From Candidatus Saccharimonadota bacterium (GTDB lineage: Bacteria > Patescibacteriota > Saccharimonadia > Saccharimonadales > Saccharimonadaceae): a DNA stretch of 32,000 nt. Made by a program: the position numbers and the translations under genes. Of the stretch, positions 1 to 32,000 are shown in pieces. How positions within the stretch are numbered: position 1 is the first letter of the stretch; each line of letters begins with the position of its first letter. The notes beneath the pieces were generated by a model. It did not search any database. It was not told the DNA's origin and saw only the letters and a program-made list of their open reading frames with translations. The DNA is taken from assembly GCA_002421785.1 (NCBI GenBank), contig DIRZ01000003.1:218698-250697 (forward strand), in the 5' to 3' direction.

Positions 1-890
1 ACACTACCAACGCCTGGCAGATCGTTCAGTGTCGTTTCGTAAACGGTCCCAGTATAATAGTCCAAACCACGCGCAATACGCAAATCGACTTTAAATCGTT
101 TCTCCGGCACCTTCATGGTACGAAGCGCCTCAACGAGCTCACGCAACTTCACTACGCCACTCTGGAATTGCTCTGAAGTAACCTTAAGGTCTTCAAGTTT
201 TTGTAATACCTCGTCATTTGTGCCGCTAATTTCCGTGAATTCTAGCACGTGGTCTACTTGCACAGCAGAAAGACCAAGGATCTTCAATTCTGCAACTAGC
301 TCGTCCCGCGATATCTTCTCCATTTTATCAATAATGCGCAGAACCTCCGCAGAAACCTCCCTCAGGCCGATGCCCTCGAAGAACCCATTCAGTACCAGTC
401 GGTTATTAATTCGAATCGTGAACTCACCAAAACCAAATTTATCAAAAATTTCATTAATAACGGCAGGAAATTCCGCATCTATAATGGAGCTATCGGAGCC
501 AATCACATCAATGTCGCACTGATAAAACTCTCGGAAACGTCCCGCCTGAGCACGCTCAGCGCGATGAACTTTGCCGATATGATAGCGACGGAATGGAAAC
601 ACCAAGTCGTTTTCGTGCTCTGCGGCGTAGCGAGCCAGTGGCACGGTCAAGTCAAAACGCAAGCTAAGATCATTGCGACCGCGAGTGAACCGATAGATTT
701 GCTGCTCGGTTTCGCCGCCACCTTTTGCAAGGAGGACCTCGGATAGTTCAATATCTGGTGTGTCAATCGGTGAATAACCGTACTTTTCGTACGTGCTGCG
801 GATAATATCCATTAGTCGATTAAACTCAATTTGATCACCAGGAAGATACTCTCCGAATCCGCTTGGTGTGCGTGGTGTAACCTTTGCCAC
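1..890 (-). CDS. hisS: histidyl-tRNA synthetase, N-terminal part (3' end runs off the window start)
   Basis: Absent from the ORF track because it is open to the window edge. Minus-strand translation from GTG 890..888 (AGGAG 6 nt upstream) reads VAKVTPRTPSGFGEYLPGDQIEF...LRFDLTVPLARYAAEH...RRYHIGKVHRAERAQAGRFREFYQCDIDVIG, which is the class II HisRS motif 1/2 region. Confidence 0.85.
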   Translation of the reverse strand, partial: MAKVTPRTPSGFGEYLPGDQIEFNRLMDIIRSTYEKYGYSPIDTPDIELSEVLLAKGGGETEQQIYRFTRGRNDLSLRFDLTVPLARYAAEHENDLVFPFRRYHIGKVHRAERAQAGRFREFYQCDIDVIGSDSSIIDAEFPAVINEIFDKFGFGEFTIRINNRLVLNGFFEGIGLREVSAEVLRIIDKMEKISRDELVAELKILGLSAVQVDHVLEFTEISGTNDEVLQKLEDLKVTSEQFQSGVVKLRELVEALRTMKVPEKRFKVDLRIARGLDYYTGTVYETTLNDLPGVGS

Positions 891-1006
891 TTATTGCTCC
901 TATCTTGCGCGCTACTATTACTCTCATTAAACACTAGTCGGCCCCTGTTGCCTAGGCCTATGCTCGCCGCCGTGCACCCATTGCGACTCGAGCCGGGCTG
1001 ATGACA

Positions 1007-1561
1007 CTAGCCCTGATCTTCTTCGGCTTTACGATATGCCGCGGCTTCGCGGAGTGCAATCTCAACAGCTTCCTGCGGCGTGGACGCCCCAAATGCATAC
1101 CTACGCTTGCGCTCGTCAAGATAGTTATCAGCTAACTTCTCACTCCAGCCGCCTACATTCTTCATGGCAATCATCGGGATGTCCGCTTGATAGGCGATCG
1201 CCATCTCGGTCAGCGTACCTGACCCGCCACTAACTGCGATGACCGCATCGCATGACAGGACGAGCACCGTCTCGCGCCCTCCACCGCGCTCTAGCCCTGA
1301 CGCAACGATAAAATCCGCTTCGTTCCGCTCCCATACCCTTTTACCCTTTCCGTACGTAATGCCAACCGTTAAGCCTCCTGCCGATTTTGCCCCCCGACAG
1401 GCTGCCGTTGAAAGCGAGTCACTATCTTTCTCGGCTCCAAATACGAGTGTTGCTCCATTCTTTGCAATCAATACACCAATCTCTTCTGCCAGCTTCTCAA
1501 CACTATCACCATAGCCTAAGTCGGCCGCTGACCCCATTACGCCGATTTGTAGTTGTCTCAT
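1007..1561 (-). CDS. LOG/TIGR00725-family Rossmann-fold protein (lysine-decarboxylase-like)
   Basis: 184-aa ORF with IGVMGS...GGxGTLTE-type motif (SGGSGTLTEMA). AAAGGAAC SD upstream. Confidence 0.7.
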   Translation of the reverse strand: MRQLQIGVMGSAADLGYGDSVEKLAEEIGVLIAKNGATLVFGAEKDSDSLSTAACRGAKSAGGLTVGITYGKGKRVWERNEADFIVASGLERGGGRETVLVLSCDAVIAVSGGSGTLTEMAIAYQADIPMIAMKNVGGWSEKLADNYLDERKRRYAFGASTPQEAVEIALREAAAYRKAEEDQG

Positions 1562-1657
1562 ACTGTTCCTTTCGTCAAACTGCTACTAGTATACAGTGCA
1601 CCTTCACATATATCCTACATCTTCCGCCTCGATCACGGCCATATTCTCATGGGGTCG

Positions 1658-1686
1658 TTGAGATTCTGTAGCTTCGGTGGTATAAT
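1658..1686 (+). promoter_or_regulatory. sigma70-like promoter for tRNA-Gln
   Basis: TTGAGA (1658-1663), 17-nt spacer, TATAAT (1681-1686) preceded by TGG. The tRNA starts 11 nt downstream. Confidence 0.6.
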
Positions 1687-1697
1687 CAAGAACGTCT

Positions 1698-1772
1698 TGG
1701 GGTGTCGCCAAGTGGTAAGGCACTGGGTTCTGGTTCCAGCATTCGGGGGTTCGAATCCCTCCACCCCAGCCA
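1698..1772 (+). tRNA. tRNA-Gln (anticodon CUG), CCA encoded
   Basis: Hand-folded cloverleaf: acceptor TGGGGTG/CACCCCA, 3-bp D stem GCC/GGC, anticodon arm CTGGG-TTCTGGT-TCCAG, T arm GGGGG-TTCGAAT-CCCTC. Confidence 0.9.
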
Positions 1773-1809
1773 AATTAAACGTCGGTGCGGCTGCACCGAC
1801 GTTTAATTT
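1772..1809. terminator. hairpin terminator after tRNA-Gln
   Basis: Perfect 17-bp stem AAATTAAACGTCGGTGC / GCACCGACGTTTAATTT with 4-nt loop. T-rich 3' arm. Confidence 0.7.
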
Positions 1810-1878
1810 GGACATAACATCTATCTAGCTATTCACGCAGTGCAGCAATGGCCCACAACGCCCTGCTATACTATGCGT

Positions 1879-2442
1879 ATGAATAATTCATCATCAAAGT
1901 TGATGCCCTTACCACTTTGGCTCTACCTCGTCGGGTTGATATTCTTCATCTATCTATTTGTAGCCATCTGGGGCTTTTCAGCAGAGAATTCGAGCAACCT
2001 CATACTATCCGGCATGTACCTCGTCAATTTTGGCGTCCACGAAGTCTCACACATTATATTATTCTTCCTGCCAGCCATCTACGTAGCCGCCGCAGGCTCG
2101 GTCGGCGAGGTGGGCTTTACTGTACTCGTACTAGCCGCCACACTCAAAACAAAGTCGTATTTTGCAGCAGTCTTTGCTGGCCTATGGGTCATGCTGGGCC
2201 TGATGAGTGCCGGCCGATATATGGCGGATGCTCGCACCCAAATCCTGCCCCTCATAGGGCCCGGAGAAACTGTTCAGCATGACTGGCACTATGTATTCTC
2301 GCAACTCGGCTGGCTTAACGCCGACACCACAATCGGAGGCAGCGTACAAGCTGTCGGAATAGTTGTCGGCGTACTCAGCCTACTTTTTGGTGCGTACCTG
2401 ATCGCGCTGAAGCTCTATAAGTCCACCGCTGTCAAGAACTAG
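1879..2442 (+). CDS. polytopic membrane protein with intramembrane HExxH (HEVSH) motif, possible zincin-like
   Basis: ORF-track frame 1840..2442. TGcTATACT extended -10 at 1864-1872 lies 6 nt before ATG 1879, so a leaderless start at 1879 is preferred (ATG 1873 is the alternative). Several hydrophobic helices. GVHEVSH motif. Confidence 0.6.
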   Translation: MNNSSSKLMPLPLWLYLVGLIFFIYLFVAIWGFSAENSSNLILSGMYLVNFGVHEVSHIILFFLPAIYVAAAGSVGEVGFTVLVLAATLKTKSYFAAVFAGLWVMLGLMSAGRYMADARTQILPLIGPGETVQHDWHYVFSQLGWLNADTTIGGSVQAVGIVVGVLSLLFGAYLIALKLYKSTAVKN

Positions 2443-3156
2443 TCGGTGAAGCGTCACCCACTGCGCCAGAGTAAGCTCAGAGGGTTTTCGCTCTGGCGAT
2501 ACCCCCACGCTCGCACGTGGCAGCTTAGCGAACACCTTAGGATCATGGAAGCTCTGCTCAATGAGGGTTCTATACAACGGCATATCTTTCTGGGGCAGCA
2601 GCTGCCCTGCACGACGAGTCATTGCGAGCAGTACTGTGTCAACATTTGGATGTGGCCAGTAGTCGGTCCGACGCAATTCCCTCAATATCTTCACGTCGTA
2701 CAAAGGCCCAACAATCATGCCAAGTGCACCAGTAAAGTGACTATCACTTTGTACCAGTTTTTTTGCGAACTGCTTTTGAACTATTAAATATATCGCATCT
2801 GGCGGATTATCTGCTTCTGTCAGTCGGCGTACAATCTGTGAGCTCAGATGAAACGGAATGTTAGAGAATACCTTATACTTGCTCGTTGGTAGCTCCATGG
2901 TCAGAAAGTCGCCGACGACTACCACTACATTGTCTAAACGAGTCATATTATCGCGTAGTTTCGCAGCTGCGCCTGGTTCATATTCCACCGCAATCACTTT
3001 CCCTGCGCGCGCCGCTAGTGCACTCGCAATCACACCGCTACCCGCACCAATATCGTACACGATATCATCGCGGGTTATCGAGGTCTTGCGCACAAGCTGC
3101 GCCACGAAACCAGGGTTTCGTAAAAAATACTGTGAATATTCAGCAAGTCGTTTCAT
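2380..3156 (-). CDS. Erm-family rRNA adenine-N6-methyltransferase-like protein
   Basis: 258 aa. YSQYFL (SQNFL-type), SAM motif DIGAGSGVI, FSNIPFHLSS (NIPY motif), AIYLIVQKQFAKKL and WPHPNVDTVLL closely parallel ErmB/ErmC blocks recalled from memory. Confidence 0.7.
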   Translation of the reverse strand: MKRLAEYSQYFLRNPGFVAQLVRKTSITRDDIVYDIGAGSGVIASALAARAGKVIAVEYEPGAAAKLRDNMTRLDNVVVVVGDFLTMELPTSKYKVFSNIPFHLSSQIVRRLTEADNPPDAIYLIVQKQFAKKLVQSDSHFTGALGMIVGPLYDVKILRELRRTDYWPHPNVDTVLLAMTRRAGQLLPQKDMPLYRTLIEQSFHDPKVFAKLPRASVGVSPERKPSELTLAQWVTLHRLVLDSGGLIELQRDQVRTKK

Positions 3157-3157
3157 A

Positions 3158-3625
3158 TTATTTCCGTTTTGGCAGTTCGCGCACCACCAACACCGCGCTC
3201 CAAAGCAATAAACTGGCGAAAGCCACCAGCCACCAACCGTTCATGGTCGGGATTGTTGCTCCAAGCAGCCCAGAATTTATGCCATCACTCGCGACAATAT
3301 TTGATACAATCGCCACAAGTAGCCATAGGATAGGCACAGCAAATACAGCGAGTCTGCTAATTTGACGGGGCGCCGCACTGAATTTCATGCTCAGCAAATA
3401 CGGCAACGCAAGCACCTCGAGGAGTGGCAACAAAGCAGCTATTATAACGACAGTCGCCTCACCGCCCGCAAATCCATACCCCGCAACGACATCCCCAAAA
3501 TCCTCATACGAGAATAGCTGCGCGACAGCCATCACAAGGTACACACAAGCAAGCGTAAACCCTCGCCAATACGCGGCGTTTTTGTAAAATTCCGCTGGAA
3601 ATATATCAATGATTTGCTGCTTCAT
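3158..3625 (-). CDS. hypothetical integral membrane protein (about 4 TM)
   Basis: 155-aa hydrophobic ORF. Its stop is 1 nt from the erm-like start, so an operon is likely. TATACT lies 6 nt upstream of the ATG, suggesting a leaderless start. Confidence 0.6.
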   Translation of the reverse strand: MKQQIIDIFPAEFYKNAAYWRGFTLACVYLVMAVAQLFSYEDFGDVVAGYGFAGGEATVVIIAALLPLLEVLALPYLLSMKFSAAPRQISRLAVFAVPILWLLVAIVSNIVASDGINSGLLGATIPTMNGWWLVAFASLLLWSAVLVVRELPKRK

Positions 3626-3789
3626 ACCCCTAGTATAAGGCTTCTAAAGATTTTTTTACATTTTTTACAGAAACGCTTGCGTTAAAGAAACATAAGGTGT
3701 ATTGTACTGATAGCGAAGTTACAAAAACAAACACACCAAAAAAACTTGTAGCATCTCGCTCTACGATATATCCACCACAACATATCTTT

Positions 3790-3818
3790 GAAATACCCCA
3801 CATCTCGTGGGGTATTTC
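3790..3818 (-). terminator. hairpin downstream of trmD
   Basis: 12-bp perfect stem GAAATACCCCAC / GTGGGGTATTTC with 5-nt loop. No clear U-tract, so termination function is uncertain. Confidence 0.4.
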
Positions 3819-3832
3819 GCTGATGTCAGGAG

Positions 3833-4486
3833 TTATTCTGCGCGTTTACTGTTTTGTGCCCGCCAGGCGGCGATATCAGCGTGATGACCGCTGAGTAGTA
3901 CGGATGGCACCTTACGGCCATTCCAGTCCTCTGGACGTGTATATTGTGGGAATTCAAGCGTCTCTCCATCACTGAAGCTCTCAATGCTGGCGCTTTCCGC
4001 CCCACCCAGTACACCGGGGATTAGACGTACGATACTATCAATAATTGTCATCGCGGGCAATTCGCCGCCCGTCAGCACGTAATCACCGACGCTTAGCTCG
4101 GCATCGATCAGCTCCAGTATACGCTCGTCATAGCCCTCGTAACGCCCGCACACAAATATATAGCCCTGCTCTGCCTCGCTGTACTCCTGTGCCATTGACT
4201 GCTTCCAGCGCTGCCCCCGTGGAGTCATTAGCAATACCTTCGCTTGGGGATCATTCTGCTTTGCCGCTGTGATTGCGTTCCATAGTGGCTCCACCATCAG
4301 CAACATGCCGTCACCGCCACCATAGGGCGTATCGTCAACTTGTCGGCGCGGGCCCAGGCCGTATTCGCGTAAATCAACCGTCGACAGCTCCACAATACCG
4401 TCTTTTTGGGCCTTCCACATCATAGAATTGCCAAATACACCCTTAAACATGTCGGGAAATAAGGTGACTACTTGAAATTTTCTCAT
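3833..4486 (-). CDS. trmD: tRNA (guanine37-N1)-methyltransferase
   Basis: 217 aa. MRKFQVVTLFPDMF...DDTPYGGGDGMLL...VCGRYEGYDERI...LTGGELPA are classic TrmD blocks. Confidence 0.95.
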   Translation of the reverse strand: MRKFQVVTLFPDMFKGVFGNSMMWKAQKDGIVELSTVDLREYGLGPRRQVDDTPYGGGDGMLLMVEPLWNAITAAKQNDPQAKVLLMTPRGQRWKQSMAQEYSEAEQGYIFVCGRYEGYDERILELIDAELSVGDYVLTGGELPAMTIIDSIVRLIPGVLGGAESASIESFSDGETLEFPQYTRPEDWNGRKVPSVLLSGHHADIAAWRAQNSKRAE

Positions 4487-4506
4487 CTGTTATAGTATCG
4501 CATGTA

Positions 4507-4535
4507 TTGACTTTTTTGTCTATATATGCTAATAT
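4507..4535 (+). promoter_or_regulatory. near-consensus promoter of small cassette A
   Basis: TTGACT (4507-4512), 17-nt spacer ending in TGc, TAATAT (4530-4535). Confidence 0.6.
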
Positions 4536-4591
4536 GTCGTTAGCTTTCGACACATTCCAGTCGACTGCGTCCCTACGAACAAGGAGAAAAG

Positions 4592-4846
4592 ATGCTCAAT
4601 GCAGTCCTGGAGTACTGCTCACCAACGATGACCACACTCGCACTCCTGAGCAAGGAGCCCGACGAGAACGGGGTGATCGCACTCATCTTCAACTACATCC
4701 CGACGTGGAAGCGGCCCCTGCTCAGGCTCCAGATCAAGAGGAACTTCCTCGTCAAGACGAAGAAGAAGGTCGAGGTACACTTCGACCGACTGATCATGCC
4801 TGGCGAGCCCCTCGCAACAGGCATACGCCTTGTGCCGCGGGCCTAA
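4592..4846 (+). CDS. orphan 84-aa protein, compositional outlier (very high GC3)
   Basis: AAGGAG 5 nt before the ATG. By hand count about 70 of 84 codons end in G/C and all 7 Lys codons are AAG. No family recognised. Confidence 0.6.
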   Translation: MLNAVLEYCSPTMTTLALLSKEPDENGVIALIFNYIPTWKRPLLRLQIKRNFLVKTKKKVEVHFDRLIMPGEPLATGIRLVPRA

Positions 4847-4852
4847 GCCCTA

Positions 4853-4960
4853 AGCCCACCAAAAACTGCTTTGCCGAATTGGCTCGATCTGATTGAGAGA
4901 CCTCGTTTCTCTCGGGTCGCCACAAACCCAATTCAGACGAGCCAATCGGTGGGCTATTTT
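4853..4960 (+). other. ~103-nt long imperfect palindrome followed by ATTTT (terminator-like or MITE-like structured element)
   Basis: Pairings 4853-4860/4948-4955 (8 bp), 4876-4886/4938-4947 (10 bp, 1 bulge) and 4888-4895/4929-4937 (8 bp, bulge), plus apical mini-hairpins. Confidence 0.5.
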
Positions 4961-4990
4961 CGTGCCCGAAATATGGTATTATATAAGCAC

Positions 4991-5323
4991 ATGGGTGAGG
5001 ATTTTCAATCAACAACTACCAACGTAAGTGGGGTTACGGATGCGGAACGGCTTGAAGCTAGCACGCGACAAGTTTTCATTGCGCCCGTACATGATGACGT
5101 GGTCGCAGATGATTTGCCCGATGAGGTTATCGTCACCCGCCACCTCGTACAGCCACCAATCGGCAATATTCCTACCGACTCCGAATTAACCACTTCATCA
5201 TCCGCACAGCAACACATCGACCAAAAAAATCACCGTTTTGCCCTGACTGTTAGCTTAGTCACGGTAGCTATCGTCAGTGGCGTATCGCTCGTCGCCTACC
5301 TGACTGTCGCGCACCTTAGTTAA
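4991..5323 (+). CDS. hypothetical tail-anchored membrane protein
   Basis: Same frame as ORF-track 4871..5323. TGgTATTAT at 4974-4982 lies 8 nt before ATG 4991, so that start is preferred. C-terminal hydrophobic helix ALTVSLVTVAIVSGVSLVAYL. Confidence 0.5.
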   Translation: MGEDFQSTTTNVSGVTDAERLEASTRQVFIAPVHDDVVADDLPDEVIVTRHLVQPPIGNIPTDSELTTSSSAQQHIDQKNHRFALTVSLVTVAIVSGVSLVAYLTVAHLS

Positions 5324-5346
5324 CCCATCAATTTGCAGCCACCAAA

Positions 5347-5374
5347 AAACCCACTCTAATTTTGGAGTGGGTTT
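5347..5374. terminator. bidirectional intrinsic terminator between convergent genes
   Basis: AAACCCACTC / GAGTGGGTTT 10-bp stem, flanked by an A-run (5344-5349) and TTTC. Confidence 0.7.
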
Positions 5375-5453
5375 CTTAGACATATAAGGCTCTCAAACCT
5401 TGTGGTTTGCTCGCATGAGCTGGTTCAGTGTTCTCGCATTGAACTGTTTATGA

Positions 5454-5876
5454 TTATATATCGAGGTCGTCTAGTTCCGCAAGCTCTTTGCGAGACTTTT
5501 TTGCGAAGTCCGATTCTTCAGGTTCGTCGTTATCCACACTTACAGCGGTTGAATTATCCACAACGTCTACTATTTCGCCATCTTCGGTCGCCGCGTCATC
5601 GCTTGAAATAACAGTTGATTCGTCAGGATTGTCGTTATTGACGATCTTTAAGTTGTACCTCGCAGCGTTTTTTGTCCCAAGCGCACGAAGCAACGTGCGC
5701 AAGCTTTGCGCCGTAACGCCACGCCGGCCAATCACTCGGCCAAGATCTTCTGGGTTTACGGTCAGTGTGAGTAGCACACCTTTTTCGTCAACAATGCGGT
5801 CAACGATAACGTCGTCCGGGTTGCCGACAAGTGATTTTACGATATATTCTACGAATTGCTGGTCAATAGTTGACAT
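5454..5876 (-). CDS. khpA: KH-domain RNA-binding protein (KhpA/YlqC-like) with long acidic C-terminal tail
   Basis: VEYIVKSLVGNPDDV...GRVIGRRGVTAQSLRTLL is a KH GXXG core. ATG 5876 lies 10 nt after AGGAG; GTG 5882 is the alternative start. Confidence 0.8.
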   Translation of the reverse strand: MSTIDQQFVEYIVKSLVGNPDDVIVDRIVDEKGVLLTLTVNPEDLGRVIGRRGVTAQSLRTLLRALGTKNAARYNLKIVNNDNPDESTVISSDDAATEDGEIVDVVDNSTAVSVDNDEPEESDFAKKSRKELAELDDLDI

Positions 5877-6014
5877 GCCCACTGGTCTCCTTTTCTGTCT
5901 CTCTGTTAGTATCGTACGCCTTTATTGTATCACGGTTTTACATTTCTCAGAATTGCGCGTTATATAGCTAAAACCCCCGGCATCGCCAGGGGTTAAAAAT
6001 ATACAGCGAATTGA

Positions 6015-6389
6015 TTATTCAGCCGCGACTTCTGCTAGCGCTTCGGCTGCAGGTGCTTCAACAACTTCTTCTTTCGGCTGGTTTTTGCGTAGCTTTTCAG
6101 CATTGCGAATAGGCTTCTGTTTGTCCTCAGATGCTTGTTTGACCCATTTTGGAAGCTTCACGCCTGCTGTCTTAAGGAGCTTAACGACACGTGGAGTTGG
6201 CTGTGCGCCGTTGTCAAGGAACTTCTGCGCTTCCTCAACCTGAACATTTGCTTCTTTTGTGTGTGGGTTGTAGCTACCAACATAGGCAACAACACGTCCA
6301 CTGCTAGGATGGCGCTGTGACTCTTGCACGGCGAGGCGATAAACTGGATATCCCTTGCGGCCAAGGCGTTGCAAACGAATTGCGAGCAT
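6015..6389 (-). CDS. rpsP: 30S ribosomal protein S16 (bS16) with Lys/Glu/Ala-rich C-terminal extension
   Basis: MLAIRLQRLGRKGYPVYRLAVQESQR is the canonical bS16 N-terminus. Confidence 0.95.
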   Translation of the reverse strand: MLAIRLQRLGRKGYPVYRLAVQESQRHPSSGRVVAYVGSYNPHTKEANVQVEEAQKFLDNGAQPTPRVVKLLKTAGVKLPKWVKQASEDKQKPIRNAEKLRKNQPKEEVVEAPAAEALAEVAAE

Positions 6390-6447
6390 AAAATCTAATT
6401 TTCCTTCTTTATTACTTCACTTATAGGTTGTTTTTTACTTCTGTACC

Positions 6448-6476
6448 ATTTTACACTTTTTTTACAGTAGTGTCAA
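6448..6476 (-). promoter_or_regulatory. promoter of rpsP operon
   Basis: On the minus strand: TTGACA (6476-6471), 17-nt spacer, TAAAAT (6453-6448). Confidence 0.6.
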
Positions 6477-6480
6477 TCTG

Positions 6481-7197
6481 TTATTTGCTTTGACGCTTTT
6501 CATACGTCTGCAGGGCGGCACGGGCGGCTTCTTGCTGCGCATTCTGCTTACTAGGCCCAACACCTTTGCCCATAAGCTGTCCATTGACATATGCTCCCAG
6601 TGTAAACACTTTGTCGTGATCCGGGCCAACCTCTTCGATAACTTTATATAGTGGTGTCGCACCATCAACTCGCTGGCTGACTTCCTGTAGGTGGCTCTTC
6701 GGGTCGCGCCACGTGCCTTCGTTCAGAATAACCTCAAGCTTACTGATGATGTGCGTGTGAATGAACACACTGGCGGCATCGTAGCCTTGGTCGAGATAGA
6801 TTGATCCGATGGTAGCCTCGAACGCGTTTGCCAGTATCTGTAGTCGAGCACGTGGAGTGCCGTTCTTTTCACCCCTACTCATACGGACAAGTGACTCGTA
6901 CCCTAGTTTGTCACCTGCTGCACCGATACTTTCCGTGCGCACCAAAGCAGCACGCCAACTGGTCAATATACCTTCTGGCTCGGTAAAGGTCCTGAACAAA
7001 TAGTCAGTTACAACCAGCTCGAGCACAGCGTCACCTAGGAATTCCAGTCGTTCATTGTGGTCGGTCACGCTTTTTTTGTGCTCATTCACATAGCTACGGT
7101 GCGTCAATGCCGTAATAAGTAGCTGAATATCCTTAAATTCAAACCCGAGCTTTTCGCGCGCAAAATCTTGGTAAGGGCCGATGGGCATCCCTGTCAT
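6481..7197 (-). CDS. rnc: ribonuclease III
   Basis: RNase III signature ERLEFLGDAVLE plus a C-terminal dsRBD (KSHLQE...GPDHDKVF...GPSKQNAQQEAA). Confidence 0.95.
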   Translation of the reverse strand: MTGMPIGPYQDFAREKLGFEFKDIQLLITALTHRSYVNEHKKSVTDHNERLEFLGDAVLELVVTDYLFRTFTEPEGILTSWRAALVRTESIGAAGDKLGYESLVRMSRGEKNGTPRARLQILANAFEATIGSIYLDQGYDAASVFIHTHIISKLEVILNEGTWRDPKSHLQEVSQRVDGATPLYKVIEEVGPDHDKVFTLGAYVNGQLMGKGVGPSKQNAQQEAARAALQTYEKRQSK

Positions 7198-7686
7198 TTA
7201 TAGTTTCTCCTGCCGAATCCGCTTCATAGCGAGCAGCATTAATTTACCAATGTCTTCATATTCAATCAGGTCGAGCGCCTCACTAAACGGAAACCACCTG
7301 ATTCCGTTCATCCATTCTTCTTTTTGGATTTCGTTACCATCAGAACGGACTCGTACCAAATAAATCTGGGTCGTCATGAGCACGAGCCGGTCGATACGGC
7401 GGTATCGAAAGTGGATCTTGCCCAACCATCCCAACATATCAAGCTGGTGCAAGCCGGTTTCTTCGCCAATTTCACGGCGGGCAGTGTCGACAGCCTTCTC
7501 GCCGTCTTCAATGTGCCCTTTAGGAATCGTCCAACGGTCCTTAGCGTCCTGAATCAACAGGATCTCGATGCCATCTTTCCCGTGGCGAAATACGATGCCA
7601 CCACTCGTGGGTTCGCGGACGATTTCCTGAATTGAAGCCTTTGGTTTAAAATATTTCTTGAATTTATCAAGCTTCGGCGCTGGCAT
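7198..7686 (-). CDS. Nudix hydrolase
   Basis: Nudix box [22 protein letters not shown]. Start chosen at ATG 7686 (GGAGGAG upstream) rather than track start 7737. Its stop abuts the rnc ATG (TAAATG). Confidence 0.8.
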
Positions 7687-8128
7687 TGTCTGGTTTCTCC
7701 TCCACAAGCGTCCTAAATGCAGTGCCGAGCACTCCATTTATAAACTTGCTTGAGTTATCAGAACCAAATGCTTTGGCGAGTTCAACAGCTTCGTTGATAG
7801 CGACCTTCGGCGGTACTTTATCACCACGGAAGAGTAGTTCATACAAGCCCAGCCGCAATACAGTACGATCAATACGAGAAATCTGCTCAATCGGCCATTC
7901 TGGCGCAATTGGTTGAATCTTTGCATCGAGACCCGGCTGCTCTTGCACAACGCCAGTCACTAAATCTTTCACGAAATCAGTGTCATCAATCGCCGTTTCG
8001 TATCGCTCTAGGTTACGAGTCAGTACTTCGTCGGCGTCCACAGAAGTATCGCCTGCCTGCAAGCGGAACTCATACTCATACAGAGTTTGAAGTGCGACGA
8101 TGCGTCCTAAGTGACGGTTACTTGCCAT
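7667..8128 (-). CDS. nusB: transcription antitermination factor NusB
   Basis: 153 aa. [13 protein letters not shown]...[12 protein letters not shown]...FINGVLG are typical NusB blocks. Confidence 0.9.
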
Positions 8129-8179
8129 TGTCTCTTGGTTCTTTCTTTGTTAATATCCACCCTAACAGAGGTAGACGTG

Positions 8180-8356
8180 CTACTTCTTGGTAACGGTTTC
8201 TTTTTTGACTGCTTTAAGCTTTTTGCCAGTTTCGTTCTTGGTTGTCTTAACCTTGACAGGTGATTTTGCGTTCACACGACGTGCGAGCTCAAGTACAAGG
8301 TGGCTGCGGCGTAGACCGGTTTTGCGCGGGCTCGACTGCTTCTTTGGCTGTGCCAT
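8180..8356 (-). CDS. rpmF: 50S ribosomal protein L32 (bL32)
   Basis: 58 aa, below the ORF-track cutoff. MAQPKKQSSPRKTGLRRSHLVL has the bL32 RRSH motif. AAGGAG SD upstream. Confidence 0.8.
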   Translation of the reverse strand: MAQPKKQSSPRKTGLRRSHLVLELARRVNAKSPVKVKTTKNETGKKLKAVKKETVTKK

Positions 8357-8397
8357 GAAATGTTCTCCTTTTTCGGATTCTAATAAAACTTAGTGTT

Positions 8398-8426
8398 ATT
8401 ATACCTCAGTTTGACTGGCAACTCAA
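8398..8426 (-). promoter_or_regulatory. promoter of rpmF-nusB cluster
   Basis: Minus strand: TTGAGT (8426-8421), 17 nt, TATAAT (8403-8398). Confidence 0.55.
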
Positions 8427-8462
8427 TACATTGACAAATATTAGTTATAGCGCTTATGTATA

Positions 8463-8491
8463 TTGACTTATAGTAATACTTATGCTATAAT
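8463..8491 (+). promoter_or_regulatory. consensus promoter of small cassette B
   Basis: TTGACT (8463-8468), 17-nt spacer ending in TGc, TATAAT (8486-8491). Confidence 0.65.
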
Positions 8492-8545
8492 GTTATTGTT
8501 AGGCACTTCGTCTAACCCTCGTACTTCCCCAATCCGAAGGAAAAC

Positions 8546-8851
8546 ATGTTCACGAACATCGTCATCACCCTGGCCTTCCTCGCCCTCGAGTTCGGCGTAC
8601 TGCACCTGTGCTACAGGTACAACACCCCTCTCGCGCGGCGACAGTACTCGGTCGCCGTCTTCGGAGCAATGGCGCTCCTCAGCCTCGGCAGCTACTGGTT
8701 GTCGCCCATCCGTGGCGCCGACTTCGTAGGTGATGTGCTGATGCCCAACCTGTGGCTCGGATGGATCAACATGATCCTCCTGGCCCTCTACATGATCGCC
8801 CTGGTCATCCGGGGCATCAAGAAGTACGGGCTCACCCCCGCCTCATTGTAG
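8546..8851 (+). CDS. orphan 101-aa membrane protein (about 3 TM), compositional outlier (very high GC3)
   Basis: GAAGGA SD. By hand count about 90 of 101 codons end in G/C. Hydrophobic segments IVITLAFLALEFGVL, VAVFGAMALLSLGSYWL and LWLGWINMILLALYMIALVI. Confidence 0.65.
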   Translation: MFTNIVITLAFLALEFGVLHLCYRYNTPLARRQYSVAVFGAMALLSLGSYWLSPIRGADFVGDVLMPNLWLGWINMILLALYMIALVIRGIKKYGLTPASL

Positions 8852-8870
8852 GCGGGGGTTTCCCCTTTTT
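8835..8870 (+). terminator. intrinsic terminator of cassette B
   Basis: CCCCCGCC / GGCGGGGG stem (8835-8842 / 8851-8858) followed by TTTCCCCTTTTT. The stop codon lies at the loop/stem junction. Confidence 0.8.
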
Positions 8871-8879
8871 GAGGCCAGG

Positions 8880-11315
8880 TTAGGCAACAATGCTGACGAG
8901 TTTGCCGGTAATGTAGATGACTTTCTTCGGTTCGCTAACAACAAATTTCTTTACATTTTCGTCCGCAAGGGCGAGCTTTTTAATTTCATCTTCGGCCGTA
9001 TCTTTTGCCACGTCCAGTTTCGCGCGCAACTTACCATTAACTTGCACGATGATTGTCATCGTATCACCGGTTAGATACTGCTTATCCCATTGTGGCCAGC
9101 TGTCCTTTTGGGCGCTGGTTTCGTGGCCAAGGTCATGCCACAGCTCATCGGCCATATGTGGGGCAAACGGCGCCACAAGCGCGACCAAACTGTCCAGCGC
9201 AAACTGCCAGCTATTGCCGCCAGCAAACCCCTTTGCCTTGAGAGCATACAAGCCGTTGGTGCATTCCATCATGGCGGCGATTGCCGTATTATACTTTTGG
9301 TCTTCTAGGTCGGCAGTTACTTTACGAATAGCCGGGTGGATCGTTCGCAGCACCTCAACGTTCTGTTCGTCATCGTGCCCAGCCTCTAGAAATTCCTGTA
9401 CCAAGTTCCATATGCGATTGAGGAAACGATAGGTTCCGGGCACTCCCTGTGGGTCCCAACGAGCCCAGACGTCGAGCGGTGCAGCGAACATCAGGTAGGT
9501 ACGAAGCGAATCGGCGCCATAGCCGCTGTTGATGATTTCGAGCGGATCAACACCATTACCCTTGCTCTTACTAAACATCGTTCCATCACTCGCAGTCACT
9601 TTACCGTTAAACAGGAACTTCTTGAACGGCTCCGGGTTTTCTACGAGACCCTGGTGCCAGAAGAACCTGGTCATAAAGCGCGCATACATCATGTGCGCAG
9701 TGGCGTGATCACCACCGTTATAGAAATCAATCGGCATCCACTTGTTTGCAATCGCACTATCAAAGATGCGAGATTCATTGGCGCCGTCCAGGTAGCGCAG
9801 GAAGTACCAGCTACTGCAGATGTACGTGTCGAGCGTATCAGTTTCGCGCGTTGCAGGGCCGCCACAGGTCGGACATGTCGTATTCATCCACTCTGTCGCT
9901 CGTGCGAGCGCACTTCGCCCGTCGCCACTCGGCGCAAAATCGTCAAGCAAAGGCAGCTCAACAGGTAGTTGCTCGTCAGGAACAAGCACGGTGCCGTCTT
10001 TTTCGCAGTGAATAATCGGAATTGGCGCACCCCAGTATCGCTGACGACTCACGCTCCAGTCGCGGACTTTATAGGTCGTTTTGGCTGCGCCCCGCTGTTC
10101 TTGCTCGAGCCATGCCACAATCTCTTCGCGGGCATCGCTGCTCGCCATGCCGTCATAGTGGCCACTATTCATTAGTGGTCCCTCGCCGTGATAACACTGC
10201 TCGGCTACATCATGCGGCTTAGTCACTACTTCGATAATCGGTAGGTTGAACTTCTCGGCAAATTCAAAGTCACGCTCGTCGTGCGCCGGCACTGCCATAA
10301 TTGCACCCGTGCCGTAACCGCTCAGCACATAGTCGGCCACCCATATAGGTACCTTCGCACCGGTCGCAGGATTAATCGCATACGAACCAGTTGCAATACC
10401 CGTCTTTTCTTTCGTTTCCTGGCGTTCTAGCTCACTCTTCTTCAAGCTATCTTTCACATACGCCATCACTGCGTCGCGGGTGCCGTCATTCACCAATTGC
10501 TCCACCAGTTCGTGCTCTGGGGCAATTACAAGGAACGTCGCACCAAACAACGTGTCGGGGCGAGTCGTAAACACCGTAACAGCGTCATCGCGACCATCGA
10601 GAGCGAATTCCACCTCTGCGCCAACGCTTTTACCAATCCAGTTCTTCTGTGCGGCCTTTACTACTTCACTCCAGTCAAGCGCATCTGTCGCCTCGAGCAT
10701 TTCATCGGCATACTCAGTAACCTTAAAGAACCACTGCTTCACTTCTTTTTTGGCGACTTCAGGGTCATCAACGCTATCATGCCGCCAGCATTTTCCATCA
10801 ATCACTTGCTCATTAGCAAGCACGGTTTGGCACTTTGTACACCACCACTGCATACGTGAATCCTGGTATGCCAGGCCCGCCCGATACATTTCACTAAATA
10901 TCCACTGCGTCCATTTGTAATAGACGGGCAAATGCGTACTGATTTCCTTGCTCCAGTCGTTACTCCAGCCCATCGCTTTGTACTGCGTATGATAGCTAGG
11001 AATAATCTTTGCCATACTTTCCTGGGGCGAAATACCGCTTTTAATGGCAAAGTTTTCGGCCGGTAGTCCAAATGCATCCCAGCCTACAGGGTGATAACTC
11101 TCGTATCCTTGCTGTCGCTTAAATCGTGCCATCACGTCACTAATGGTATAGTTCATCGCATGCCCAATGTGGATACCAGCCCCACTAGGGTAGTTAAACA
11201 TGCTCATGGCGATGTATTTTTGCTTATCGGACGATAGGTCCGCACGGTAAACCTGTTGTTCATCCCAGGCTTGCTGCCACTTTGGCTCAATTTCAGTTGG
11301 ATTATAGCGCTTCAT
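8880..11315 (-). CDS. leuS: leucyl-tRNA synthetase
   Basis: 811 aa. HIGH-type motif (GIHIGHAMNY), KMSKS-type motif (MFSKSKGN), editing-domain blocks. Confidence 0.97.
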   Translation of the reverse strand: MKRYNPTEIEPKWQQAWDEQQVYRADLSSDKQKYIAMSMFNYPSGAGIHIGHAMNYTISDVMARFKRQQGYESYHPVGWDAFGLPAENFAIKSGISPQESMAKIIPSYHTQYKAMGWSNDWSKEISTHLPVYYKWTQWIFSEMYRAGLAYQDSRMQWWCTKCQTVLANEQVIDGKCWRHDSVDDPEVAKKEVKQWFFKVTEYADEMLEATDALDWSEVVKAAQKNWIGKSVGAEVEFALDGRDDAVTVFTTRPDTLFGATFLVIAPEHELVEQLVNDGTRDAVMAYVKDSLKKSELERQETKEKTGIATGSYAINPATGAKVPIWVADYVLSGYGTGAIMAVPAHDERDFEFAEKFNLPIIEVVTKPHDVAEQCYHGEGPLMNSGHYDGMASSDAREEIVAWLEQEQRGAAKTTYKVRDWSVSRQRYWGAPIPIIHCEKDGTVLVPDEQLPVELPLLDDFAPSGDGRSALARATEWMNTTCPTCGGPATRETDTLDTYICSSWYFLRYLDGANESRIFDSAIANKWMPIDFYNGGDHATAHMMYARFMTRFFWHQGLVENPEPFKKFLFNGKVTASDGTMFSKSKGNGVDPLEIINSGYGADSLRTYLMFAAPLDVWARWDPQGVPGTYRFLNRIWNLVQEFLEAGHDDEQNVEVLRTIHPAIRKVTADLEDQKYNTAIAAMMECTNGLYALKAKGFAGGNSWQFALDSLVALVAPFAPHMADELWHDLGHETSAQKDSWPQWDKQYLTGDTMTIIVQVNGKLRAKLDVAKDTAEDEIKKLALADENVKKFVVSEPKKVIYITGKLVSIVA

Positions 11316-11323
11316 TAGCTACT

Positions 11324-11352
11324 AGTATAGCAAACTCTACCCCTATCGTTAA
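11324..11352 (-). promoter_or_regulatory. leaderless-type promoter of leuS
   Basis: Minus strand: TTAACG (11352-11347), 17 nt ending in TGc, TATACT (11329-11324), then 8 nt to ATG 11315. No SD. Confidence 0.55.
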
Positions 11353-11377
11353 GGGTGCCTACTGCATCAGTGCGGCA

Positions 11378-12658
11378 TTAGCTGTAGCGTTCAAAGTATG
11401 CGTCTTTTTGCTTCTGCCAGCTCGGTGATTGCCGGACCAGTTGCACATCTTCGCTCATATCACATAATATCTTGACTGTTTCTTCTAGGAATATCGTGTT
11501 TTGTGAACCTTTAGCCAAAATCACTGCACCATCTTGGGTAATAGAGCGGACAAACTCGCCTGCGGTTATTGCGTTCGACGCGATATGCACTTGGCAGCCG
11601 CGACTCCTTGCGACTGGCGCGAGGAACTTTTCGCAATCCGGCCCCACCAGTACCACCCAGCTTAGTAGGCTCGGATCACAAAGCGCTCCTAGCTTTTCGT
11701 GCTCCACCTGGCTACTTGCCCCAAGCTCTCGCATGTCACCGAGCACGGCAATACGCTGGGGCGCTTCTGTAAAACTATAGAGTGTTTGGAGTGCAGCGGC
11801 TGCAGCGGCGGGACTGGAATTATACGTATCATCAATGATAGTCGTGCCCTGAATACCGCGCAGTACATTCATCCGCCCCGGTACCGGGCGTATCAGGCTA
11901 AGCCCTGACACGATGTCTTGATCTGTTAGGCCAAGGAGCATACCCACAGCCACGGCGCCCATCACTGGCCGCAAGCTATGCTCGCCTACCACCTTAATCG
12001 TGGCATCGAAGGGCTCATGGTTCACCGCAATAATCGAACCTCTATATCCTTCGTCCACAGTAAAGTCTTGCTGCTCGAACCGATATTCAGCGGCTCCCGT
12101 GGTGCCATAGGTGCTGAAATTAGGGTTCGTTTCATAATCAGCGAACCGGCCCTCTACGTCATCGCGATTAATCAGCACATACTTCGCGTAAGCGCTCACT
12201 GCCATCTCCTCCTTCGCAACGGCTTCGATGGTTCCAAAAAACTCCATGTGTTCAGGAGTAATCGCCGTCACAAGCGCGATATCTGGCACAAGGTATTTGC
12301 CAAAAGCTGCTATCTCGCCCGGCTTATCCGTACCAAGTTCCTGCACAATCACATCGACATCAGTCGGCTGCTTGATACGGAGCCGTGCTGCGCGGAAAAC
12401 AGTCAGCCATATGAATGGATTACGAATATTATCTGGAAAGTCGATGCCCAAAATAGCCAGTGGCGCTGAAATATCCGAGTTGTGGTTGCCGTCGTGCATG
12501 CGAATCCGGTAACGGCGTGACAGCAAATCAGCAACAGCCCGCTTAGTGCTCGTTTTGCCGACGCTTCCTACTACTGCAACCAACTTTACTTCTGGGTGTT
12601 TCGCAAAGTATTTCCGAACATAGCGTTCAAGCTTTTTTTGTATGAACAATTTGAACAT
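11378..12658 (-). CDS. murF: UDP-N-acetylmuramoyl-tripeptide--D-alanyl-D-alanine ligase (Mur ligase family)
   Basis: P-loop VVGSVGKTSTK and DDTYNSSPAAAAAAL (MurF DxYNANP-type). Start moved to ATG 12658 (MFKLFIQKK...), which avoids overlap with the upstream gene. Confidence 0.8.
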   Translation of the reverse strand: MFKLFIQKKLERYVRKYFAKHPEVKLVAVVGSVGKTSTKRAVADLLSRRYRIRMHDGNHNSDISAPLAILGIDFPDNIRNPFIWLTVFRAARLRIKQPTDVDVIVQELGTDKPGEIAAFGKYLVPDIALVTAITPEHMEFFGTIEAVAKEEMAVSAYAKYVLINRDDVEGRFADYETNPNFSTYGTTGAAEYRFEQQDFTVDEGYRGSIIAVNHEPFDATIKVVGEHSLRPVMGAVAVGMLLGLTDQDIVSGLSLIRPVPGRMNVLRGIQGTTIIDDTYNSSPAAAAAALQTLYSFTEAPQRIAVLGDMRELGASSQVEHEKLGALCDPSLLSWVVLVGPDCEKFLAPVARSRGCQVHIASNAITAGEFVRSITQDGAVILAKGSQNTIFLEETVKILCDMSEDVQLVRQSPSWQKQKDAYFERYS

Positions 12659-12680
12659 AGTCCCATCATACCGCATATGC

Positions 12681-13319
12681 TCACAACTCGGAAGCCGCGG
12701 CACGCTTCTGCGCGATATCACTCACCACTTCTATGCAAAACGCTTCGATAAGCGCTTCGAGTTCAGCGTTAAGAGGGCAATCCGGCACGCGTTTTTTTGC
12801 CACCTGCAATACTGACGTATACCACCATAGCTGCTCAAGCGGCTGCAAGTTAAAATGTTGCCAGAATTCGCTTCCGTATCTTTGATGGTTCCGGATCATA
12901 TCTGTCAGGTTGCTAACTTTATCGGCCAGCGCGATTATCACCGAACCGTCACCGGCTTCAAATTCCAGACGGGTTAGGTAAGCGGTGTTTCGATCGTGCC
13001 AGTTCTCAATGTCATCGTTTTTTGAAACTCCCCAGACCAAAAAAGCAACGTTTGATCCGAACTCAGCTTCGAGCTCCTCGAACGTCACCGGAGTATCCTC
13101 AACGGTATCGTGTAAAACTGCTGCAATTTGCGTGTCCGGGTCGTCAGTAACGGCACGTACACGTTCCATCACGTCGAACGGATGCACAATGTACGGCTGC
13201 AGCTCTGCTTTTCGTAGTTGATTCTCATGTGCTTTGGCGGCGAAGTTCATCGCCACCCACAGGGGCTCCTCGTAGCGCTCAATAATTGGTAGTGTGTGGA
13301 GGTGGTCATGCTTGGGCAT
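12681..13319 (-). CDS. HD-domain (p)ppGpp hydrolase-like protein (SpoT/Mesh1-type small alarmone hydrolase)
   Basis: AAKAHENQLRK...PYIVHPFDV...AAVLHDTVEDT is the HD...HDxxED arrangement of the RelA/SpoT hydrolase domain. Confidence 0.7.
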   Translation of the reverse strand: MPKHDHLHTLPIIERYEEPLWVAMNFAAKAHENQLRKAELQPYIVHPFDVMERVRAVTDDPDTQIAAVLHDTVEDTPVTFEELEAEFGSNVAFLVWGVSKNDDIENWHDRNTAYLTRLEFEAGDGSVIIALADKVSNLTDMIRNHQRYGSEFWQHFNLQPLEQLWWYTSVLQVAKKRVPDCPLNAELEALIEAFCIEVVSDIAQKRAAASEL

Positions 13320-13546
13320 GTGCTTTTCCTTTCTTTTACCGCTGAGTTATAAAAAACGGCCAGCGAATTAATAGATAATTCGTAGCCGCAATGGTCGCTT
13401 ATTGTAAAGCCGCTGTCCTACATACTCAGTATGCGCCTGCGATGTCTGCAATGCAAGTGCACTTTTGCACGAAGTACCGGGCGACTGTAAACATTTTCAT
13501 AGTCAAACGGCTCATATGCGGTTATGATGAGGACAAAAGGAGTTAT

Positions 13547-13849
13547 ATGATAGCAAGTATTATTTATGCAATTGGTGGTTTTATAGAAGCACTTGTTGGT
13601 TTACGGTTCGTACTACGGCTCGTAGGGGCAAACCCTGACAATGCGCTTGTCAGCTGGATTTATGCATGGAGCACACCGTTCGTTGCGCCATTTTCGGGTA
13701 TTTTCGGCCAAGACGCCACTATTGTTAGTGGCGTAGGTGCCGTGACGACAAGCGTGTTCGATTGGACCGCCCTCGTCGCGCTGATCGTCATTGGTATCGT
13801 CGTGGGGATTATTGGCTCCTTGCTTGGCCGTCACTACGCAGTACGATAA
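13547..13849 (+). CDS. YggT-family small membrane protein
   Basis: AAAGGAG SD before ATG 13547 (in frame with track ORF 13391..13849). GLRFVLRLVGANPDNALVSWIY is YggT-like. Two TM segments. Confidence 0.65.
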   Translation: MIASIIYAIGGFIEALVGLRFVLRLVGANPDNALVSWIYAWSTPFVAPFSGIFGQDATIVSGVGAVTTSVFDWTALVALIVIGIVVGIIGSLLGRHYAVR

Positions 13850-13862
13850 TCCACGCTAACAC

Positions 13863-13891
13863 TTGAAATTCAGCACCAAATCCCGTATACT
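13863..13891 (+). promoter_or_regulatory. promoter driving the tRNA-Gly 5' fragment and spacer
   Basis: TTGAAA (13863-13868), 17 nt, TATACT (13886-13891). The fragment starts 11 nt downstream. Confidence 0.55.
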
Positions 13892-13902
13892 TTCTCATTG
13901 AC

Positions 13903-13926
13903 GCGGGTATAGCTCAGTTGTTAGAG
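13903..13926 (+). pseudogene. 24-nt 5' fragment of tRNA-Gly(GCC) (acceptor 5' strand plus D arm)
   Basis: Identical over 24/24 nt to 14080..14103. No matching 3' half follows it. Confidence 0.7.
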
Positions 13927-14079
13927 TGAGAACCTTCAGCGAAGGTTCGCAAGGCAACGTCACAAATGAACTCGTTCATTTGCCTGACTTGCGGGGTCGC
14001 GGAACGTGACCAAACTTGCCAGGCCAAGGATGCTTCTAACAAGTGCGGTATAATCGTGAAGTAAATTCATTTTACATAT

Positions 14080-14155
14080 GCGGGTATAGCTCAGTTGTTA
14101 GAGCGCATCCTTGCCAAGGATGAGGCCACGAGTTAGAGTCTCGTTACCCGCACCA
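14080..14155 (+). tRNA. tRNA-Gly (anticodon GCC), CCA encoded, atypical U19:A56
   Basis: Acceptor GCGGGTA/TACCCGC, D arm GCTC-AGTTGTTA-GAGC, anticodon arm CATCC-TTGCCAA-GGATG, T arm ACGAG-TTAGAGT-CTCGT. Confidence 0.85.
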
Positions 14156-14168
14156 ACGTCTTTATTTT

Positions 14169-14194
14169 AAAACACACCCAGGTGGGTGTGTTTT
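14169..14194. terminator. intrinsic terminator after tRNA-Gly(GCC)
   Basis: AAAACACACCC / GGGTGTGTTTT 11-bp stem, loop AGGT, followed by GCTTT. Confidence 0.75.
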
Positions 14195-14234
14195 GCTTTA
14201 CAAATAACCAGTCCCTGGAGACCACTCGCCCCCA

Positions 14235-14789
14235 CTACGCGAGCGAATTAAGGTAGTCACGAACTTCGCGGAACGGCTTCATGACTTCAGCATATGTCAA
14301 TTCATTTGTCGCCTGGTCCATTTCGGCGCGAGTTATTTCGTATCCGTCGTTGACAAATATCTTGTCCCATCCGAATCCATTCTCGCCACGTGGGTGCTCG
14401 GCAATTGTACCTTTGGCACGAGATTGGAAATAGCGGAACGACTCTCCGTCGTAATACCCAAAGGTACATATTGCTTCAGCCTTGCGGCTAGTAAAGCCGT
14501 CGAGCATGCGGCAACATGCTTCAGCGCCAGCCTGATCGATAAACCATTTAATATACGGACCAGGAAGTCCGTTCAGCGCATCAAAGCTTAGGCTGACGTC
14601 CTCTACCAGTACGGGGGCACCGACAACGGCATACGCCTGCTGAAGTTTATGCTCAAGCAGCCGCTCTGGGTCAGTTTCCTGGATTTCGTCCAGCTCCACT
14701 TTCTGATGCTCGAGGGCTATTCCAAGTTGTCGAGACAAGTAGTCTGCTTTGTCTTTATTGCCAGTGATAAATACGGGTAGTGTTGCCAT
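14235..14789 (-). CDS. non-canonical purine NTP pyrophosphatase (Ham1/ITPA family)
   Basis: FITGNKDK...EDVSLSFDALNGLPGPYIKWF...GFGWDKIF are ITPase blocks. TGgTATACT -10 and AGGAGA SD upstream. Confidence 0.85.
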   Translation of the reverse strand: MATLPVFITGNKDKADYLSRQLGIALEHQKVELDEIQETDPERLLEHKLQQAYAVVGAPVLVEDVSLSFDALNGLPGPYIKWFIDQAGAEACCRMLDGFTSRKAEAICTFGYYDGESFRYFQSRAKGTIAEHPRGENGFGWDKIFVNDGYEITRAEMDQATNELTYAEVMKPFREVRDYLNSLA

Positions 14790-14890
14790 GCTTTCTCCTA
14801 TTTTGACTAGTATACCAAATTATGCCTACACTCCGGTAGATTAATATAAAACTATAGACATTAATGCGGTTAAGTGATATAGTATGTAAA

Positions 14891-15799
14891 ACTAACGGTT
14901 GCCTTAAGTACGGTCATTACTAGGACGCTACGTCCAGCAATAAACCTTTCTCTACTGCACATTGTAACGCACTTTTAAAGCCGAGGCACTGCCTCGGCTT
15001 GTTGTTTATGCGAGTAACAACTTCGTCTATCTCCGCTTGGCTCACTGTGCTAAAGCCACTGCCCTTAGGGAAGTAATGTCGGAGCATTTTGTCAGCATTC
15101 TCTACGCCACCCTTCTGCCAACTGGAGTATGGGCCTGTAAAGAAGTCGGGCGCACCCGTCTTCTTAGTAATGAGCTCGTGCTGTTTGTTCTCGATGCCGT
15201 TGTCGGTTGTCATGGTTCGTATGCGTAGATCTCTGGCTAGTCTAACTATTGCTTGAGCATACGGATCGGGCCTAAGGGTTAGAGCGAGTCTTGCTCTTAC
15301 TGACCGCGTTGTCCTTTCTTGGAGCACTGCGAGCGCAGCTGCCATCTGGAGCTATATAGCCAAGCGTAAATCTGCGTAGTGCTGACATATGGCAGTGTAG
15401 TCTGCTGAGCTCTTAAATAGCCTGAGATTGCTCGCGGGCTTCAGTCGTATGGAGGAGCTAAGCGCTCAGCTACAAACAATCAGAGCGCTGGATACTTCTC
15501 AATCTTTTGCCACTGGCACCGTCGACTGCGTCTGGATACTCGGCTCTTCGCCTTAGCTTTCTTAGCGATATATTCACCAGCCACACTACTAAACTTGATC
15601 TCTCGGCTAATGGTACTCGGGCTTCGCCCGAGCACCTCCGCTATCTTACGTATGCTGTATCCTCTACCTTTAAGATCTCTATTTCGCTCCGCTCCGCGTC
15701 GCTCAAACCAATGTATTTCTTAGCCTGCATGTACCTATTTTAGTTGCTGAAATTTTAGTGAGTGTCCTAGTGTATTCCGTACTTTGTGGGTTGACAGTA
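14891..15799. mobile_element. decayed IS30-family insertion sequence (about 0.9 kb)
   Basis: Imperfect terminal inverted repeats share AAGTACGG-N5-ACTAGGAC (14906-14926 vs reverse complement of 15764-15784). The exact outer ends are uncertain. Confidence 0.6.
14920..15730 (-). pseudogene. IS30-family transposase, frameshifted and internally deleted
   Basis: The N-terminal HTH (LSDAERSEIEI / LKGRGYSIRKIAEVLGRSPSTISREIK) is split across two frames. A middle piece SPRAISGYL...TTQIYAWLY lies in a third frame. The C-terminal DDE part TTDNGIENKQH...SWQKGGVENADKMLRHYFPKG is intact in ORF 14920..15345. The GHWEGD region is missing. Confidence 0.8.
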
Positions 15800-15815
15800 T
15801 CAGGCCGCAGGGGCG

Positions 15816-16859
15816 CTACCGAACCTGACTGATTGGCCCAACTAGCTCTTCCAATACATCTTCGAGCATAATAACGCCGACTGTCACGCCATCACTCGTT
15901 TGTACCTGTAAAATATGTGATTCGAGCGTTTTCATAAGGCCTAGCGCGCTCATGAGCGTAGATGCGGGAGTTACCACCCCAAGCGCGCGTACGCGGCTGG
16001 CAGAAAGCTTGGCTGTATAGGCGCGCGACGTAACACCCAAGATATCTTTGAGGTGTACATAGCCCTTAAACCCGCCCTTGCCGTTACTAATCGGAAAACG
16101 CGAAAAACCCGTTTGCACACTTAGCTGTTCAATGTCGTATGCCGTCGCGGCCGCAGGTGCCACAATCACATCTTTAGTCGGCAAAATAATACTTTCAATC
16201 GTGCGGTATTCGAAATCCAAACTTCCGCTCAGTCGATACTCTTCATCTTTTGTGATTAAGCCTTCTCGCTGTGATTCCTTCACGAACCCCGCAACCTCAT
16301 CACGGGAAAAGCTTGAGCGTACTTCGCGGCGCGGCTTAAGGCCAAGCATTCGAACCACCCCATTCGAAATACCATTAAGCATCCCGATAACCGGTTTCAT
16401 AATGCGCACAAAGCGGAAGAGCGGCGGTACCAAACGTAACGCGGCCTTTGTCGGGTCGGCCAGTGAAAGATTCTTTGGTATCATTTCACCAATTACCACG
16501 TGAATCGAAACCATCAACACCAGTGCAATCGACAGTGCAATCGGGTGCAACAAGTATTCCGGCATCCCCGTTGCTTCAAGTATAGGTTCGAGCGCATGAG
16601 CAACCAGCGGTTCGCTAATCGCACCAAAAATCAGGCTACATAGCGTTACCCCCAGCTGCCCCCCAGCAAGCGCCAGTGATACGTCATCCATCGCCTTCAA
16701 CGAAATCCGCGCAGCTGCACTCCCCTTGAGCGCCAGTAGTTCAATTTGCGTCCTACGTGCCGACAGGAGCGCAAACTCAGCGCCGACAAAAAAAGCATTT
16801 CCAACGAGTGACAATACGGCGATAATAAGCGAATATTCGATACTCATACTATGCTCCAT
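15816..16859 (-). CDS. CNNM/CorC-family membrane protein (DUF21 plus CBS pair, no CorC_HlyC tail)
   Basis: 347 aa with N-terminal TM bundle and GEMIPKN motif followed by CBS-like repeats. Confidence 0.8.
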   Translation of the reverse strand: MEHSMSIEYSLIIAVLSLVGNAFFVGAEFALLSARRTQIELLALKGSAAARISLKAMDDVSLALAGGQLGVTLCSLIFGAISEPLVAHALEPILEATGMPEYLLHPIALSIALVLMVSIHVVIGEMIPKNLSLADPTKAALRLVPPLFRFVRIMKPVIGMLNGISNGVVRMLGLKPRREVRSSFSRDEVAGFVKESQREGLITKDEEYRLSGSLDFEYRTIESIILPTKDVIVAPAAATAYDIEQLSVQTGFSRFPISNGKGGFKGYVHLKDILGVTSRAYTAKLSASRVRALGVVTPASTLMSALGLMKTLESHILQVQTSDGVTVGVIMLEDVLEELVGPISQVR

Positions 16860-18195
16860 TCCTCCGAACTGGTCGCGATACGCTCATAATCAGTTCATCA
16901 ACTCGTCGACCTTCCATTTTTTCTACCTTTAGGCGCACTTCGACGGTATTACCAGAGCGATCAATAGCCGCAATTGTAACCGCATCGCCTTTTTTCGGCA
17001 CCCGCTCAAGTTCATGCATACACAGACCACCGATTGTTTCTACGTCGTCTTCTTCCGGAAGTGCGTACCCCAAGCTCTGGGCAATTTCATCGGGTCGCAA
17101 CAGCCCCGAAACGTTCCATGTACGCGTCGCAATCTTTCGTATTACAGTGTCATCATCCGTATCATGCTCATCATACATATCACCCACCAGCTCCTCAAGT
17201 AGGTCTTCGATTGTCACCACGCCGTCAAATCCGCCAAACTCATCAACCACAACCGCAAGATGCGGCTTGCCTTTTTTCAGAATATTTAACAATGGGCCGA
17301 GTTCAATGGTAGAGGGCACGAATTGCGGTTCAATCATAAGGTCTTTTACCTGAACGTGCGCACGCTGGTCGCGTGCGACTTCCATTGCGTGCTTTATCCG
17401 CACCACGCCGACAATATTGTCGACAGTGCCCCGATACACAGGAAAACGCGAAAAACCTGTTCGCTTCGTTAGCTTACTAACGTACTCGGCAGTTTCCGTG
17501 TCTTTTACCGCCTTTACCTGCACGCGTGGCGTCATGATGTCGAGGGCTGTCAACTCACGGAAATTCAGGGAGCGTTCAAGCATGAGCGCAGTCTTTTTGG
17601 TAAGGGTCCCCTTTTCAGCAGAGCGACGCACGAGCGAGAGAAGCTCGTCTGCAGACCGCGCACTCGACAGCTCTTCCTGAGGAGATACGCCGCGCCAATG
17701 GAGAAACGCATTTGCGCTACCGTTGAGTACTTTAATGAGTGGCATGGCGACAGCAGTAAATGCGCGTAGTGGTAGTTGCAACGCGCGGAGCGTTGCAAGT
17801 GGGCTAATAATGGCTATATTTTTCGGGACAAGTTCACCGAATACCATGGTTATCGCTGTCGCTAAAGTGATTGCCAGTACCGTTGCAATACCGTGAATAG
17901 CCGCTTGGCTAATCGCTGTCCACTCAAAGAAAGGAGTAATTAATCGCGCGATTGACGGTTCGGCTAAATAACCAATACCAAGGTTCGTCACGGTAATTCC
18001 AATCTGGACACTCGACAGCTGCGTCGACAGCGAGCGCAACGCGTGCAAAATACCCACCGCACTACCGTCCCCAGACTCCGCAAGCTTCTCTACTGTCGAG
18101 CGATTGACTGCAAGCAACGCAAATTCAACAGCAACAAATGCGCCGCACACCAGAACAAGGATTATCGACAACAACAAAAACCACAATTCAGTCAT
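16849..18195 (-). CDS. CNNM/CorC (HlyC/TlyC) family transporter, DUF21-CBS-CorC_HlyC
   Basis: 448 aa with GELVPKN, a CBS pair, and a C-terminal TIGGLCMHELERVPKKGD CorC-type domain. Overlaps the downstream paralog by 11 nt. Confidence 0.85.
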   Translation of the reverse strand: MTELWFLLLSIILVLVCGAFVAVEFALLAVNRSTVEKLAESGDGSAVGILHALRSLSTQLSSVQIGITVTNLGIGYLAEPSIARLITPFFEWTAISQAAIHGIATVLAITLATAITMVFGELVPKNIAIISPLATLRALQLPLRAFTAVAMPLIKVLNGSANAFLHWRGVSPQEELSSARSADELLSLVRRSAEKGTLTKKTALMLERSLNFRELTALDIMTPRVQVKAVKDTETAEYVSKLTKRTGFSRFPVYRGTVDNIVGVVRIKHAMEVARDQRAHVQVKDLMIEPQFVPSTIELGPLLNILKKGKPHLAVVVDEFGGFDGVVTIEDLLEELVGDMYDEHDTDDDTVIRKIATRTWNVSGLLRPDEIAQSLGYALPEEDDVETIGGLCMHELERVPKKGDAVTIAAIDRSGNTVEVRLKVEKMEGRRVDELIMSVSRPVRRNGA

Positions 18196-18292
18196 ACGAA
18201 GCGGTTTACGTTAATTTTGTATTCATAATAATTACTTATACTATAGCATGGTTACGGCTTGTTGTATAGCATATACACGTTGCCCTATCGCC

Positions 18293-18670
18293 CTACGGAC
18301 GCTTCTCAACACGGTCTATGTCTGCATGATTCATACCATAATGATGGGCGATTTCGTGCCAGAGTGTCCGCTTGATACTTGCACGTAATGCATCGTCACT
18401 CCCCGATATCGATACAAGCGGATGCTTGAAAAGCGTAATTTTGTCAGGCAACACGAATTGATAGCCTGCCCCTCGCTGCGTTAGCGGCACGCCCTCATAC
18501 AACCCGAGCAACAAATGCCCGTGACGCACACCCTGGCGAGTGAGTTGCTCGGCGCTTGGTTCATCTGCCATTACAACGGCAACGTTATTAAGATTGCGTA
18601 TGTACTGCTGCGGCAGCTCGTTCATCGCTGCCGTAATGAGTTCATCGAATTGCTGATCGCTTAATTCCAT
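18293..18670 (-). CDS. small zincin-like metallopeptidase-family protein (HEIAHH motif)
   Basis: 125 aa with C-terminal LWHEIAHHYGM. Its ATG overlaps the upstream stop (TAATG). Confidence 0.65.
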   Translation of the reverse strand: MELSDQQFDELITAAMNELPQQYIRNLNNVAVVMADEPSAEQLTRQGVRHGHLLLGLYEGVPLTQRGAGYQFVLPDKITLFKHPLVSISGSDDALRASIKRTLWHEIAHHYGMNHADIDRVEKRP

Positions 18671-19065
18671 TATTCTTCCGAGAAGTCACATACAGAATAA
18701 TCGTACAATTCGTCGTACGTAACTTTACCGATTAAGTCGGCTTTTGCTGCGACTTTCTGCTGACGACACTCGTCTGACTTTTGACTCGCAACTCGAGCAC
18801 GCTCTTCCTTTACTTTAGCGGCCGCCTGGCGCTCTTTAGCTTGCTGTTGCTGATAATACGCATACCCGGCCGTTCCTATCATAAAAAAGACCACAAGCCC
18901 GGCAAACAGCGCATAGTGAACACGCGTCGGCCGCCAAATAAACGCAACCTTTCGGCGTTGCTTCGGTGCGGCATTCATTTTACGTTCGAGTAGTAAAGAG
19001 GTGCGCGAAAGCGCCATGGCTTTTTTGCCAATACGTCGACGATTTACCCGGTATTGCCCGGTCAT
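18670..19065 (-). CDS. hypothetical single-pass membrane protein with coiled, Gln/Lys-rich ectodomain
   Basis: Start set at ATG 19065 (AGGGGGAC SD) inside track ORF 18670..19221. TM segment HYALFAGLVVFFMIGTAGYAYY. Confidence 0.5.
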   Translation of the reverse strand: MTGQYRVNRRRIGKKAMALSRTSLLLERKMNAAPKQRRKVAFIWRPTRVHYALFAGLVVFFMIGTAGYAYYQQQQAKERQAAAKVKEERARVASQKSDECRQQKVAAKADLIGKVTYDELYDYSVCDFSEE

Positions 19066-19244
19066 TTGTCCCCCTCGCTGCATTATCATTATCATATCAA
19101 TCGCAGCGACCCGAAGCAAGCCCAACCCACTGGTATCAGCGTACGAGCTAAGTCCGCATAAATAACCTGCGTCGATCGGCTGAACTATCATCGAACTACA
19201 CTCTGTGTGTGCGTTGAACATCTTGGCCCAACAAACCCTCGCCC

Positions 19245-19273
19245 TTGATACTTTGCCCTAACTCTAGTAAAAT
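19245..19273 (+). promoter_or_regulatory. promoter of tRNA-Phe
   Basis: TTGATA (19245-19250), 17 nt, TAAAAT (19268-19273). The tRNA starts 14 nt later. Confidence 0.6.
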
Positions 19274-19287
19274 ACAAATACCGTTCT

Positions 19288-19363
19288 GGCTCTTTAGCTC
19301 AGTTGGTAGAGCAGCGGCCTGAAGAGCCGCGTGTCCCCAGTTCAAGTCTGGGAGGAGCCACCA
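19288..19363 (+). tRNA. tRNA-Phe (anticodon GAA), CCA encoded
   Basis: Acceptor GGCTCTT/AGGAGCC, D arm AGCTCAGTTGGTAGAGC, anticodon arm GCGGC-CTGAAGA-GCCGC, T arm CCCAG-TTCAAGT-CTGGG. Confidence 0.9.
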
Positions 19364-19370
19364 AGTAAAC

Positions 19371-19394
19371 ATCTCACCGTTCGGTGGGATTTTT
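19371..19394 (+). terminator. intrinsic terminator after tRNA-Phe
   Basis: ATCTCACC / GGTGGGAT stem (one G-U), loop GTTC, then TTTT. Confidence 0.7.
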
Positions 19395-19510
19395 GCTATA
19401 AGTAACTTAGCCGTCGTGTGCTTAGTATCGCAAGGCCAACGACTTAGCACGATTCGCACCCAGGAGTATTGCTCATAAGCCCTCCATTCTTTGGTATAAT
19501 AGTCTCTAGC

Positions 19511-19585
19511 GCGGGTATCGTATAACGGCTATTATGCTACCTTCCCAAGGTAGAAACGAGAGTTCGACTCTCTCTACCCGCACCA
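19511..19585 (+). tRNA. tRNA-Gly (anticodon CCC), CCA encoded
   Basis: Acceptor GCGGGTA/TACCCGC, anticodon arm CTACC-TTCCCAA-GGTAG, T arm GAGAG-TTCGACT-CTCTC. TGgTATAAT extended -10 at 19492-19500. Confidence 0.85.
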
Positions 19586-19607
19586 AATCGGAACTAGAAC
19601 GGAAATT

Positions 19608-19634
19608 GTGGCGCGAATGTGCCGCTTTTTCTTT
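19608..19634 (+). terminator. intrinsic terminator after tRNA-Gly(CCC)
   Basis: GTGGCGC / GTGCCGC 7-bp stem (two G-U), GAAT loop, then TTTTTCTTT. Confidence 0.6.
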
Positions 19635-19749
19635 AGCCGCGCCGCCTGTCCGCCGCATGAGGACACATCCCACCAGCCGTCCCCTTTGCCTTTTTCTGAG
19701 ATTTCCCCCGCCGAATTTATTTTTTAGCTGAAAAGGGATTGGCGGGTGG
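19635..19749 (+). repeat. left copy of ~115-nt inverted repeat bracketing the islet
   Basis: 19681-19749 is identical (69/69) to the reverse complement of 21981-22049. About 103/115 nt match overall by hand alignment. Confidence 0.9.
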
Positions 19750-19897
19750 GTGCGGTGTCGCTTTAGCGACATTGGCAGGTCGCTATATTTACTAGATATA
19801 GTGCGTATTTTCGATGTTCTTGACGGATATGATATTATGAATATGAGGTAGATGGTATCTTGTACCTTGCAAATAGCAATAATTAAAGGGAGGGCGT

Positions 19898-20515
19898 ATG
19901 AAAATATTAAAAAATAAACTCATTGGCGCAGTCGTAGCGATAGCTGCACTGTGTTTATTCCCGACGAGTAGTGCGTTTGCAGCGACACCGCTTTTCGGAT
20001 ACAAATATCAAAATGGCGTAGGAAGCATAAACGCCTGGATCAATTACGGATCGGGTGTTGGATACTGGCAAACTTATATCAACGGAGCAACAAATAATTG
20101 GATGTACACAGGCTGGGCGAACCCAGTCTATATTAATTATGTGAGCAGTAATTATGGCTCCAATTTGGATTTTCACCAGAATAATAATGCTTATTTCATG
20201 TCCCCTCCTGGTACAGTTACTCTCGCATGGACTAGGTTCTTCAATGGCAGTGGAATTGAAATCTACCCATGGAACGCAAACTGGTATTACGCAGAAGTCC
20301 ATATTAATAATGATGCCTATAGGGATCCTGGCTTTTCTAATAGCCAAGCACAAGGCACTACAACTCACGAAGTTGGTCATGCTCTCGGCCTCGCTCACTA
20401 CAATACTAATCCCTATAGCATAATGTGCCAGACGTACCCTGGCCCGGGTGTTCCGGGCAGAGCCGTACAGACCGTTCAAAAAGTTGATAATGACGCGATA
20501 AATAGCCTGTATTAA
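19898..20515 (+). CDS. secreted matrixin-like metzincin zinc protease (catalytic domain only)
   Basis: Signal peptide MKILKNKLIGAVVAIAALCLFPTSSAFA. HEVGHALGLAH (HExxHxxGxxH). Met-turn SIMCQTY. C-terminal VDNDAINSLY resembles the MMP/karilysin DDxxGIQxLYG ending. Strong SD AAAGGGAGG. Confidence 0.8.
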   Translation: MKILKNKLIGAVVAIAALCLFPTSSAFAATPLFGYKYQNGVGSINAWINYGSGVGYWQTYINGATNNWMYTGWANPVYINYVSSNYGSNLDFHQNNNAYFMSPPGTVTLAWTRFFNGSGIEIYPWNANWYYAEVHINNDAYRDPGFSNSQAQGTTTHEVGHALGLAHYNTNPYSIMCQTYPGPGVPGRAVQTVQKVDNDAINSLY

Positions 20516-20531
20516 TAAAAGGAAGGAAGTC

Positions 20532-21284
20532 ATGGACATGGTAAAAAATACTAACCAAAAAATGAGTAAGCCAAAGATATACACGCTCGCAATTGCAGTT
20601 GTGCTGGCAGTGGGTGGAGTCGCGTCATACGTGTTAATCTCATCTCATACCGCAAATGACCAGACGAATAAGAGGGGGCAAGTTGTGGTGGCGCAGCAAG
20701 GAGATAGAGAGTATAACGCATATGCAAGCATTTCTGACAGTGACATTCAACGCACAGGAAGTGATGTTGACTTTATGTGGAAGCCTGAGCTATATCCCAT
20801 TGTGGCACTAGTTCATATTGATTCGATTGATGGTGGGCGAACGTACAGTCCGGTTTATGAGCAATATGTCGCTCCGCATACCTATGGCAAGATGACTGTT
20901 AAAGAAGCATACCGTGGCGATGTAAAGCTCGGACAAGAATTGAACTACGCGCGTCTTGGTGGAACAGTGACGTATGAAGACTACTGGAAGAGTCTGAATA
21001 AACAGCAGCAAGATAAGATTCTTCACTTGAATAATGGTAAGCAACCTGCCCACAAAAAATATGTTAAGGCCACAATCTCCGATGACATTGATATAGAGTC
21101 GGGCAAGGACTATGTCGCTTTTATTTCGCCGCAATCTTCTAAGGACGGAAAAGTTACAGAATATATCATTGGCGGATACCAGCTCGGCCTTAGAGAAGTT
21201 AAGGGATCGGGTGCCGATGCTACAGTCCTCAATAATAGCACTAAGCAGTGGGATAAACTAGATAGTGTCATAAAACAAGACTAA
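20532..21284 (+). CDS. hypothetical N-terminally membrane-anchored 250-aa protein, co-transcribed with the protease
   Basis: 16-nt gap after the protease stop with AAGGAAGGA SD. TM segment IYTLAIAVVLAVGGVASYVLI. No motif recognised. Confidence 0.65.
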   Translation: MDMVKNTNQKMSKPKIYTLAIAVVLAVGGVASYVLISSHTANDQTNKRGQVVVAQQGDREYNAYASISDSDIQRTGSDVDFMWKPELYPIVALVHIDSIDGGRTYSPVYEQYVAPHTYGKMTVKEAYRGDVKLGQELNYARLGGTVTYEDYWKSLNKQQQDKILHLNNGKQPAHKKYVKATISDDIDIESGKDYVAFISPQSSKDGKVTEYIIGGYQLGLREVKGSGADATVLNNSTKQWDKLDSVIKQD

Positions 21285-21327
21285 CTGCTTCCTATCTATC
21301 TAAGAGTAGCGTAGTAGATAAAAATAC

Positions 21328-21365
21328 AAATAGAAATGAGCGGCACTAGCCGCTCATTTCTATTT
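21328..21365. terminator. bidirectional hairpin terminator inside the islet
   Basis: Perfect 17-bp stem AAATAGAAATGAGCGGC / GCCGCTCATTTCTATTT with loop ACTA. Confidence 0.75.
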
Positions 21366-21457
21366 AGTAGCCTTAGCCTCTAATTAAAGACACTAAACTC
21401 TTGCAGTCCGTCTCTTGTCATTTTTGAGTGGAATTAATTTGTGTTGACTTCCACCCA

Positions 21458-21835
21458 CTAACATTCTTTTACGAGACCAAGCAGTTGTTCTGAGAGTTGC
21501 TCTAGTTCCTTGCTGGTAAGCTTATCAGTACTATACGGCCTGACGCCGAACGGCGTCTTCTCAGTATGATGCTCGATATTGTCAATATTGTCAATATTCT
21601 TGCCTCCTTGTAAAGCACTAATGATATTTGAAAGCGTGTCCTTGTTCTCAAGATCGGAGTTTTCGTATTTACTTAGATTCTTCTCATCTACTGAATTGTC
21701 AGTTTATTTTACTGTTTGGTTTGACTGCTTGCCTACAAAGTAGGCTGCGCCGAGGCATGTACCCACAAAAGCAGGCAGATAACGGCTCAGATTAATATAA
21801 GCTGTTGACTTGTCAATTGTTATTTTACTAGACAT
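21458..21835 (-). pseudogene. 126-codon reading frame interrupted by one in-frame TAA (43-aa TM peptide plus 81-aa hydrophilic continuation)
   Basis: Checked codon by codon. ATG 21835 gives MSSKITIDKSTAYINLSRYLPAFVGTCLGAAYFVGKQSNQTVK, then TAA (21706-21704). The same frame stays open (TDNSVDEKNLSKYEN...LLGLVKEC) to TAG 21460-21458. TATAAT lies at 21860-21855. Confidence 0.45.
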
Positions 21836-21980
21836 GTAGAATACTCTTTTTCGGATTATACGTTTCTATATTCCATATTATACAACTGTAGTTAATCACA
21901 TAATCTACATGATAAGGAGGCGTAGCGCGTCGGCTACGCCGACTAGAGCCGCGCTGCCTCTGCCATTTATGGCAAGCGAA

Positions 21981-22095
21981 CCACCCGCCAATCCCTTTTC
22001 AGCTAAAAAATAAATTCGGCGGGGGAAATCTCAGAAAAAGGCAAAGGGGGCGGCTGGTGGGGCGCGTCCAGCTTTGCTGGACAGACGGCGCGGCT
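21981..22095 (-). repeat. right copy of ~115-nt inverted repeat bracketing the islet
   Basis: Reverse complement matches 19635-19749 (perfect 69-nt core). Weaker similarity continues inward to about 21956. Confidence 0.9.
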
Positions 22096-22203
22096 CAGAG
22101 ATTAGTTTTTGTGTTAAAATGGGTTCGAGCTTTGGAATACAGAGCCACCAATATAAAACCCCCACCGACGTGAGGGCTTTATATTATACAGCCAATAGTT
22201 AGG

Positions 22204-22449
22204 TTATTTGCGCTCGACAATGATTTTACATTCAGTCACAAGTGCAGCAATTGCCCCAATACCTGCAAGCGCAGGCACCAGCACAGCCCCAACAACCCCG
22301 ACAGTCAAAGGCAACTCAACAATCGTCTCGTCATCCTTGCTTTTGATGACAATGCGTCGAACATTCCCTTCCGCGATTAGTTCTTTGACTTTTTTCAGGA
22401 GCCGTTCGCCGTCAACCACAAATTCTTCAGTATTCTTTTGTTCAGTCAT
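22204..22449 (-). CDS. DUF4342-like small protein
   Basis: 81 aa. VRRIVIKSKDDETIVELPLTVGVVGAVLVPALAGIGAIAALVTECKIIVER matches my recollection of the DUF4342 pattern. Confidence 0.6.
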   Translation of the reverse strand: MTEQKNTEEFVVDGERLLKKVKELIAEGNVRRIVIKSKDDETIVELPLTVGVVGAVLVPALAGIGAIAALVTECKIIVERK

Positions 22450-22458
22450 TATGATTCC

Positions 22459-23223
22459 TTATTTGCTAAAAATATCTTTAAGATTCGTAAGTTCGCTCGG
22501 TAGAACAACCAGCGTCTTCTGGCTCGGCTCGACAGATATTTTTTCGAGGGTTTGCAGCGTACGGATATTGATACCCCCGGGAGTTTGCGAAAGCAACTTA
22601 GCCGCTTCCGAAACAGCCTGGGCTGCTTGCTTCTCTCCCTCGGCATTAATCACGACAGCGCGTCGCTCACGCTCTGCTTCTGCCTGCTTGGCCATTGCAC
22701 GCTTCATGTCTTGCGGAAGCTCGATGTTCTGGACCTTTACGTTTTCAACGTCAATACCCCACTTGTCAGTCTCGGCGTCAACGATTGTTTTAATTTGCTG
22801 CGAAATCTCTTCGCGTTTTGCAAGCAAATCATCCAGATCGACGTTTCCCGTAACATCACGTAGTGCAGCCTGTGCAAACTGACTTGTTGCATAAATATAA
22901 TTAGTGGTTTCGAGTATTGCCTTTTGCGCGTCGATAACACGGAAGTAAACGACCGCATCAACACCCACCGTAACATTATCTTTTGTAATGACTTCCTGTT
23001 TTGGTACGTCAATAGGAGTGCTGCGAACATCAACGCGACTCAACTTCTGAATGACAGGAAACACGTAGCGCAGACCCGGTTCGCGAATGCCGCTAAATTT
23101 ACCAAGGGTAAGCACCACGCCTCGTTCGTACTGGTTAATTACCTTAATTCCACCGAGCAAAAAGATAGCCACAAATATAAACCCAGGGAAAATAAGTGTT
23201 GCTAGCGCTACGATAATTTCCAT
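22459..23223 (-). CDS. SPFH/Band-7 (stomatin/slipin-like) membrane protein
   Basis: N-terminal TM then QYERGVVLTLGKF...VITKDNVTVGVDAVVYFRV plus a coiled AEAERERRA region. TGcTATACT -10 and AAGGAG SD upstream. Confidence 0.9.
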   Translation of the reverse strand: MEIIVALATLIFPGFIFVAIFLLGGIKVINQYERGVVLTLGKFSGIREPGLRYVFPVIQKLSRVDVRSTPIDVPKQEVITKDNVTVGVDAVVYFRVIDAQKAILETTNYIYATSQFAQAALRDVTGNVDLDDLLAKREEISQQIKTIVDAETDKWGIDVENVKVQNIELPQDMKRAMAKQAEAERERRAVVINAEGEKQAAQAVSEAAKLLSQTPGGINIRTLQTLEKISVEPSQKTLVVLPSELTNLKDIFSK

Positions 23224-23264
23224 TTTTTCTCCTTATCTATTATATGTTCAGTATAGCACTGCGA

Positions 23265-24284
23265 CTACTTTGCTGCGCTATCAATCAGTGCTTCTATGAG
23301 CTCTGGATAATGCATACCAGCAGCGCGCCAAAGTTTTGGATACATACTGATGTTCGTAAAACCAGGGAGTGTATTCACCTCCAGCAGATACGGAACCTTA
23401 CCTTCAAGCAAATAATCCACGCGGGCAAGTCCTTTACAGCCAAGCACTTCGTATGCCTTTGCAGAAATTCCACGAATGGCTTCCGCTACTGCCGGATCAA
23501 GGTCGACATTCGTCAAAACCTGCGACGTGCTGTGTGCGGAGTATTTATCGTCGTAATCATAAAACTCCGCGCCGACAACGATTTCGCCAATCCCGCTCAC
23601 GGTATGGCGTGGCGGGTTGCCCATTACGGCAGTCTCGAGTTCACGACCACTCACGGCTCGTTCAATCAGTACTCTGTCGTCATGCTCCAAGGCTTTGTGG
23701 ATTGCAGGCATAAACTCCGACTTATTATGCACTTTCGTAACGCCGACAGAGCTTCCTGAGCGCGACGGTTTCACAAAAAGCATATCACCCAGTTGCTCCA
23801 CGACTTCGTCGTACTTTGGCAATACCGAGCCTCGACGATGCACAACGTAGGCTGCTGTCTTAATGCCATTTGCCTCCAGTATCTGCTTGGTAAGTATCTT
23901 GTCCATGCACACTGCGCTCGCCGTCGTATCACACCCAACGATAGGAATGTGGAGCAGGCTCGCAAGGCCTTGGACGGTCCCGTCCTCACCATTCTTACCA
24001 TGAAGAATCGGCAGGATAACGTCGGGATGAATAATGTTGTTCCCAGGAATAGTCATGAAGCTCTTCGTGCCTGGAGCCGCCAGCAGCTGGCTCCCGCCAT
24101 GTTCGGAAAGTTCATCAGTCCACCTTGGAAGAAGCCACCACTTCCCATGCCGATCGATATAGCAGATTAATACATTATATTTGTCGCCGTCCATTGCTGC
24201 ATAGACGTTTCGAGCAGAGCTAATTGATACATCGTGCTCTGACGACTCACCCCCGAATAGTAGTAGTACGGTTTGTCGTGTCAT
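23265..24284 (-). CDS. ddl: D-alanine--D-alanine ligase
   Basis: 339 aa. LLFGGESSEHDVS, HGKNGEDGTVQGL, ATP-grasp blocks, EVNTLPGFT. Confidence 0.95.
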   Translation of the reverse strand: MTRQTVLLLFGGESSEHDVSISSARNVYAAMDGDKYNVLICYIDRHGKWWLLPRWTDELSEHGGSQLLAAPGTKSFMTIPGNNIIHPDVILPILHGKNGEDGTVQGLASLLHIPIVGCDTTASAVCMDKILTKQILEANGIKTAAYVVHRRGSVLPKYDEVVEQLGDMLFVKPSRSGSSVGVTKVHNKSEFMPAIHKALEHDDRVLIERAVSGRELETAVMGNPPRHTVSGIGEIVVGAEFYDYDDKYSAHSTSQVLTNVDLDPAVAEAIRGISAKAYEVLGCKGLARVDYLLEGKVPYLLEVNTLPGFTNISMYPKLWRAAGMHYPELIEALIDSAAK

Positions 24285-24293
24285 AGTAGCTCT

Positions 24294-24301
24294 AGTATAC
24301 T
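24294..24301. promoter_or_regulatory. palindromic AGTATACT forming overlapping divergent -10 boxes for ddl and rarA
   Basis: The 23-bp intergenic region is AGTAGCTCTAGTATACTACAGTT. TATACT on plus (24296-24301) lies 6 nt before ATG 24308. TATACT on minus (24299-24294) lies 9 nt before ATG 24284. Confidence 0.5.
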
Positions 24302-24307
24302 ACAGTT

Positions 24308-25468
24308 ATGGCGCGTATACCGTTGGCGGAGGAAATGAGGCCTAAGAACCTCGACGAAGTGATAGGACAATCGCAGCTACTGGCTGATGGCGAGATACTA
24401 CGCCAAATTGTACGCAAACAAGAGCCTGTAAGCCTTATCTTGTGGGGACCTCCGGGCACAGGAAAAACAACGCTAGCGCGCATCATCGCACACGAAGTAA
24501 ACGCGGAGTTTATTGAGCTCTCAGCGGTAACAGCCGGTAAAAAAGACGTCATGCAGGTAGTGGAACACGCCAAGCAAAATTGGAACTTAAACCTACGCAC
24601 CGTTTTGTTTGTTGACGAGATACACCGCTTCAATAAGGCACAGCAAGATGCTTTTTTGCCTCATGTTGAAAGTGGACTCATCACTCTGATTGGCGCAACC
24701 ACAGAAAATCCGAGCTTTGAGATCATTACCCCCCTCCTCAGTCGTAGTCGTGTTCTAGTGCTGCAACCGCTCAGCAAACAAGAAACCATAGCCGTACTCA
24801 AGCGTGCTCTAAAACACCTAAAAAAGACGAAGCACGTTACGCCTGCCGCCCTTGACTACTTAGCAGAGCTTAGCGGTGGCGATGCCCGTGTCGCACTGGG
24901 CAACTTGGAGCTTGCTCTTAGTATCGACAACAAAAAAGTTACCCCCGAAATCGTTAAAGTCGCTGCCCAAAAAAGAATACCTGGTTATGACAAAAAGGGC
25001 GACATGCACTATGACGTCATTAGCGCCTTTATAAAAAGCATGCGGGGTAGCGACGAACGCGCTGCAACTTACTACCTTTCGCGCATGATCGATGCAGGTG
25101 AAGACCCGAAGTTTATAGCACGTCGCATGGTAATTTTCGCAAGCGAAGACATCGGGCTTGCCGGCAATGGCGCCCTCGCGCTTGCCGTTGCGACCTTCCA
25201 GGCCGTCGAACGCATCGGTATGCCCGAAGCAAGCTACAACCTATACCATTGTGCGATCGCACTTGCTCGCTCACAAAAATCACGCGAGATAACCGAGCAT
25301 ATGTACGCTGCCAAAGAATTAGCCAAACAATACCCCGACGCGCCAGTGCCACTCCACATACGCAACGCTCCCACCAAACTCATGAAGGACTTGGGGTATA
25401 GCCAGGGCTACAAATGGCAAGCTGACTATAAACACCCGAACGGATTTTTGCCCGACGAACTTCGTTAG
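24308..25468 (+). CDS. rarA: replication-associated recombination protein A (AAA+ ATPase)
   Basis: Walker A GPPGTGKTT, Walker B FVDEIHRFNK, MgsA C-terminal blocks (RGSDERAATYYLSRM, HIRNAPTKLMK). Confidence 0.9.
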   Translation: MARIPLAEEMRPKNLDEVIGQSQLLADGEILRQIVRKQEPVSLILWGPPGTGKTTLARIIAHEVNAEFIELSAVTAGKKDVMQVVEHAKQNWNLNLRTVLFVDEIHRFNKAQQDAFLPHVESGLITLIGATTENPSFEIITPLLSRSRVLVLQPLSKQETIAVLKRALKHLKKTKHVTPAALDYLAELSGGDARVALGNLELALSIDNKKVTPEIVKVAAQKRIPGYDKKGDMHYDVISAFIKSMRGSDERAATYYLSRMIDAGEDPKFIARRMVIFASEDIGLAGNGALALAVATFQAVERIGMPEASYNLYHCAIALARSQKSREITEHMYAAKELAKQYPDAPVPLHIRNAPTKLMKDLGYSQGYKWQADYKHPNGFLPDELR

Positions 25469-27120
25469 CTGTCTAGTACAATCGGGTGTTCAGCGCATTC
25501 CACGATAGCACCTTCGTACGGACGTAGCACCATCGTGCCATCTTCCGCGACTTCGGGATAATCCACGGGGTGGGTGCAGCAAAGAATGCGACCTTTGTGA
25601 GGCAGCTTTACAGAATTATTTTTACTTCCAAAGTTAAGTACGACAAAAATATGCTGATCACCAAGCCAACGAGCAAACATAAATATATCCGACTTCAGCT
25701 CACCCATCGCCTCATACGTTCCGTTGCTTATGATGTTATACCGGCTACGCATACGAAGAAGTCGGCGATAAAGCGATAAGAATGAGTCCGGCTCGCTTAG
25801 CTGCGACTGAACGTTATGTTTACTCACCGAATGTCCAACGGGGAGCCACGGAACAGTATCACTAAACCCAGCGTACTGACCACGCTGCCACTGCATCGGT
25901 GTCCTGCACGGGTCGCGCGTCGTAGCTATATCGCCCGAAGTAAAGGCGCGCAAATCCCTAATTTGTTCTACTTCAACTGGCGTATCGGGCATGCCTAGCT
26001 CATCACCATAATAGACCGTCGGCAGGCCGGGAAGCGACATCTGCATTAGCGCCACAAGCCGGGCCTGCTCATCACCACCCATACGCGTTACGATGCGCGA
26101 CTGATCATGATTGCTAAAACAATAGACAGGCGTGTGCTCATCTGGATTCAGCATCCCCTGAAACTCAGTGATGAACGTACGGAAAGCATCAGCCGAAAAC
26201 TCAGTCCAAACACCTTCAAAGTTAAACGGCATACTCACTTTTGGATTAATGCCGTAGAACCCTAGGTATTGCTCCTTGGTACTATAGTTGGCGTCAGGAT
26301 AGTCCTCGAATATCATAATACGATTGTCGTATTCCGCTATAACATCTGTTAACTCACGCAAATAAGGGAAGAGGTTCTTGCCAAAGCGGCTATACTTATG
26401 CATTAATCCATCGTACTCAATTGATGCACCATCGGCTGCATGCGCGTGATGCTTCGATTTAGGGTCATTACGAAACTGCGAGTCCTTACTGAGCCATCGC
26501 ACCGCATCGGCACGAATGCCATCGACGCCAAGATCCATCCAAAAGCGAATCACGCGTTTCATTTCATCACGTACCATCGGATTGTCCCAATTTAAATCAG
26601 GCTGCTCCTTTAGGAACGTATGCAAGTAATATTGGCCGCGAACTTCGTCATATTCCCACGCTGGCCCACCGAAAATACTCAGCCAGTTATTAGGCAGCGA
26701 ACCATCTGGCTTGGCGTCGCGCCACACGTAGTAATCACTATGCGGATTGTCCTTCGACTGCCGAGACGCTTGGAACCATGGGTGTTGATCGGATGAGTGG
26801 TTCGGTACAAAATCGACCATCACATTTATCTCACGCTGGTGTGCTTTATCGATAAGCTCCTTGAAATCGTCAAGCGTTCCAAAGAGTGGATCAATGCCAC
26901 AGTAGTCACTTACGTCATATCCCATATCGAGCATTGGTGACGGAAAAATTGGCGAAAACCATATTGCGTCTATGCCGAGTGAATCTTTCTGGCCATGAAT
27001 ATAATCGAGACGGTCAATAATCCCGCGCAAATCACCGATGCCATCACCATTACTGTCCATGAAACTTCGCGGATAAATTTGGTAAATTGCGTTTACGTCT
27101 CGCCATGGTTTACTCGTCAC
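25465..27120 (-). CDS. GH13 alpha-glucosidase (oligo-1,6-glucosidase / trehalose-6-phosphate hydrolase type)
   Basis: 551 aa. DAIWFSPIF, DFVPNHSS, GVDGIRADAV, FSNHDQSR are GH13 conserved regions. The GTG start overlaps the trehalase stop (TAGTG), with AAGGAG 8 nt upstream. Confidence 0.85.
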   Translation of the reverse strand: MTSKPWRDVNAIYQIYPRSFMDSNGDGIGDLRGIIDRLDYIHGQKDSLGIDAIWFSPIFPSPMLDMGYDVSDYCGIDPLFGTLDDFKELIDKAHQREINVMVDFVPNHSSDQHPWFQASRQSKDNPHSDYYVWRDAKPDGSLPNNWLSIFGGPAWEYDEVRGQYYLHTFLKEQPDLNWDNPMVRDEMKRVIRFWMDLGVDGIRADAVRWLSKDSQFRNDPKSKHHAHAADGASIEYDGLMHKYSRFGKNLFPYLRELTDVIAEYDNRIMIFEDYPDANYSTKEQYLGFYGINPKVSMPFNFEGVWTEFSADAFRTFITEFQGMLNPDEHTPVYCFSNHDQSRIVTRMGGDEQARLVALMQMSLPGLPTVYYGDELGMPDTPVEVEQIRDLRAFTSGDIATTRDPCRTPMQWQRGQYAGFSDTVPWLPVGHSVSKHNVQSQLSEPDSFLSLYRRLLRMRSRYNIISNGTYEAMGELKSDIFMFARWLGDQHIFVVLNFGSKNNSVKLPHKGRILCCTHPVDYPEVAEDGTMVLRPYEGAIVECAEHPIVLDS

Positions 27121-28718
27121 TATGCAGTCTCCTTTTCGTCATACAGTGCGGCATACACGCCGTTTGTCCATCCAAATCCATCTTGCAGCGGATACTCCCC
27201 GCCACCAGCTAAATCGCCAGGCTGGATAACGTTGTACTTTTCAATCATTTTGCGTTTTTCTTCAAACACTTTATCGCAGTTGTCTAGCCAGCGCCTACGT
27301 ATCTCATCCGCCAAATGATGGTACCCGTATTCACGAAGCCCTTGTATGGCAATCCACTGGAGCGGCGCCCACCCGTTTGGCGAATCCCACTGTTGCAAGT
27401 TGCTCGTGAGTGTTGTAACAAGCCCGCCATCGCACAGAAACTTCTGCTCGAGTTGACGAGCAACCGCCGCTGCTTGCTCGCTCGTAGCAATCTTCGCGTA
27501 GAGTGGGTACACCCCTGCTAGCGTAAGCCTGCCAGCACTCTTACCTTCACGGAAATCATAGTCACAATAAAATTCGCGCTCAGCGTCCCAGCAGTACTGA
27601 CGAATCGCCTCTGCTCGTTTTTCGGCGGCACGCAAAAACCGCTTGGCAAGTAGTGGTTGCTTGATGAGCGTATAGGCTTCGGCGATCGTAAGTTCGTGCA
27701 GGTAGAGAAGCGAATTTAAGTCTACGGGAACCATATCGGTTGTGTGGATGCTTTGAATATCAGATGCCTTGCGGAACCAACGGGAACTAAAGTCCCAGCC
27801 GCTCTCAGCGCCAGCACGAAGGTCGAGGAATATCTTGTCCTTGTTTGTATCTTGAGCGTGCGTCGCCGTTTCTAGGTCTTCCCGGCGTGATTCGGGCCGA
27901 GGTGTCGTTTTGTTATCGAAATAGCGATTTAATACGATGCCATTCGGCATACGAACAACCCGCGCATATGCAGGTTTGTCGGCGTGCTCCATGACAGCTT
28001 TTCGCCCTTTCATCCAAAAACGGTATTCTGTAAGCAATGCAGGCAGAAACTCGGCATACGTCCTGGTTCGCCCTCGGTGCTTAGCGAGTAATTTTACCAT
28101 TCGACTAAAAAATGGTGGCTGCGATCTGCTCAGAAAGTAATTGCGATTAGCCGTGGGAATAAACCCAAACTTACGGAGCATATACGCATAGTTTTTCATC
28201 ATGCCGTGCATCATCGACCATTCATTATCAGCGGCAAGTCCGAGCATAATAAAATAGCTATCCCAGTAGAACTGCTCGCTAAACCGCCCTCCCGGTACGA
28301 CATAGGGGTACGGTAGCGGCAACAACGTTCCCCGTAGACGCCGGTTGCGCCGGGTCAGCTCGGGCCACAACCTCGTTACGTGTTCACGCGCCGACGTCTC
28401 CGGACCAGGCTCGTACGGTTTATGCGCATGGGGGTGGTATTGGTAGAAATGCTCATCCACAAACGTATTCAAGTTAAAATCAGGCTGCTGCCTGGCTACG
28501 CGATATTGCTGCTGTATGCTACGAGATTTTTTACGCGGCACCATATCGATAAACGTCTTGCCGTCAGAATAGACGTTTGATACCTGCACGTCATGAAATA
28601 GTTCCGAGTAGGACTCGTCCGGGCTTTTGCCTGTCGGCATCACAACCCCAGCTGTCGCGACAACTGTTGATTTGACTTTCTCAAGCTTCGGTTTTTTTAC
28701 AAACAGTCGGCGCAACAT
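27120..28718 (-). CDS. treA: alpha,alpha-trehalase (GH37)
   Basis: Trehalase signatures PGGRFSEQFYWDSYF and QWDSPNGWAPLQ, plus DGKTFIDMVP. Confidence 0.9.
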   Translation of the reverse strand: MLRRLFVKKPKLEKVKSTVVATAGVVMPTGKSPDESYSELFHDVQVSNVYSDGKTFIDMVPRKKSRSIQQQYRVARQQPDFNLNTFVDEHFYQYHPHAHKPYEPGPETSAREHVTRLWPELTRRNRRLRGTLLPLPYPYVVPGGRFSEQFYWDSYFIMLGLAADNEWSMMHGMMKNYAYMLRKFGFIPTANRNYFLSRSQPPFFSRMVKLLAKHRGRTRTYAEFLPALLTEYRFWMKGRKAVMEHADKPAYARVVRMPNGIVLNRYFDNKTTPRPESRREDLETATHAQDTNKDKIFLDLRAGAESGWDFSSRWFRKASDIQSIHTTDMVPVDLNSLLYLHELTIAEAYTLIKQPLLAKRFLRAAEKRAEAIRQYCWDAEREFYCDYDFREGKSAGRLTLAGVYPLYAKIATSEQAAAVARQLEQKFLCDGGLVTTLTSNLQQWDSPNGWAPLQWIAIQGLREYGYHHLADEIRRRWLDNCDKVFEEKRKMIEKYNVIQPGDLAGGGEYPLQDGFGWTNGVYAALYDEKETA

Positions 28719-28726
28719 ATGTTGTC

Positions 28727-28755
28727 ATTATAATGCTTATGTACCCCAGTCACAA
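28727..28755 (-). promoter_or_regulatory. leaderless-type promoter of the trehalase operon
   Basis: Minus strand: TTGTGA (28755-28750), 17 nt, TATAAT (28732-28727), then 8 nt to ATG 28718. No SD. Confidence 0.55.
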
Positions 28756-28925
28756 GGGCTGCACAATTACCAAAAATCACCTTTACAATGCATAACGCTC
28801 ATGCTAGAGTAATGACATAAAGGTGTAAAAATCAAAACAAAGGGGAAGTCACATGAAAACAAAACGCATACCTATTGTATTCGTCGATAACACTGCAGTT
28901 ATTGCACTTCGATAATACACTTCAT

Positions 28926-28956
28926 AAATCGCGCCCTCGTCGACTTGGCGCGATTT
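28926..28956. terminator. hairpin terminator downstream of the GT4 gene
   Basis: AAATCGCGCC / GGCGCGATTT 10-bp stem with 11-nt loop and T-rich flanks. Confidence 0.55.
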
Positions 28957-30128
28957 TATTTGCTTGCTCGTTTTATAGCTTGCTCATACCGCTCAATATA
29001 GGCCTTAGCCATCGTATCAACCGAAAACTTGTCTTCGACGCTCTTTCGGCAGACTTCGGGATCAATTTCGCCGACTCGTTTGATGTACTGCGCAAACTCA
29101 GCTTCCGTATCTGCGATAAACCCATTCACTCCATGTTCAATAATTTCGGGAACAGCACCCCTATTCATGGCGACCACGGGCGTGCCGCAAGCCAACGCCT
29201 CAATCATCACCATACCAAATGGCTCTTCCCAATCGATAGGAAATAGCAACGCTTTGGCTTCAGAGAGCAGCTTCATCTTCCGCTTCCCCGCCACATTGCC
29301 CAGAAATGTAATCCGCGGGTTGGCTATAGTAAATGGTAAAATCTTGTCACTGTAATACCGAAAGTCTGGATCCTTTCGGTACTTACTGAGCGGGTTAGCG
29401 AGTTCCAACATTAAGCGTGCTGGCGTACTAATGTCCACGACGCTCCCTGCCATGCGTAGACGAAACCGCTGTTTCACCGCATATTTCACCGCAATATGCT
29501 GGCCCTTTGCCTGCGTGAAACGTCCGAGCGTCATAAAATAATTCTTCTTCTTTTCGACAAACGGAAAATCACGAACATCAACGGCATTATATACCGTTGG
29601 CAAGAGTGACTCCCGAATTTCAGTCGGTACATTCGACACCATTGAGTCGGAAATATCCACTAGTGAAAGCTTCTTAGGTGACCCGAGCTGTTTCCACATC
29701 GGGCGATTGCTCGGCCACTCATCTTCGTCCTTCATTGTAGGCGAGAATTGTAGCCCATGAAGCGTATGAACGACAGGTGGCGTTCCCTCAACCTGCGTTG
29801 CCCATTTACAGTACATGGGGCCAAGCTGTCCGTTATGGTCATGAATCACATCAAACCCGCCATCTTCGCGTATCAATCGCAGCGCGTTTTCGATATGAGC
29901 GAGGAGTATGGGCATAGATTCAAAGAGTGGGCGGTAGATGTGAGGATACTGCTCGGTTTTGTAGAGCGAGTACACCTTTACACCGTGCAAGCTCCTCTGA
30001 GCCACGCCAAACATTTCAACTTCAACACCATTATCGACAAGTCCCCTGACGAGCCCATCGACCACCGCTTCAATGCCACCATAGCCTTCCGGTGGAACAC
30101 GTATCCAGGGTGTAGAAATAACTGCCAC
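28956..30128 (-). CDS. GT4-family glycosyltransferase
   Basis: 390 aa. GGIEAVVDGL N-terminal glycine motif and EPFGMVMIEALACGTPVVA (E-x7-E region). Confidence 0.8.
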   Translation of the reverse strand: MAVISTPWIRVPPEGYGGIEAVVDGLVRGLVDNGVEVEMFGVAQRSLHGVKVYSLYKTEQYPHIYRPLFESMPILLAHIENALRLIREDGGFDVIHDHNGQLGPMYCKWATQVEGTPPVVHTLHGLQFSPTMKDEDEWPSNRPMWKQLGSPKKLSLVDISDSMVSNVPTEIRESLLPTVYNAVDVRDFPFVEKKKNYFMTLGRFTQAKGQHIAVKYAVKQRFRLRMAGSVVDISTPARLMLELANPLSKYRKDPDFRYYSDKILPFTIANPRITFLGNVAGKRKMKLLSEAKALLFPIDWEEPFGMVMIEALACGTPVVAMNRGAVPEIIEHGVNGFIADTEAEFAQYIKRVGEIDPEVCRKSVEDKFSVDTMAKAYIERYEQAIKRASK

Positions 30129-30220
30129 TCGTAGGGGCTTTTTACTGTATTCGTAGATTTTCGGGCCATAGCCCTAGTGTGAGCGGAAGCAGCACGACAA
30201 TCTGTGAAGATTTTCGCAAT

Positions 30221-32000
30221 TTACTGTTTCGCGTGTCGCTTGCGTTCGTTTGGATCAAGGTAACGTTTGCGAAGTCGGAGACTCTTGGGTGTGACTTCAA
30301 GCAACTCGTCGTCCTCAATGAAGTCAATACTCTGCTCAAGGCTCAGTTGCGTATGCGGCGTCAACTGGACCGTGCCATCGCTCGATTTACTACGCATATT
30401 GGTCAAGTGTTTCGCCTTGCATACGTTTAGCTCTATGTCGTCCTGGCGATTATATTGGCCAACAATCATACCGCCATACACTTCTACTCCAGAGCCCACG
30501 AATAGCTCACCGCGGGCTTCAGCCATTTCGAGTGCATACGGCGTTGTTGTACCAGCTTCGAAGGCGATCAATACGCCGTTACGGGTGGTTTGAAGTTTCT
30601 GTCCCATTGGCTCGTAGCCATGAGGCAGCGTATTCATGATAATCGTGCCGCGGGTGTTAGTAAGCAGTAAGTTGCGCAGACCAATCAATGCGCGAGTTGG
30701 CAATATATATGTCATACGCGCATCACCATTACTCGTCTGCTCCTGGTGAGTTAGTGCAGCACGACGCGCACCGAGTTCTTGGCTCACGACTCCTACGAAA
30801 TCTTGCCCAACTTCAATAATCAGCTCTTCGACAGGCTCTTTTACGACGCCGTCTTCCGTGATAGTCACCACCTGCGGGCGACCGACTTCAAATTCGAATC
30901 CTTCACGACGCATTGTCTCAATAAGGACACTAAGGTGAAGTTCCCCGCGACCACTAACAGTAAATCCAATACCGTTTTCTTCAACGCGCAGGCTAACATT
31001 TGTCTCAAGCTCGCGCTTCAAGCGGTCACCAATCTGACGACTCGTCGTGAACTCACCCTCGCGACCCTTCATCGGACTCGTATTTGGCCCCAAATACATA
31101 CTAAGGGTAGGGGCTTCGATATCAATCGTTGGCAGTGCCTCGGGAGTATCCTTATCTGCTATGGTATCTCCAATTTCCGCGGCCAACACGCCGGTCATCG
31201 CAACGATATCACCTGCTCCAGCCTGGTCAACTTCTTCACGCGCAAGCCCGCGGTAGCCAAAGATCTTATCTATCTTGCTTGTGACAACCGAGCCATCGCG
31301 CTTAATGAGCGCCACTTGCTGCCCGCGCTGTGCAACGCCACGAGCAATTCGGCCAATTGCGTATTTACCCAAAAATGAATCGTAATGAAGTGACGTGACG
31401 AGTATCTGGAAAGCGCCAGATGGATCTGCCTGTGGCACAGGAATGTCGTTGATGATTGCTTCAAAAATAGGATTCAAGTCGGCATCCGCTTCAGGGTTTT
31501 CTGGCATTTCATTCCACGCTTTACCTTCACGGGCAATTGCGAAGTATGTCGGGTAGTGAAGCTGTGAATCATCGGTCGCAAGTTCAAGGAACAAATCAGC
31601 AAGCTCGTCTTCAACTTCAGCAATGCGCCGAGCTGGCTTATCAATCTTGTTAATCACAACGACAGGGCGAAGACCAAGTTCAAGCGCCTTTGTTAGTACG
31701 AACTTTGTCTGTGGCATCGGGCCCTCCTGGGCGTCGACAATCAGCAGTACTCCGTCGGCCATGTTGAGCGTTCGCTCAACTTCGCCGCTAAAGTCAGCGT
31801 GGCCAGGTGTGTCAATAACATTAATTTTATAATCACCGTAATAAATACTGGTTTGCTTGGCAGTGATCGTAATACCGCGCTCATGCTCCTGATCGCCACT
31901 ATCCATGATGAGCTGCTGGCTCATTTCAGCCTGGTTATCACGGAACGTTTTGCTTTGTTTAAGCAAGCCGTCGAGTAGCGTCGTCTTGCCGTGGTCAACG
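30221..32000 (-). CDS. typA: translational GTPase TypA/BipA (5' end beyond the window)
   Basis: The frame is open to the window edge and reads VDHGKTTLLDGLLKQSKTF...DTPGHADF...NKIDK. The track ORF start at 31966 is internal. Confidence 0.93.
   Translation of the reverse strand, partial: VDHGKTTLLDGLLKQSKTFRDNQAEMSQQLIMDSGDQEHERGITITAKQTSIYYGDYKINVIDTPGHADFSGEVERTLNMADGVLLIVDAQEGPMPQTKFVLTKALELGLRPVVVINKIDKPARRIAEVEDELADLFLELATDDSQLHYPTYFAIAREGKAWNEMPENPEADADLNPIFEAIINDIPVPQADPSGAFQILVTSLHYDSFLGKYAIGRIARGVAQRGQQVALIKRDGSVVTSKIDKIFGYRGLAREEVDQAGAGDIVAMTGVLAAEIGDTIADKDTPEALPTIDIEAPTLSMYLGPNTSPMKGREGEFTTSRQIGDRLKRELETNVSLRVEENGIGFTVSGRGELHLSVLIETMRREGFEFEVGRPQVVTITEDGVVKEPVEELIIEVGQDFVGVVSQELGARRAALTHQEQTSNGDARMTYILPTRALIGLRNLLLTNTRGTIIMNTLPHGYEPMGQKLQTTRNGVLIAFEAGTTTPYALEMAEARGELFVGSGVEVYGGMIVGQYNRQDDIELNVCKAKHLTNMRSKSSDGTVQLTPHTQLSLEQSIDFIEDDELLEVTPKSLRLRKRYLDPNERKRHAKQ

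Follow-up and report, generated by a model that had tools for sequence, protein, structure and literature searches.

The locus described here lies between trmD (3833-4486) and khpA (5454-5882) in a 32-kb stretch of DNA from Candidatus Saccharimonadota bacterium (the window). Both of these genes are carried on the minus strand, while the small ORF that is the focus of our study, ORF A, and a second small gene, C110, are on the plus strand; ORF A does run opposite to the surrounding cluster, as originally noted. The features of the locus, along with those of cassette B that serves as comparator, are listed below.

4487..4506, minus strand: putative core promoter of a leaderless trmD mRNA, with GATACT at 4499-4494, TG-extended in a promoter scan
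4507..4535, plus strand: predicted ORF A promoter, with -35 TTGACT at 4507-4512, a 17-nt spacer, TG at 4527-4528 and -10 TAATAT at 4530-4535
4536..4591, plus strand: 5' untranslated leader, with Shine-Dalgarno AAGGAG at 4581-4586
4592..4846, plus strand: ORF A, 84 codons (84 aa), pI 9.9, GC3 0.83
4853..4960, plus strand: predicted terminator T1, basal stem GCCCACC (4853-4860) with GGTGGGC (4946-4953)
4974..5323, plus strand: C110, extended -10 TGgTATTAT at 4974-4982, ATG at 4991 (ORF 4991-5323)
5347..5372, no strand assigned: hairpin with an A-tract on one side and a T-tract on the other, in the gap between the convergent C110 and khpA
8463..8870, plus strand: cassette B, promoter TTGACT-17-TGcTATAAT at 8463-8491, leader, ORF at 8546-8851

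The elements upstream of ORF A that had been reported from the letters, TTGACT-17-TGcTAATAT, a leader of 56 nt (separating the -10 from the ATG at 4592) and AAGGAG, 5 nt ahead of the ATG, are all present at 4507-4586. The promoter had been called a consensus one, and here some tempering is needed: it is good, with a spacer ending in TGC that gives an extended -10, but it agrees with the consensus at 9 of 12 positions, compared to 11 of 12 for cassette B. A structured leader was likewise overstated, with the leader hairpin folding no better than shuffled sequences (z = -1.2). The count of promoter-like sites across the window is no higher than in shuffles. The ORF A promoter next to trmD is kept in approximately 30 of some 80 Saccharibacteria relatives irrespective of which ORF follows, and in L034 the -35 element and spacer are retained (95% identity over 41 nt) with the ORF absent. 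On the trmD side the stretch CAT-ctgttayagtgta... is kept in many relatives. The 20 nt at 4487..4506, which read CTGTTATAGTATCGCATGTA on the plus strand, include the motif GTTATAG, and the scan places there a minus-strand promoter, TAGACA-17-GATACT with TG, whose -10 sits 7 nt ahead of the trmD ATG at 4486; its -35 (TAGACA, 4522-4517) and that of ORF A together form the near-palindrome TTGACTTTTTTGTCTA. The predicted ORF A promoter is resident at the site, back-to-back with a putative leaderless trmD promoter. The proposal of a promoter-bearing insertion cassette is at odds with a promoter that is kept whatever lies downstream. The form TTGACTT...TATGCTAWAWTG that is shared with cassette B, and from which a kinship of A and B had been argued, is the ordinary form of a strong promoter here, that of tRNA-Gln and rpsP included; the kinship itself stands by virtue of a common codon class, described below. 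Similarly, the GTTATAG common to both cassettes has a place at A, within the conserved 20 nt of the trmD promoter, but is not conserved at B, where L087 and L093 have GTTATGG.

ORF A encodes a real protein. The frame is intact in the L006 orthologue (dN/dS 0.48) and is maintained at 62% amino-acid identity, and in place of the orphan that had been assumed we find 13 small basic proteins (pI 9-11) that form a family with 13 invariant residues. Searches of 5.8 billion and of 1.84 billion proteins placed these relatives on mid-GC (0.45-0.52) contigs only, with no homologue outside mid-GC metagenome contigs, so that the protein search of the 84-aa product yielded a family but no high-GC homologue. 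Some of the family contigs have Saccharibacteria synteny and the remainder show the same style of promoter and terminator. Two long tandem-repeat proteins (P0014, P0018) that also matched the family profile were discarded as low-complexity repeats. A pattern scan of JGI metagenome proteins gave no match to ORF A, a profile search of the PDB nothing relevant, and a search of 2.9 million viral contigs no relatives. That ORF A contains no recognizable motif is confirmed, as Pfam, NCBIfam, PHROGs and PADLOC are without a match to it, or to ORF B or C110. The AlphaFold model of ORF A (mean pLDDT 90.3) has beta-alpha-beta-alpha-beta-beta order, and the best Foldseek matches are SpoVS (E 1e-3 to 3e-2, TM 0.5-0.56) and also Alba proteins, with a phage SpoVS protein as top match in BFVD. 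The likeness extends to a length of ∼85 residues, basic character and the predicted order of secondary structure; against it stand a TM-score of only about 0.5 and the lack of sequence-profile similarity to SpoVS or Alba, with none of the 13 members having a Pfam match up to E 10. The modeled fold is thus loosely SpoVS/Alba-like, a weak match, and our best guess is that ORF A would be a small nucleic-acid-binding protein.

Downstream of ORF A the structured element that had been claimed as a terminator is real. Within the basal stem of T1 sits a long inner hairpin, and the tail CUAUUUUC comes after the stem; the hairpin of ∼100 nt has a predicted free energy of -47.9 kcal/mol (z = -4.6, none of 200 shuffles as stable), and the whole has the form of a rho-independent terminator, with a G+C-rich stem and a U-tract directly after it at the end of a gene. 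T1 is found as well in L006, L094, L100 and in Nanosynbacter slots, with A-U to G-C compensation in the basal stem; its ends, GCCCRCC/GGYGGGC, are conserved and its center, 30-90 nt, is variable. Its density is only ∼1 per 10-30 kb. In metagenomes more than 120 stretches match, as compared to about 4 expected on a rough estimate of the size of the collection, and T1 comes there after 75 distinct small ORFs of at least 30 families; a membrane-like segment is present in 64 of the 75. No two-armed match with either spacing was found in viral contigs, where 62 matches to a T1 16-mer were set aside as chance, occurring in contigs of ∼60% GC with no convincing paired arm. Rfam searches of the cassette and related loci, both at gathering thresholds and at permissive E-values, returned only tRNAs and chance matches. 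A pseudoknot between the U-tail and an A-rich run after the 5' arm was considered and dropped, the run pairing in most copies with an internal UUUUC to give a nested long hairpin; short-form copies keep the complementarity to the U-tail, which leaves the idea a small chance. It is plausible from the sequences of L006 and L094 that T1 could terminate transcription in both directions there; the case is weak for the window, where action on the opposite strand is doubtful because the U-run sits inside a loop.

The site occupied by ORF A is a slot: the genes on its flanks are conserved, what lies between them is unrelated from one lineage to the next, and mobility genes are lacking. Gene order from leuS through khpA and trmD is kept in 80 species-level relatives, and A and B are encoded in none of them. 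ORF A is also missing in the close relatives L088 and L090, confirming that it varies with lineage. Behind the trmD-side promoter the relatives have unrelated ORFs of 43-157 aa, mostly of raised GC3, and some have none. The gap between khpA and trmD is at most 250 nt long in 15 of 67 relatives; the others have gaps of 270-4300 nt. Between ORF A and khpA lies C110, absent from the original prediction, a protein of 110 aa with a C-terminal membrane anchor and native codons that directly adjoins trmD in L088, L090 and L022-type relatives (in L088 and L090 with a trmD-C110 spacing of only 61 nt and no ORF A). The hairpin at 5347..5372 looks like a two-way terminator that would end the rpsP-khpA transcript before the slot. 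Members of the ORF A family occur at three sites, the trmD slot (the window, L006, L094), beside a HIT gene (L096-99) and after ThrE (L100-104); T1 accompanies them at the ThrE site, and the HIT-site copies have a related but different terminator. No integrase, transposase or recombinase was found by Pfam among the ORFs scanned over the 32-kb window. Signals of recombination near the slot comprise a mosaic of dS along the region (window versus L088: <0.05 from rnc to orf58, 0.5 for leuS and ∼2 for trmD) and alleles of cassette B that consist of mosaic blocks between 100%-identical flanks. Saccharibacteria are naturally transformable. From these sequence comparisons we infer that lineages may gain, lose and exchange slot ORFs through homologous recombination in the conserved flanks; for some of these ORFs fast divergence of orthologues could mimic replacement, and at the B slot it may do so.

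The codon usage of ORF A is unlike that of the native genes of the window. The earlier counts are exact, with 70 of 84 codons ending in G or C (37 C, 33 G, 11 A, 3 T) and all 7 Lys codons AAG, as is the statement that the neighbors are balanced at third positions: the long ORFs of the window average a GC3 of 0.51 (sd 0.04), and the other ORFs of at least 80 aa span 0.32-0.67. When the protein is recoded with native usage, 43.8 +/- 4.4 codons end in G or C, with a maximum of 59 in 5000 draws, so that ORF A deviates by z = 5.9 and ORF B, treated in the same manner, by z = 7.4. In terms of GC3, ORF A exceeds the window's long-ORF mean by +0.31, ORF B the window median by +0.37 and the L088 orthologue of B by +0.42, beyond the 99th percentile of +0.21 for the relatives' 1338 ORFs of 100 aa or more; the style of ORF A is unlike that of any native window gene. 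The excess is confined to third positions, GC1/GC2/GC3 being 0.56/0.37/0.83 with strong three-base periodicity and native-like GC1 and GC2, and the protein is Lys-rich. A codon model trained on metagenome T1-linked ORFs only gives scores of +0.49 for A and +0.47 for B, with all 24 native window genes between -0.18 and -0.38, which bears out the suggestion that ORF A is part of a wider class including cassette B (ORF of 101 aa, about 3 membrane helices, GC3 0.89, with a hairpin at 8835-8858 and then a T-tract).

In this style C-ending codons prevail in pyrimidine-ending pairs and four-fold boxes and G-ending ones for Lys, Glu and Gln, while G-ending codons drop in four-fold boxes; NCG and CGN codons are depleted, with no excess of CpG codons, CGC drops and AGR rises to 37% of Arg codons. 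Dinucleotides in cassette ORFs also depart from those of native genes (CpG 0.97 versus 1.26, GpC 1.06 versus 1.41), a difference that would be equally expected of a foreign gene pool. The bias persists, with family members of ORF A retaining a GC3 of 0.70-0.83 at 31-62% identity in all three contexts and orthologues of cassette B reaching 0.95. Between A and its orthologue, 6 of the 19 synonymous differences are third-position swaps of C to G or G to C, and these sites have thus changed yet remained G/C. The low dS of A (0.63) is not readable as slow synonymous change because third positions are confined to G or C, and synonymous constraint was rejected as its explanation, with pS, 0.43, near saturation. 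As to cause, the drop of G in four-fold boxes, the drop of CGC and the rise of AGR speak against uniform GC pressure, whether from mutation bias or from biased gene conversion, as the only source, although it could contribute, and ordinary translational optimization was discarded since rpsP is among the lowest scorers and the bL32-like orf58 is negative. The codon style is a discrete class, a stable hallmark of small accessory genes rather than the fading trace of a donor.

Taken together, these results make it fairly probable that cassette A forms a single-gene transcription unit standing on its own in an old, changeable Saccharibacteria slot, with a codon style that is maintained. A resident sigma-70-type promoter would fire away from trmD, its -35 overlapping, back-to-back, that of the leaderless trmD promoter; the transcript would carry a leader of ∼50 nt with a strong ribosome-binding site, encode an 84-aa basic alpha/beta protein whose fold is predicted to be loosely SpoVS/Alba-like, and probably end at the long-stem intrinsic terminator T1. 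The fixtures of the slot would then be the promoter, plus the terminator in many lineages, the ORF between them changing by lineage, with the ORF A family occupying three or more chromosomal sites and recombination between flanks, presumably helped by natural transformability, swapping the ORFs. ORF A belongs to a class of small accessory genes in changeable operon slots that have their own codon style and a conserved terminator. The original prediction was correct that it is a genuine gene, to all appearances with a transcription unit of its own.

Recent acquisition of ORF A from a high-GC host, as had been proposed with an actinobacterial donor in mind, is not supported, and derivation from any such donor, with the gene placed behind or together with a strong promoter and not yet ameliorated, is very unlikely. 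The GC3 of 0.83 against 0.51 for native genes, the absence from L088 and L090, and the dinucleotide signature unlike that of native genes speak for it, and the C-ending Leu, Val, Ala and Ile codons with AAG and GAG resemble high-GC usage. Native GC1 and GC2 with high GC3 argue against a GC-rich donor, however, because third positions ameliorate first, and the Lys-rich protein, the homologues found solely on mid-GC contigs in searches of 5.8 billion and 1.84 billion proteins, the bias that endures in diverged orthologues and paralogous contexts, and a predicted promoter that is native and ancient point the same way. Avoidance of NCG and CGN and the use of AGR for Arg are unlike actinobacterial usage. 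In TM7x, moreover, a published comparison gave no strong sign of Actinomyces-derived genes (PMC7427843). The idea that nothing is encoded here, ORF A being a chance frame within a structured non-coding RNA or GC-rich spacer, draws on its shortness, the missing Pfam and NCBIfam matches and the strong structure 3' of it, but is barely credible in view of the three-base periodicity, the family of 13 proteins with invariant residues, a pLDDT of 90, the frame maintained in a diverged orthologue and the lack of an Rfam match.

The two remaining alternatives concern mobility. A self-mobile, integron- or MITE-like cassette, in which ORF and T1 move together and T1, besides terminating transcription, doubles as a recombination site or a DNA-uptake signal, would explain why the ORF A family and T1 occur both in the trmD slot and after ThrE, sites unrelated to each other, and why the T1 sequence is kept after ORFs of 30 or more unrelated families, something not usually seen with plain terminators; conserved ends with a variable center recall attC, and a fixed promoter with a variable ORF recalls Pc/attI of integrons. 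Such a cassette is nonetheless improbable, given that the scan of ORFs in the window turned up neither an integrase nor a transposase and that cassette arrays, target-site duplications and terminal inverted repeats are lacking. The ends of T1 are, further, unlike attC core sites, its density is far below that of known uptake sequences, and the P0017 copies have a different, related terminator. Descent from a phage, as a moron or prophage remnant left in the chromosome, is suggested by the hallmarks of morons, namely their own promoter and terminator, composition unlike that of neighbors and absence from related genomes (PMC3594210), and by the phage SpoVS-like protein as top fold match in BFVD. 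It is highly unlikely, since the neighbors are housekeeping genes with no phage genes nearby, neither ORF A nor T1 has a counterpart in the viral contigs searched, the 16-mer matches there being chance, and there is no PHROG match.

Saccharibacteria have small genomes with strikingly conserved gene order (PMC7427843), and a one-gene unit in a changeable slot, the reading we prefer, suggests one place where adaptive variability may sit in them, namely in single-gene slots within housekeeping operons whose proteins are diverse, fast-evolving and small, and whose genes have expression signals in common and a distinct codon style. We found no description of a class of slot-borne small genes in the literature. 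If this reading is true, T1 and the codon score could help to find candidate genes for host interaction or defense in uncultured CPR bacteria, compositional detectors of alien genes would misread the class as recent transfers from high-GC hosts, and the question arises of two codon dialects within a genome of ∼0.8 Mb. A more far-reaching version, for which we see some chance but would not bet on, is that of a phylum-wide pool of exchangeable small genes in Saccharibacteria, with a second codon dialect, fixed slots that offer a conserved promoter and leader at one end and T1 at the other, and T1 as a recombination or uptake handle. Were this so, the pool would consist mostly of membrane proteins, with small basic proteins such as A in addition, and would give an epibiont whose genome is tiny and otherwise rigidly syntenic a source of quickly changing functions at the surface, in host interaction or in phage exclusion.

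Cassette A can be compared with several known systems. Like phage morons, for example HK97 gene 15, it is one small gene with a predicted sigma-70 promoter and intrinsic terminator, placed between genes of a conserved operon, unlike its neighbors in composition and patchy among relatives, and its wider class, like theirs, contains many small membrane proteins. Unlike them it lies in a bacterial housekeeping operon, has no viral counterpart of gene or terminator, uses a promoter that seems to belong to the site and not to the insert, and has held its odd composition over long divergence. Integron cassettes share the succession of a resident promoter, a variable ORF and an imperfect palindrome with conserved ends and variable center; the slot differs in having one unit only and no integrase, attI, arrays or attC core motifs, and T1 in having a U-tract, as a terminator would. 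In Neisseria (DUS) and Haemophilus (USS) pairs of uptake sequences double as terminators, so that, as with T1, a conserved inverted repeat ends many unrelated genes of a naturally transformable bacterium, although T1 is much rarer (∼1 per 10-30 kb), long and tied to one class of small genes. In the minimal mobile elements of Neisseria variable genes between conserved flanks are exchanged by transformation and homologous recombination. The parallels with the slot are a fixed site with conserved flanks, unrelated genes by lineage, no mobility genes or repeats, natural competence and a mosaic recombination signal in the neighbors; what the slot adds to these is a conserved promoter, often a conserved terminator, and inserts made up of one small ORF each, in a special codon style.

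Cassette A, a small gene with a predicted promoter and terminator, lies in a Saccharibacteria (TM7) genome of ∼49% GC. It is compared here with cassette B (window 8463-8870), a second small gene of this kind, and the surrounding features are as follows.

8880-11315, minus: leuS, conserved gene string
8546-8851: cassette B ORF, between leuS and the 58-aa gene
8180-8356, minus: gene for a 58-aa basic protein, conserved gene string
Between the 58-aa gene and rpsP, minus: nusB, a Nudix gene and rnc, conserved gene string
6015-6389, minus: rpsP, conserved gene string
5454-5882, minus: khpA, conserved gene string
4991-5323, plus: C110, a 110-aa membrane-anchored protein, between khpA and trmD
4592-4846, plus: ORF A, between khpA and trmD
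3833-4486, minus: trmD, conserved gene string
Past trmD, minus: two small ORFs, then ksgA, conserved gene string

The highly conserved 58-aa protein (MAQPKKQSSPRKTGLRRSH...), encoded with native codons (GC3 0.53), gave no Pfam or NCBIfam match; we take its N-terminus to resemble ribosomal protein bL32. The strongest terminator-like site of the window lies at 21327-21366 (minus), where a perfectly paired 18-bp hairpin precedes a T-tract.

All elements of cassette A placed by the original prediction are present: TTGACT begins at 4507 and TAATAT at 4530, the 17-nt spacer that separates them ends in TGC, and a 56-nt leader with AAGGAG at 4581 connects the -10 to the ATG. The promoter, which had been called consensus, is good and has an extended -10 but is imperfect, matching 9 of 12 consensus positions. 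The 3' hairpin (-47.9 kcal/mol) beats 200 of 200 shuffles. The codon counts hold as well, 70 of the 84 codons ending in G or C and all 7 Lys codons being AAG. Recoding of the protein at native frequencies yields 43.8 ± 4.4 G/C-ending codons, placing the observed count at z = 5.9 (z = 7.4 for ORF B); every other window ORF of at least 80 aa has a GC3 of at most 0.67, and the 99th percentile of excess GC3 among 1338 ORFs from relatives is +0.21.

ORF A is not the orphan it was thought to be. A word-indexed search returned a single relative of 62% identity in the same synteny, and a full HMMER scan using a profile of the two sequences, with a further profile search after it, extended the family to 13 members, all small (76-103 aa); two long repeat proteins among the matches were set aside as artefacts of low complexity. 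In the alignment 13 residues are invariant, the proteins are basic (pI 9-11) and dN/dS between ORF A and its orthologue is 0.48. ORF A is a genuine protein-coding gene and belongs to a small family. AlphaFold with the family alignment gives a model of mean pLDDT 90.3 in the order beta-alpha-beta-alpha-beta-beta, whose best Foldseek matches are SpoVS and Alba-type proteins, at TM-scores of only 0.5-0.56; sequence-profile searches found no link from the family to either. We tentatively regard ORF A as a small protein that evolves fairly fast and might bind nucleic acid. The family occupies three sites: the trmD slot, which is the variable site beside trmD (window and L006, L094, where L-numbers denote loci from relatives or metagenome contigs), a HIT-adjacent site (L096-99) and a site after ThrE (L100-104).

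Comparison of the trmD region across 80 species-level relatives shows that flanking-gene synteny is kept and that none of the 80 encodes ORF A or ORF B. Upstream of trmD, ∼30 relatives, Nanosynbacter included, carry a recurring sequence, CAT-ctgttayagtgtagcaagt-ATTGACTTTTTTGTCTA...TGnTATAAT, that reads on the trmD strand as TAGACA-17-TACACT/GATACT-7-ATG, a predicted promoter for a leaderless trmD mRNA; a promoter scan of the window places the same site at 4522..4494. The GTTATAG..CGC..ATGTA stretch, proposed earlier as common to both cassettes, is therefore at A the conserved trmD-proximal segment, holding the -10 and discriminator of the predicted trmD promoter, and at B GTTATAG is not conserved even among close relatives; the heptamer alone is no more frequent than chance. 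Nor is TTGACTT...TATGCTAWAWTG a cassette-specific module, being a local form of strong promoter that the tRNA-Gln and rpsP promoters resemble. The predicted promoter of ORF A is a feature of the site and not of the gene. Both trmD and C110 appear to be transcribed from extended -10 promoters with 7-9 nt from -10 to ATG (window 4486-4522, minus; L088 5327-5388), as mRNAs that are leaderless or nearly so; in empty-site relatives the two divergent promoters lie within a common 61-nt spacer.

What follows the conserved promoter varies. Relatives hold unrelated ORFs of 43-157 aa, mostly of raised GC3, and in sister species L036, L038, L039, L041 and L042 (khpA-trmD gaps of 594-952 nt) promoter and leader are in common and ORF starts differ; the slot ORFs of L038 and L039 have similar ends, and a relationship between those two is possible. 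No insert is present in 15 of 67 relatives, where khpA lies at most 250 nt from trmD. The trmD and C110 start codons of the close relatives L088 and L090 (TrmD 92% identical) are separated by 61 nt without ORF A, and L034 has no ORF but retains the -35 and spacer with 95% identity over 41 nt. The variable ORFs, together with the three-site family, suggest that slots gain, lose and exchange their content, probably by homologous recombination in the conserved flanking sequence. A conserved structured 5' leader, with an outer helix cttttgctcaa...ttgagca around GGGCGAAAGTCGCCC, precedes differing slot ORFs (L008-L014 ∼9900-9930, L053 9909-9923, L094 1545-1559), the one in L094 being an ORF A homologue; Rfam gave no match for this leader, which may act as a regulatory RNA. 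A further variable site follows an HD-domain gene (window 13391-13849, L087 5281-5718), with a YGGT-like ORF of native codons in the window and, in L087 and L093, a putative lipoprotein gene of GC3 0.79 and then two more small ORFs.

Divergence between the window and L088 is strongly mosaic, dS being <0.05 for rnc, the Nudix gene, nusB and the 58-aa gene (window 6481-8356), ∼0.5 for leuS, rpsP and khpA and ∼2 for trmD, which points to recent recombination between lineages. Cassette B has a 145-nt promoter-leader with 100% identity, and a 60-nt terminator region with 98% identity, when the window is compared with L088-L091; its ORF shows a 12% difference, distributed in mosaic blocks (dN/dS 0.4-1.0). 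Its orthologues in the L087-L093 group have GC3 0.95; B-slot ORFs of the distant L007, L025 and L069 share promoter and leader and have no BLASTP similarity. All B-slot ORFs encode small proteins with several membrane helices.

The predicted structured terminator of cassette A is, as judged from its recurrence, a shared element, T1 (4853-4960), in which GCCCACC is followed by an A-rich run and a long inner hairpin, then by GGTGGGC and TATTTTC, with near-identical ends, a variable centre of 30-90 nt and A-U to G-C compensation in the basal stem. T1 stands at the end of the trmD slot of L006, L094, Nanosynbacter, L017 and L036-42, at the end of another slot, that of L010, L011 and L013, and behind the ORF A family copies linked to ThrE. 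At least 120 metagenome stretches carry the two-armed long-form pattern (rough chance estimate ∼4). Among the matches listed, at least 75 distinct small ORFs (median 74 aa, median GC3 0.73) lie directly 5' of T1; they fall into at least 30 families without detectable mutual similarity, and a membrane-like segment is present in 64 of 75. At 21 of 120 T1 loci listed, genes closely orthologous to those of the window occur, so at least those 21 are Saccharibacteria. Both T1 and ORF A are absent from the 2.9 million viral contigs searched, and no Rfam family matches cassette or T1. A second terminator type, CCCCCT-AAAGAAAGC(C/T)...GCTGTTGAG...CTTCAGGGGG-CTTTCTT, recurs 3' of unrelated slot ORFs in L029, L053, L019, L096 and L017 and has a AGCTCGCC core in common with T1.

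The codon shift of T1-linked ORFs is not uniformly toward GC.

Codon share within amino acid, native genes and T1-linked ORFs
CTC (Leu): native 0.14, T1-linked 0.39
CCC (Pro): native 0.12, T1-linked 0.44
TCC (Ser): native 0.08, T1-linked 0.34
AAG (Lys): native 0.41, T1-linked 0.85
GCG (Ala): native 0.30, T1-linked 0.22
CCG (Pro): native 0.45, T1-linked 0.30
CGC (Arg): native 0.47, T1-linked 0.25
AGA + AGG (Arg): native 0.09, T1-linked 0.37

C-ending codons rise, as do AAG, GAG and CAG (Lys, Glu, Gln), G-ending codons of four-fold boxes are flat or down, and Arg moves from CGN to AGR. Simple GC-biased conversion fails on this non-uniformity. A codon log-odds score built from metagenome T1-linked ORFs only gives +0.49 for A and +0.47 for B, and -0.18 to -0.38 for 24 of 24 native window genes, with rpsP among the lowest; simple translational selection fails on rpsP, and by this score the class is discrete and distinct from ordinary optimisation of highly expressed genes. 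The original prediction invoked recent transfer from a high-GC donor, with an actinobacterial host as a suspect. The observation was sound; this reading is not supported, since GC3 is 0.70-0.83 throughout the ORF A family and GC1 and GC2 of ORF A are native-like; of the 19 synonymous differences that separate ORF A from its orthologue, 6 exchange C and G. For TM7x, published work reports little Actinomyces-derived content and no strong sign of it (PMC7427843). The dinucleotide data would fit a distinct pool of genes having a signature of its own; no reservoir for it was found. Two large ORFs of L061 (3934-5994 and 13120-14001; 686 and 293 aa) have GC3 0.82-0.88 with ordinary GC1/GC2, so that the G/C-ending style is not strictly limited to small genes.

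Judged from sequence comparison, cassette A looks like one example of an undescribed Saccharibacteria class, in which small accessory genes, written in a second codon dialect, would occupy expression slots that are fixed and have a conserved terminator. The nearest functional picture is that of phage morons, which carry a promoter and a terminator of their own and have odd composition and are present or absent between relatives (PMC3594210), although cassette A is without phage context. Integron cassettes likewise combine a fixed promoter, a variable ORF and a palindrome, but the likeness breaks down at the integrase, the arrays and the core sites. The nearest evolutionary picture is provided by the minimal mobile elements of Neisseria, where a variable site lies between conserved genes in a transformable organism.

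Follow-up and report, generated by a model that had tools for sequence, protein, structure and literature searches.

The locus described here lies in a window of 32,000 nucleotides, the whole stretch of DNA that was analysed, taken from a natural 813-kb contig of an uncultured member of the Saccharimonadales, a taxon assigned from the relatives of its leuS. The unit under study, referred to as B (window positions 8463-8870, plus strand), consists of a promoter, a leader, a 101-codon ORF and a 10-bp GC hairpin terminator (Table 1), and is found in a neighborhood that contains an L32-like gene, nusB, a NUDIX gene, rnc, and leuS. A preliminary description had placed it between rpmF and leuS, transcribed opposite to both. 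The orientation was confirmed, as the L32-like gene on one side and leuS on the other (8880-11315, convergent with B) are both on the minus strand. The identity of leuS was supported by Pfam, while that of rpmF is weakly supported, by a Ribosomal_L32p match below the cut-off (E = 0.066) and a conserved position beside nusB. No direct repeats or terminal inverted repeats were found in the flanks of B, and no mobility genes, including integrases or transposases, were present within 10 kb on either side. The closest tRNAs are located at 1698 and 14080. Two further reading frames were discarded: an antisense ORF of about 120 open codons over B, which is a by-product of its GC content at third codon positions (GC3; 79 codons without a start, no promoter), and an off-frame ORF on the same strand (8463-8729), which begins within the -35 hexamer and is not conserved.

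Table 1. Positions of the features of unit B and of cassette A in the window.
Feature	Position	Strand	Details
Cassette A	4507-4962	+	Promoter 4507-4535; ORF 4592-4846, 84 aa, GC3 0.83
Sigma-70-type promoter	8463-8491	+	-35 TTGACT 8463-8468; 17-nt spacer; -10 TATAAT 8486-8491
5'-terminal stem-loop	8498-8516	+	GTTAGGC/GTCTAAC, loop ACTTC; -7.1 kcal/mol
Long-range helix, 5' strand	8518-8527	+	CTCGTACTTC; between 5' hairpin and Shine-Dalgarno sequence; 10-bp helix
Shine-Dalgarno sequence (SD)	8536-8541	+	GAAGGA, read off the sequence; 4 nt before ATG
ORF B	8546-8851	+	101 codons; predicted 3-helix membrane protein; GC3 0.89
Long-range helix, 3' strand	8821-8830	+	GAAGTACGGG; codons K92-K93-Y94-G95
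Intrinsic terminator	8834-8870	+	Arms ACCCCCGCCT (8834-8843) and AGGCGGGGGT (8850-8859); tail TTCCCCTTTTT

The promoter had been called perfect. Both hexamers, their spacing and a TGc extension are in place (TGcTATAAT at 8483-8491, with the TG at 8483-8484), and the site matches the consensus at 11 of 12 positions in addition to the TG, which makes it the top-scoring site in the 9 kb between 3000 and 12000, if not a perfect one. Promoter-like sites were not enriched across this region (9 found against 9.0 expected). Functional support for the promoter comes from conservation across lineages rather than from such enrichment: TTGAC[T/A]-17-TATAAT is kept in 9 lineages (as TAATAT in L117) at an unchanged distance from the ORF, with a spacer that varies in sequence. 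The leader was likewise confirmed, with 54 nt between the -10 element and the ATG at 8546 and GAAGGAAAAC-ATG at its end. Transcription is predicted to start near 8498, and counted from there, the leader would be about 48 nt long. A purine-rich SD is present at equal spacing in all B orthologues. The strong terminator with a T-run that had been proposed was found to be a perfect 10-bp inverted repeat with a loop of 6 nt (about -26 kcal/mol), the 5' arm of which covers codons T97-P98-A99, with the stop codon falling within the loop and 3' arm. Its stability ranges from -23 to -30 kcal/mol across lineages, with 92% of helix cells paired.

The exact B protein was found on 11 contigs, including one of 812,921 bp. 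Orthologues adjoin the 3' end of leuS in L008-L015, L017, L095, L097, L098, and L112-L119, and B is present as a single copy at the same site in every sampled lineage (at least 8) of a genus-level clade, with protein identities that fall to about 22-45%. In L117, a different cassette intervenes between B and leuS. A profile search of 1.84 billion representative proteins returned 3 matches, all from this clade, and a wider profile gathered 19 family members, none of which was named. No relatives were found in DNA and protein searches of phages and plasmids, or with peptide patterns in the JGI metagenomes, where a DNA pattern of promoter plus leader recovered the UBA1944-type cassette (L102) again, along with 11 chance matches. 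Because B occupies the same site in all lineages sampled and has no relative outside the clade in these searches, it is not a recent acquisition; the patchy distribution and donor homologues expected of a recent genomic islet are absent. Rather, B appears to be inherited vertically, as a long-standing resident restricted to a single genus-level clade of the Saccharimonadales.

The feature that most clearly distinguishes B is its GC3. Exactly 90 of the 101 codons end in G or C, in agreement with the earlier estimate of about 90, and the proposal that the ORF is a GC3 outlier held up as well. The 32 non-overlapping ORFs of at least 100 aa in the window have a mean GC3 of 0.502 (sd 0.047, maximum 0.58), which gives z-scores of 8.2 for B and 7.0 for cassette A. 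GC content at the three codon positions of ORF B is 0.54, 0.40, and 0.89, with strict three-base periodicity. High GC3 begins at codon 2, with no relaxed start region, and the spike is restricted to the ORF, stopping at its borders: GC3 is 0.40-0.57 in the last 30-100 codons of leuS and 0.47-0.53 in rpmF, the exception being L095, where the terminal codons of leuS reach 0.57-0.68 and the whole gene 0.59. A regional GC effect was rejected, as the flanking codons are ordinary. Lineages that share 22-94% identity in the B protein and 75-87% in leuS have all retained a high GC3, with values of 0.89, 0.95, 0.95, 0.91, 0.81, 0.92, 0.93, 0.74, 0.89, and 0.85. A scan of 0.94 Mb from Saccharibacteria loci listed A, B, the L017 orthologue, and nine other short ORFs; of those inspected individually, only the first three were intergenic, with a GC3 above 0.78 and both a promoter and a terminator.

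Third positions in B carry C over G at about 2:1, both far above A or T. In NNY codons, C makes up 95-96%, and four-fold sites favor C or G, with a preference for CCC, ACC, and GTC where the background favors CCG, ACG, and GTG. The ribosomal-protein genes S16 and L32 do not have these preferences. In S16, the C-fraction of NNY codons is 0.50 (8 of 16) and T or A is favored at four-fold sites; L32 contains only three NNY codons, all ending in C, and its four-fold sites are mixed (A 9, C 11, G 3, T 10). Translational optimization was rejected as the cause of the high GC3 for this reason. A need for structure alone would tolerate wobble U, yet NNY codons are about 95% C, which suggests a cause related more to codons or nucleases than to the stability of helices. 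We read the high GC3 of B as the result of neither foreign ancestry, nor translational optimization, nor a regional mutational process.

Cassette A, some 4 kb upstream, has a similar layout, with a long hairpin (4853-4955) and a T-run at its 3' end. Its distribution is that of an indel: the strain of the window and L016 carry it, L009 and L011 do not. A search among 5.8 billion proteins returned a single homologue and no donor, and a Foldseek search of its model (pLDDT 68) against the PDB was uninformative (best E = 0.058). The preliminary description had taken A and B for related acquisitions. The shared layout and GC3 peculiarity were borne out, while the acquisition itself fails for B, given its synteny and the lack of a donor. 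An alignment of the two promoter-leader regions scored 10, against 0 +/- 4.9 for shuffled controls, 28 of 1000 of which scored as high, placing the similarity marginally above that of the consensus elements. The distributions of the two also differ, as L009 and L011 both carry B. Further cassettes of the same style were found in relatives, namely s58 and s65 (L112/L115) and s126 (L117). The unlinked mini-genes A, s58, s65, and s126 share the GC3 signature, and the ordinary small genes between them do not. A and B are members of a class of orphan mini-genes, rich in GC3, that occurs across the clade.

Such a signature could have been brought in from elsewhere, if A and B were related cassettes that had recently arrived from a donor of high GC content (an actinobacterial host, for example, or its phage) and had kept the codon usage of that donor. 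The codons of B resemble what we take to be actinobacterial usage (NNC 95%; AAG, CAG, and GAG; C over G at four-fold sites), the known hosts of Saccharibacteria are Actinobacteria, and A is polymorphic between strains. Like horizontally acquired islets, the cassettes lie 7-8 sd from their host in GC3. However, B is atypical at third positions only: its GC1 (0.54), GC2 (0.40), and amino-acid usage, with an abundance of Ile, Asn, Tyr, and Phe, resemble those of native genes. Between lineages with leuS proteins only 75-87% identical, synonymous sites should be saturated, yet GC3 remains at 0.74-0.95. The promoter, leader, and terminator are conserved together with the gene in syntenic orthologues, no homologue or donor is detectable outside the clade, and no direct repeats, integrase, or tRNA flank B. 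We consider recent foreign origin very unlikely for the pair, and for B, it is largely refuted by synteny and by the persistence of GC3.

Alternatively, the high GC3 could be a neutral by-product of GC-biased gene conversion at a local recombination hotspot. The two main variable segments of B are found in every possible pairing (four combinations, in P0001, P0003, P0005, and P0007), forming mosaic alleles with breakpoints within B, and a strain-to-strain block of approximately 100% identity terminates within the ORF. Biased conversion mimics selection, and would also depress apparent dS at GC-saturated sites. However, the imported blocks are kilobases long and span ordinary genes of normal GC3, whereas the spike ends within 28 nt, with normal leuS codons and rpmF in every lineage checked. 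The recurrence of the signature in A, s58, s65, and s126, skipping the ordinary genes between them, and the excess of C over G at third positions also argue against this process, which we regard as a distinctly improbable source of the signature.

The predicted B transcript contains structures at both ends. A 5' hairpin of 5-8 bp is found at the same place in all lineages, although its sequence differs between them (CGGAAT/ATTCCG, GTTGGA/TCCAAC, TGAGGC/GCCTCA, GTCGGACA/TGTCTGGC). Directly downstream of it, 8518-8527 was paired with 8821-8830 in the minimum free energy (MFE) folds of all 11 orthologue transcripts, each folded independently, and also in the RNAalifold consensus. Across 8 lineages, 81.8% of the cells in this long-range helix are paired, compared to 30-52% with the partner shifted along the sequence; compensatory changes are seen in 3 pairs, and the covariation score was matched by only 6 of 500 shuffles, in a comparison that covers 8 related lineages and a palindromic GTAC core. 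Residue changes in the 3' strand (G to R in L095; K to R to L in L017 and L117) are matched by changes in the leader. Shuffles of single sequences were significant in only 3 of the 8 B lineages, and the 3' end ranks as the best duplex partner of the leader in B-type alleles and in L112, though not in L097, L098, L017, or L095. Leaders also pair with the 3' end in the MFE folds of A, s58, s65, and s126, where the complementarity is no better than that with dinucleotide-shuffled 3' segments (p = 0.06-0.96). A 5'-3' helix in all cassettes was therefore rejected, and the long-range helix is claimed for B alone.

The whole B transcript folds well below dinucleotide shuffles (z = -5.7). Against synonymous-codon shuffles, its z-score is negative in 8 of 8 lineages, though modest (-0.6 to -3.3), and that of the ORF alone is about zero in 4 of 8. 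As the covariation term of RNAalifold is unfavorable for the whole transcript (+5.8), no specific structure within the ORF is demonstrated. A search of 4300-9000 against Rfam, on both strands, gave no match at E <= 1. The SD is unpaired in the consensus structure. Partition functions of single sequences have its G residues mostly paired, with partners that are not conserved. In B-type alleles, the start codon lies within a local 5-bp hairpin. Since the terminator arm coincides with codons T97-A99 and the long-range helix with K92-G95, the conserved C-terminal peptide of B may largely reflect these RNA elements.

A transcript of this kind is reminiscent of type I toxin mRNAs, such as those of hok/Sok and aapA1/IsoA1, which likewise combine a small hydrophobic product with a strong promoter and terminator of their own and a lineage-restricted, fast-diverging coding sequence. 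As such, B could be a toxin-like or abortive-infection-like module, with a folded, highly stable mRNA that is transcribed constitutively and kept from translation by its structure together with an antisense RNA (from read-through of leuS, for instance) until processing or stress frees it. A 5'-3' long-distance interaction has been described for the aapA1 mRNA of Helicobacter pylori (aapA1/IsoA1) and for hok (PMC5416894). In B, which is monocistronic, the hairpin around the start codon, the high GC3 from codon 2 onward, and the pairing of the SD in single-sequence folds would fit blocked translation, and read-through is conceivable, as leuS ends 28 nt from B and no U-tract follows the shared hairpin on the leuS strand.

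Typical type I toxins are shorter than 60 aa and have a single transmembrane helix. The B protein is hydrophobic as well, but with 95-101 aa and three helices it is far above this size. The long-range helix is located upstream of the SD, which it does not cover and which the consensus leaves unpaired, and the partners of the SD are not conserved. No antitoxin RNA was found by Rfam or by a scan for promoters on the minus strand, where nothing in 8400-9000 reached a promoter score of 9 of 12, and in L117, another cassette separates B from leuS. In contrast to toxin loci that occur in multiple copies, B is single-copy and syntenic, and to our knowledge, extreme GC3 is not a described feature of type I toxin systems. 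On balance, we find a toxin-like module unlikely, if worth keeping in mind.

The product of B had been described as a polytopic membrane protein without a recognizable family, and both parts of this description were supported. An AlphaFold2 model (pLDDT 80) contains long helices at residues 2-24, 28-56, and 66-94, and no match at or near cut-offs was found in Pfam, NCBIfam, PHROG, or PADLOC for B, A, four B orthologues, or the other cassettes. A Foldseek search of the B model against the PDB was uninformative (best E = 5.5). By the positive-inside rule, the N terminus is predicted to be outside and the C terminus inside. An invariant Glu15 in helix 1 prompted a comparison with SMR-type transporters, which was rejected, as there is no Pfam match, the protein has only 3 helices, and the residue is missing from the L017 and L095 types.

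Among close alleles of B, dN is 0.08-0.19 and dS 0.08-0.34 (omega 0.4-1.1), compared to a dN of 0.010-0.015 and a dS of 0.26-0.50 for leuS in the same genomes. Relative to leuS, B thus combines slow synonymous sites with fast amino-acid sites, and its omega values leave open that the exact protein sequence could matter little. Taken to the extreme, the ORF could be incidental, its frame held open by composition, and the actual product a non-coding, structured RNA with a length of about 370 nt. KKYG and TPA, the peptide motifs with the highest conservation, do fall on RNA helices, omega is about 1 in some allele pairs, and the transcript is more stable than its shuffles. Yet the strict periodicity, with a GC3 of 0.89 against a GC2 of 0.40, is that of a coding sequence. 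Both the SD and the start codon are kept, with constant spacing, every lineage retains an open frame of 95-101 codons despite 22-45% identity, and the orthologues share three hydrophobic helices with an RR motif after helix 1. With no Rfam family and no net covariation support inside the ORF, a purely non-coding product seems extremely unlikely.

The protein resembles class I holins such as lambda S in its outline, sharing a length of about 100 aa, three transmembrane helices, a predicted N-out/C-in topology, a basic C-terminal tail, and rapid divergence, although the tail in question (RGIKKYG) is partly an RNA helix. Unlike these holins, B has no phage, endolysin, or spanin context, no dual-start motif, and no PHROG match, and is found at a conserved chromosomal site amid housekeeping genes. 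A near-consensus constitutive promoter such as that of B would be lethal for a holin.

The explanation we favor, to which we assign a little less than an even chance, is that B is a strongly transcribed mRNA clamped at both ends, whose GC3 is held by selection on synonymous sites and which encodes a fast-diverging protein with three transmembrane helices. The near-consensus, extended -10 promoter would drive strong monocistronic transcription, and the resulting mRNA would be closed by the 5' hairpin, by the 10-bp helix between the leader and codons 92-95, and by the stable terminator, leaving the SD within the enclosed loop. The extreme GC3 would be actively maintained by selection acting on the transcript, where a compact fold, or protection from RNases directed at A/U, would give the mRNA the long life that is the proposed selected trait. 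The sequences themselves show the anatomy, the synteny, the persistence of GC3 and its confinement to the ORF, the restriction of the family to the clade, and the covariation in the helix, while the transcription start, high expression, the abundance and half-life of the mRNA, and the role of the protein are deduced from them. Residues of the protein diverge about 10 times faster than those of its neighbors and are reshuffled among alleles by recombination; we suspect that it is an abundant envelope component under pressure from the host or from phages.

Hairpins that stabilize mRNAs from the 5' end are known from the Escherichia coli ompA leader and from aprE and ermC in Bacillus subtilis. 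As in B, a stem-loop at or near the 5' end is followed by a good SD in a strongly expressed mRNA for an envelope protein, and the predicted effect is protection from decay that depends on the 5' end. B differs from these stabilizers in its additional helix, which extends over about 300 nt as far as the final codons, right beside the terminator, and in the signature in its coding composition.

A bolder reading, which we consider rather unlikely, extends to the mini-genes as a whole. B, A, s58, s65, s126, and probably more would form a new class, each with its own consensus promoter and terminator and oriented opposite to housekeeping operons, under synonymous selection that differs from ordinary translational optimization and holds them at a C-ending codon usage like that of Actinobacteria, matched to the host or suited to stored mRNAs. 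If it is matched to the high-GC host, the products or messages of the mini-genes would act at or in the host cell, much as phage genes track their hosts. In a less bold version, they would form a regulon of nuclease-resistant, stored mRNAs that serve the epibiotic life cycle.

Saccharibacteria are obligate epibionts with tiny genomes, and suspicion for roles in recognizing the host and in defense falls mainly on their lineage-specific orphan genes, almost none of which are understood. B offers a clean natural case in which "silent" sites are not neutral, with an extreme GC3 retained over a long time in a single gene beside ordinary codons in the next. That a conserved "protein motif" such as KKYG.TPA can consist of RNA helices calls for caution in annotation and in dN/dS scans, and the combination of a GC3 outlier, a consensus promoter, and a GC hairpin provides a handle on unannotated mini-genes of the Candidate Phyla Radiation. 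If mRNA longevity is indeed what is selected, this would bear on how gene expression is budgeted in ultra-small, slow cells. If matching to the host is the selected trait, the view of molecular traffic between epibiont and host would change.

Cassette B holds a promoter, the gene of an orphan membrane protein and a terminator, and lies between leuS and a gene for an L32-like protein ("rpmF"). All features that the preliminary description had listed for 8463-8870 were found, including the leader with its ATG, the GC3-extreme ORF (GC3 being the fraction of codons that end in G or C) and the opposite-strand neighbours; their positions are collected in the table. The promoter, which had been called perfect, does have the two hexamers, the 17-nt spacer and the TG, but scores 11/12. 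It is the top promoter-like site within 3000-12000. As promoter-like matches are not enriched in that region (9 found versus 9.0 expected), the case for its function lies in its conservation among relatives. An extra TTGACA at 8432-8437 (region 8424-8443), 31 nt upstream of the -35 element, is kept in all lineages and is placed back-to-back with the promoter from which rpmF is divergently transcribed (8426-8398, minus strand); this extra element may serve B as another promoter or be UP-like. The terminator has a folding energy of about -26 kcal/mol. The match of "rpmF" to Pfam Ribosomal_L32p is weak (E = 0.066, below the cut-off, first 23 residues only), and the length of its product differs among relatives (47, 58 or 69 aa).

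Features of cassette B, its neighbours and further GC3-rich genes of related loci (L112, L115, L117). Coordinates are window positions unless a locus is named.
Feature	Position	Strand	Remarks
B promoter, -35 TTGACT	8463-8468	+	17-nt spacer to -10
B promoter, -10 TATAAT	8486-8491	+	TG at 8483-8484
B Shine-Dalgarno (SD) sequence GAAGGA	8536-8541	+	precedes ATG at 8546
ORF B	8546-8851	+	101 codons
B long-range helix	leader CTCGTACTTC 8518-8527 with GAAGTACGGG 8821-8830	+	3' strand is codons K92-K93-Y94-G95
B terminator	8834-8843 with 8850-8859	+	perfect 10-bp inverted repeat, 6-nt loop, then TTCCCCTTTTT
B terminator, 5' arm			codons T97-P98-A99
leuS	8880-11315	opposite to B	neighbour of B
"rpmF", L32-like gene	8180-8356	opposite to B	58 aa
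s58	L112 5195-5371, L115 1236-1412	+ (loci oriented as the window)	2-TM, GC3 0.81-0.84; between MauE-like gene and trmD
s65	L112 7191-7388, L115 3187-3387	+ (loci oriented as the window)	GC3 0.74-0.79; between KH-domain gene and rpsP
s126	L117 682-1062		126 aa, GC3 0.80; between B orthologue and leuS; own promoter and hairpin terminator

In ORF B, 90 of the 101 codons end in G or C (GC1 0.54, GC2 0.40, GC3 0.89). Compared to 32 non-overlapping ORFs of the window (mean 0.502, sd 0.047, maximum 0.58), B is an outlier with z = 8.2, as is cassette A, the GC3-rich gene at 4507-4962, with z = 7.0. The observation itself was confirmed and its interpretation supported in part, namely for a real unit with an orphan protein, an outlying GC3 and kinship to A.

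The proposal that B was acquired was rejected. Eleven metagenomic contigs, one of them 812,921 bp long, encode the identical B protein, showing that the window is natural DNA from a small genome. Its leuS relatives assign it to the Saccharimonadales, with UBA1944 as the closest species representative (LeuS identity 87%). Alleles of B, 75-94% identical, occupy the same site in the related loci L008-L015. UBA1944 (L017) and UBA1949 (L095) likewise carry a gene at this site, identical to B in layout and promoter, with a 5' hairpin, an SD and a GC hairpin terminator. The proteins encoded there were not recognised by tblastn with B, and align to it at 22-24% identity; all share three hydrophobic segments, with RR after the first and W-L ending the second, and end in a K/R-Y-G/R-x-x-P-A motif at the C terminus. 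When 1.84 billion representative proteins were searched with a profile, only three clusters came back; a wider profile gave 19 proteins, none named other than "hypothetical", of which every placeable one adjoins leuS. No match was found in phage, plasmid and JGI data. GC1, GC2 and residue usage (rich in Ile, Asn, Tyr and Phe) do not resemble those of a high-GC genome, and no repeats or mobility genes were found flanking the unit. B is a long-established gene of this lineage and was not imported recently. In a 798-nt contig (L013, 1-217), the cassette is undisturbed up to a point about 10 nt before the -35 element; beyond it lies unrelated AT-rich DNA with a divergent gene start, the result of either rearrangement or chimerism in the assembly.

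The GC3 values of the B orthologues are 0.95, 0.95, 0.91, 0.81, 0.92, 0.93, 0.89, 0.85, and 0.74. Between these lineages (LeuS identity 75-87%), saturation is to be expected at the synonymous sites of ordinary genes, so that a foreign GC3 would have fallen toward 0.5; no such decay is seen, and GC3 is therefore being maintained. A regional GC effect is ruled out by the ordinary GC3 of the adjoining sequences: in most lineages checked, values were 0.40-0.57 for the final 30-100 codons of leuS, 28 nt beyond the B stop codon, and 0.47-0.53 for rpmF. The exception is the UBA1949-type locus (leuS end 0.57-0.68), where whole-gene leuS GC3 is also raised (0.59). Ordinary translational selection is ruled out by the codon usage of the S16 and L32 genes, which is unlike that of B. 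NNY codons end in C in 96% of cases in B versus half in S16; L32 contains just three codons of this kind. Four-fold sites are biased to A/T in S16 and mixed in L32. B prefers CCC, ACC and GTC, versus CCG, ACG and GTG in the genome. Among close alleles in the same genome pairs, dS is lower for B than for leuS (0.08-0.34 versus 0.26-0.50) and dN about 10 times higher (0.08-0.19 versus 0.010-0.015), indicating that silent sites are constrained while amino-acid sites are loose.

GC-biased gene conversion retains some plausibility as the driver, since recombination occurs at the locus. B's two main variable segments exist in all four combinations, and a block about 100% identical between strains (window 6400-8550 versus L009 and L010), embedded in DNA otherwise 82-93% identical, has one end within ORF B. 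Such a process would, however, need to stop at the ORF borders and to recur at unlinked mini-genes. Similar blocks also occur within leuS; together, these blocks indicate frequent homologous recombination in the population.

The predicted transcript (about 8498-8870) has a folding energy of -155 kcal/mol (z = -5.7 versus dinucleotide shuffles), and against shuffles preserving protein and codon usage, z was negative in 8/8 lineages (-0.6 to -3.3). Three elements are common to all lineages: a hairpin at the 5' end, of lineage-specific sequence (GTTAGGC/GTCTAAC, CGGAAT/ATTCCG, GTTGGA/TCCAAC, TGAGGC/GCCTCA, GTCGGACA/TGTCTGGC), a long-range helix between the leader and the last codons, and the terminator. 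The long-range helix is present in the minimum-free-energy fold of 11/11 separately folded transcripts and in the RNAalifold consensus. In a GTAC-core-anchored alignment of 8 distinct lineages, which are few and related and share a palindromic helix core, 81.8% of cells were paired versus 30-52% with the partner slid. Compensatory double changes occur at three pairs, with a covariation score matched by only 6/500 shuffles: in the UBA1949 type, Gly GGG becomes Arg AGG with a C-to-U change in the leader, and a second series has Lys AAG, Arg CGG and Leu CTG with leader U, U and A. These are amino-acid changes in B. A single-sequence shuffle test of the helix was significant in only 3/8 lineages, and the RNAalifold consensus gave no net covariation support for helices within ORF B. 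As the helix and the terminator arm together cover codons 92-95 and 97-99, the conserved C-terminal "motif" may largely reflect RNA constraints.

In the consensus, the SD is unpaired within a closed loop, which we read as a message clamped from end to end yet open to translation, rather than a locked toxin message. As for the protein, we think it more likely to be an abundant component of the envelope on which host or phage exerts pressure, with a toxin-like role as the main alternative. Its AlphaFold2 model has three helices (pLDDT 80), with which Foldseek found nothing; by the positive-inside rule, the N terminus would lie outside and the C terminus inside. Allelic variation is spread across helices and loops, fitting a protein whose hydrophobic pattern outweighs exact residues. 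The DNA for helix 1 (8554-8578) and helix 3 (8764-8788) is 72% identical over 25 nt (NIVITLAF versus NMILLAL), and may be a trace of internal duplication.

The UBA1944-type lineage has two more small genes in other gaps of the housekeeping block, each with its own promoter and hairpin terminator; an ordinary small gene between s58 and s65 has a GC3 of 0.44-0.46. Known-family searches with s58, s65 and s126 were negative, and all three are absent from the window. The class members are all found on the strand of C > G skew, which we take to be the lagging strand, so that they would run head-on to replication. The proposed kinship of A and B holds for their nature as GC3-rich class members, but their histories differ. 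Cassette A (about 450 bp), located between trmD and the plus-strand gene that follows, shows presence/absence polymorphism: the window strain and L016 carry it, and two B carriers, L009 (5265-5388) and L011 (1180-1240), lack it. It has a long imperfect 3' hairpin (4853-4955), kept in L016, and one homologue among 5.8 billion proteins. Aligned against shuffled controls, the promoter-leader regions of A and B showed weak similarity (28/1000 shuffles as high).

The block rnc-NUDIX-nusB-L32-gap-leuS is conserved order-wide. The gap, of 84 to 1371 bp, is a hotspot of lineage-specific small genes that differ by genus, as the gaps of L018, L019, L051 and L053 show. Often, and in several genera other than that of L018, the gene encodes a one-TM LysM-type protein. 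In L018 (8435-8680, minus strand), the gap holds the gene of a soluble protein of 80 aa, which has a TTGACT promoter of its own. LeuS itself is 811 aa in most relatives, and 921 aa in L014 (550-3315), 959 aa with a NUDIX Pfam match in L118 (2426-5305), and 1089 aa in L095 (5998-9267); the long forms are insertions within an essential aminoacyl-tRNA synthetase gene.

Compared with a horizontally transferred islet, cassette B is the more interesting finding. Its synonymous-site signature is persistent and confined to the gene, and is coupled to an mRNA in which the leader would pair with the last codons of the same message; with A, B is one of a small class of GC3-rich genes in an uncultured epibiont lineage.

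What the first reader, a model, noticed from the sequence alone, without database searches (positions are those of the whole stretch)
19635..22095. AT-rich ~2.2-kb islet bracketed by ~115-bp inverted repeats beside tRNA-Gly(CCC), carrying a secreted protease module
Seen in the sequence:
- 19635-19749 and 21981-22095 are inverted copies, with a 69/69 identical core and roughly 103/115 identity by hand alignment.
- The left copy begins on the nucleotide after the tRNA-Gly(CCC) terminator. The right copy lies just downstream of the DUF4342/SPFH/ddl transcription unit.
- The DNA between the repeats is visibly more AT-rich than the flanks. I estimate about 40 vs 50 percent GC, not computed.
- It has its own expression signals: promoter-like TTGACG-16-TATGAG at 19820-19847, strong SDs and a 17-bp-stem bidirectional terminator.
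- Cargo: a signal-peptide matrixin-like protease, a tightly linked unknown membrane-anchored 250-aa protein, and an opposite-strand small TM ORF broken by TAA.
- No integrase, transposase or invertase lies inside.

Inference: this is a horizontally acquired cargo module. Either it was mobilised in trans through the repeats (composite or non-autonomous element) or it can be flipped by recombination between them. In a putative epibiont, a secreted protease module is a candidate host-interaction system. I consider this the best candidate for an undescribed system in the window.
Basis: partly seen in the sequence, partly recalled or inferred. Interest (0 to 1): 0.8.

Follow-up and report, generated by a model that had tools for sequence, protein, structure and literature searches.

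The report
Decayed serine-recombinase island at tRNA-Gly
The AT-rich islet is the cargo compartment of a small mobile island inserted at the CCA end of tRNA-Gly(CCC) in a Saccharibacteria genome: it belongs to an apparently undescribed family whose complete members carry a large serine recombinase and unusually long, structured inverted repeats, but this copy has no recombinase and is decaying.

Summary
There are 115-nt inverted repeats (90% identical, 69-nt exact core). The DNA between them is 42.4% GC against 49.6% elsewhere, and it is the strongest tetranucleotide outlier in the window.

The transposon or invertible-segment interpretation is only partly right.

- **Variable site.** Strains with 97-99% identical flanks carry either a 43-nt palindromic scar or four unrelated cargos at this exact site.
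- **Repeat family.** The repeats are copies of a roughly 150-250-nt multi-helix module with strong covariation and no Rfam match. I found about 60 copies in 44 metagenome loci, mostly as convergent pairs around 1-3.5 kb of very diverse cargo.
- **Recombinase link.** In at least 12 loci one arm abuts a large serine recombinase gene that runs into the 3' end of a tRNA gene. The far arm ends in a pseudo-tRNA 3' half (…GCACCA). These are tRNA-CCA-integrating islands that hold an internal inverted copy of their own predicted attP.
- **The window copy.** It has no recombinase in 32 kb, 10% arm divergence and a CAA>TAA nonsense mutation. I read it as a relic.
- **Cargo.** It is a conserved three-gene cassette: a secreted metzincin, a β-rich partner and a small membrane protein. 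The protease-partner pair is shared with Micrococcaceae.

What the arm structure does remains unresolved.

The parts
19511..19585 (+). tRNA-Gly(CCC). Its 3' GCACCA end is the inferred integration point (attL side).
   Evidence: ARAGORN and Rfam. Complete islands abut tRNA 3' ends in the same way.
19586..19634 (+). 'T module': a linker (AATCGGAACTAGAACGGAAATT), a terminator hairpin at 19608-19625 and a U-run. It is island-derived sequence that follows the tRNA CCA.
   Evidence: It matches the T module next to the tRNA and next to the recombinase leader in L018 at 95% over window 19581-19642 (62 nt). It is absent from the naive tRNA-Gly site in L020. The terminator scan finds the hairpin.
19635..19783 (+). 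Left ('b-type') arm. P1-5' 19635-19647; P2 19648-19664; P3 19669-19749 with the conserved apical CCCCCGCCGA…AGCTGA; P4 GTGTCGCTTTAGCGACA 19756-19771; degenerate P1-3'.
   Evidence: Covariance-model hit of 150 bits. Covariation. About 90% identical to the tRNA-side arm of L025.
19820..19847 (+). Weak promoter-like TTGACG-16-TATGAG, followed by a GGGAGG ribosome-binding site.
   Evidence: Read from the sequence. It is not reported by the consensus scan.
19898..20515 (+). Secreted metzincin, matrixin-like, 205 aa. Sec-type signal peptide …SSAFA|A, HEVGHALGLAH motif, Met-turn SIM.
   Evidence: Pfam PF00413 at 30.4 bits against a cut-off of 24. Weak PDB matches to MMP catalytic domains around the motif. 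Homologues occur in Saccharibacteria and at 56-61% identity in Micrococcaceae.
20532..21284 (+). Membrane-anchored 250-aa partner protein, always linked to the protease. β-rich ectodomain.
   Evidence: Adjacent to the protease in L009, L015, L052 and in Sinomonas L086. AF2 mean pLDDT 75.6. Weak Foldseek hits to NTR/TIMP-type modules.
21327..21366 (.). 17-18-bp hairpin terminator shared by the two convergent transcription units.
21457..21835 (-). Pseudogene of a 148-aa membrane protein with an in-frame TAA at 21704-21706 (Gln in the orthologue). The frame's own stop codon (TAG) is at 21457-21459.
   Evidence: 70% identity to the intact L052 ORF 12228-12674 across the stop codon.
21916..21947 (-). 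H5/H6 hairpins (GTCGGCGTAGCCGAC, GCGCTACGC) conserved after a-type arms. An extended -10 (TGTATAAT) lies about 40 nt further downstream.
   Evidence: The same module follows a-type arms and precedes the recombinase genes in other loci.
21948..22097 (-). Right ('a-type') arm: a complete four-helix module (P1 closed, P2, P3, P4 TGCCATAAATGGCA).
   Evidence: Covariance-model hit of 167 bits. Fold z-score -4.5. Covariation.
22098..22150 (-). 'U' extension of the arm (hp2, CGAACC, hp1, TGGTG). On the + strand it reads as a pseudo-tRNA 3' half, GGGTTCGAGC…GAGCCACCA, ending at 22150. This is the inferred attR.
   Evidence: Conserved upstream of almost all arms and ending in TGGTG.

Best explanation
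**What it is.** The islet (19586-22150) is a recombinase-less, decaying member of a family of very small integrative islands in Saccharibacteria.

**Architecture of complete members.** They read: tRNA gene, T module, large serine recombinase (LSR) gene convergent with the tRNA, LSR leader, inverted T, TGGTG, arm, 1-3.5 kb of cargo, inverted arm, and a pseudo-tRNA 3' half ending GCACCA.

**How I infer it works.**
- The LSR integrates a circular form at the GCACCA end of CCA-encoding tRNA genes.
- The tRNA-T junction is attL. The pseudo-tRNA half joined to the old tRNA flank is attR.
- The middle of the island is an inverted copy of the predicted attP (pseudo-tRNA half, core, T).
- That inverted copy makes both the recombinase compartment and the cargo compartment bounded by inverted repeats.

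The 115-nt inverted repeats are the shared part (P1-5', P2, P3) of the two arms of the cargo compartment.

**History of this copy (inferred).** The LSR compartment has been lost, so the b arm is fused directly to the T module of tRNA-Gly(CCC). The arms have drifted to 90% identity and one cargo gene carries a nonsense mutation. The copy can now change only by homologous replacement or by a recombinase supplied in trans.

**Cargo.** The cargo is a self-contained cassette with its own promoters and terminator: a secreted metzincin, its conserved partner and a small membrane protein.

**Shown versus inferred.** Shown: the anatomy, the family, the presence/absence polymorphism, the LSR linkage and the covariation. 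Inferred: the recombination chemistry, the crossover position, the loss of the LSR, and any role of the arm structure.
For: **1. Same site, different content in near-identical strains**
- Scar only: L041, L022, L033.
- NTP-transferase/NUDIX/HIT cargo: L025-28.
- Methyltransferase plus helicase: L017.
- PPDK_N protein plus LSR: L018.
- Flank identity to the window is 98.4% up to position 22108.

**2. The arm is a family**
- A covariance model built from 5 copies finds about 60 copies in 44 metagenome loci.
- 16 neighbouring pairs are convergent, against 2 divergent and 1 tandem.
- 90% of cells are paired, against 40-59% for slid controls. 21 of 45 pairs show double-sided changes. RNAalifold independently recovers P1-P4.

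**3. Recombinase linkage**
- LSR homologues lie outward of an arm in L018, L044, L045, L047, L049/53, L054, L056, L057, L062, L081, L082 and L085.
- They carry Resolvase, Recombinase and Zn_ribbon_recom domains and match A118 integrase at E = 1e-10.
- They abut tRNA-Gly(ccc), Leu(gag), Leu(tag), Gly(tcc) and Leu(taa).

**4. Junction logic**
- The sequence after the real tRNA's GCACCA matches the sequence after the internal pseudo-half's (G/C)CACCA, over 105 nt in L018, about 90 nt in L049 and the 25 nt of overlap printed in the others, with 1-3 mismatches in L044 and L085.
- The far arm's pseudo-half is joined to unrelated flank.

**5. Age signal**
- Arms are 99.4-100% identical in four LSR-bearing islands for which both arms are fully resolved (L018, L047, L049, L054), 90.7% in L044 and 84-90% in LSR-less ones, the window included.

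**6. Foreign composition.**

**7. Cassette moves with its arm.** L052 has the same cassette plus arm elsewhere in a divergent genome.
Against: - No recombinase of this family lies in the 32-kb window, and I could not scan the rest of the 813-kb contig. 'Loss' rather than 'never had one' is therefore an inference.
- No excised circle, attP or attB junction was observed.
- Many loci are short metagenome contigs that end inside the repeat. Some 100% identical repeats at contig ends could be assembler-inflated.
- L017 deviates from the scheme: a partial arm abuts the tRNA CCA with no T module.
- Three LSR-adjacent arms are a-type, and one cassette (L043) has two a-type arms, so the a/b scheme is not universal.
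- LSR att sites are normally about 50 bp. Nothing known about LSRs explains a 150-250-nt covarying multi-helix module or an internal inverted attP.
Confidence: 0.65

Rival explanations
1. The arm is a structured RNA: a cis-regulatory leader or small RNA of the cassette genes. The two 'inverted repeats' would simply be two copies, each pointing into the genes it controls. This reading could coexist with the island model.
For: - There is strong covariation in four helices, plus hp1, hp2, H5 and H6 by inspection.
- The right arm folds with z = -4.5.
- In the window and in L025, each arm lies upstream of and in the sense of a gene set. a-type arms always precede the first cargo gene.
- G·U pairs exceed A·C by 68 to 23 on the modelled strand.
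Against: - The best -35/-10 or extended -10 boxes lie downstream of the arm, for example TGTATAAT after H6.
- The arm sits directly behind terminators.
- Many b arms face the 3' end of a gene and have nothing to lead (L018, L017, L049, L054, L081).
- No Rfam family matches.
- The G·U excess shrinks to 40 against 23 once one column is removed, and the alignment was fitted to that strand.
Confidence: 0.15
2. The cargo is an invertible segment (a phase-variation switch). A recombinase flips it between the inverted repeats, choosing which gene set faces an outside promoter.
For: - Long inverted repeats with a serine recombinase gene next to one arm in relatives is the classical inverton layout.
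- The window holds two convergent gene sets between the arms.
- Arms are 100% identical in several islands, as frequent recombination or gene conversion would produce.
Against: - Every cassette seen in two contexts has the same orientation relative to its arms and to the recombinase: L055 and L085; L043, L048 and L082; the window and L052.
- The three independent assemblies of the window locus agree.
- Each gene set has its own promoter-like signals.
- The enzyme is an integrase-type LSR rather than a small Hin/Gin invertase.
- No recombinase lies in the window.
Confidence: 0.07
3. The islet is a composite or non-autonomous transposon, such as a mobile insertion cassette or a MITE pair. Its terminal inverted repeats would be recognised in trans by a transposase.
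For: - Terminal inverted repeats run 115-180 nt and start with TG…CA (TGGTG…CACCA).
- The cargo contains no enzyme.
- There are many copies with diverse cargo.
- One cassette (L079) contains a DDE_Tnp_1 gene.
Against: - No target-site duplication appears at any fully resolved pair.
- Ends coincide with tRNA CCA ends and pseudo-tRNA halves in direct orientation, which is att-like.
- The recurrent neighbour is an LSR lying outside the arms, not a transposase between them.
- The 'empty' allele retains both arm termini as a palindrome, which a clean insertion would not leave.
- The single DDE gene is one of about 70 cargo families.
Confidence: 0.06
4. The repeat is a generic dispersed intergenic element of REP, BIME or terminator-insulator type. 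Its position around this cargo would be incidental.
For: - It is multi-copy and occurs at many loci and beside at least 10 different tRNA genes.
- Some copies have no partner within 3-7 kb (L064, L080, L073, L050).
- Some enclosed genes look like housekeeping genes, for example aaRS-like genes.
Against: - There is a strong orientation rule: 16 convergent against 2 divergent and 1 tandem.
- Most pairs are built from two distinct end types.
- Copies are tied to strain-variable content and to an LSR.
- There is no other copy in the 32-kb window.
- The core 20-mer is absent from 185,579 species-representative genomes except for two chance hits.
Confidence: 0.04

Closest known systems
Integrative elements and prophages that use large serine recombinases (phage A118, φC31, Bxb1, TP901-1; Tn4451 TnpX; SCCmec Ccr)
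   Same: - The associated enzyme has the Resolvase, Recombinase and Zn-ribbon architecture and matches A118 integrase.
- The element is site-specific, with a very short shared core (GCACCA) at both junctions and no long direct repeats.
- The recombinase gene sits at one end of the element.
   Different: - The target is the 3' CCA end of several different tRNA genes. From my own knowledge and the Islander abstract (PMC4383910), tRNA targets are typical of tyrosine integrases.
- The islands are tiny, about 3-5 kb.
- They contain an internal inverted copy of the predicted attP, so both compartments are bounded by inverted repeats.
- The arms are 150-250 nt with conserved secondary structure.
- The window copy has no recombinase.
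tRNA/tmRNA-integrated genomic islands (Islander-type, tyrosine integrase)
   Same: - The island sits directly after a tRNA gene.
- A displaced pseudo 3' half of a tRNA marks the far end in direct orientation.
- The site is a strain-variable hotspot, and scars and serial replacements occur.
   Different: - The enzyme family is serine, not tyrosine.
- The crossover appears to lie at or after the CCA rather than inside the tRNA body.
- The pseudo-half is only tRNA-like (GGTTCG, hairpin, CACCA), not a copy of the target tRNA.
- The inverted-repeat architecture is not a feature of these islands.
Mobile insertion cassettes and MITE-flanked composite elements (for example Bacillus MIC231 and integron mobilisation units)
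   Same: Passenger genes lie between long terminal inverted repeats with no enzyme inside. There are many copies with different cargo.
   Different: There is no target-site duplication. No cognate insertion sequence shares the same ends. The ends are att-like junctions at tRNA genes, and the partner enzyme is an LSR outside the repeats.
Invertons and shufflons (Hin/hix, Gin/gix, Type I R-M hsdS invertons)
   Same: Inverted repeats flank a gene-bearing segment with a serine recombinase gene beside it. One allele at this site (L017) carries a DNA methyltransferase system.
   Different: The repeats are 5-10 times longer and structured. The enzyme is integrase-type. I observed no alternative orientation.
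Folded single-strand recombination sites (integron attC; CTXφ attP(+) used by XerCD) and the yeast 2-micron plasmid (two inverted repeats that carry the recombination site and separate two unique segments)
   Same: - An excised circle of a complete island would have two unique segments separated by two inverted copies of the recombination site, as in the 2-micron plasmid.
- A single strand could fold so that the inverted copies form a duplex site, as in CTXφ and attC.
   Different: This is purely a formal analogy. The enzyme families differ (Flp, Xer and IntI are tyrosine recombinases). No single-stranded or circular form has been observed here.
Matrixin/M10 metzincins with TIMP-type inhibitors
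   Same: The protease has HExxHxxGxxH, a Met-turn and a Pfam M10 hit. The best fold matches of the partner's model are NTR/TIMP-type modules.
   Different: The fold matches are weak (E at least 6.5e-3, TM 0.2-0.38). The partner is membrane-anchored and lacks the free N-terminal Cys that TIMPs use. Its function is untested.

Membership tests
Large-serine-recombinase integrative element | Encodes a serine recombinase with Resolvase, Recombinase and Zn-ribbon domains | tested here: not met
   No homologue lies in the 32-kb window (tblastn; gene table). The feature is met in 12 related loci carrying the same arms. The window copy is therefore at most a derivative, not an autonomous member.
Large-serine-recombinase integrative element | Discrete element bounded by attL/attR that share only a short core with the target | tested here: met
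   The boundaries are tRNA-Gly …GCACCA|T module (19585/19586) and pseudo-half …GCCACCA|DUF4342 flank (22150/22151). The same junction logic holds in six LSR islands.
Large-serine-recombinase integrative element | Presence/absence polymorphism at the target site | tested here: met
   A scar-only allele (L041, L022), four different occupied alleles, and a naive tRNA-Gly site with an ordinary terminator in L020.
Large-serine-recombinase integrative element | Recombinase-catalysed attP x attB integration and excision | not testable with these tools
   This needs circle-junction reads or biochemistry.
Composite transposon / mobile insertion cassette | Terminal inverted repeats | tested here: met
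   115 nt at 90% in the window, and up to 179 nt at 100% in relatives.
Composite transposon / mobile insertion cassette | Target-site duplication flanking the repeats | tested here: not met
   Flanks outside TGGTG…CACCA show no direct repeat in L049, L054, L047, L044 or the window.
Composite transposon / mobile insertion cassette | A cognate autonomous element whose transposase gene lies between the same ends | tested here: not met
   Among about 30 annotated cargo proteins, only one is a DDE_Tnp_1 gene (L079). The recurrent enzyme is an LSR outside the arms.
Inverton (invertible phase-variation segment) | Both orientations present in populations or strains | tested here: inconclusive
   Assemblies and related loci show only one orientation. 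No read-level data were available.
Inverton (invertible phase-variation segment) | Adjacent invertase | tested here: not met
   None is present in the window. Relatives have an integrase-type LSR.
Known structured RNA family (Rfam 15) | Match to a curated covariance model | tested here: not met
   Only tRNAs reach the gathering threshold. The best sub-threshold hit is sroE at 28 bits against a threshold of 51, which I judge spurious.
Structured RNA in general (membership as an RNA element) | Conserved secondary structure supported by compensatory changes | tested here: met
   Every pair of P2 and P4 covaries, and 97.5-98.5% of cells are paired.
Structured RNA in general (membership as an RNA element) | The element is transcribed | not testable with these tools
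   Promoter-like boxes lie downstream of the arms. No expression data were available.
REP/BIME/MITE-type dispersed repeat | Many copies scattered through intergenic regions irrespective of gene content | tested here: inconclusive
   The repeat is multi-copy and dispersed. However, it follows an orientation rule, is tied to variable cassettes, tRNA ends and LSR genes, and has only one pair in this 32-kb window. No complete genome could be scanned.
Matrixin (Peptidase M10) metzincin | HExxHxxGxxH zinc site, Met-turn, and a Pfam score above the gathering threshold | tested here: met
   HEVGHALGLAH followed by SIM. PF00413 scores 30.4 bits against a cut-off of 24, although only the C-terminal third aligns.

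The most novel reading that the evidence does not exclude
The internal inverted copy of attP is the point of the design. A single-stranded copy of the island, for example DNA taken up by the competence/type IV pilus machinery on which Saccharibacteria depend, can fold back on itself. T then pairs with inverted T, and arm pairs with inverted arm. This yields a roughly 280-bp fully duplex attP stem with the recombinase and cargo compartments as two loops, a 'dumbbell'. A resident serine recombinase could then integrate ssDNA-borne islands at tRNA CCA ends. The covarying local hairpins would be folding or nucleation elements of that single strand. This would be a serine-recombinase analogue of CTXφ and attC folded-site recombination.
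Probability: 0.1. Interest if true: 0.9.

Novelty: new variant of a known kind. Interest (0 to 1): 0.62.

Why it matters
- **A mobile-element design I could not find described.** This work adds miniature serine-recombinase islands that target the CCA end of many tRNA genes. They carry an inverted internal attP and long covarying arms. Two literature searches did not turn up a description.
- **Gene flux in small genomes.** The family shows how roughly 1-Mb epibiont genomes with few mobile elements still swap accessory genes at fixed hotspots. At least four alleles occur at one site among strains that are 97-99% identical.
- **A possible genetic tool.** The predicted attB (tRNA …GCACCA), attP and recombinase sequences are explicit. 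They could be tested as an integration tool for Saccharibacteria, where genetics is only beginning.
- **The arm module.** It is a well-supported new structured nucleic-acid motif whose function, as DNA or RNA, is open.
- **The cargo.** The metzincin-plus-partner pair is shared between Saccharibacteria and Micrococcaceae, which belong to the phylum of their known hosts. That makes it a concrete candidate for host-interaction studies. In this particular genome, however, the cassette is already eroding.

Tried and rejected
- **Exact core 20-mer searches.** GAAAAGGGATTGGCGGGTGG gave nothing in viral or metagenome contigs. Its two hits among species-representative genomes (Amphritea, Tunturiibacter) lack the rest of the motif.
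- **Riboswitch or 5'-UTR idea.** This was my first hypothesis after seeing compensatory hairpins. I downgraded it once promoters proved to lie downstream of the arms and many arms proved to have no gene to lead.
- **Motif tied to the protease gene.** Rejected. Other protease loci (L009-L016) lack the motif.
- **U region as a true tRNA fragment.** It has GGTTCG, a hairpin and CACCA, but it does not fold or align as a T-arm plus acceptor, and ARAGORN finds nothing there.
- **'Two independent cassettes inserted tail to tail in a palindromic attB'.** This fits the window and L025 but not L017, L018 or the single-gene cassettes.
- **MAFFT alignment of the divergent L017 arm.** It failed. The covariance model was needed.
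- **Strand test by G·U against A·C.** Only weakly informative.
- **sroE hit.** The sub-threshold Rfam hit is spurious.

Full report
**1. Checking the observation**

The two arms are real. They lie at 19635-19749 and 21981-22095, are 115 nt long and 90% complementary, and sit 2231 nt apart. An 81-nt core differs at one base, and no shuffle produces such a match. The window is identical to an 813-kb ENA contig and 99.97% identical to a JGI contig. Short Logan contigs break exactly in the 69-nt exact core, as expected of a true repeat.

- tRNA-Phe and tRNA-Gly(CCC) lie just upstream, and the left arm starts after the tRNA-Gly terminator.
- GC between the arms is 42.4% against 49.6% elsewhere. That is lower than any other 2.2-kb window, and the segment is the strongest tetranucleotide outlier.
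- The central 17-18-bp terminator is real.
- The proposed promoter sequence is present but weak, and promoter-like sites are not enriched.
- The protease is a signal-peptide metzincin (Pfam M10 at 30.4 bits against a cut-off of 24; HEVGHALGLAH plus a Met-turn). The 250-aa neighbour has no family.
- No Rfam family other than tRNA matches.

**2. The organism and the locus in relatives**

The neighbouring SPFH protein is identical to one from 'Candidatus Saccharibacteria bacterium 32-49-10'. I fetched the loci of SPFH proteins that are 89-99% identical. The interval between DUF4342 and tRNA-Gly(CCC) turns out to be hypervariable.

| Locus | Content of the interval |
|---|---|
| L041, L022, L033 | About 150 nt centred on a perfect 43-nt palindrome (AGCCGCGCCGCCTGTCCGC-ATGCG-GCGGACAGGCGGCGCGGCT) |
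| L025-28 | NTP-transferase and NUDIX on one strand, HIT and a 68-aa ORF on the other, between 120-nt, 88% inverted repeats |
| L017 (flank 98.4% identical to the window up to 22108) | DNA methyltransferase and helicase between 92-nt perfect inverted repeats |
| L018 | PPDK_N-domain gene between 179-nt perfect inverted repeats, followed by a large serine recombinase |
| L020 (89% relative) | No trace of any of this; an ordinary terminator follows tRNA-Gly |

**3. What the repeat is**

Aligning the copies showed that stems differ in sequence but stay complementary. There is a closing helix P1, a hairpin P2, a long helix P3 with a conserved apical CCCCCGCCGA-N10-11-AGYTGA, and a hairpin P4. Complete copies continue into two more hairpins, H5 and H6.

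- A covariance model built from five copies found only the known pair in the window and none in the other protease loci. It recognised the 43-nt palindrome as P1 plus P2 with P3 and P4 deleted.
- A degenerate pattern from the conserved apex retrieved 44 metagenome loci holding about 60 copies.
- On 42 distinct copies, 90% of cells are paired against 40-59% when partners are slid. 21 of 45 pairs show double-sided changes, and every pair of P2 and P4 covaries. RNAalifold recovers the same helices.
- The excess of G·U over A·C is modest and partly due to one column, so the acting strand is not settled.

**4. Organisation of the family**

- Neighbouring copies are convergent in 16 cases, divergent in 2 and tandem in 1. 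Spacing is 1.0-3.5 kb.
- Most pairs combine two end types. An 'a-type' arm has a variable P4, a perfect P1, then H5/H6 and a promoter-like region leading into the cargo. A 'b-type' arm has P4 = GTCGCTTTAGCGAC and a degenerate P1. Exceptions exist.
- Cargo is extremely diverse: 73 clusters among 93 ORFs. It includes regulators, glyoxalases, GNAT, CAAX proteases, ABC transporters, EVE, aaRS-like genes and one DDE transposase.
- Outward, the arms continue through a conserved 'U' region to TGGTG. On the other strand this reads GGTTCG-hairpin-(G/C)CACCA, a pseudo-tRNA 3' half.
- No target-site duplication is present.

**5. The recombinase**

Reading outward from b arms in L018, L044, L049/53, L054 and L062 gave the same conserved series: CACCA, a linker, a terminator hairpin, a U-run, a mini-hairpin, a leader containing an H5/H6-like module, and then an ORF beginning …YVRKS.

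- tblastn with the L018 protein found homologues next to arms in 12 loci and none in the window.
- These proteins have Resolvase, Recombinase and Zn-ribbon domains and match A118 integrase.
- Each gene runs into the 3' end of a real tRNA gene: Gly-ccc, Leu-gag, Leu-tag, Gly-tcc (twice) and Leu-taa. All of these end in GCACCA.
- The sequence following the tRNA's GCACCA is the same as the sequence following the internal pseudo-half's CACCA, but inverted. It is identical over 105 nt in L018 and about 90 nt in L049. In L081, and with 1-3 mismatches in L044 and L085, it matches over the 25 nt of overlap printed.
- The far arm's pseudo-half is joined to unrelated chromosomal flank.

In att notation:
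- tRNA-core-T is attL.
- Pseudo-half-core-flank is attR.
- The centre of the island is an intact, inverted attP (pseudo-half-core-T).

A complete island is therefore: tRNA, T, recombinase compartment, inverted T, then arm, cargo compartment and inverted arm ending in the pseudo-tRNA half. Both compartments are bounded by inverted repeats.

Arms are 99.4-100% identical in four recombinase-bearing islands for which both arms are fully resolved (L018, L047, L049, L054), 90.7% in L044, and 84-90% in recombinase-less ones.

**6. Where the window copy fits**

In the window and in L025, the b arm is fused directly to the T module of the real tRNA-Gly(CCC). The recombinase compartment and the b arm's U region are missing. 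The a arm keeps its U region and pseudo-tRNA half, ending at 22150 next to the DUF4342 terminator.

I also see two kinds of collapse scar:
- The 43-nt palindrome of L041 equals P1-5' plus P2 plus P1-3'. This is the product expected if everything between the two arms' P2 hairpins is deleted.
- L048 shows the analogous collapse of the recombinase compartment to linker, terminator hairpin and inverted linker.

Because local hairpins in inverted arms are direct repeats of each other, such deletions are easy. That is my inference, not something I tested.

The window copy has 10% arm divergence and a CAA>TAA mutation in the 148-aa gene, which is intact in L052 (70% identity). I therefore read it as an old, immobile relic. 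I cannot exclude a recombinase elsewhere in the genome.

**7. The cargo**

- The protease and its roughly 250-aa partner are a conserved pair. They occur at other sites in Saccharibacteria. In L009 they lie next to tRNA-Gln between 102-nt direct repeats. In L015/16 they lie near relaxase and recombinase genes.
- With the small membrane protein and an a-type arm, the pair also occurs in L052 at a different chromosomal position. The whole islet aligns at 72% over 2285 nt.
- Both proteins have 45-61% identical homologues in Arthrobacter, Pseudarthrobacter, Sinomonas and Paenarthrobacter, and they are adjacent in Sinomonas. This points to cross-phylum transfer of unknown direction.
- The partner's AF2 model (pLDDT 75.6, core above 85) is β-rich. 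Its best PDB matches are NTR/C345C/TIMP modules, but they are weak. An inhibitor- or chaperone-like role is a lead only.

**8. Mechanism and rivals**

I commit to the island model at about 0.65. The anatomy, polymorphism and recombinase linkage are shown. The chemistry is inferred from what large serine recombinases do.

- *Structured RNA leader (0.15).* This rival remains possible and is not exclusive of the island model. Against it, promoters lie downstream of the arms and many arms lead nothing.
- *Inversion switch (0.07).* Every orientable cassette lies the same way.
- *Transposon or mobile insertion cassette (0.06).* There are no target duplications and no cognate transposase.
- *Generic REP-like repeat (0.04).* The orientation rule, the variable-cassette association and the recombinase linkage argue against it.

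What no known system explains is why a serine-recombinase element keeps an inverted internal attP and a 150-250-nt covarying arm. The most novel reading I cannot exclude, at about 0.1, is that single-stranded copies fold into a duplex-attP dumbbell.

**9. Novelty and limits**

Two full-text searches found no description of such elements in Saccharibacteria. Absence from that library is not proof.

Limits of this analysis:
- The loci are mostly short metagenome contigs.
- I scanned no complete genome for copy number.
- I had no read-level or expression data.
- Some perfect repeats at contig ends may be assembler-influenced.

I rate the family as a new variant of a known kind (site-specific integrative islands). 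The window's islet is an eroded member of it.

Noticed in passing
L009:5261-7095: In a related Saccharibacteria contig, the protease-partner pair (78% identical) sits about 250 nt downstream of tRNA-Gln(CTG). It is bracketed by 102-nt, 99% identical direct repeats that contain the 5' end of a C39-like gene. No arm motif is present, which suggests a different insertion mechanism for the same cargo.
   Followed up: partly
L020:8193-8390: A perfect 68-nt direct repeat duplicates the 3' half of tRNA-Phe plus its flank. It looks like an att-type scar from another integrative element beside the same tRNA cluster.
   Followed up: no
L048:11598-11680: Between the CCA of tRNA-Val(GAC) and the arm's TGGTG lies a perfect palindrome: linker, GCCGCCCTCGCGGGCGGC, inverted linker. 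I interpret it as a collapsed recombinase compartment. It parallels the 43-nt palindrome scar in L041 and L022.
   Followed up: partly
L018:11285-11464 (also L049, L062, L085, L044): The recombinase ORFs read through the T module and into the antisense strand of the tRNA gene. The last 35 or so codons of the recombinase are therefore encoded by the same 105 nt that are repeated, inverted, upstream of the gene.
   Followed up: partly
window:20532-21284: The 250-aa partner of the metzincin gives weak but consistent fold matches to NTR/C345C/TIMP modules (E 6.5e-3 to 0.2). Together with the protease, it is conserved in Micrococcaceae, the phylum of known Saccharibacteria hosts.
   Followed up: partly
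L054:3226-4359; L081:3748-5091: Some arm-bounded cassettes carry aminoacyl-tRNA-synthetase-like genes: a PheRS-α-like gene with an FDX-ACB domain, and a class IIb enzyme. These could be extra or resistant aaRS copies moving as cargo.
   Followed up: no
L032-L037 (contig ends 100-300 nt after DUF4342): Many short-read assemblies of close relatives stop just past DUF4342, at the start of the arm. This fits a repeat or a strain-variable junction, and it warns that such islands are systematically lost from MAGs.
   Followed up: no
window:3251-4000, 8001-8500, 28501-29250: These are other short GC dips (0.42-0.45) in the window. None is as long or as deep as the islet, and none contains an arm copy by covariance-model search.
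   Followed up: no
L015:13128-16576 / L016: Another protease-partner locus lies 4-7 kb from DUF3768, Replic_Relax and a second large serine recombinase (530 aa). This suggests that the same cargo also travels on a different, larger mobile element.
   Followed up: no
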